Positions 1 through 30,908 of a stretch of 30,908 nt of DNA are shown here, one piece after another. Made by a program: the position numbers and the translations under genes. This stretch comes from Promethearchaeia archaeon. Lineage in GTDB: Archaea > Asgardarchaeota > Lokiarchaeia > Sigyniarchaeales > SOKP01. The stretch's first letter is position 1, and each line of letters starts with the position of its first letter. The stretch spans positions 1 through 30,908 of the forward strand of contig JAHQWG010000029.1 in NCBI GenBank assembly GCA_029856045.1. Direction: 5' to 3'. Below the pieces are notes generated by a model, which saw only the letters and a program-made list of their open reading frames with translations, ran no database searches and was not told the origin of the DNA.

Positions 1-116
1 GGGCGCATGAGTCGGCGTTTTTTTGGATCTAGACCCCACATTACATCTGCGATTTTTTCCAAATCATCCCACATACTCTCTTTACAGAAAGGATGCACAT
101 GCATATCTATAATCAA
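1..116 (-). CDS. Amidohydrolase-family protein, 5' part only (runs off the window edge)
   Basis: Manual translation from TTG at 116 gives (M)IIDMHVHPFCKESMWDDLEKIADVMWGLDPKKRRLMR. The N-terminal IIDxHxH is a metal-binding motif, and a GAGG SD-like sequence lies upstream. Not in the ORF track. Confidence 0.7.
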   Translation of the reverse strand, partial: MIIDMHVHPFCKESMWDDLEKIADVMWGLDPKKRRLMR

Positions 117-268
117 TTTATTAAACCTCTCTCAAGCGAAATATCTTTAAAATTAAATTTAAAATTAAACAAAGTGTTTTATTGCTGTTACCTAAATCTA
201 ATTTTATATTTAAATTTTCTCAGAAAAATCTGATAAATTATACATTCATGACAATTAATCGAAAGAAA

Positions 269-1393
269 TCAATAATATTTTAATATATTATAAACAGTAT
301 CTCTTTGAGCTGGGCGTTTTCCAGCGGATTTAATTATATTGATGATTTCCTCAGGTTTTAAATATTCACCATAGTGGGCTCCTGCGCTTCGAGAAATATT
401 TTCTTCCAATAACGTTCCAGAAAAATCATTTACTCCATAATTTAATGAGATTTGAGCAAACCTTGGTCCTAACTTAACCCACGAACATTGAATGTTATCA
501 ATATAATTATTAAAAAAGATTCTTGCAACGCAAAACAACTTCAAATCATCCATACCATAAGTTGGTTTTAATGGATATTTCCTAATTTTTGAAAGTATTG
601 GATTTTCTTTAATATATGGCAGAAGAACGAATTCTGTTATTCCTTCGGTCTTTTTTTGAATGTTTCTTATTATTTCTAAATGTATCATTCTATCTTCTAA
701 GCTTTCTATATGACCATACATTATTGTAGATGTTGTTGGAATTTCTAATTTATGTGCAGTAGAAATAATTTCAATCCATTGCTCTGTGGTTATTTTTTTA
801 GGGCATATAATTTTTCTTATTTCATCATTTAATATTTCTGCTGCAGTCCCTGGTATTGAGTCCAAGCCAGCTTTTTTTAATTCTTTCAGCGTATCTTCGA
901 GAGTTAAACCATTTAATTGTGTCATATAAAAAATTTCTTGTGGTGAAAAAGCATGTGCATGAATCTCAGGGGCGGTACTTTTTACCACTTTTAAAATATC
1001 TAAATAAAATTGAAAGTCAACTTTTGGATTTAACCCTCCTTGAATGCATACTTCTGTACACTTTTTATCTTTTGCTTCAAGAACTTTTTCTTTAATTTCT
1101 TCAAGTGATAATAGATAAGCTTCTTTATGATTTTTCGATACATTAAATGAACAGAATTTACAGCTACTAGTACATATATTTGTGAAATTAATGTTCCGGT
1201 TAATTACGAAAGTTACAATATTTTCTTTTTTCAGAGAACATAGATAATTTGCAACTAATTGTAGCGCTAAAAAATCATTTCCGGAACATTTTAATAACTC
1301 TAGTCCTTCATTTTTGGTTATTTGCTGGGAATTTAATGCTTTATCGAGAATCCTTTCAATTTTTGAATTACATAATTGTTTTAACTCTACCAT
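269..1393 (-). CDS. cofH: FO synthase subunit 2 (5-amino-6-(D-ribitylamino)uracil-L-tyrosine 4-hydroxyphenyl transferase), radical SAM
   Basis: NRNINFTNICTSSCKFCSF (CxxxCxxC), EVCIQGG, HAFSPQE, SIPGTAAEIL, TSTIMYGHIE, NIQCSWVKLG, EENISRSAGA; adjacent to cofG. Confidence 0.9.
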   Translation of the reverse strand: MVELKQLCNSKIERILDKALNSQQITKNEGLELLKCSGNDFLALQLVANYLCSLKKENIVTFVINRNINFTNICTSSCKFCSFNVSKNHKEAYLLSLEEIKEKVLEAKDKKCTEVCIQGGLNPKVDFQFYLDILKVVKSTAPEIHAHAFSPQEIFYMTQLNGLTLEDTLKELKKAGLDSIPGTAAEILNDEIRKIICPKKITTEQWIEIISTAHKLEIPTTSTIMYGHIESLEDRMIHLEIIRNIQKKTEGITEFVLLPYIKENPILSKIRKYPLKPTYGMDDLKLFCVARIFFNNYIDNIQCSWVKLGPRFAQISLNYGVNDFSGTLLEENISRSAGAHYGEYLKPEEIINIIKSAGKRPAQRDTVYNILKYY

Positions 1394-1407
1394 GATTAAA
1401 TTGATAA

Positions 1408-2514
1408 TTATGAGATATTATTACAATAAAACTCTATCACATTATTAATTTGTGAGGATATGAAATTTTTTTTTCTAATAAATTTATCATAGATTGGTAG
1501 TCTCTCTTTCAAATCGAACCCTTCAGCTTTACAAATCTTTTTTAAATGTTCAATTTTTGGCCATGGTTTATAAGGATTTATTTCGTCTCTTGTAAATGGA
1601 GAAATACCTCCAAAATCATCTATTCCAACTTTTAAAAATTGTTTTTCATAACCAGGAATTAAGTTTGGCGGAATCTGAATTTTTATCGAATTCTCTACAA
1701 TTATTTTGGCAATTCCAGTTGTCTTTATAATATCTTTTATACCAATTGGTGTTTTCGGATTATATCTTATATTCGGTTTTGAGACAAAATTTTGTATTAT
1801 TATTTCTTGGATATGTTCATATTCATCATTCAATTCCTTTATAAGAAATAAATCTTTTATCCGATCAATCATATTTTCCCCTATACCTAAAAGAAGACCC
1901 GTAGTAAAAGGTATTTTTAATTTCCCGGCATTTTTAATAAATTCAATCCTTTTATCTGGTTTTTTACCAGGACTTTCATTATGAACCTCACCTTTTTTAA
2001 ATAATCTAGGCTGGGAACTTTCAAGCATAAGTCCCATACTCGCATTATAATCTTTTATTTGTTCTAATTTATCATAACTAAGATATCCTACATTTGTGTG
2101 GGGTAAAAGTTTTTTAGATAATAATAATTTACAAATATATAACAGATAATCGAAAAATCCTTCAAAACCTCTCAATTTTAATCCTTTTTTAACTATTTGG
2201 AACTGATCTGGATGTTCTCCAGATATTATAAGAGCTTCCTTACAATCAAGTTGATGAGCTTTAGTCATTAGTTTTTTAATTTTTTTTAAATCAAATAGCA
2301 CAATAATTTCATTTTGAGCTTTCATCCTATGATTGAAGTAGCAATAAGAGCAATTATTTATGCAATAATTTGAGAGCGGGATAGTGAAATTTTTTGAAAA
2401 TGTTATAATCTTTCTTTCATTTTGTGGCAACTCATTTTTAATTTCCCTTACTTTTTGTATTATTTCTCTTAGAGTCAATTTTTCTAATTGATCTATTGTC
2501 TTTATTAAATTCAC
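1408..2514 (-). CDS. cofG: FO synthase subunit 1 (7,8-didemethyl-8-hydroxy-5-deazariboflavin synthase), radical SAM
   Basis: ITFSKNFTIPLSNYCINNCSYC, LPHTNVG, SMGLMLE, PFTTGLLLGIGE, QIPPNL, DDFGGISP, INP..PWP. Confidence 0.92.
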   Translation of the reverse strand: MNLIKTIDQLEKLTLREIIQKVREIKNELPQNERKIITFSKNFTIPLSNYCINNCSYCYFNHRMKAQNEIIVLFDLKKIKKLMTKAHQLDCKEALIISGEHPDQFQIVKKGLKLRGFEGFFDYLLYICKLLLSKKLLPHTNVGYLSYDKLEQIKDYNASMGLMLESSQPRLFKKGEVHNESPGKKPDKRIEFIKNAGKLKIPFTTGLLLGIGENMIDRIKDLFLIKELNDEYEHIQEIIIQNFVSKPNIRYNPKTPIGIKDIIKTTGIAKIIVENSIKIQIPPNLIPGYEKQFLKVGIDDFGGISPFTRDEINPYKPWPKIEHLKKICKAEGFDLKERLPIYDKFIRKKNFISSQINNVIEFYCNNIS

Positions 2515-2516
2515 AC

Positions 2517-3176
2517 CTATGCCTTAAAGTAATTAAGAATCACATAATTATCTCTTTTCAAAACGTTTTGCAGTTTAAATTTAAAGCCATCAATAATTCT
2601 CTCTGCTCCTCGTCCCTCAACGAGTGAAACAGCGTTTTTCCCACCAACTATTATAGGAGCAATGAAAATTCTAATCTCGTCAACTAAGCATTCTTTTATC
2701 ATACTCCAATTGAGAGCTCCTCCTCCTTCTAGTAAAATTTTTTTAATCCCATGCTGGTATAATTCTTCCATTAATTTTTTTAAATTAACTTGTTTTTCAG
2801 AACCAGTGTTAATAAATCTAATATTTTTCAGTTTTGCCTTTTCTATTTTTGGCCTTAAAGCATGATCTGTTATTGCGATTATTGTGGGATAAGTCTTTAG
2901 TTTATAAGTAAATACCTTTGAAGTTAATGGAATAGAAAAGGAACTGTCAACAATAACCCGAATCAATCTTGTTGGTTCGTAAAATTTTATGTGTAATTTG
3001 GGATCATCTTTTAAGATCGTATTTTTTCCAACCATTACCGCATCACATTCGGTCCTAAGTTTATGAATTAGTTTCCAATCCTCTTCATCAGAAAGTTCAT
3101 TATCACCAGTATATGTGGCAATTTTTCCATCAATACTCATAGCACAACTCAATAAAACATATGGTTTATTTTTCAA
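2517..3176 (-). CDS. arfC: 2,5-diamino-6-(ribosylamino)-4(3H)-pyrimidinone 5'-phosphate reductase (stand-alone RibD-C/Rib7 type)
   Basis: PYVLLSCAMSIDGKIAT, HKLR..CDAVMVGKNTILKDDP, LLEGGGALNWS, IAPIIVGG; no N-terminal deaminase domain. Confidence 0.9.
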   Translation of the reverse strand: MKNKPYVLLSCAMSIDGKIATYTGDNELSDEEDWKLIHKLRTECDAVMVGKNTILKDDPKLHIKFYEPTRLIRVIVDSSFSIPLTSKVFTYKLKTYPTIIAITDHALRPKIEKAKLKNIRFINTGSEKQVNLKKLMEELYQHGIKKILLEGGGALNWSMIKECLVDEIRIFIAPIIVGGKNAVSLVEGRGAERIIDGFKFKLQNVLKRDNYVILNYFKA

Positions 3177-4314
3177 AAACTACTCTCCCTTTAATATATA
3201 CTTTCTTAATATTAAAACTAGTCGTTCTATGAACACTTAAATCTATTAAATTTTTATGGTTTATTGAAAAAAAGTTTGAATCATCAAGATTTATTAAAAA
3301 AAAATCAGCATATTTTCCTACTGAAATTGATCCTATCTCCTTATCTAATCTAAAATTTTTTGCGGCGTTAATTGTTACCATTTTTAGTAAATCTCTCGAT
3401 TTTATGACATAACTAGGATTCCTTATTTTTGAAACTTTATATAAATATCTCATTTCTTCAAATAAATCTGGTCTAATCGCCATTAAATTATCAGTACCAA
3501 TAGAAATTTCTAATTTCATCTCTAACATTTCTTTTAATGGAGGTATTCCCATCCCAAAATAACCATTACTTTGAGGGCAAATAACAATTTTTTTATTATG
3601 TTTCTTTATTTTTAACAAGTCTTGTTTAGTAAAATGTGTCCCATGAACGAAAACATCAATAAAATCATCAGATAAAATGTTTTCGAGTATAATATTCTCC
3701 CTTTTAACCTCAGATATATGAGTTGCAATAATTTTATTAGTAGGTGAATTTTTATTTAGAATATTTTTGATGAAATCTCCATCAATTTTTGAACTTGATG
3801 GAAAACCAATACCATCTGCGAGGTTATAAATTTCAGATATATCATCATTTTCATGCTGTCGGCCTAGTATTTTGAATTTAATTGGGGAATCTTTTAATGC
3901 CTTTTTTAATAACTTAATGCCTTTAATTCCAAATTCTCGAAAATCAATAAATAATGTTATTCCATTAGATAACATTTCATTAACTGCTTCTCTAATACCT
4001 TTAATTATAAGATTTTCATCAACCTCTCTTAATAGTTTGTATTTTAGACTATCAGGACCACTTACAACATCATTAATTGGCTTATTTAAACCAAATTCTT
4101 TCCCAATACTGTCTGCAATATGTATATGACTGTTTATAAAACCAGGAAGTAAAATTGTCTTACCTTTACCTAAAGGGTTTCTATTATTGATCTTCTCTGA
4201 TTCATTTATTCCTTTTATTATGCCATTTCTTGATATTTCGATAATAACATTCTTTTTTAAATCTAAATCTTCACCTACTAAACAAAAATCAGAAAATATC
4301 TTTTTAATTACCAT
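3166..4314 (-). CDS. Metal-dependent amidohydrolase, nucleobase-deaminase type; substrate unknown
   Basis: PGFINSHIHIADS (HxH), THISE (HxxE), VHGTH, CPQSN, GTDN, TINAAK, GSISVGKYAD; overlaps the arfC start by 11 bp. Confidence 0.85.
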   Translation of the reverse strand: MVIKKIFSDFCLVGEDLDLKKNVIIEISRNGIIKGINESEKINNRNPLGKGKTILLPGFINSHIHIADSIGKEFGLNKPINDVVSGPDSLKYKLLREVDENLIIKGIREAVNEMLSNGITLFIDFREFGIKGIKLLKKALKDSPIKFKILGRQHENDDISEIYNLADGIGFPSSSKIDGDFIKNILNKNSPTNKIIATHISEVKRENIILENILSDDFIDVFVHGTHFTKQDLLKIKKHNKKIVICPQSNGYFGMGIPPLKEMLEMKLEISIGTDNLMAIRPDLFEEMRYLYKVSKIRNPSYVIKSRDLLKMVTINAAKNFRLDKEIGSISVGKYADFFLINLDDSNFFSINHKNLIDLSVHRTTSFNIKKVYIKGRVVFEK

Positions 4315-4339
4315 ATTTAATGTTATTAAATTATTTTTA

Positions 4340-4348
4340 ATTATAAAT
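4340..4348. promoter_or_regulatory. Candidate bidirectional TATA box between the divergent amidohydrolase and mptA genes
   Basis: ATTATAAAT reads TATA-like on both strands and lies about 26-34 nt from both start codons (4314 and 4374). The AT-rich background weakens the call. Confidence 0.35.
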
Positions 4349-4373
4349 ATTTAAAAGGAAAATAAAAAATTAA

Positions 4374-5339
4374 GTGATAATTATTTCTAATGAATTTCGA
4401 AAAGATTTACAAGATTCCTATTCTCCTTTAGACATAGCTATTGATAAAGTTGGCATAATTGGACTCAGAAAAAAAATAGACATAGTAAGAGGCAATTACA
4501 AATACTCATTCTACCCAAAAATATCAGCTTTAATTAGTCTCCCAGCAAAACAGAGAGGTATTCATATGAGTAGAACTTCTGAAACAATTGAAGAAGTAAT
4601 TAATGAAGTTATATTTAAGCCCACTCCAACTATAGAAGTAGTCGCTGATCGGATTATAAAAAAATTATTAAAAAAGCATAAATACACTTTAAAAGTTCAT
4701 GTGGAGCTTGAGGGCGATATTGTTATTCAAGTAAGAGAAACTGAGAAAAATAATGTCCAAAAATCTTATTATATAAAAACTGTAGCTAATGGAATAAAAC
4801 AAGATAATGGAGAAGTTAAATATAAATATTTCATTGGAGTTAGTGCAGTTGGTCTTACTGTATGCCCCTGTAGTATGGAGATGAGCAGAGAATTTGTAGA
4901 AGATTTTGTTAAAGCAAGAAAAGATATCAAGATTCCAGAGAATGATTTAAAAAATTTACTAAACATCCTTCCTGTTTCATCACACAATCAAAGAGCGAAA
5001 GGAACAATTACGGTTGAGATTGATGATGTAGATACTAACTCTATAGATATAATTGATTTGATAAATGTAATTGAAAACTCTATGAGTGGTAAGATAAGTT
5101 CTGTCTTGAAAAGACCTGAAGAAGCGGAATTGGTTCGAGTTGCTCATCTTAAACCATTATTTGCAGAAGATGCCGTAAGGGAAATGGCTAAAAATTTTAT
5201 TAAAAAGGATTTTCTAAATTTAAAGGATGAATTTCGAGTAAAATTTGAGATTACAAGTTTTGAAAGCATTCACAGCTATGATGTTTTCGCTGAACTGAAT
5301 ACAACAATAGGAGAATTAAAAAAAACATTGAAAATCTGA
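4374..5339 (+). CDS. mptA: GTP cyclohydrolase MptA (FolE2/GCH-IB family)
   Basis: DLQD, IDKVGI, QRGIHMSR, GLTVCPCS, SHNQRA, LKRPEE, PLFAEDAVR, FESIHSYD. Confidence 0.9.
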   Translation: MIIISNEFRKDLQDSYSPLDIAIDKVGIIGLRKKIDIVRGNYKYSFYPKISALISLPAKQRGIHMSRTSETIEEVINEVIFKPTPTIEVVADRIIKKLLKKHKYTLKVHVELEGDIVIQVRETEKNNVQKSYYIKTVANGIKQDNGEVKYKYFIGVSAVGLTVCPCSMEMSREFVEDFVKARKDIKIPENDLKNLLNILPVSSHNQRAKGTITVEIDDVDTNSIDIIDLINVIENSMSGKISSVLKRPEEAELVRVAHLKPLFAEDAVREMAKNFIKKDFLNLKDEFRVKFEITSFESIHSYDVFAELNTTIGELKKTLKI

Positions 5340-5380
5340 AAAATTAAGGTCATTATTAAAAAAATAAAAAAAATTAATAT

Positions 5381-6340
5381 TTATTTAAATTCATAAAAAT
5401 ATCTTCCATGCTTCTCTTTAAATGCTTCTGCGACTTCATCAATTTCGGGTTGGATGAACTCATACCCATCTTTTAACGCTTCATATGTAACAGGAATCTC
5501 TCCTAATACTTCACCGTCTACTTGACAAAGAAAAGCTTCATCTTCAGGATTTAACATCTCTATTCTAACTTTTTTACTCTCAAACTCATATATATCCGGC
5601 CTCGGAATGTGTGACGCTGAATACATTTTTTTGAAATTCCTTAATAGAACTAGTTTACTAAGATTACAAACATTGATATAGAATAGACCATCATCAACCC
5701 GAGCCTTCGCACACATATACATCCATCCACCATAGGATGGACCGTTTCCAACTGCAGCAAGGGTAGATTCACCCTCATATTTATCAGTATCCATTATAAC
5801 TTTGATTTCTCTGTTTTTCCAACGAATTAGTGTCTTTAACACAGCAATTACATAATTCTTTTTTTTACTTTCATTAGCTCGCCTTGCAGCTTCAGCATCA
5901 AATCCCTGACTTCCAATTCCTATGAAGTAGCGTTTAGCTCCCTCATCAGTAATTGCCAAACCGATATCGGACTTTCCAGTATGGCCTTCAGCAATTATTT
6001 CACATGCTCTTTTAATATCTGGTGGAATTCCTATTGCTCCAGGAATATCATTTCCACTTCCCATAGGAATAAATCCGCATAAGGATCCTGTATCAGAAGT
6101 AATGACACCGTTGAAGACTTCATTACATGTTCCATCACCGCCTGCACCTATAACGCGGTAGCCATCTTTTGCCAATTGTGTAGCCAATTCTATTGCGTGC
6201 TCAGCATATTCAGATTCAAATAATTTATATGAAACACCTAATTCATCGAGATATCGGCAAGCTTGATCAATATCTGCTTTTGCTTTTCCACCCGCGCTAA
6301 TTGGATTGTAAATTATTGCGTGGTCTGTCATTTTTATCAC
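5381..6340 (-). CDS. Soluble diacylglycerol/lipid kinase family protein (DgkB/YegS-like)
   Basis: IYNPISAGG, GAGGDGT.NEV.NG, IPMGSGND, GFDA, GNGPSYGG, QVDGE. Confidence 0.88.
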   Translation of the reverse strand: MIKMTDHAIIYNPISAGGKAKADIDQACRYLDELGVSYKLFESEYAEHAIELATQLAKDGYRVIGAGGDGTCNEVFNGVITSDTGSLCGFIPMGSGNDIPGAIGIPPDIKRACEIIAEGHTGKSDIGLAITDEGAKRYFIGIGSQGFDAEAARRANESKKKNYVIAVLKTLIRWKNREIKVIMDTDKYEGESTLAAVGNGPSYGGWMYMCAKARVDDGLFYINVCNLSKLVLLRNFKKMYSASHIPRPDIYEFESKKVRIEMLNPEDEAFLCQVDGEVLGEIPVTYEALKDGYEFIQPEIDEVAEAFKEKHGRYFYEFK

Positions 6341-6443
6341 TTTTTTTATTTATCAACAATAAAAAAAAATCTTAACAAATCATTTATTTATTAAATATGA
6401 GATTAAGCTATATAATAGTTTTATTCAAGTGAAGTAAATTAAT

Positions 6444-7493
6444 ATGACATCAATTGCTATTGAAGGGGATTTCATTGAAACCAAAAAAAAGGGTTTGATC
6501 TTTGATGTTAAAGGGTTGCTTCATCCTAAAGATAAAATTATTTGCTTTTTAAGATATTATCCCGATTCAAATGGAGATAGATTAAGAAATAATACAAGAT
6601 ATTCAAAAATATATGATTTAGAACAGAGATATGAGTTCCTGAGAAAAAATTTTCCTGATTTTGTTTTTTATTCTAATCAAATTGATATGGAATTGCAAGG
6701 AGTAAAAATGAAAGAAATTAAACAGATTTTTAAACCTAAAAATTGCTATAAGAACTTAAAAAAATCTGATAATTTAACGCAGAATCAACGAAAAGCTCTC
6801 GATTTTTGTGATATACTTATAAATAATACTCAAATAACAAGTGACGACATTGGTATCACTGGTTCCATTATGGTTGGGCTAGATGGGGAGAATTCCGACA
6901 TAGATGTGATTATATATGGAACTGATATCAGTAAAAAGATACAAGAAGAATTGAAAAAAATTTATTTAAATGAAAAGATTCCGGTTCGAAAATATAACTT
7001 AGAAGAATTCAAAAAACATTACGAATTTAGGGCGGGCAGTTCTGGCATTTCTTTTGAAAATTTTATGAGAAGCGAAAAGCATAAATTACACCAAGGTAAA
7101 TTTCAAGAAACTGATTTCTTTATTAGATACATTAAGAGTCCTCAAGATTGGCAGGGAAAATTTTCTGATTATATTTATAAAAATTATGGCAGAATAAAAC
7201 TCAAAGCTGAAATTTTGGATTCTTCTGATTCAATTTTTACACCTTGTTCCTATAAAATTGAGCCTTTAAGATTATTAGAATTGATACCTTTTTCGAAAGA
7301 AATTAAGTTAAATCAAATTCAAGAAATAAGTTCATTTAGAGGTCGGTTTTGTGAGCAAGCTATAGATCAAGAGAAGGTATATATAGAGGGAAAACTCGAG
7401 AAAGTATTATCTAAGAAGAAAAATGAATATTTTAGAATTATTTTGGGTGAATATAAGGAAGATAAAATGTTGTGTTGCAATAACACAAACTGA
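6444..7493 (+). CDS. Archaeal predicted nucleotidyltransferase (Pol-beta superfamily, COG1665-like)
   Basis: GITGSIMVG....SDIDVIIYG (GS plus DxD); N-terminal EGDF..IFDVKGLLHP..FLRY; C-terminal OB-like region with SSFRGRFCEQA..EGKLE. Confidence 0.75.
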   Translation: MTSIAIEGDFIETKKKGLIFDVKGLLHPKDKIICFLRYYPDSNGDRLRNNTRYSKIYDLEQRYEFLRKNFPDFVFYSNQIDMELQGVKMKEIKQIFKPKNCYKNLKKSDNLTQNQRKALDFCDILINNTQITSDDIGITGSIMVGLDGENSDIDVIIYGTDISKKIQEELKKIYLNEKIPVRKYNLEEFKKHYEFRAGSSGISFENFMRSEKHKLHQGKFQETDFFIRYIKSPQDWQGKFSDYIYKNYGRIKLKAEILDSSDSIFTPCSYKIEPLRLLELIPFSKEIKLNQIQEISSFRGRFCEQAIDQEKVYIEGKLEKVLSKKKNEYFRIILGEYKEDKMLCCNNTN

Positions 7494-7602
7494 TATTTTT
7501 TCAATTCTTTTTAAGATTTATATTTACTATTTCCAATATATAATAGGAAAAAAAGACTTTTTGAAAATATTTAAAACTATATAATTTCAAATTTACGGTT
7601 AA

Positions 7603-8673
7603 TTGAAGTATATTATGGCATTAAATTACTCCCCAGAATTTTATTTGTATCTCATAGGAGCCATATTTTGCTCAATAGGAACCATCATAATTGGATTGAA
7701 TATCCTTTCAAAAAAAAATAAGACCCACTTTTACTATTTTTTTTCAATATTAAGTATTTCCATTTTCTTCTTTTTTACAAGTTTCTCATTTCTCTTCTTA
7801 AATTTAGACCTTTATCGAGCGAGTTGTTTCGCAGGTACAATTAGTACTATCTTTTTATTTTTATTTATTGACTTTACATCTCGCGAATCAGTAAGTCCTA
7901 TTAATACTGCATTATTAAGTATATTGAGTGGGATGGTACTTATCTTAGTTTGGCAAGAGGATTCCATTACATACTATGAAGGATTCGGATATCCATCTAT
8001 TAAAACATCGGGAATATTTATGTTTGTTGCAAATTTTGTTTTATTGTTAAATGCGTTGTTCTATTTTTATTGGGCTTTAAGAATCTCTATAAAAGCACCC
8101 AAAATGTTAAGAAAATCATCATTAACCTTTTTTTGTGGGACGCTACTTCTACTAAGTGGTTATTTTATTTGGAGTGCTAAATATCTATTAACGGCTCCAA
8201 TCGGTATATTTTTTACTGGAATTGGCATGCTAATTTCTATATTTTCATGGGTAAAAGAACCAAAAATCCTTTATATATTACCATTTAAAGTCTATAGATT
8301 AATCGTTCTCCACGGGAAATCGGGTGTTCCATTGTTTAATTACAATTGGGTGGAAACTAAGGTGGATGAATCTATTTACTCAGGTCTGCTACATGCACTA
8401 AATAATGCAATAAAAATTCTAAAAAGGGGCGAAATAAAATATATTTTATTAACAGAAGGAGTTTTGATTCTTAAAAAATCCAAAAATGTTTTAGTTGGAT
8501 TAATTACTGATAAAACCTCAAAATTTTTAACTAATTGTATCAATAATTTCACAGATTCATTTGAGGAGAAATACAATTCAATTTTAAATAATTGGAACTG
8601 TCAGACTGATCAATTTAATTCTGCAAAGGACTTAATTGAAAAATCTTTTGCGAATGTTCCATCTCGGTTATAA
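7603..8673 (+). CDS. Seven-transmembrane protein with a C-terminal longin-like domain (start may be ATG 7615)
   Basis: Seven hydrophobic segments in aa ~11-218, then PFKVYRLIVLHGKSGVPLFNYNW...IYSGLLHALNN...GEIKYILLTEGVLIL..., a longin-like beta-beta-alpha-beta-beta-beta-alpha pattern. Confidence 0.7.
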   Translation: MKYIMALNYSPEFYLYLIGAIFCSIGTIIIGLNILSKKNKTHFYYFFSILSISIFFFFTSFSFLFLNLDLYRASCFAGTISTIFLFLFIDFTSRESVSPINTALLSILSGMVLILVWQEDSITYYEGFGYPSIKTSGIFMFVANFVLLLNALFYFYWALRISIKAPKMLRKSSLTFFCGTLLLLSGYFIWSAKYLLTAPIGIFFTGIGMLISIFSWVKEPKILYILPFKVYRLIVLHGKSGVPLFNYNWVETKVDESIYSGLLHALNNAIKILKRGEIKYILLTEGVLILKKSKNVLVGLITDKTSKFLTNCINNFTDSFEEKYNSILNNWNCQTDQFNSAKDLIEKSFANVPSRL

Positions 8674-8906
8674 TGTTTATTGTTTTTATAAAAGCTCAAG
8701 TGAAAACATCTTAGAAGACTAAAAAAAAGAAGAAATCAATAAGCGATAAAAAATATTTAAAAAAATAAACTAGGCATTTATCTCGTCAGCCAAAATGGCA
8801 TTTGTGAATACTCTACGCTTTAAATTATCCACTGCATTTATATTTTAACTTCAATTTATTCATGTAATTATCAAGGCGATAATAATACACAAATGTTTTA
8901 TGGAAA

Positions 8907-9191
8907 TTAAGCAGTTTTAATATATTCTGCCTCCTCTAAAACTAACTGTTCCCCGATTGCCCCAGAACTAATGCCCCCATTCTTATTTAATACGGGATCG
9001 GGAATAAATTTCTCTTGCTTGAGCAACCCGCTCACCAATACATGCTTGTCTAGCAGCTCTGATGACCAGGAATCAAGACCCTTAATGAATATTACATGTT
9101 CATCTGTGGTGATTATCACGGCCCCACCTTTAGCATCCTTAGCAGTGCCGATTAAAGTTATTTTTTGACCTATTAACTTTTCAAGTTCCAT
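8907..9191 (-). CDS. Small hypothetical protein, possibly OB-fold
   Basis: 94-aa ORF with an ATG start, AAGGT SD-like sequence upstream and a beta-rich pattern (GQKITLIG...HVLVSGLL). Confidence 0.6.
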   Translation of the reverse strand: MELEKLIGQKITLIGTAKDAKGGAVIITTDEHVIFIKGLDSWSSELLDKHVLVSGLLKQEKFIPDPVLNKNGGISSGAIGEQLVLEEAEYIKTA

Positions 9192-9560
9192 TTTTGATTA
9201 CCTTATTACTCTACTTATTGAATAATGCTCGATAATTTTGTAGCAATACTTAGAAATAATTTTTATAGAGATTTATTTTTAAATAAGAAGAAAAATCTAA
9301 TAAAAAATATCATTTCTTAAGTATTAATTTATTGGAGATAAAATAATGTCTCTAAAATTTGTATTATTTTAAAATATCAATTAATTTTAGAATTTTATAG
9401 AAAAATTGCTAATTTTTTATATCTCTTATTGTAAGAAATTTATCAATCGTAAGGTTGGGGAAAAATATTATTGAAAATAAAATGAAAAATATGGTTGATT
9501 ATTAATTATAAAGATTTAATACAAATTTTACTAATATTTTTATAAAAAGGTGTTTAAATA

Positions 9561-10403
9561 ATGAATTTTGAGACTATAAAATTTGAATTACAAGAGGATG
9601 GAATTGGGATTTTAACACTAAATAGACCAGATAATCTAAATGCCATAAATTTTCAAATGGTGGAGGATTTACATGAGTTATTTGACCATCTTATGATAAA
9701 TCTTGATTGCCGTGTTGTTATATTAAAAGCAGCAGGTAGGGTATTTTGTGCAGGTTCGGATTTAAAAGATGGAAACATTTTAAGGTCTAAAAGAAAACCA
9801 GAACAATATAAGAGATTTTATTATTTAGACGTCCCTGAAGTAATAAAAGGAAAGATGTATTACCAATGGCGCATAACTCAAATAGTTGTTAAAATGCGAA
9901 AAATAACACAACCAATCATAGCAATAATTCATGGACCTGCTTCAGGGGGTGGGTTTGCATTAACTATGGCGTGTGATATCCGAATTGCAAGTGAAGGCGC
10001 AAGATTTAATAATGCTGCAATCAAGTTAGGCCTTTCAGGTGGAGATGTTGCAACAAGTTATTTCCTTCCACGACTTATTGGAATGTCAAGAGCTGCAGAA
10101 ATATTGTATACAGGAAGAACAATAGATGCCAAAGAAGCTGAAAAAATTGGTTATCTCAGGTTAGTCGAAAAGGATAAATTATTAGATACTGCACTTGAAT
10201 TAGCAAGAGACCTATTAAGAAAAAGTCCTTTAGGATTACGAATGACAAAACAAGTACTCAATTTATCCCTAGATTCGCCTAGTTTGGAAACAATGCTTCA
10301 ATTAGAGAATAGCAGTCAAATTGTATGTTTCTCTTCAAAAGATATTAATGAAGGTGCGTCAGCTTTTTTCGAAAAACGAGAAGCAAAATATCCATTACGT
10401 TAA
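9561..10403 (+). CDS. Enoyl-CoA hydratase/isomerase (crotonase) family protein
   Basis: LTLNRPDNLNAIN, FCAGSDL, PIIAIIHGPASGGGFALTMACDIRIA, LPRLIGMSRA, EGASAFFEKR. Confidence 0.92.
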   Translation: MNFETIKFELQEDGIGILTLNRPDNLNAINFQMVEDLHELFDHLMINLDCRVVILKAAGRVFCAGSDLKDGNILRSKRKPEQYKRFYYLDVPEVIKGKMYYQWRITQIVVKMRKITQPIIAIIHGPASGGGFALTMACDIRIASEGARFNNAAIKLGLSGGDVATSYFLPRLIGMSRAAEILYTGRTIDAKEAEKIGYLRLVEKDKLLDTALELARDLLRKSPLGLRMTKQVLNLSLDSPSLETMLQLENSSQIVCFSSKDINEGASAFFEKREAKYPLR

Positions 10404-10429
10404 AATGAATTAAACCATCTAATTTTACA

Positions 10430-10441
10430 TTTTTTTTTTTT
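10430..10441 (+). terminator. Oligo-T archaeal-type terminator candidate
   Basis: A run of 12 T about 26 nt downstream of the crotonase stop, in a convergent intergenic region. Confidence 0.45.
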
Positions 10442-10529
10442 AATAGGAAGTATATCTAAAAAATTTAAAATTGATTTTACATATATTCTAAAGGCAGTAA
10501 TTAAGAAAAAATAATATTAAAAAAATGGT

Positions 10530-11729
10530 TTAAACATAATCAACTTCAAAAGGTGTTTTAGGTAGGACATCTGCACCTTTGCTTGTAACAAGGGTAGGTG
10601 ATTCTAACCGCAATCCTCCAATCTTTGGATTATTAAATACGACAGCGGCAACCTCAACCATACCTTCCTCAAAAACCATAGGTCCCCATTCTTTTCCGGG
10701 TACAACAACAGGCCAACTTTCTGAGCCGATGCATCCGAGACCGTGGCCCAAGCCAAAAAAGAGGTCATTTCCAAATCCCTCCTTCTCAGCAACATTTCGA
10801 ACTGCTTGATAGCATTCATCAAATGTATTGCCTGGATACATATTGTCTATGAGCGTGTAGCAAAGTTGCTCATATACGTCATTAAATGCTTTTAATTCCG
10901 GAGGGCATTTCCCAAGGACATAATTATGGCTTAAATCTCCAAGATAACAACCGTATTCACTGTGTAAGTCAACTAACAGAGATTCACTTTCTTTCACCTC
11001 CTTATTCGTTGCCGGGGTGCATCCGCCCATTATGTAAGCAGCACGATACCCTGAACCGATTTCCTCACCCCCAGTAAATGTCCATTCCCAATTGCTGCCC
11101 GCTTTTCTCATTGCAAGAGTTCCAATTCCAGCAATCTCATTTTCTGTAAAAACTTTCCCCGTAGGACGTTCAGTTAATGCTTTCTTCACAGCCTCTTGTC
11201 CCACATCTGTGATCTCACTTGCTTTCCGCAACATTGCGATCTCTTCGGGTTCCTTAATGAACTGGATTCGCTCAGTTTTATCATTAAAATCCACAAATTC
11301 ACATCCTGGAAATGCTTTCTTTAGAAGTTCAGCTTCTCCATATTGAAGCATTCCACCACTAATACAAATATCTTGACCAAGCTCAACACCGATTCTGGGG
11401 GGACTACCTTTTGGATTATATACTTTTGCCTTTTTAGCGGCAGATTGGATTTTTTTCTCAAGATAAAAACCCTTCATTGGACCCCATCCTTCAGTTTGTA
11501 GTTGTCCCTCAGCTCTGCATCGCTCCACATCCAAGAGTACTGTATAGAGAATTGGCTCCCCAGCTCCTTCTTTAGGTAGAAATATTGCACTGCGCCATGG
11601 GACGAATGCTCCAGTAAGATATGTTATGGACTTTATACGTGTGAGCACGCAAAAATCGAGATTAAGCTCATTCATAGCATTTTGATACTTCTTTACGTGT
11701 CCGTTCCAATTAATTTTGATTTCACTCAT
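10530..11729 (-). CDS. M24 (Xaa-Pro aminopeptidase/creatinase-fold) protein with an atypical active site
   Basis: Creatinase-N-like domain (SITYLTG), IKEPEEIAMLRKA, TENEIA, VDL...YLGDL, GHGLG, GGLRLES..LVT. Confidence 0.82.
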   Translation of the reverse strand: MSEIKINWNGHVKKYQNAMNELNLDFCVLTRIKSITYLTGAFVPWRSAIFLPKEGAGEPILYTVLLDVERCRAEGQLQTEGWGPMKGFYLEKKIQSAAKKAKVYNPKGSPPRIGVELGQDICISGGMLQYGEAELLKKAFPGCEFVDFNDKTERIQFIKEPEEIAMLRKASEITDVGQEAVKKALTERPTGKVFTENEIAGIGTLAMRKAGSNWEWTFTGGEEIGSGYRAAYIMGGCTPATNKEVKESESLLVDLHSEYGCYLGDLSHNYVLGKCPPELKAFNDVYEQLCYTLIDNMYPGNTFDECYQAVRNVAEKEGFGNDLFFGLGHGLGCIGSESWPVVVPGKEWGPMVFEEGMVEVAAVVFNNPKIGGLRLESPTLVTSKGADVLPKTPFEVDYV

Positions 11730-11847
11730 TTTAAAACAACTCTATAAATATTAGTTTGACCCTAATTAATATAAAGTTTTATGCAATTTTTTGCCCTTCT
11801 AAATTGATACAGTTAAATAATAAAGGATTTTAAAGATTAGTTAAAAA

Positions 11848-12765
11848 ATGAAACTGAAACTTGCCACCAGGGTTTTAAATGAGGAATATTTCATTAACAC
11901 CTTTCTAGAATATTATTTAAATCTAGGAGTAGATGAGATTCATATTTTTGATTCTAGTTCTTATGATAATACCTTAAATATTATTAGCGCTTGGCAAAGT
12001 AAGCATAAAGATATAATTCTCGCTCTTTCTGATAAGCGCTTTAGACACACAAGTTATATTAATGCATCAAATTTCTGTAATTATATATTAGAATACGCAA
12101 TCAATAATCAAATACAATCGGACGAAGATAGTTGGTGGATTTTTCCAGACATTGATGAGTTTATACGGGCTCCTAATGATAAGAATCTAAAAAAGTTCTT
12201 AAAAGAGTGTCATAACGATTTAATTAGAACAGTCTTTATTGATTGGCAACTTCCGCCTGATCTTATAAATCAAAATTTAGAGTTAGATTATATATTAAGA
12301 AATGTTCGATTAGGAAGCTATAAAGGTTATATCCAAAAACTTTATGGGGATCCATTTTATAAAGATTATATCATCAATTTCACTCCTCACAATATAAAAA
12401 CCTATGAAAAATTAAAAACAGTCGCTGGATTTCATAGATTTATTTTAAAAAATCAAATTTTTTTACCTCCAAATGAATTCCTTATTGTAGACCATCTTCG
12501 AACTGTTCCATTTCATATTTCTAAAAAAAGAATCAATAAACGTTTAAAACTACTCCAAGATGAGCAAGATGATTGGCTTTTAGAACATTTTCTCCAATTA
12601 AAAAATCGATTTGAAGATTATGAAAGTTCTTATAAGAATAGTAGATTGTATGCTTTTGAAGAGCTTGAAGAAATCTTGAAAAAAATCCAAGAATATGATA
12701 ATCAAGAGAGTTATTTCAATAATGTGATTATAAAAGAAAATATTTTAAAAACAAAGTTGATATAA
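11848..12765 (+). CDS. Glycosyltransferase, GT-A fold (GT2/GT92-like)
   Basis: TRVLNEEYFI..FLEYY..LGVDEIHIFDSSSYDNT, WWIFPDIDEF (DxD), GFHR, VDHL. Confidence 0.8.
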   Translation: MKLKLATRVLNEEYFINTFLEYYLNLGVDEIHIFDSSSYDNTLNIISAWQSKHKDIILALSDKRFRHTSYINASNFCNYILEYAINNQIQSDEDSWWIFPDIDEFIRAPNDKNLKKFLKECHNDLIRTVFIDWQLPPDLINQNLELDYILRNVRLGSYKGYIQKLYGDPFYKDYIINFTPHNIKTYEKLKTVAGFHRFILKNQIFLPPNEFLIVDHLRTVPFHISKKRINKRLKLLQDEQDDWLLEHFLQLKNRFEDYESSYKNSRLYAFEELEEILKKIQEYDNQESYFNNVIIKENILKTKLI

Positions 12766-12868
12766 ATACTCTTATTTAATTTAAATATAAATTAAAAAAA
12801 AAAAAATAAAAAAATCTAGGCAATACTAGAAATTTTATTTTATTAATTCAGATAAATTTCAAAATTTT

Positions 12869-15091
12869 GTGAGTTTAATGGAGTTTGTTGAATTTAGTGG
12901 TGAAAGAATTGAATTAAAGGATGGAAAATTAGATTTATCTGCCAAAGGTATTAAAAATATTTTAGATATTAAGGGATTGGATACACTAACAAGATTAAAG
13001 ATACTTGATCTTAGATTTAATCAAATTTCGGAGATTTACGGGTTAGAGATATTTACGAATCTAGAACAATTATATTTAAGCGGAAATGAAATTTCTAAAA
13101 TTAAAGGTCTTAAAACTTTATTAAATCTAAAAAGTTTAAATTTATCCTTGAATAAAATTTCAGAAATAAGTGGTTTAGACACTCTTCTAAATTTGCAAGA
13201 ACTAAATCTAAATAGAAATCAAATTTCTGAGATTAAAGGGTTACACACACCTCAAAAATTAAAACACCTAATCCTTAGTGATAATCAGATTTCAAAAATT
13301 CAAGGATTTGAAAAGTTAATAAAATTAAAAACTTTAAATCTTGGTTCTAATCAAATTTCTGAGATTGAAGGACTTGAGAAATTTATTGAATTAGAAGAAT
13401 TGGATCTCAGTTCTAATAAAATTTCAGAGATAAAAGGACTTGAAATGCTAATAAATATAAAAAAATTATATCTATGGGGTAATCAAATTTCTTTGATTAA
13501 AGGACTTGAAAACCTCATTAGTTTGGAGGATCTAGATCTGAGTTCCAATAAGATCATAGAGATTAAAGGTTTATATCAATTCAAGAATTTAAAAAAATTA
13601 ATATTACATGATAATCATCTTTTTAAAATTACGGGACTTAATTGGCTTATTAATTTGGAAGAATTGGATCTTAGTTCTAATCAAATTGCCGAAATAATAG
13701 GGATTAGATCTCTTCTATTTCTAAAAAAATTAATTCTTTACGATAATCAAATTACTGAGATTAAAGAATTTGATGAACTAACTATGTTAATAGAATTAGA
13801 TTTAAGTTCTAATCAAATTCCTGAAATTAAAGGGCTTAAATCGCTCCAGAATTTGCAAATTCTAAATTTAAATAATAATAAAATTCGTGAGATAAAGGAA
13901 TTTGAAACACTTATGAATTTATGGAGGTTAGAATTGAAATATAATCAAATCTCTGAAATTAAATCATTAAATACGCTTATAAATTTAGAAGTACTTGACC
14001 TTGATTTTAATCAAATTAAAAAAATTAAAGACCTTAATTTGCTCTCAAAACTTAGATATTTAAGTCTTGCAGGAAACCAAATCCCTATGATTGAAGGGTT
14101 AGAAACACTAATGAATTTGGATTATTTAAATTTAAGAGAAAATAGTATTTCTGAAATTTCTGGGCTCGAATCCCTTTCAAAGTTAAAAAAATTATATCTT
14201 AGTGATAATCAAATTTCCGAAATAAAAGGACTTGATTCTCTTACTGAATTATGGATATTAGATCTTAAATATAATCAAATTTCAGAGATTAAAGGTTTAG
14301 AAACCCTCAAAAAATTAGAGAATCTCACTCTTAGAAATAATAGAATTATTGATATAAGAGGGTTTGAAAACCTTGAGAATTTAAGAGAATTGATATTATC
14401 TAACAATAATATACCTCCAAACACATTAGAAACTTTAGGGGGTATAGATAATATGGGATATGTTAATAATCCCCAAAAATTTGTGGAATTTTGTCAATCA
14501 AAAATTAGACAAGAAAAGATAAGAGAGTTAGTGGAAGTAAAAAAAGAGATTATTATTTATAAAGATAAGGAAATTGAAGTCTCTGAAAAGAAATTAGATT
14601 TATCAAATAAAGGTATCCATGATATAACGGAGATTAAAGGACTTGAAAAACTCACAAAGTTAATATTTTTGCGTCTAGATGGAAATGAAATTTCGGAGAT
14701 TAAAGGACTTGAGACTTTTACTAATTTAAAGTATTTAAGACTTGATAAAAATAAAATTTCCGAAATAAAAGGGTTAGATAATCTCATCAATTTGAACTGG
14801 CTCTTTTTAGATAATAACCAAATTACAGAGATAAAAGGACTTGAAAAACTAATAAATTTACAAAAATTAGAACTTAGTTATAATAAAATTGTGGAAATTA
14901 AAGGATTAGAGACACTTATAAATCTGGAAAATCTAAATTTAACCAACAATCAAATTACTGAAATCAAAGGGATAGATACACTTAAAAATTTAATCTTGTT
15001 ATATCTTAAGAATAATAATATCGATGAATATCAAATTAATAAGTTTAAAAAGAAAACAATTGAACGAAAAAATTTCTATTTTCGGATATAA
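12869..15091 (+). CDS. Leucine-rich repeat protein (SDS22-like 22-aa repeats) with two capped modules
   Basis: Repeats of consensus xxLxLxxNxISEIKGLExLxxL: 22 in module 1 and 6 in module 2, each preceded by an LDLSxKGIxxIxxIKGL cap. Confidence 0.95.
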   Translation: MSLMEFVEFSGERIELKDGKLDLSAKGIKNILDIKGLDTLTRLKILDLRFNQISEIYGLEIFTNLEQLYLSGNEISKIKGLKTLLNLKSLNLSLNKISEISGLDTLLNLQELNLNRNQISEIKGLHTPQKLKHLILSDNQISKIQGFEKLIKLKTLNLGSNQISEIEGLEKFIELEELDLSSNKISEIKGLEMLINIKKLYLWGNQISLIKGLENLISLEDLDLSSNKIIEIKGLYQFKNLKKLILHDNHLFKITGLNWLINLEELDLSSNQIAEIIGIRSLLFLKKLILYDNQITEIKEFDELTMLIELDLSSNQIPEIKGLKSLQNLQILNLNNNKIREIKEFETLMNLWRLELKYNQISEIKSLNTLINLEVLDLDFNQIKKIKDLNLLSKLRYLSLAGNQIPMIEGLETLMNLDYLNLRENSISEISGLESLSKLKKLYLSDNQISEIKGLDSLTELWILDLKYNQISEIKGLETLKKLENLTLRNNRIIDIRGFENLENLRELILSNNNIPPNTLETLGGIDNMGYVNNPQKFVEFCQSKIRQEKIRELVEVKKEIIIYKDKEIEVSEKKLDLSNKGIHDITEIKGLEKLTKLIFLRLDGNEISEIKGLETFTNLKYLRLDKNKISEIKGLDNLINLNWLFLDNNQITEIKGLEKLINLQKLELSYNKIVEIKGLETLINLENLNLTNNQITEIKGIDTLKNLILLYLKNNNIDEYQINKFKKKTIERKNFYFRI
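12998..14992 (+). repeat. 66-bp periodic coding repeat (LRR units), interrupted at about 14414-14662 by the C-cap, linker and second N-cap
   Basis: Recurrent aatcaaatttc(t/a/g)gagattaaagg(a)cttga-like motifs at 66-bp spacing. Confidence 0.85.
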
Positions 15092-15214
15092 GCTCAAAAT
15101 TATTATATTTCTTAATTAAATGGTTAATTAATTATTTGTAGATATCATCTAAAATAAATCTGATTGCCAATTAAATAATAAAAATTAAAAACTTCCAACT
15201 AGTCTAATATCCAA

Positions 15215-16519
15215 ATGAAACCTTTTAACGTTGATCTGCATATCCATAGCCCTCATTCTATTTCAGTTTCGAAAAATTTGAATTTAGATACAATGGTGGA
15301 AACTTGTAAAAAAAAAGGAATAGATATTATTGCTACTGGAGATATTCTTCAACCAACTTGGTTAAAATATATGGAAAATAACCTTCAAAAAGAGAAAGAT
15401 GGAATTTTTTTATATAAAAATGTTAATTTTATTTTGCAAACAGAGATAGAAGATAAGGAGAATATTCATGAGGTTGTTTTGCTTCCAAATTTTGAAGCTG
15501 CCAGAGAACTTCAAAAAAAATTAAAGCCTTTTTCGAAAAATCTTATGAATGAATGGGGAGGTCGTCCTAGAGTTAATTTAAGTCCCCCTGATCTTGTTGA
15601 TGAAGTTGATGCTGCCGGAGGTTTAATTGGCCCTGCTCATGCCTTTACGCCATTTAAAGCGATTTTCAGGCAAAATAAGTATGCTAATCTAGAAGAATGT
15701 TATCAAGATTCTCTAAAAAAGGTCTCATTTTTAGAATTGGGATTATCTGCAGATACTTATATTGCAGATCGAATGAAAGGTCTTAGAGATATAAGTTTTT
15801 TAAGCAATAGTGATGCTCATTCGGAGGGTCCAACCTCACTTGGAAGAGAATTTAATAGATTTGAAATTGAAAAGCCAAATTTCGAAGAAATTGATCTAGC
15901 CATAAAAAGACAAAGAGGGCGTAAAATTATTCTAAATGTTGGATTAGATCCAAGATTAGGAAAATATTATAATATGTTTTGTAATAAGTGTAGAAGAAGG
16001 ATAATTTTTAAAGAAGACAAAACTAGATCTTTTACTCTTCTCAATAATTACAAAATAGATGCTAATTATATTACATATTTCGCAAGAAATCCAATAATAG
16101 CAAGGAAAAATTATCAAAAAGAAGTCGATAAAGGAAAAGTAATTTGTCCTGCATGTAAAAATGAATTAAAAAAAAATTATAAGATAAAATTGGGTGTATT
16201 TGAACGAATTGAAATGATCTCAGACTATGAGCAGCCAAGACATCCATCTCATCGGCCACCCTATATTGATATAATTCCTTTAGTAGAGATCATAAGAAAA
16301 GTACTAAATATCAAAAGCTCAAAATCTAAAACTGTAGAGAAAATTTATGATGATTTTATAGATAAACTTGGGACTGAGTTTTCAATCTTAATCGATCTAC
16401 CTATTAAAAAGATAAGTGAAGTTAATAAAGAAATTGCGAAAGTAATTAGCTCTTTTAGAACAGGGAATATTGAAATATTAACTGGAGGAGGCGGAGTATT
16501 CGGTGAAATTAAAATTTAA
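15215..16519 (+). CDS. endoQ: Endonuclease Q / TIGR00375-type PHP-domain nuclease with a Zn ribbon
   Basis: DLHIHSPHS..VS, ATGD, QTEIED, GGRP, GPAHAFTPF, ELGLSADT, SNSDAHS, LGREFNRF, GLDPRLGKYY, CxxC...CxxC, GVFERI, RPPY..IIPL.EII, GGGGVFG. Confidence 0.85.
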   Translation: MKPFNVDLHIHSPHSISVSKNLNLDTMVETCKKKGIDIIATGDILQPTWLKYMENNLQKEKDGIFLYKNVNFILQTEIEDKENIHEVVLLPNFEAARELQKKLKPFSKNLMNEWGGRPRVNLSPPDLVDEVDAAGGLIGPAHAFTPFKAIFRQNKYANLEECYQDSLKKVSFLELGLSADTYIADRMKGLRDISFLSNSDAHSEGPTSLGREFNRFEIEKPNFEEIDLAIKRQRGRKIILNVGLDPRLGKYYNMFCNKCRRRIIFKEDKTRSFTLLNNYKIDANYITYFARNPIIARKNYQKEVDKGKVICPACKNELKKNYKIKLGVFERIEMISDYEQPRHPSHRPPYIDIIPLVEIIRKVLNIKSSKSKTVEKIYDDFIDKLGTEFSILIDLPIKKISEVNKEIAKVISSFRTGNIEILTGGGGVFGEIKI

Positions 16520-16548
16520 AATAATAAATCTTTAAAAATAACAATATC

Positions 16549-16791
16549 TCACATTCCAAATTCTAGGGTCAAATCTATTAGCGTTCCACAATCGCATGTA
16601 AGCCACTCGAATATTTTTAATGAGACAGTTAATAATTCTATAGAACTTCTTTTAAAAGTATTATTAAAGGATCTCTGATAACCACAATTTGGACATGATA
16701 AAAGAGCACGAACAGTTATCATATCATCATCAACTTGTTCCTTTATCGGTTCCTTTGAATGCTCGTTTCTGTTTATAAAAGTATTCTCCAT
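16549..16791 (-). CDS. Small Zn-ribbon hypothetical protein (ATG 16791 preferred over 16818)
   Basis: CPNCG and CDCG motifs; GAGG SD-like sequence upstream of ATG 16791. Confidence 0.65.
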   Translation of the reverse strand: MENTFINRNEHSKEPIKEQVDDDMITVRALLSCPNCGYQRSFNNTFKRSSIELLTVSLKIFEWLTCDCGTLIDLTLEFGM

Positions 16792-16929
16792 GTTGAAAAA
16801 ACTCAACCTCATTAACATTTATATAAATTTATATTTTTAAATATATCTAACACGTAAATGACATAACTTTGTCTAAAAAGGTATAAAATATCTTAATTTT
16901 ACGGGACAAATACAAAAATTAAGAATTTT

Positions 16930-18162
16930 TTATTTTGAAATTATTTTTGAGAAGTCAGTCTTTATGAAGATTATAATGCATACTATTAGTAGAAGCGTAA
17001 TATAAGTAAAAGCCCAGAAATATCCATATAGATCATAAACCAATCCGAATAATATCGACTCAGGAAGTGAGATTAAACCTATAGATAAATAATAATATCC
17101 ATAGCCTCTCCCTCGTTTGTCTTTACCGGTTAAATCTCCAACATATGCACGAGCAACAGGATCAACAAACCCACGATAAAGTCCATAGATTCCAAACAAA
17201 ATTGCAACTATTAATATACTAAAAATACTAACTTGTATAGGAAATGCTGAAACTATGCAAACACTGACAAGTAGAATTAATCCAATAACGATTACTTTTT
17301 TTCTTCCTATTTTATCTGAAAGTTTTCCAGCAACTGGGGAAAATATAACGTAAACAATGTTAAATAAGAGATAAAAGATAGGAACTAAAAAGACAAAATC
17401 AACGGGCATAAGTTCTGATCCTCGAATGATGAGAAAAGCCACATCTAAACTAGCGAATTCCATAACTCCTAAAATAATGATGAATTTAAGAAATAATTTG
17501 TCAATTTTTTCAACTTGTCTTTTTTTTAATTGTTCCTTTCCTGAAGGAATAGTTTGGTCTTTTATTTCCTTAATTGTTAAGATTAAAATTATTGCAATAA
17601 ATCCTGGAATAATAGATAAAAATATAATTTGGTTAAAAGAAAGTGCAATAAACAGACAAATTGAGGTTAATAAAGAGCCTATGACAGCACCGGAGGTGTC
17701 CATTGCACGATGAATACCAAAAGATTTTCCTTTATCTTTTTCACCATAGAATGAAATTAATGCATCTCGAGGAGATGTTCTAAGTCCTTTACCTACACGT
17801 TCAATAAATTTTAATCCTAATACTGGTTCCCAAGAATTTGAAAACCCCATAAGTGGTTTTGTAAGGTTTGATAAAGAATAACCTGCAACAATAAACGGCT
17901 TCTTTCTTCTAATTTTATCTGACCACCAACCTGAAAAACCTTTTAAAATATTTGCTGTTGCTTCTGTAATTCCTTGTATTAATCCCAATATGAGTACATT
18001 TCCACCCACAGACAAAATAAAAAGAGGTAAAATCGAAGTAATCATTTCAGATGATATATCGGTAAATAATGAAACTAATCCAAGGATAAAAACAGGAGCA
18101 GCAACACCTAATATAATTTTATCTTGATTATTTTTTCTTTTAGTATTCTCGATTTGAGCCAT
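16930..18162 (-). CDS. MFS transporter
   Basis: About 12 hydrophobic segments; SLFTDISSEM, GWWSDKIRRKK (motif A), RVGKGLRTSPRDALI, FGIHRAMDT.GA, GKLSDKIGRK. Confidence 0.92.
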   Translation of the reverse strand: MAQIENTKRKNNQDKIILGVAAPVFILGLVSLFTDISSEMITSILPLFILSVGGNVLILGLIQGITEATANILKGFSGWWSDKIRRKKPFIVAGYSLSNLTKPLMGFSNSWEPVLGLKFIERVGKGLRTSPRDALISFYGEKDKGKSFGIHRAMDTSGAVIGSLLTSICLFIALSFNQIIFLSIIPGFIAIILILTIKEIKDQTIPSGKEQLKKRQVEKIDKLFLKFIIILGVMEFASLDVAFLIIRGSELMPVDFVFLVPIFYLLFNIVYVIFSPVAGKLSDKIGRKKVIVIGLILLVSVCIVSAFPIQVSIFSILIVAILFGIYGLYRGFVDPVARAYVGDLTGKDKRGRGYGYYYLSIGLISLPESILFGLVYDLYGYFWAFTYITLLLIVCIIIFIKTDFSKIISK

Positions 18163-18383
18163 AATATTATTATATACATTAGTTTTATATAAAACATTTT
18201 TGAAACAAAAATTTTTTATGTTAAGAGATATTTTTTCTCTTACTAAGTTAAAAAATAAATTTTACCTTATACTTAGGACGATAGTGATCGGTTCTAATAG
18301 CATAAATATTAGAAATAAAAGTAATAAGAAAAAATTTAATCAATAAAATTTATTCAGATGAATACTTCTGGTGGTTTTTAAAA

Positions 18384-18869
18384 TTGTCGGAAAAATTAGA
18401 ATTTAAAGCTCTTGTAACAGGAGGAAAAGCGAGTGGGGGTCCTCCTATTGGACCTCTTGTTGGACCCACGGGAATTAATATTAAAGATGTAGTGGATATA
18501 ATAAATGAAAAAACGATGGCATTTAAGGGACTCAATGTTCCGGTTAGAATTATTTTAAATCCTACTGATAAAAGTTTTGAGGTGATTGTTGAAACTCCAT
18601 CAACATCTAGCTTACTACTTAAAGAAGCCGGAGCAGAAAAAGGTTCAGACGCTGCAGGTACAGAAAATATTGGAGATATCACTTTTGATCAAGTTATGAA
18701 TGTGGTCAACATGAAAAAGGATAAATTACTGGCTAAATCCTTAAAAGGCATGACCAAATCAATTTTAGGAACGTGTTTATCTATAGGATTATTAGTAGAT
18801 GGCCAAAATCCAAAAGAAATTCAAAATAAGATTGATACTGGAGAATATGATAATAAATTTAAGGAGTGA
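18384..18869 (+). CDS. rpl11: 50S ribosomal protein L11 (uL11)
   Basis: LVTGGKASGGPPIGPLVGPTGIN, INEKTMAFKGLNVPV, PSTSSLL, ILGTCLSIG; TTG start. Confidence 0.97.
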   Translation: MSEKLEFKALVTGGKASGGPPIGPLVGPTGINIKDVVDIINEKTMAFKGLNVPVRIILNPTDKSFEVIVETPSTSSLLLKEAGAEKGSDAAGTENIGDITFDQVMNVVNMKKDKLLAKSLKGMTKSILGTCLSIGLLVDGQNPKEIQNKIDTGEYDNKFKE

Positions 18870-19579
18870 AGAAAATGAAAGTTGATAATAACTTAATAAA
18901 ATCCGCTGTAAGCCAAACCATTGACTATTCTATAAAAAGAAAAGAAGGATTTAAAGATAAAGTGAGAAAATTTGATGAGTCAATTGATTTAATAATGAAT
19001 TTAAAAGATTTAAATTTAAATGATCCAAAAAATAGGATTGATGAAGAATTTATACTTCCACACAAAATATTACATGAAGATAAAGTTCCAGTATGTTTTA
19101 TTGCAACTGGAGATATTCAATTAAAAGCAAAAAAGTTGGGTTATGATGTTTTTGATGAGGAAGCACTCGAACAACTTGATAAGACTGATAAAAAAGAGAA
19201 GAAAAAATTTGTAAAAAGATATACATTTTTCATAGCAGAACAAAAATTGATGAGGTTAGTTGCTAGATATTTAGCGAGATTCTTGGGACCTCTTGGAAAA
19301 ATGCCCAAACCATCTCCTAAAGGATATGGTATAATAAGAGAACAAGATGATATAAATGATATTCTAGAAAGACATAGAAGAATTGTTAGATTAAAGATGA
19401 GGAAGCAACCTCTCATTCAATTAAAAGTTGCAAAAAAATCAATGGGTGAAGATAAAATTATTGAAAACATATTGTCTGTAATTAAACACATTGCAGATCA
19501 ATTACCAAATAAATGGAATGGAGTTAAATCAATTTATATCAAAACAACAATGGGAAAACCAGTAAAAATAGGTGAGTAA
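18866..19579 (+). CDS. rpl1: 50S ribosomal protein L1 (uL1); start may be ATG 18875
   Basis: RKFDESIDLIMNLKD, NRIDEEFILPH, LGPLGKMPKP, IYIKTTMGKPV; operon position. Confidence 0.96.
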   Translation: MKKMKVDNNLIKSAVSQTIDYSIKRKEGFKDKVRKFDESIDLIMNLKDLNLNDPKNRIDEEFILPHKILHEDKVPVCFIATGDIQLKAKKLGYDVFDEEALEQLDKTDKKEKKKFVKRYTFFIAEQKLMRLVARYLARFLGPLGKMPKPSPKGYGIIREQDDINDILERHRRIVRLKMRKQPLIQLKVAKKSMGEDKIIENILSVIKHIADQLPNKWNGVKSIYIKTTMGKPVKIGE

Positions 19580-19581
19580 AA

Positions 19582-20475
19582 ATGATACTGAAAAAAGAAA
19601 TACATCAATGGAAAAAAGACGCAGTTGACGATTTAGCAACCCTTATGGAAAATTACAAGGTTTTGGGATTAGTTGACTTATCAAATATGCCTGATAATTT
19701 AATTCAATTAATTCGTTTGAAGCTTAGAGATAAAGCGCTAATAAGGATGTCTAAAAAATCTTTATTATTAAGGGCATTAGATAAATATGAAAAAAAGTCA
19801 AAAAAGAAAAATCTTATAAAATTTGGAGAGAAAATTTTGGGTCAATCTGGCTTTATCTTTACAAATGCAGATCCTTTCGCATTAAAACGTTTATTTGATG
19901 AAAACAGGATGACAAGGTTTGCTAAAGATGGTGATATTGCACAAGAAGATATAATTGTACATGAAGGAGATACGGGACTGCCTACTGGACAAGCAATTAC
20001 AGAACTCCATTTAGTTTTAAAATTGCCAACTAAGATCAAAAATGATACAATTTGGATTACTTCTGATAAAATAACCCATTATAAAGGTGATGCAATTTCA
20101 TTAAAAGAAGCAGTTGTTTTAAGAAAGTTAAATATTAAGCCTATTGAAGTAAATATTAAATTTTATTGTGCGTGGGATAATGAAGAAATCATTCCTGACT
20201 CAATATTGAATTTGGACGTTGAAGACATTAAACATCAATTCTCATTAGGCATCCGGCAAGCTTTAGACGTTGCATGCGAATTACCGTTTATAATAAATGA
20301 TGCAGTTGAATATTGTACGAAAAAAGCAGCTTTAAACGCAAATATTGTCTTTTCACAAATTTTTGAAGAAAAAACATTACAAATTGAAGAAGAACATGTT
20401 GAAGAAGTGGAAGAAGAACCAGAAAAGAAAGATGAAGACCAACCACCAGAAGGATTAGGAAGTCTATTTGGATAA
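19582..20475 (+). CDS. rpl10: 50S ribosomal protein L10/P0 (uL10)
   Basis: WKKDAV, IRLKLR, MSKKSL, FTNADPF, AKDGDIA.EDI.V..GDTG, LRKLNIKP, acidic hinge and a C-terminal GLGSLFG. Confidence 0.95.
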   Translation: MILKKEIHQWKKDAVDDLATLMENYKVLGLVDLSNMPDNLIQLIRLKLRDKALIRMSKKSLLLRALDKYEKKSKKKNLIKFGEKILGQSGFIFTNADPFALKRLFDENRMTRFAKDGDIAQEDIIVHEGDTGLPTGQAITELHLVLKLPTKIKNDTIWITSDKITHYKGDAISLKEAVVLRKLNIKPIEVNIKFYCAWDNEEIIPDSILNLDVEDIKHQFSLGIRQALDVACELPFIINDAVEYCTKKAALNANIVFSQIFEEKTLQIEEEHVEEVEEEPEKKDEDQPPEGLGSLFG

Positions 20476-20539
20476 TTTTATAAAATTTATATAAAAAATA
20501 AAAAAAATGAAAAAAATAATAATATTAAAATTTAAATAA

Positions 20540-20547
20540 AGGAGGAA
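20540..20547 (+). promoter_or_regulatory. Shine-Dalgarno sequence of rpl12
   Basis: AGGAGGAA ending 6 nt before ATG 20554. Confidence 0.7.
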
Positions 20548-20553
20548 ATAACT

Positions 20554-20856
20554 ATGGAGTCAATATATGCAGCCCTATTAATTTTCAAGGCAAAGGGAAA
20601 TAAAGCAATAACTGAAACGAATCTTGATAAAGTTTTAAAAGCCGCAGGTGCAGAAGTAGATCCAGAACAGCTTAAAAAGTTAGTTATAGGACTTAAATCA
20701 ACAGATTTGGATGCGATCATCAAGAACGCAAGTACGATGCCGGTAGGAGTCTCAACTGCACCAGTTGAAGACAAGAAAAAACCTTCGAAGAAAGAGAAAG
20801 AACCTGAGAAGGAAGAAGTTGAAGAAGAGCCCGCGGGAATTGGTAGTCTATTCTAA
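20554..20856 (+). CDS. rpl12: Ribosomal stalk protein P1 (aL12)
   Basis: MESIYAALLI, ITETNLDKVLKAAG, acidic hinge, C-terminal GIGSLF. Confidence 0.95.
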   Translation: MESIYAALLIFKAKGNKAITETNLDKVLKAAGAEVDPEQLKKLVIGLKSTDLDAIIKNASTMPVGVSTAPVEDKKKPSKKEKEPEKEEVEEEPAGIGSLF

Positions 20857-20857
20857 A

Positions 20858-20869
20858 TTTTTTTTTTTT
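20858..20869 (+). terminator. Oligo-T terminator candidate of the r-protein operon
   Basis: A run of 12 T immediately after the rpl12 stop. Confidence 0.55.
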
Positions 20870-20975
20870 ATATTATCTCTATTTTAAATCATTTTTATCT
20901 TTAAAGATTTAATTGGACTAATGAATAAGAATGATGAGATGAATTTAAAAAAAAGTTAATTAAAGCGTTCTTTAA

Positions 20976-21518
20976 TTAAAAATCCATTTTTGCATGTTTT
21001 TTCTTACTTTCTTCAAGAAGGATTTGAGCTAAAACTTCGAATGCTTTTTCTACGTTTTGACCAGTCTTTGAACTTAACTCGACAAACGATCTCATGTTGT
21101 ATCTCTTTGCAGCATTTATACCATCCTCTCTTTTCACAGATCGATATTCAGATAAATCAGCTTTTGAACCAACCAACATTAAAGGAACATCTCCTGCATT
21201 TTCTCGTACAATATAACTCCAGTCAGGTAAATGTGATAGACTAGCAGGATGTGTTATGTCATATAGAATAAATGCCCCACTAGCTCCTTTAGCGTATTGT
21301 GGGAGTAGAAATCTGAATCTTTCTTCACCCCCAAAATCCCAAAGTTGAAGTTTTATCCGTTCCCCGTTAAAAAAAACTGATTTAGAAAAGAAATCCACTC
21401 CAATAGTGAGCCTTAGATCCTCTACAAAAAATCCTGAGATATATCTTAATGTTAGTGAAGTTTTTCCGACCGATGCATCCCCTAGCATAAGGACTTTAAA
21501 TGTATAGTCTGATTCCAT
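20976..21518 (-). CDS. Rab-like small GTPase (Ras superfamily); start ATG 21518 (MESDYTFK) preferred
   Basis: G1 GDASVGKTS, G2 TIGVDF, G3 WDFGGEERF, G4 GSKAD, G5 ELSSK; matches to the RabF motifs. Confidence 0.93.
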   Translation of the reverse strand: MESDYTFKVLMLGDASVGKTSLTLRYISGFFVEDLRLTIGVDFFSKSVFFNGERIKLQLWDFGGEERFRFLLPQYAKGASGAFILYDITHPASLSHLPDWSYIVRENAGDVPLMLVGSKADLSEYRSVKREDGINAAKRYNMRSFVELSSKTGQNVEKAFEVLAQILLEESKKKHAKMDF

Positions 21519-21731
21519 TAATCTTTCCGTATTTTTTTTAAACAATGCAAATATAATCAATAATGAGAAAATTATTTTGATTATATATTCTTTATACATT
21601 ATTTATATTGCTTATCGAGTTAATAAATTTTTTTTATTATTAGAATAATGATATTGATGTTCTATATTTCTGACAAATTTTTATTCCCTTTTGAATTCAA
21701 ATGTTCTTATTCATTCTTTCTTAGAGTTTAA

Positions 21732-22385
21732 TTAAAATAAAAATAGTAAAGTATTAAAAGTTGCATGTGTCACTACAACGGGAATAAGTGAATAATTAAA
21801 ATTCTTAAATAATAATGCTAGGATCATACCAAAGATGAAAAAATATCCAAAATATGTAAATATTGTTTGGAATGGGACAAGAAATGGAGGGACATGATAT
21901 AGGGCAAAACAGAAAGATGATAGAAATACTGCTATAATTCTATGGTTTTTCTTATAGACTCTCTTAGCAATAAAACCTCGAAAAAACCCTTCCTCACAAG
22001 GAGCGATAATTAATATTTGAAGAATAAGAATAATAAACATTTCCAACATATTTGGGGAAACTGGAGTTGTATCTATTGCTCCTTCTTCTGCCTTTTGTAA
22101 AAATTCAGAACCAAATAGATTTTCTGTTATTATATATTTAAAAAATATTATAAGATAATCTGCCATCAGCAAAAAAAAACCTCCTATTGAGAATCCAACC
22201 AAAATTTTGTAACTTTGTTTTCTAAATTTTTGTTGACTTTTTGTAAAACCCATTTCCAATAATTCATCTTTGAAAGAACACTTATCTGGAAATTTTGCGA
22301 TTAAAGCCGGTATAACAATGAAAAATATTTCAAATAATGTTAAAAAAATCAAAATAATTGGTTCTTGCCCTAAATTTAGCGACAT
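21732..22385 (-). CDS. CPBP (CAAX protease type II / Rce1 / Abi) family intramembrane glutamic protease
   Basis: APCEEGFFRG (EExxxR), FALYH (FxxxH), HATFN (HxxxN); multiple hydrophobic segments. Confidence 0.9.
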   Translation of the reverse strand: MSLNLGQEPIILIFLTLFEIFFIVIPALIAKFPDKCSFKDELLEMGFTKSQQKFRKQSYKILVGFSIGGFFLLMADYLIIFFKYIITENLFGSEFLQKAEEGAIDTTPVSPNMLEMFIILILQILIIAPCEEGFFRGFIAKRVYKKNHRIIAVFLSSFCFALYHVPPFLVPFQTIFTYFGYFFIFGMILALLFKNFNYSLIPVVVTHATFNTLLFLF

Positions 22386-22513
22386 TGGAATACAGCAGAA
22401 TCTCGTTTTTACGAGGTAATTAAGAATTTAATAAATTTTTTTTAATTTATAATTTGTTAAATTAGCTCTCTCTCTCCCTTTAAATTATATTTAATTTCAT
22501 GTTAAAGTAACCA

Positions 22514-23779
22514 ATGATAGAACAAGGTATGATTAAAAAGAATCATTCAAAAGGCTACTCCAAACGAGAAATATCAATTGGTACAACCAAAGAACGGTGC
22601 TTAACTGATGATTTAACCAAAATTGCTAAAGAATTTTCAAGTATTGAGAAGACTAAGCAATCTTTTGCACAACTTATTCGAAATCAACTACCAAATCTTG
22701 ATTTTTCTGAATACATAAAATTTTACAGTTATCGTATTAAAGAGATGTCCTTGGTAAAACCAGTGAAACCTACAAGTATTAAGGGGTTAAAGATTGCAGC
22801 AGTTGATGGAAGTCTTGTTACAAAAAAATTCCAAGGTATTGATTTAATCTTCTTGAAATCTATCGTGGTAAAATATTTCTTTACAAGCCAACATTCTGCA
22901 GAAATTAAATATTATCCTGATGTTAGCGGCTATAATAATTATTCTATTCAAACTAATTATTTCAATATTAATGAAAATGGCATTGATCTAACAGGGTCTT
23001 TAGAGCAAACATTCATGGAAATAAATCAATTAAATTCTTTGCTAAAAAATAATGATGAATATATTGATTTAATAATTTTAGATGGTTCAATCCTTGTTAC
23101 TCCTATCAATTTATTATTTTCACAAAATTATGAAATTTCTAAAAGATATGACCGAGTTCTTAGAGAATATAGAAACCTCTATAAAAAATGTCAAGAGAGG
23201 GGTATCACATTAATCGGCTCAATTAAAGACACTCGAACGTCAGCTTTAACTAATACACTTACTCAAACTATCCAAATGTTAATTTCTGGAAAAAAAATAC
23301 TTCATGAGTTCTTAAAAATTAATTATCGTGAAATAATGAATTATTTTTCAGATTATGATCTCTTTTCGAGAGTATTAAATGTAGGAGAAAGAAGTTGTGT
23401 TTTTAGATGTAATACTGATATTGATAAGATAAGACATACTAATATTAAGAAGAATATCCCAAATTACTTTCCTGTAGATTTTTTTGCATTTTACCTAAAA
23501 AATGTCCCTTATGATAATCCATTAAGATTGGAATTTTTTATGGATGAGAGCCATGATATAAATGATATTTCGAAAAAAGCAGATTTAATTGCATCCATAA
23601 TATACCCACTTTCAAATCTTAATAGAAATTATGGAATTCCGATCCCTCAAATAGAATCTCACCAAAGGTCTGTCTTTAAATCTAATGAGATAAATTTAAT
23701 CTTTAATTCATTGAAAACACTATTACACAAATATGGCATATCTTTTTTTGAAAAAAGAAGAAATCGACGACCTTTTTAA
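22514..23779 (+). CDS. nurA: NurA-family 5'-3' nuclease
   Basis: IAAVDGS, LIILDGS, LIGSIKD, FYLK..P...PLRLEF, YGIPIPQIESHQRS, C-terminal RRNRRPF. Confidence 0.85.
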   Translation: MIEQGMIKKNHSKGYSKREISIGTTKERCLTDDLTKIAKEFSSIEKTKQSFAQLIRNQLPNLDFSEYIKFYSYRIKEMSLVKPVKPTSIKGLKIAAVDGSLVTKKFQGIDLIFLKSIVVKYFFTSQHSAEIKYYPDVSGYNNYSIQTNYFNINENGIDLTGSLEQTFMEINQLNSLLKNNDEYIDLIILDGSILVTPINLLFSQNYEISKRYDRVLREYRNLYKKCQERGITLIGSIKDTRTSALTNTLTQTIQMLISGKKILHEFLKINYREIMNYFSDYDLFSRVLNVGERSCVFRCNTDIDKIRHTNIKKNIPNYFPVDFFAFYLKNVPYDNPLRLEFFMDESHDINDISKKADLIASIIYPLSNLNRNYGIPIPQIESHQRSVFKSNEINLIFNSLKTLLHKYGISFFEKRRNRRPF

Positions 23780-23781
23780 AA

Positions 23782-24459
23782 TTAAATCCTTGTAATACGA
23801 TGTAAAATAATATCCTCAAAAAAAAAATGAGCTTTTTTTAAAATTTTTAGTTCAAACCCCAATTTTTCTATTTTTGCATAAAGTACATCAAGAGCTGAAT
23901 TACTTGAAAATAAGAAATAGATAAAAGATTTTTCCATAGGAGATAAAAATTCTATAGATTGAATTAAAAAATTTTCAAATATTTCAATTCCTTTTTTCCC
24001 GCCGTCCCAGCTATAAAAAATTTTTTTTTCATTTTTTTTTTTAAAAATTGACTCGGAAGGTAAATAAGGTGGGTTGAAAAAAATAATATTAAATTTATGT
24101 TCCAATGAAGTTGGAAAATTATTAAAAAGATTAGAGTGAATAAAGACGATTTCATTCTCTAAACCATTTTTTTTGGCATTTTTTTTCGAAAGTTTAATTG
24201 CATCTAAGAGGATATCAGAGGCGTAAATCTTAATATTCAAACCTAAATTGAATTTGAAATATTTTGCAAAAAAAATGGCAATTATTCCTGTGCCCGTGCC
24301 CATATCGAGAATATATGAAATTTTATTTAATTTTATTCCATCAATATTATCTTTGTTAATAAATTGCTTGAAATATTTCAAAAATAAGTAAGTATCATCT
24401 GAAGGCTTATATACATTTTTATTAAAATCTAAGTTTAATTCCTTAGAAATGTCATCCAT
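23782..24459 (-). CDS. hemK: HemK2/Mtq2-type protein-glutamine methyltransferase (putative aRF1 methylase)
   Basis: VYKPSDDTYL, LDMGTGTG, FNPPYLP, SWDGGKKG, FFFEDI; position downstream of rsmA. Confidence 0.87.
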   Translation of the reverse strand: MDDISKELNLDFNKNVYKPSDDTYLFLKYFKQFINKDNIDGIKLNKISYILDMGTGTGIIAIFFAKYFKFNLGLNIKIYASDILLDAIKLSKKNAKKNGLENEIVFIHSNLFNNFPTSLEHKFNIIFFNPPYLPSESIFKKKNEKKIFYSWDGGKKGIEIFENFLIQSIEFLSPMEKSFIYFLFSSNSALDVLYAKIEKLGFELKILKKAHFFFEDIILHRITRI

Positions 24460-24484
24460 AGAAATTGTATTGGAATTATCCTTT

Positions 24485-25363
24485 CTAATCCTTATCCCAC
24501 AACTCTTTTAGCTTAATTAATTTTGCAATTTTTAACAGGTCATCTTTTGAAAATGCTCTCACTTTTTTCTCTTTCTGATTATCTTCTAATAGATTGTATA
24601 TTTCATTTCTTCCAACCTTAAAAATTCTAAGATATAAATATAAAGCTTTTGAAATGTTTTTATTCTTATAAGGAAAAATCCCTCTTAATAAATCTAAATA
24701 TGATTTCCTATTATTCTTATCTTTTAAAAAAATATCAATCTTTTGATGAGGTATAAGTTTAATCATAGCTAATTTGATTTTTGGAACAGGATAAAAGCAA
24801 TGTGGTGAGACTTCTTTAATTATTGTAGGTTTTACAAACGTATTCACGGATACACTCAAACGGCTATAATTTTTATCATTTGGTTTAGCAACTATTCTCT
24901 TAGCTAATCGTTCTTCAATAATCATATATACTTCAGGAATTTCATCCTTCATAAGAATTTTTGAAATAATAGGGCCTGTCATTGTATATGGAATATTTGA
25001 AACAACCTTATTATAAAAAGGAATTTCAATTTTTAAAAAATTTCCATAAATTAAATTTAAATTCTCCTTGTTTGAAACATATTTCTTCAAGAAGTTATAA
25101 AGTTTGAAATCATATTCTACTGCATGTACTTTTTTAGCATTTTGAATTAAAATAAAAGTTAATCCTCCTAGTCCAGCCCCTATTTCTAAAATCTCATCAT
25201 GATTTTTTGACAATTTTGCCTCTAAAATTAATCGATTTGCCATATTTTTATCTGTTAAAAAGTTTTGTCCTAATCTCTTTTTTGGAATAATATTTAATCT
25301 CTTTAAAATTATTTTAGGTTTAAACGGATCCCAGTTTGAATTTTCTTGATTTAAACTCAACAT
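24485..25363 (-). CDS. rsmA: 16S rRNA adenine dimethyltransferase (KsgA/Dim1)
   Basis: PKKRLGQNFL, LEIGAGLG.LT, VVSNIPY, YSRLSV, FYPVPKI. Confidence 0.95.
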   Translation of the reverse strand: MLSLNQENSNWDPFKPKIILKRLNIIPKKRLGQNFLTDKNMANRLILEAKLSKNHDEILEIGAGLGGLTFILIQNAKKVHAVEYDFKLYNFLKKYVSNKENLNLIYGNFLKIEIPFYNKVVSNIPYTMTGPIISKILMKDEIPEVYMIIEERLAKRIVAKPNDKNYSRLSVSVNTFVKPTIIKEVSPHCFYPVPKIKLAMIKLIPHQKIDIFLKDKNNRKSYLDLLRGIFPYKNKNISKALYLYLRIFKVGRNEIYNLLEDNQKEKKVRAFSKDDLLKIAKLIKLKELWDKD

Positions 25364-25469
25364 TTTTTATATTGCCATTTTAGAGAAGTTTATAGTAAAA
25401 ACAGAATAATGATTATAAGTGAGAATTTTAAATATTATTTTTTTGTATAATAAATTGAAAATAAATGTT

Positions 25470-26192
25470 TTATTTCTGAAATTTTTCACGTCTTAATTGA
25501 GAACGACGTTTCTCATATCTTGGTGAGTATTGCCTTCTAGAATCAGTTCTAACTTGTTCATATCGTTGGGTTTTTGAGAATATATAATATTTCACATCTC
25601 GAGTTAATTCTTTAATAATTAATTTTACTAAAAGATGAACTGGGTCTGAGATACTTGTTCTTTGAGACATATCTTCGAAAGATTCAAATTTTTTTATATT
25701 TCTTGCTTTAATTATTTCCCACATTAATTTGTTGCCTATTCCTGGAATTAATTGAAGTTGGTGTAGTCTTGGTGTTATTGAAACGGAATTATTAAAAAAA
25801 TATATATATTCTTCAGCTTGTTCTTTAATTCTTTCCTCTAGAACTGAATGTAATAAAGCTTTAGATGTAGGAGTTAAATCATTGTGATCAATTTTTTTTG
25901 TTACTTTTCCTAATTTGTGAGATTCTCTGAAATCTCCATAAATCCCCTTATCTTGAACTTTTAAATCCGAATCTCTAATAAATTCTACTTCATAAAGAAC
26001 GAAATCTTCGAGACTTATTAATTGAACAATGGGTCTCTGTTTATGCATTGGCACATCATTTGAGAAGTGGCCATGCAAAAGAATATCAAGGATTTGAATT
26101 AATCTATCTTTCTTTATAAATTGACTTTTCCCTTTTTCTCTCCCTCTAGGAGATTTACCTCTTCTCGAATAGCCCAAATCCCTATTATTCAA
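25470..26192 (-). CDS. DUF655 (COG1491-like) predicted nucleic-acid-binding protein with an HhH motif
   Basis: ILD.L.HG, P.VQ, DLT, FFNNSVSITPRLHQLQLIPGIGNKLMWEII, FESFED; conserved position between rpoF and rsmA. Confidence 0.88.
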   Translation of the reverse strand: MNNRDLGYSRRGKSPRGREKGKSQFIKKDRLIQILDILLHGHFSNDVPMHKQRPIVQLISLEDFVLYEVEFIRDSDLKVQDKGIYGDFRESHKLGKVTKKIDHNDLTPTSKALLHSVLEERIKEQAEEYIYFFNNSVSITPRLHQLQLIPGIGNKLMWEIIKARNIKKFESFEDMSQRTSISDPVHLLVKLIIKELTRDVKYYIFSKTQRYEQVRTDSRRQYSPRYEKRRSQLRREKFQK

Positions 26193-26349
26193 TATAAATC
26201 AACTTAACCCTTTTGAAATTTCGCCTAAATTAGTTTATCAAGAAATATTTTTTAAAATTTCTTTAAGTTATAATTCATTAATTTTACAATAATTTTCTAT
26301 AAACTATTTAAATATTTAAATCTTAATTTGAATGGATCTAAAATATTAG

Positions 26350-26421
26350 AAAAAAAAACATATTTGCCAAGGTTGATGAGGTTTAAAGAGACGGAGGAGA
26401 TGGAGAAGAAACCACCAAACC
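26350..26421 (-). terminator. Imperfect hairpin plus T9 tract directly after the rpoF stop (possible structured 3' UTR or small RNA)
   Basis: Minus strand: GGTTTGGTGGTTT, a 24-nt loop, AAACCTCATCAACC, then T9 at 26358-26350. Confidence 0.45.
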
Positions 26422-26786
26422 TATTTTGACTTAATTTCACTTATTTTATATAAAATTTCTTGTAATTTATCTAAATCAAAATTTTTCCCTTCTGAGCTTT
26501 TTTCGAAGATAGTTTTTAATTCTGGCACGGTCTGCGGATCTATATTCACTACATTCACAGCAAAAACATGTTCGATATTATAATTCTCCGAAAGCATTTT
26601 TATTATCTCTAAAGTTTGCTTCTCAGAAAATTTCGAAAATTTCGAAACATATTCTAATGTTATTTGCTGGAAATGGGACATCTCTTCCGTTGTTCCTGAA
26701 TCAATAATTATTTTTTTAAATTTTTTCATTAATTCTTTAACTTCCGGAATTGAAAGAATTTTTTCTTCTATTAATTTTCGACTAAT
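26421..26786 (-). CDS. rpoF: DNA-directed RNA polymerase subunit Rpo4 (RpoF); probable start at ATT 26786
   Basis: QQITLEYVSKFSK, AVNVVNIDPQTVPELKTIF. The in-frame upstream extension ISRKLIEEKILSIPEVKELM resembles the RpoF N-terminus. Lies between rpl21e and DUF655. Confidence 0.88.
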   Translation of the reverse strand: MSRKLIEEKILSIPEVKELMKKFKKIIIDSGTTEEMSHFQQITLEYVSKFSKFSEKQTLEIIKMLSENYNIEHVFAVNVVNIDPQTVPELKTIFEKSSEGKNFDLDKLQEILYKISEIKSK

Positions 26787-26839
26787 TTTTAATACCCCTT
26801 TAAAATTACTTTTATGGATAAATTATTGTTTCACTCAAC

Positions 26840-27145
26840 TTAAGATTGAGTGCCTGTACTAAGGCGCAGATGGTCTTTCCCTAAAATAATCATTTTTTTA
26901 GCGTTTCCAATTCTTAGCTGAACCTCGTAGCACCGACCACGCTTTCCTATAATAGTGCCTGTTTTCCCATGATATCGGCGATGTGGCATACCCCGTTTAT
27001 GGGCACCTGAATTCGTTATAATGTCAACTTTTTTTCCAATTTCAAAATCAATTAGATATTTTTCTACTGAACCTAATCCCCGTTTTCTCACATTCTTTCT
27101 ATGAAGACTTCGAGTTTTATTTCTATATCCTTTATGTAATGTCAT
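26840..27145 (-). CDS. rpl21e: 50S ribosomal protein L21e (eL21)
   Basis: KGYRNKTRS, RKRGL, FEIGKKVDI, HKRGMPHRRYHGKTG.I.GKRGRCY, DHLR. Confidence 0.96.
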   Translation of the reverse strand: MTLHKGYRNKTRSLHRKNVRKRGLGSVEKYLIDFEIGKKVDIITNSGAHKRGMPHRRYHGKTGTIIGKRGRCYEVQLRIGNAKKMIILGKDHLRLSTGTQS

Positions 27146-27257
27146 AATACGGCTTTTGATTAATATACAAATCCAAAATTCAAAAATCTAATTTGATATT
27201 TTAATAAAATTAAGGTTATTTATTTATTTTACTCAATTTAATCATTTTTTAAAATAA

Positions 27258-28547
27258 TTAAATTGTTTGTGTTTCCATTTCTAATTTAAAATCATAAGTT
27301 TCCGCTAAATGTGGCTTTATTAAATAAACCGCAATCCAATAAAATGGGATTAAACATAATTCAACAAATATAGAAATTATAAACGGCCATTTTATTCCCA
27401 AAATGTCCCATGTAATACCGCCTATAATTGGACCGATAATACCTCCCAAACTAACAAAAAATAATTGAAATCCCATAGTTTTTCCTCGATGTTTTACAGT
27501 AATTCTACTCAATAAATTCATCAAAACTAAACTGGCTGTTCCTACTATGGTGGTATCAAATATTAAAAGAATAGCAAAAATCCATATATTCGTTGTATTA
27601 ATTAAAAACCATGTAATAATTGAACCAATTACACTGGCAATAGTTATTCCAATTACTGGATGAATTTTATCTACCACTTCACCCAATTTCGGAGCTAAAA
27701 ACATGGAAATAATCCCACTTGGCAAATACGCCAGAACTACAATAGTAGGGTCGCTTTCTATTGCTTCTAATAAATAAATATTCAAAAATGGTTTTGCAAG
27801 TGAGCCATTAACTTTACTCAAGAGTAGAACGATTAATAAAAAAATTGAACCAATTAATAGTGGTTTAGATAAAACAGCTGTAGAGATTTCTTCTGTTGTA
27901 GATTTATTAGATATTGTTGAATTATCCGAAAATTTAATTGATTCATCCACTTTGCGGACGAATTGAATTCCTGCAAAAAAATTTGCAATCCCAAATATTA
28001 GAATCGGACAATATGTGATAAAAGAATTATTGGTACTTAGGAACCCCCAACTAAAAATTGTAAATCCTATTATGGCTCCAATAAGTAAACCCTTTCCAAC
28101 TGCAGAATCCCGTTTACCATATGCATGAGAACGATGATTTTTATTTGATTTTTCTGCTATAAGTGTATCAAATGGAATCCAAAAAATACCTGCAAAGAAG
28201 CCCAATGTAAATGTACCAATCCCCAAACCAATTAAAGAAAAAAAAATGATCGCTATATATATTATAAAATAAGATAAACCTCGCCCAAATGAACCAAGTA
28301 AAATTAATTTTGTTTTTGATTTAATTCGATCAGTTAAAATACCAGTAAAAAAAGAACTCGTCAGGTTTCCAATAACTAGAACGGAAAATATCAATCCAAT
28401 TTGCGTACCGGTGGCATTTAATTGTTGACTTGCAAAGTATTGAAGAATAAATTCTAAAAAAAAGAAACCTAAACTATTAAGTATAACAATCTGGATCATA
28501 GGCTTAAAATCATATGTATATCGCTCCAAATTTTTTTCAGATTGCAC
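27258..28547 (-). CDS. MFS transporter
   Basis: About 12 hydrophobic segments; GILTDRIKSK (motif A-like), HRSHAYG, LGEVVDKIHP, HRGKTMG, GGIIGPIIGG. Confidence 0.88.
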   Translation of the reverse strand: MQSEKNLERYTYDFKPMIQIVILNSLGFFFLEFILQYFASQQLNATGTQIGLIFSVLVIGNLTSSFFTGILTDRIKSKTKLILLGSFGRGLSYFIIYIAIIFFSLIGLGIGTFTLGFFAGIFWIPFDTLIAEKSNKNHRSHAYGKRDSAVGKGLLIGAIIGFTIFSWGFLSTNNSFITYCPILIFGIANFFAGIQFVRKVDESIKFSDNSTISNKSTTEEISTAVLSKPLLIGSIFLLIVLLLSKVNGSLAKPFLNIYLLEAIESDPTIVVLAYLPSGIISMFLAPKLGEVVDKIHPVIGITIASVIGSIITWFLINTTNIWIFAILLIFDTTIVGTASLVLMNLLSRITVKHRGKTMGFQLFFVSLGGIIGPIIGGITWDILGIKWPFIISIFVELCLIPFYWIAVYLIKPHLAETYDFKLEMETQTI

Positions 28548-28636
28548 GAATAAGTTCTCAACTGAAGTAATTTAATATAATGTAGAATATAGAATCAAAT
28601 TTATTCTTTTATCTTTTATTAGATCTTTTTTCTTGC

Positions 28637-30004
28637 TTAATATTCTACATTTAATACATCCAATTCTTTACATATACATTGGAAACCAAATATTTCAGTT
28701 AAAGACGGTGTTGTCCTTCCCCCATCGCCATTAATTAACTCTTTTATGTATGTTCCACCAATAGTTTTTATATTAAAATTAGCATGTTTCGAATCAATTA
28801 AGGAGCCAATAATTTCAAATACTTTTTTTTTACGAGTTAAATCTGCCCTTCTATGCAATACTCTTTGTGGTGTTTTTTGTAATATTATTTTATTTTCCAA
28901 TTGCTCTTTTAACTTATTTAATTTCTCTTTAAAAATTGATTGATTAATATCTTCATCAAACTCTACAAAAGCTCGATAAATCTTTTTTGAGAACTCTGCA
29001 TTGGCCTTTAAATTAATCATTTTTCTGCGAGTGCTAAATTTTAAATTAAAAATCTCAACTTTCTTTTTATTTTTTTTATTAACTTTCTTTTCCAATTTTC
29101 GTAGGTCAAGTTTTCTTATCTTGGGCTGAATTAATTGTAAAACAAAGGGTCTACCACTTCCTAACATTCTAGCGTCGATATCTTCCCGTCCTGCTCCGTG
29201 AAATTTTGAATCTGATGCTTTTGAATATTCTACAAATAAATCAGAGATCTTCTCTTCTACACTCGTTGGATACTGCTTACCTGTTCCATTACACTCTTCA
29301 CAACCTTGACCTCTACAATTTCTGCAGAGCCAATGAGTTTGAGGTATCCCTCGCTCAAATTTTCTATATCTACCATAAATAAAAAGAGGGTTAATTTGGA
29401 GAGATAAATTAAATTTCTCATAAGAGAGGTTAAAAATAAATAATATTTCAGGATTTTTAAATTCAACTGGTCTTGTAATCCCTTTTTCTATAAGTTTTCC
29501 TACTTCTCGGTTGAAATGATTTTTAAAGGATTCAGAATATGTTAGGTTAAATTCCGATTTAAATTTATCTTCTTTGTTGATAATAAAATCGCAACTACAA
29601 CCAACCAAAAAATTTTCAAACTCAACTCCTTGAGATTCTACCATTGCTTTTGATGCATATTGATTTAAATTATCAAAAATACCCTGGCATAAATAACATT
29701 TTTTTGAATCATCAAACTGTGGAAAATTGATACTTTTGTTACTTAAGATATTTTGAGCAATTATGTAATTAGCTTTTTCAGCAAGGATTTTTATTCCATC
29801 TAAACCTTCATTTGAAATATCTTCCTCATTTGATAATATTTTTCTGTGGAGTTCTAAGGTTAAGGCTAATAATAATGACTCACCCCTTATCCTATTTGTA
29901 AGTCCGGAACCTAAAACAGCGAAAAGCCTTCCAAGACACTTAGGACACACGTAATAATCTTGTCTATAAATATCTAAAATTTTATCCAAATTATTCATGT
30001 TCAC
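28637..30004 (-). CDS. pus10: tRNA pseudouridine(54/55) synthase Pus10
   Basis: CPKCLGR...CYLC Zn site, THUMP-like region, GRYRKFERGIPQT, catalytic FHGAGREDIDARMLGSGRPF, QKTPQRVLHRRADLTR, GGTYIKELINGDGGRTTPS. Confidence 0.96.
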   Translation of the reverse strand: MNMNNLDKILDIYRQDYYVCPKCLGRLFAVLGSGLTNRIRGESLLLALTLELHRKILSNEEDISNEGLDGIKILAEKANYIIAQNILSNKSINFPQFDDSKKCYLCQGIFDNLNQYASKAMVESQGVEFENFLVGCSCDFIINKEDKFKSEFNLTYSESFKNHFNREVGKLIEKGITRPVEFKNPEILFIFNLSYEKFNLSLQINPLFIYGRYRKFERGIPQTHWLCRNCRGQGCEECNGTGKQYPTSVEEKISDLFVEYSKASDSKFHGAGREDIDARMLGSGRPFVLQLIQPKIRKLDLRKLEKKVNKKNKKKVEIFNLKFSTRRKMINLKANAEFSKKIYRAFVEFDEDINQSIFKEKLNKLKEQLENKIILQKTPQRVLHRRADLTRKKKVFEIIGSLIDSKHANFNIKTIGGTYIKELINGDGGRTTPSLTEIFGFQCICKELDVLNVEY

Positions 30005-30153
30005 TTCAATAATTTAAATAAAGCGAATTTTCCTTTAATTTTTGATATTTTACATAAAATATAATAAAAATTCGTATTTTTAACTAAAAATTTTAAAGAA
30101 TTGTAATATCCAGATATTGATAATTTTCGTGAAATCATCGTTATCCTATTATT

Positions 30154-30378
30154 CTATTTTTTTATATCTTCACTTATATTTTTCTGAAAAATTATATTAT
30201 GACATCCCGAAAATACCCCTCTTTTAGGGCTTTCTCTATAAATAATTTCAAATTTATCTCTTTTTAAAAAATTTGTTATATCATCAATTGTATAAACACC
30301 GTATTTTTGCACGATGTGCTTAAAAATTCTAATAGAAGATGCGAAGTTACCGATTGTTGCAATTCTCGCATCCAACAT
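30154..30378 (-). pseudogene. Short ORF; possibly the C-terminal remnant of a class I SAM methyltransferase, otherwise a small hypothetical protein
   Basis: YGVYTIDDITNFLKRDKFEIIYRE resembles MTase C-termini as I recall them. Fragments EVK, RV and GGHYV upstream in different frames suggest a broken EVxRVLxxGG motif. A GGAGG before the ATG also allows an intact small gene. Confidence 0.35.
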
Positions 30379-30797
30379 AATGTCCTCCTATTGACTCTTA
30401 ACTTCTTATCATTCGTTATCATAAATCCCTTATATTAAAATTTTGCATTTGTTTTTTGGATGCTGATAAATTTATTAAACAAAAGATCTTCATTATTATA
30501 CAACTTTAAAATATGCTAATATTACAAAATTTACAATGTACTAATTCATTAAAAGGTTTTACATTATAATTTTTAATATATTTATAAAATTCTAATTCAT
30601 TCCGTTTGGGAAATCCTTACAAAGCACGATAAAGATTTTGAAGGCGATTTAGTTAAAGATGGAGAATTCTTCTGCTTTATTAAATCTTAAACTATCTAAC
30701 AATAAAATTAACAATGTGATAAAATTAACAAGTCTCAACAAAATACCAAAAATTAATTTTCACATCACATTTAAATATGATAAAATAAATTCTAAAT

Positions 30798-30908
30798 TTA
30801 AGACATTTGAATTTCTCTTCTTCTAGTCTCCACCTCTCTATCAAACAGTTCCCTTGCTGTTTTTGTGTAGAACTCATTTCTTTTTCTAAATTCATAATGC
30901 TCTTGAGG
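30798..30908 (-). CDS. 3' end of an unidentified CDS entering from beyond the window
   Basis: Open frame from the window edge: PQEHYEFRKRNEFYTKTARELFDREVETRRREIQMS-stop (TAA at 30800-30798), with coding-like composition. Confidence 0.55.
   Translation of the reverse strand, partial: PQEHYEFRKRNEFYTKTARELFDREVETRRREIQMS

Follow-up and report, generated by a model that had tools for sequence, protein, structure and literature searches.

The window, that is the whole stretch of DNA analysed here (30,908 nucleotides of a contig from a Promethearchaeia archaeon), carries an operon on its reverse strand and, divergent from it, a gene of the GTP cyclohydrolase type. The features relevant to the argument are the following:

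269..1393, minus strand: cofH, radical-SAM subunit of FO synthase (5-amino-6-ribitylamino-uracil + tyrosine); NF005609, TIGR03551
1408..2514, minus strand: cofG, radical-SAM subunit of FO synthase; NF004884, TIGR03550
2517..3176, minus strand: arfC, 2,5-diamino-6-ribosylamino-4(3H)-pyrimidinone 5'-phosphate reductase, RibD_C domain only; TIGR01508
3166..4314, minus strand: amidohydrolase gene (AH), predicted 2,5-diamino-6-ribitylamino-4(3H)-pyrimidinone 5'-phosphate deaminase; 382 aa, gene 1 of the operon
4315..4373, no strand: AT-rich 59-bp divergent intergenic region, likely a shared promoter region; read directly
4374..5339, plus strand: mptA, Fe-dependent GTP cyclohydrolase of the IB/MptA type, divergent neighbour; TIGR00294

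The gene order described in the earlier note, with an amidohydrolase in first position overlapping a reductase-only arfC and with cofG and cofH behind it, was found as claimed. The AH reading frame opens with ATG and encodes 382 aa, and its stop overlaps the TTG start of arfC by 11 nt, as read directly from the junction sequence; a GGGAGAG purine run lies just 5' of this TTG. The gaps that follow are 2 nt between arfC and cofG and 14 nt between cofG and cofH. The product of arfC passes the model of the archaeal reductase equivalog, TIGR01508 (193.3 bits, cut-off 186.45), and aligns with bacterial RibD (TIGR00326) at profile positions 139-333 only, which means that it has no deaminase domain. 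CofG scores 395 bits against NF004884 (cut-off 209) and 368 bits against TIGR03550 (cut-off 213), while CofH reaches 464.7 bits against NF005609 (cut-off 426) and 453.5 bits against TIGR03551 (cut-off 374) and stays below the cut-offs of the MqnC and MqnE models. A TATA-like TTTAAATATTTATAA is located about 25-40 nt upstream of the AH start codon, and judging from its sequence the 59-bp region is likely to be the promoter region shared by AH and mptA. The latter gene (245.7 bits against TIGR00294, cut-off 220) is the single PF02649 match in the source genome and the only recognisable GTP cyclohydrolase there. It adjoins the operon in 9 of 12 loci of the same family and is present in operon-less genomes as well; we regard it as the context of the AH operon rather than as a demonstrated part of the pathway.

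The AH protein contains all four of the motifs that had been noticed in it (H63-I-H65, H199-I-S-E202, H224 and G273-T-D275-N276), and its catalytic set, consisting of H63, H65, H199, E202, H224 and D275, is intact. Across four archaeal lineages the motif residues are conserved without exception, in 136 of 136 proteins of the family, and K91, R126, R152 and R363 are invariant in the family as well. Pfam Amidohydro_1 matches residues 54-379 with an E value of 1e-45, and the AF2 model has a pLDDT of 92. The solved structures nearest to this model are without exception deaminases or chlorohydrolases of the COG0402 type (13-21% identity), and each of its 50 best PDB matches falls into that clade. 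By its residues, Pfam match, model and structural matches AH belongs to the amidohydrolase superfamily and, within it, to the COG0402-type (subtype III) deaminase clade, which is defined by a (beta/alpha)8 barrel where HxH follows strand 1, strand 5 carries the His and Glu of HxxE, and strands 6 and 8 provide a His and an Asp, respectively. It is the sole COG0402-type deaminase of the source genome. A second paralogue of the DadD/MtaD type could be rejected, as the remaining amidohydrolases are HutI and an Xaa-Pro-dipeptidase-like protein.

AH and arfC are tightly coupled, as the earlier note had predicted they would be if the amidohydrolase acted in this pathway. When 121 Asgard genomes were sampled evenly (they are related to one another, and so not independent samples), both genes occurred in 54, arfC alone in two (G255 and G258), AH alone in none, and neither gene in 65. 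Wherever AH is present in this sample (54 of 54 genomes), arfC lies directly downstream of it on the same strand. Of 31 relatives, 19 carry the two genes together and 12 lack the one as well as the other. The AH-ArfC pair is constant, while its downstream partners vary, these being cofG-cofH in the source genome and in family f1, and ribE-ribB in G020. The pair is gained and lost together, as a unit, and it is kept with CofG and CofH where the remaining riboflavin synthesis has been lost. These Asgard data provide arguments that are independent of riboflavin operons.

Relatives of AH with rib and cof genes around them are also found in several phyla of archaea, so that the expected clustering was borne out beyond Asgard archaea. 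In Nitrososphaeria, about 70 of the 80 named loci show the arrangement ribE-ribB-ribH-arfA-AH-arfC, with no radical-SAM genes in these riboflavin operons; one such operon (L025) has arfB in addition and a divergent ribE. In Bathyarchaeia the order is arfA-AH-cofG-cofH-arfB. Because these riboflavin operons already hold ArfA, ArfB, ArfC, RibB, RibH and RibE, only the roles of the deaminase and the phosphatase are left in them. Two gene fusions point in the same direction. One of them, P0200, joins AH to a RibD_C domain in a protein of 636 aa, followed by cofG-cofH; it copies the deaminase-reductase layout of bacterial RibD, although with a non-homologous deaminase domain. In the other, P0219, ArfB is fused to AH.

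The best NCBIfam match of AH is NF005552 (PRK07213, 'chlorohydrolase'), which extends over AH residues 11-375 and profile positions 9-378 of 382 and is well separated from the second family (106.6 bits). At 257.5 bits AH nevertheless falls below the equivalog cut-off of 294, whereas members encoded in riboflavin operons do pass it (P0263, 307.5 bits). The identity between AH and the riboflavin-operon members is only 28-35%. On these sequence grounds AH reads as a sister Asgard clade within the wider NF005552 family, and both the missed cut-off and the low identity leave room for a shift in specificity in the Asgard clade. In a sample of Methanobacteriota that is rich in Methanobacteria, each of the genomes (151 of 151) has a match above the cut-off of the model, the top matches being from Methanothermobacter (MTH_994) and Methanobrevibacter. 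The methanobacterial genes at four loci (L091, L094, L095 and L103) do not cluster with rib or cof genes. As to complementarity with RibD, which was also anticipated, NF005552 gives matches at E<=1e-30 in 4 of 4 archaeal control genomes (two of which pass the curated cut-off) and in 0 of 10 bacterial ones, while matches above the cut-off of TIGR00326, the model of full-length RibD, occur in 10 of these 14 genomes, presumably the bacteria.

The source genome is 100% complete by marker genes. RibA, ArfA, ArfB, FolE, RibB and RibH were not found in it; neither was any RibD-type deaminase domain, its sole TIGR00326 match being ArfC at the positions given above. Since such a domain is lacking and CofG, CofH and CofD are kept, a deamination step is required, and since the rest of the riboflavin pathway was not found, the AH module would feed FO/F420 only. 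We thus consider it highly probable, on the evidence of sequence and gene context, that AH is a metal-dependent deaminase making the pyrimidine that serves as precursor for the chromophore of F420, its predicted reaction being the removal of the 2-amino group of a ring-opened, GTP-derived pyrimidine. In other archaea, the same precursor made by this family very probably serves vitamin B2. The proposal that AH fills the gap between ArfC and CofH by non-orthologous replacement is therefore favoured by co-occurrence, clustering and gene fusions alike, and the fusion of AH with a reductase mimics bacterial RibD.

In the pathway that we propose, ArfC would act first and convert 2,5-diamino-6-ribosylamino-4(3H)-pyrimidinone 5'-phosphate to its ribityl form. 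The exocyclic amino group at position 2 of this isocytosine-like ring would then be hydrolysed off by AH, yielding 5-amino-6-ribitylamino-2,4(1H,3H)-pyrimidinedione 5'-phosphate. After removal of the phosphate, presumably by a phosphatase, CofH and CofG would combine the dephosphorylated product with tyrosine to give FO, the chromophore of F420. The identity of the substrate, its phosphorylation and the sequence of the two reactions are our inference; the fold, the catalytic residues, the gene arrangement and the linkage to ArfC are what the analysis shows. AH is probably a mononuclear-metal enzyme. By analogy with those members of its superfamily that deaminate guanine, isocytosine and cytosine, H63, H65, H199 and D275 would bind the metal together with its water, a proton would be shuttled to the nitrogen of the ring by E202 (HxxE motif), and H224 would assist.

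The earlier note had taken the archaeal deaminase step to be unassigned. This still holds at the bench, as we found no report in the literature of an assay on any member of the AH family, but not in print. An archaeal pyrimidine deaminase, 'PyrD' (MJ0699/HVO_2483), has already been proposed for the same family (PMC5397151; PMC8305020), because its genes lie in chromosomal clusters with riboflavin genes, co-occur with them and are restricted to archaea. To judge from its citation in PMC5397151, an earlier proposal of 'PyrD' was made by Osterman et al. 2010. In SEED the role is named 'Pyrimidine deaminase archaeal predicted'; it was in print in 2010, 2017 and 2021, and the name appears in PMC6629838. 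Our assignment is thus a well-supported rediscovery and not a new one. The AH family shows the same clustering (arfC directly downstream of it in all 54 Asgard loci, rib operons, the AH+ArfC and ArfB+AH fusions), the same co-occurrence where full-length RibD is absent (the 121 Asgard genomes, all 151 Methanobacteriota and the controls) and the same archaeal restriction. NF005552 gives matches in the M. jannaschii and H. volcanii control genomes at E<=1e-30, and on this indirect basis MJ0699 is a putative orthologue of AH. What differs is that the Asgard AH stays under the NF005552 cut-off and lies in an FO-only operon.

Pyrimidine deamination is among the last steps of archaeal riboflavin and F420 synthesis without an experimentally assigned enzyme, the phosphatase being another. 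If the activity is borne out, it would be justified to rename the thousands of proteins now annotated as 'amidohydrolase family protein' or 'chlorohydrolase'.

Several known systems are close to AH in one respect or another. MTH_994 of Methanothermobacter thermautotrophicus (UniProt O27075, 'Putative aminohydrolase MTH_994'), which gives the top NF005552 scores, has the invariant residues in common with AH, and NF005552 is the only strong family match of AH, over its full length; AH scores below the cut-off of that model, however, and the methanobacterial genes examined do not lie beside rib or cof genes. The N-terminal domain of RibD and the yeast and fungal Rib2 are predicted to share the step with AH, and Rib2 also the predicted substrate, following reduction, but they have the CDA fold, whereas AH is an unrelated (beta/alpha)8 (TIM-barrel) amidohydrolase. 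The fold and the HxH/HxxE/H/D site are common to AH and to guanine deaminase, the isocytosine deaminase Vcz and 8-oxoguanine deaminase, and so is the predicted chemistry, i.e., 2-amino hydrolysis on an isocytosine-type ring. Identity to these enzymes in structural alignments is 13-17%; AH has about 40-70 residues fewer than they do, and most of them cannot be aligned by sequence to the N-terminal half of AH. The nearest solved structures are those of DadD (MJ1541-type), MtaD and TM0936 (4GBD, 4F0R and 1P1M; TM-score by query 0.82-0.86), from which AH differs in that it scores far under the family cut-offs and its gene is tied to arfC. R363, which is invariant in the AH family, is unmatched in AtzA and OLEI01672, the two PDB alignments printed.

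The structural neighbourhood just mentioned raises the question of whether AH might be a 5'-deoxyadenosine (or SAH/MTA) deaminase of the DadD kind, clearing the by-product of CofG and CofH. Two radical-SAM genes next to AH, the lack of any other COG0402-type deaminase in the source genome and the presence of MTA, SAH and adenosine deaminases among the top structural neighbours would fit such a role. Nonetheless, AH reaches only 86.1 bits against the DadD model NF005557 (cut-off 522) and 46.8 bits against the MtaD model NF012037 (cut-off 779), in both cases with its C-terminal half only, and it does not group with guanine deaminases either (TIGR02967, 86.7 bits, cut-off 375.4). Moreover, AH follows arfC and not radical-SAM content: the Nitrososphaeria genes sit in riboflavin operons without a radical-SAM gene, operon-less relatives still have radical-SAM genes, and Asgard genomes without arfC have separate paralogues of 440-510 aa. 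We therefore find this role very improbable. A deaminase of pterins or of another amino-heterocycle, linked to mptA and the methanopterin genes, hardly deserves credence at all, and the same is true of an aminofutalosine deaminase working with an MqnE-like enzyme. It is true that the divergent mptA is kept in 9 of the 12 same-family loci, that in 7 of 7 relatives cofH is followed downstream by genes of the pterin pathway, and that CofH is homologous to MqnC and MqnE. On the other hand, AH occurs without mptA in G007, G010 and G029 and in thaumarchaeal operons, and mptA occurs without AH in G001, G002, G011, G023, G024 and G028. The aminofutalosine route was rejected, as CofG and CofH exceed their own cut-offs, while the MqnC and MqnE models and that of aminofutalosine deaminase (NF006269, 79.9 bits against 320) stay under theirs. 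An ArfB-like deformylase or ArfA-like cyclohydrolase as the function of the family was rejected too, because ArfA and ArfB are encoded in the same operons, or ArfB is fused to AH. All of the alternatives offered in the earlier note are contradicted by operons that have ArfA and ArfB and lack a radical-SAM gene or mptA.

Two other explanations remain closer to the deamination of the reduced phosphate that we favour. AH could work in the same pathway but in the bacterial order, deaminating the ribosyl phosphate before the reduction by ArfC, or else it could act on the dephosphorylated ribityl compound. Its position upstream of arfC in all 54 Asgard loci and its N-terminal place in the fusion P0200, like that of the deaminase in RibD, speak for this idea, which we consider improbable, as gene order is weak evidence on the order of reactions, and work on M. 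jannaschii extracts and enzymes, as referred to in PMC5397151 (refs 7-9), puts reduction before deamination in archaea. Still less probable, in our opinion, is another or an extra hydrolysis by AH in this lineage devoid of ArfA, ArfB and RibA, such as a deformylation or the opening of a GTP-derived intermediate, e.g., one supplied by MptA. This would agree with the absence of RibA, ArfA, ArfB and FolE from the complete source genome, with the fact that at least 13 of the 19 operon-bearing relatives also have no ArfA or RibA (all of these have MptA), and with the position of the RibA gene in G021, which is the divergent one held here by mptA. However, G007 and G010 have AH-arfC-cofG-cofH together with a rib operon containing ArfA, and ArfB was confirmed in G007 (and also in G009, which is without the AH-arfC operon). 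At 48% identity, the AH proteins of G007 and G010 are no more distant from that of the source genome than those from ArfA-less genomes are (43-51%). Elsewhere, the family is co-operonic or fused with ArfA or ArfB, and the HxxE motif is the mark of a deaminase. MptA, for its part, is kept in operon-less genomes, and its adjacency is explained by the pterin gene cluster.

Our preferred assignment of AH as the deaminase leaves a separate question, namely how Asgard archaea start the pathway, as without RibA, ArfA, ArfB and FolE the pathway as drawn is incomplete in the source genome. One rather unlikely scenario is that at least 12 related Asgard genomes and the source genome make FO/F420 without a known GTP cyclohydrolase II/III or deformylase, in which case MptA might supply a ring-opened diaminopyrimidine nucleotide, AH might have an added hydrolytic role, or another cyclohydrolase might exist. 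If true, any of the three would give the deazaflavin pathway a new point of entry. The idea of MptA as its dedicated supplier is weakened by the same two observations, the persistence of mptA without the operon and the fit of its location to a cluster of pterin genes.

The amidohydrolase under study (AH) is the first of four tightly packed genes in the window, and mptA diverges from it on the other side:

4374-5339, divergent from AH and 59 bp upstream of it: mptA
3166-4314, minus strand: AH, 382 aa, first gene of the run
2517-3176, minus strand: arfC (TIGR01508, 193 bits, above cut-off; RibD_C domain only)
1408-2514, minus strand: cofG, in the same packed run
269-1393, minus strand: cofH, in the same packed run

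The AH stop and the TTG start of arfC overlap by 11 nt, and a GGGAGAG run lies ahead of the TTG; the overlap, the reductase-only arfC and the presence of cofG and cofH next to it, all claimed in the earlier note, were thus borne out. The HxH, HxxE, His and GTDN motifs it had listed are likewise there, read in the sequence as H63xH65, H199xxE202, H224 and G273-T-D275-N276.

AH is assigned to Pfam Amidohydro_1. Only one NCBIfam model, NF005552 (PRK07213 'chlorohydrolase'), matches it strongly over the full length, narrowly missing the cut-off of 294 with 257.5 bits. The DadD, MtaD, guanine deaminase, aminofutalosine deaminase and HutF models reach 47-107 bits and cover the C-terminal half only; the grouping with DadD/MtaD or guanine deaminases that would have spoken against a ribityl-pyrimidine deaminase was therefore not seen. 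A PDB sequence search gave partial, weak matches. The AlphaFold model, built from 39 relatives, is confident (pLDDT 92, pTM 0.93), and every one of its 50 best PDB structural neighbours is a COG0402-type deaminase or chlorohydrolase, with identities of 13-21%; among them are MTA/SAH/adenosine deaminases, AtzA/TrzN, TM0936, guanine deaminases, the isocytosine deaminase Vcz and HutF; a solved structure of AH's own family was not found in this search. In the 136 members of the family compared, which come from Asgard archaea, Nitrososphaeria, Bathyarchaeia and Methanobacteria, H63, H65, D68, G118, G168, H199, E202, H224, C246, G273, D275, N276, T314 and R363 are invariant and K91, R126, E127 and R152 nearly so. 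AH thus retains the full complement of catalytic residues of an amino-heterocycle deaminase, and the family has conserved basic residues of its own.

In the amidohydrolase superfamily, the HxH, a strand-5 His and a strand-8 Asp hold one divalent metal, which activates water, the Glu of HxxE is the proton shuttle and a strand-6 His has a supporting role. At that site, guanine, isocytosine, 8-oxoguanine and pterin deaminases hydrolytically remove the 2-amino group from a 2-amino-4-oxo-pyrimidine ring, and the ArfC product carries exactly the same ring. AH would convert this product, 2,5-diamino-6-ribitylamino-4(3H)-pyrimidinone 5'-phosphate, to 5-amino-6-ribitylamino-uracil 5'-phosphate, after which some phosphatase and then CofH/CofG would act. 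Reduction is placed first in this scheme because published M. jannaschii work, as cited in PMC5397151, has it precede deamination in archaea; that AH works in the bacterial reaction order is a live sub-variant.

The pairing of AH with arfC was followed through the Asgard archaea. Both genes occur in 19 of 31 relatives and both are missing from the other 12, and arfC followed by cofG comes directly after AH in all 12 loci fetched. In a wider, even sample of 121 Asgard genomes, each at least 85% complete, a clear score gap separates true family members (at least 283 bits, ORFs of about 385-430 aa) from paralogues (440-510 aa, up to about 225 bits). A family member was present in 54 genomes, always followed directly by arfC in the same orientation; arfC occurred without the AH family in two (G255 and G258), the AH family without arfC in none, and neither in 65. 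The co-occurrence and conserved linkage that the earlier note had proposed to check are thus both found. The AH-arfC-cof module comes and goes as one unit, and the FO module is patchy even inside one genus: three of the five genomes of the window's genus (G001, G002, G003) lack AH, arfC and cofH together, mptA still being present in G001 and G002. Partners downstream of AH-arfC vary, being cofG-cofH in genomes of family f1 and ribE-ribB in G020. In the same-order relative G021 (L123, G021:C163, 2477-7418), RibA (GTP cyclohydrolase II) is divergent from AH-cofG-cofH, in the place taken by mptA in the window, and the far end has arfC in convergent orientation. An in-frame TGA, one per gene, occurs within the otherwise full-length match of two family members, both of a single Asgard genus (G293:C19:8870-10030 and G187:C43:124419-125579).

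Outside the Asgard archaea, many family members sit in riboflavin operons. P0263, a protein 28% identical to AH that passes the NF005552 cut-off (307.5 bits), belongs to an operon of overlapping genes, ribB-ribH-arfA-AH-arfC-arfB, and ribE is divergent from it. Among 80 named loci from species-representative genomes, about 70, belonging to Nitrosopumilus, Nitrososphaera, Nitrosocaldus and related groups, read ribE-ribB-ribH-arfA-AH-arfC, Bathyarchaeia have ribH-arfA-AH-arfC-arfB and arfA-AH-cofG-cofH-arfB, and the gene is unclustered in four Methanobacteriaceae loci. Every one of the 151 Methanobacteriota genomes sampled has an NF005552 match above cut-off, with MTH_994-type proteins on top, and at E<=1e-30 the model matches in 4/4 archaeal and 0/10 bacterial control genomes. 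To our knowledge, the AH-containing riboflavin operons hold all known archaeal branch enzymes, the deaminase and the phosphatase being the only roles left. Two natural fusions close the argument for the predicted pathway role: P0200 (L137:5001-6911, 636 aa) joins AH to RibD_C ahead of cofG-cofH, so that it reproduces the window operon except that genes one and two are fused, and it shares its domain layout with bacterial RibD; P0219 (L138:5001-6629, 542 aa) joins ArfB (Creatininase) to AH.

Several other roles were weighed, three of them offered as alternatives in the earlier note. A DadD-like enzyme deaminating 5'-deoxyadenosine is contradicted by the family scores and by the riboflavin operons, in which, at the loci inspected, neither radical-SAM genes nor mptA are present. 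An ArfB-like deformylase, or a cyclohydrolase, is rejected as the function of the family since ArfA and ArfB are co-operonic with AH or, in P0219, fused to it, and a pterin deaminase tied to MptA since mptA and the AH gene do not co-vary. The aminofutalosine route also falls, as CofH and CofG each pass the threshold of their own model and stay below those of the Mqn models. With fold, metal and proton-shuttle residues, operon structure, fusions and co-occurrence established, AH is probably the deaminase of the ArfC product, upstream of CofH/CofG, and the claim that it fills this gap is sound as a prediction.

That claim is, however, a rediscovery. The statement that the archaeal deaminase was unassigned holds insofar as no enzyme assay of the family was found in the literature searched, but a candidate, 'PyrD', was already in print: PMC5397151 (2017), which credits the proposal to Osterman, Overbeek and Rodionov 2010, describes it as derived from clustering and co-occurrence, with no test by then, and PMC8305020 (2021) names MJ0699 and HVO_2483 and calls for experiments. 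The SEED role name for a predicted archaeal pyrimidine deaminase occurs in PMC6629838. We infer that AH belongs with this candidate, which makes it a further member, from the Asgard archaea and below the model threshold, of a family already known by prediction.

The window genome (G000; 3.34 Mb, 28% G+C, 100% complete by marker genes), in which the window is contig C28, yielded no RibA, ArfA, ArfB or FolE and no RibB, RibH, RibC or RibE, also when searched again with queries from same-family relatives. Present despite these gaps are AH-arfC-cofG-cofH and the following:

G000:C41:97523-97900: CTP-dependent riboflavin kinase (ORF of 236 aa, with room for an RbkR-type HTH fusion)
G000:C15:145868-146341: ECF-type S components
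G000:C27:44317-45222: CofD

This gene content suggests riboflavin salvage plus de novo F420 synthesis; lacking rib genes yet keeping CofD, the kinase and the S components, the organism looks like a riboflavin auxotroph still making FO/F420, whose operon would serve FO only. MptA is its only recognisable GTP cyclohydrolase, and no gene for making the ArfC substrate was recognised there. The gap recurs in at least 13 of the 19 relatives with the operon, every one of these having MptA, and the three operon-bearing genomes without MptA have ArfA or RibA; the M. acetivorans control gave no match for RibA, ArfA or ArfB either. That MptA supplies the ArfC substrate is nevertheless of low probability, because mptA is also kept in some genomes without the operon and its adjacency to AH fits a pterin/FO gene cluster. 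Downstream of cofH, a convergent DHPS-like Pterin_bind + PterinBD-DUF4346 gene is found in 7/7 relatives (L129-L136), DUF1464 in 5/7 and a flavoprotein gene in G004 (L129, G004:C5, 3750-6965); the window contig stops 268 bp past cofH, so these pterin-type genes are absent from it. In G009 (99% complete), a ribB-ribC-ribH-arfA-arfB operon (L127, G009:C3, 5256-8490) is present and neither arfC nor AH was found anywhere in the genome, pointing either to a gap in the assembly or to some other reductase/deaminase pair.

As to the rest of the window, its close relatives are Asgard archaea, the homologues bearing the names Promethearchaeota, Loki-, Thor- and Hodarchaeota. ORFs 6444-7493 (349 aa, a weak NTP_transf_2 match only), 7603-8673 (356 aa) and 15215-16519 (434 aa) gave no convincing Pfam or NCBIfam family. 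Archaeal ribosomal genes are also present, and a 740-aa leucine-rich-repeat protein (12869-15091) and a Ras/Roc-family small GTPase (20976-21599) are eukaryote-like and typical of Asgard archaea.
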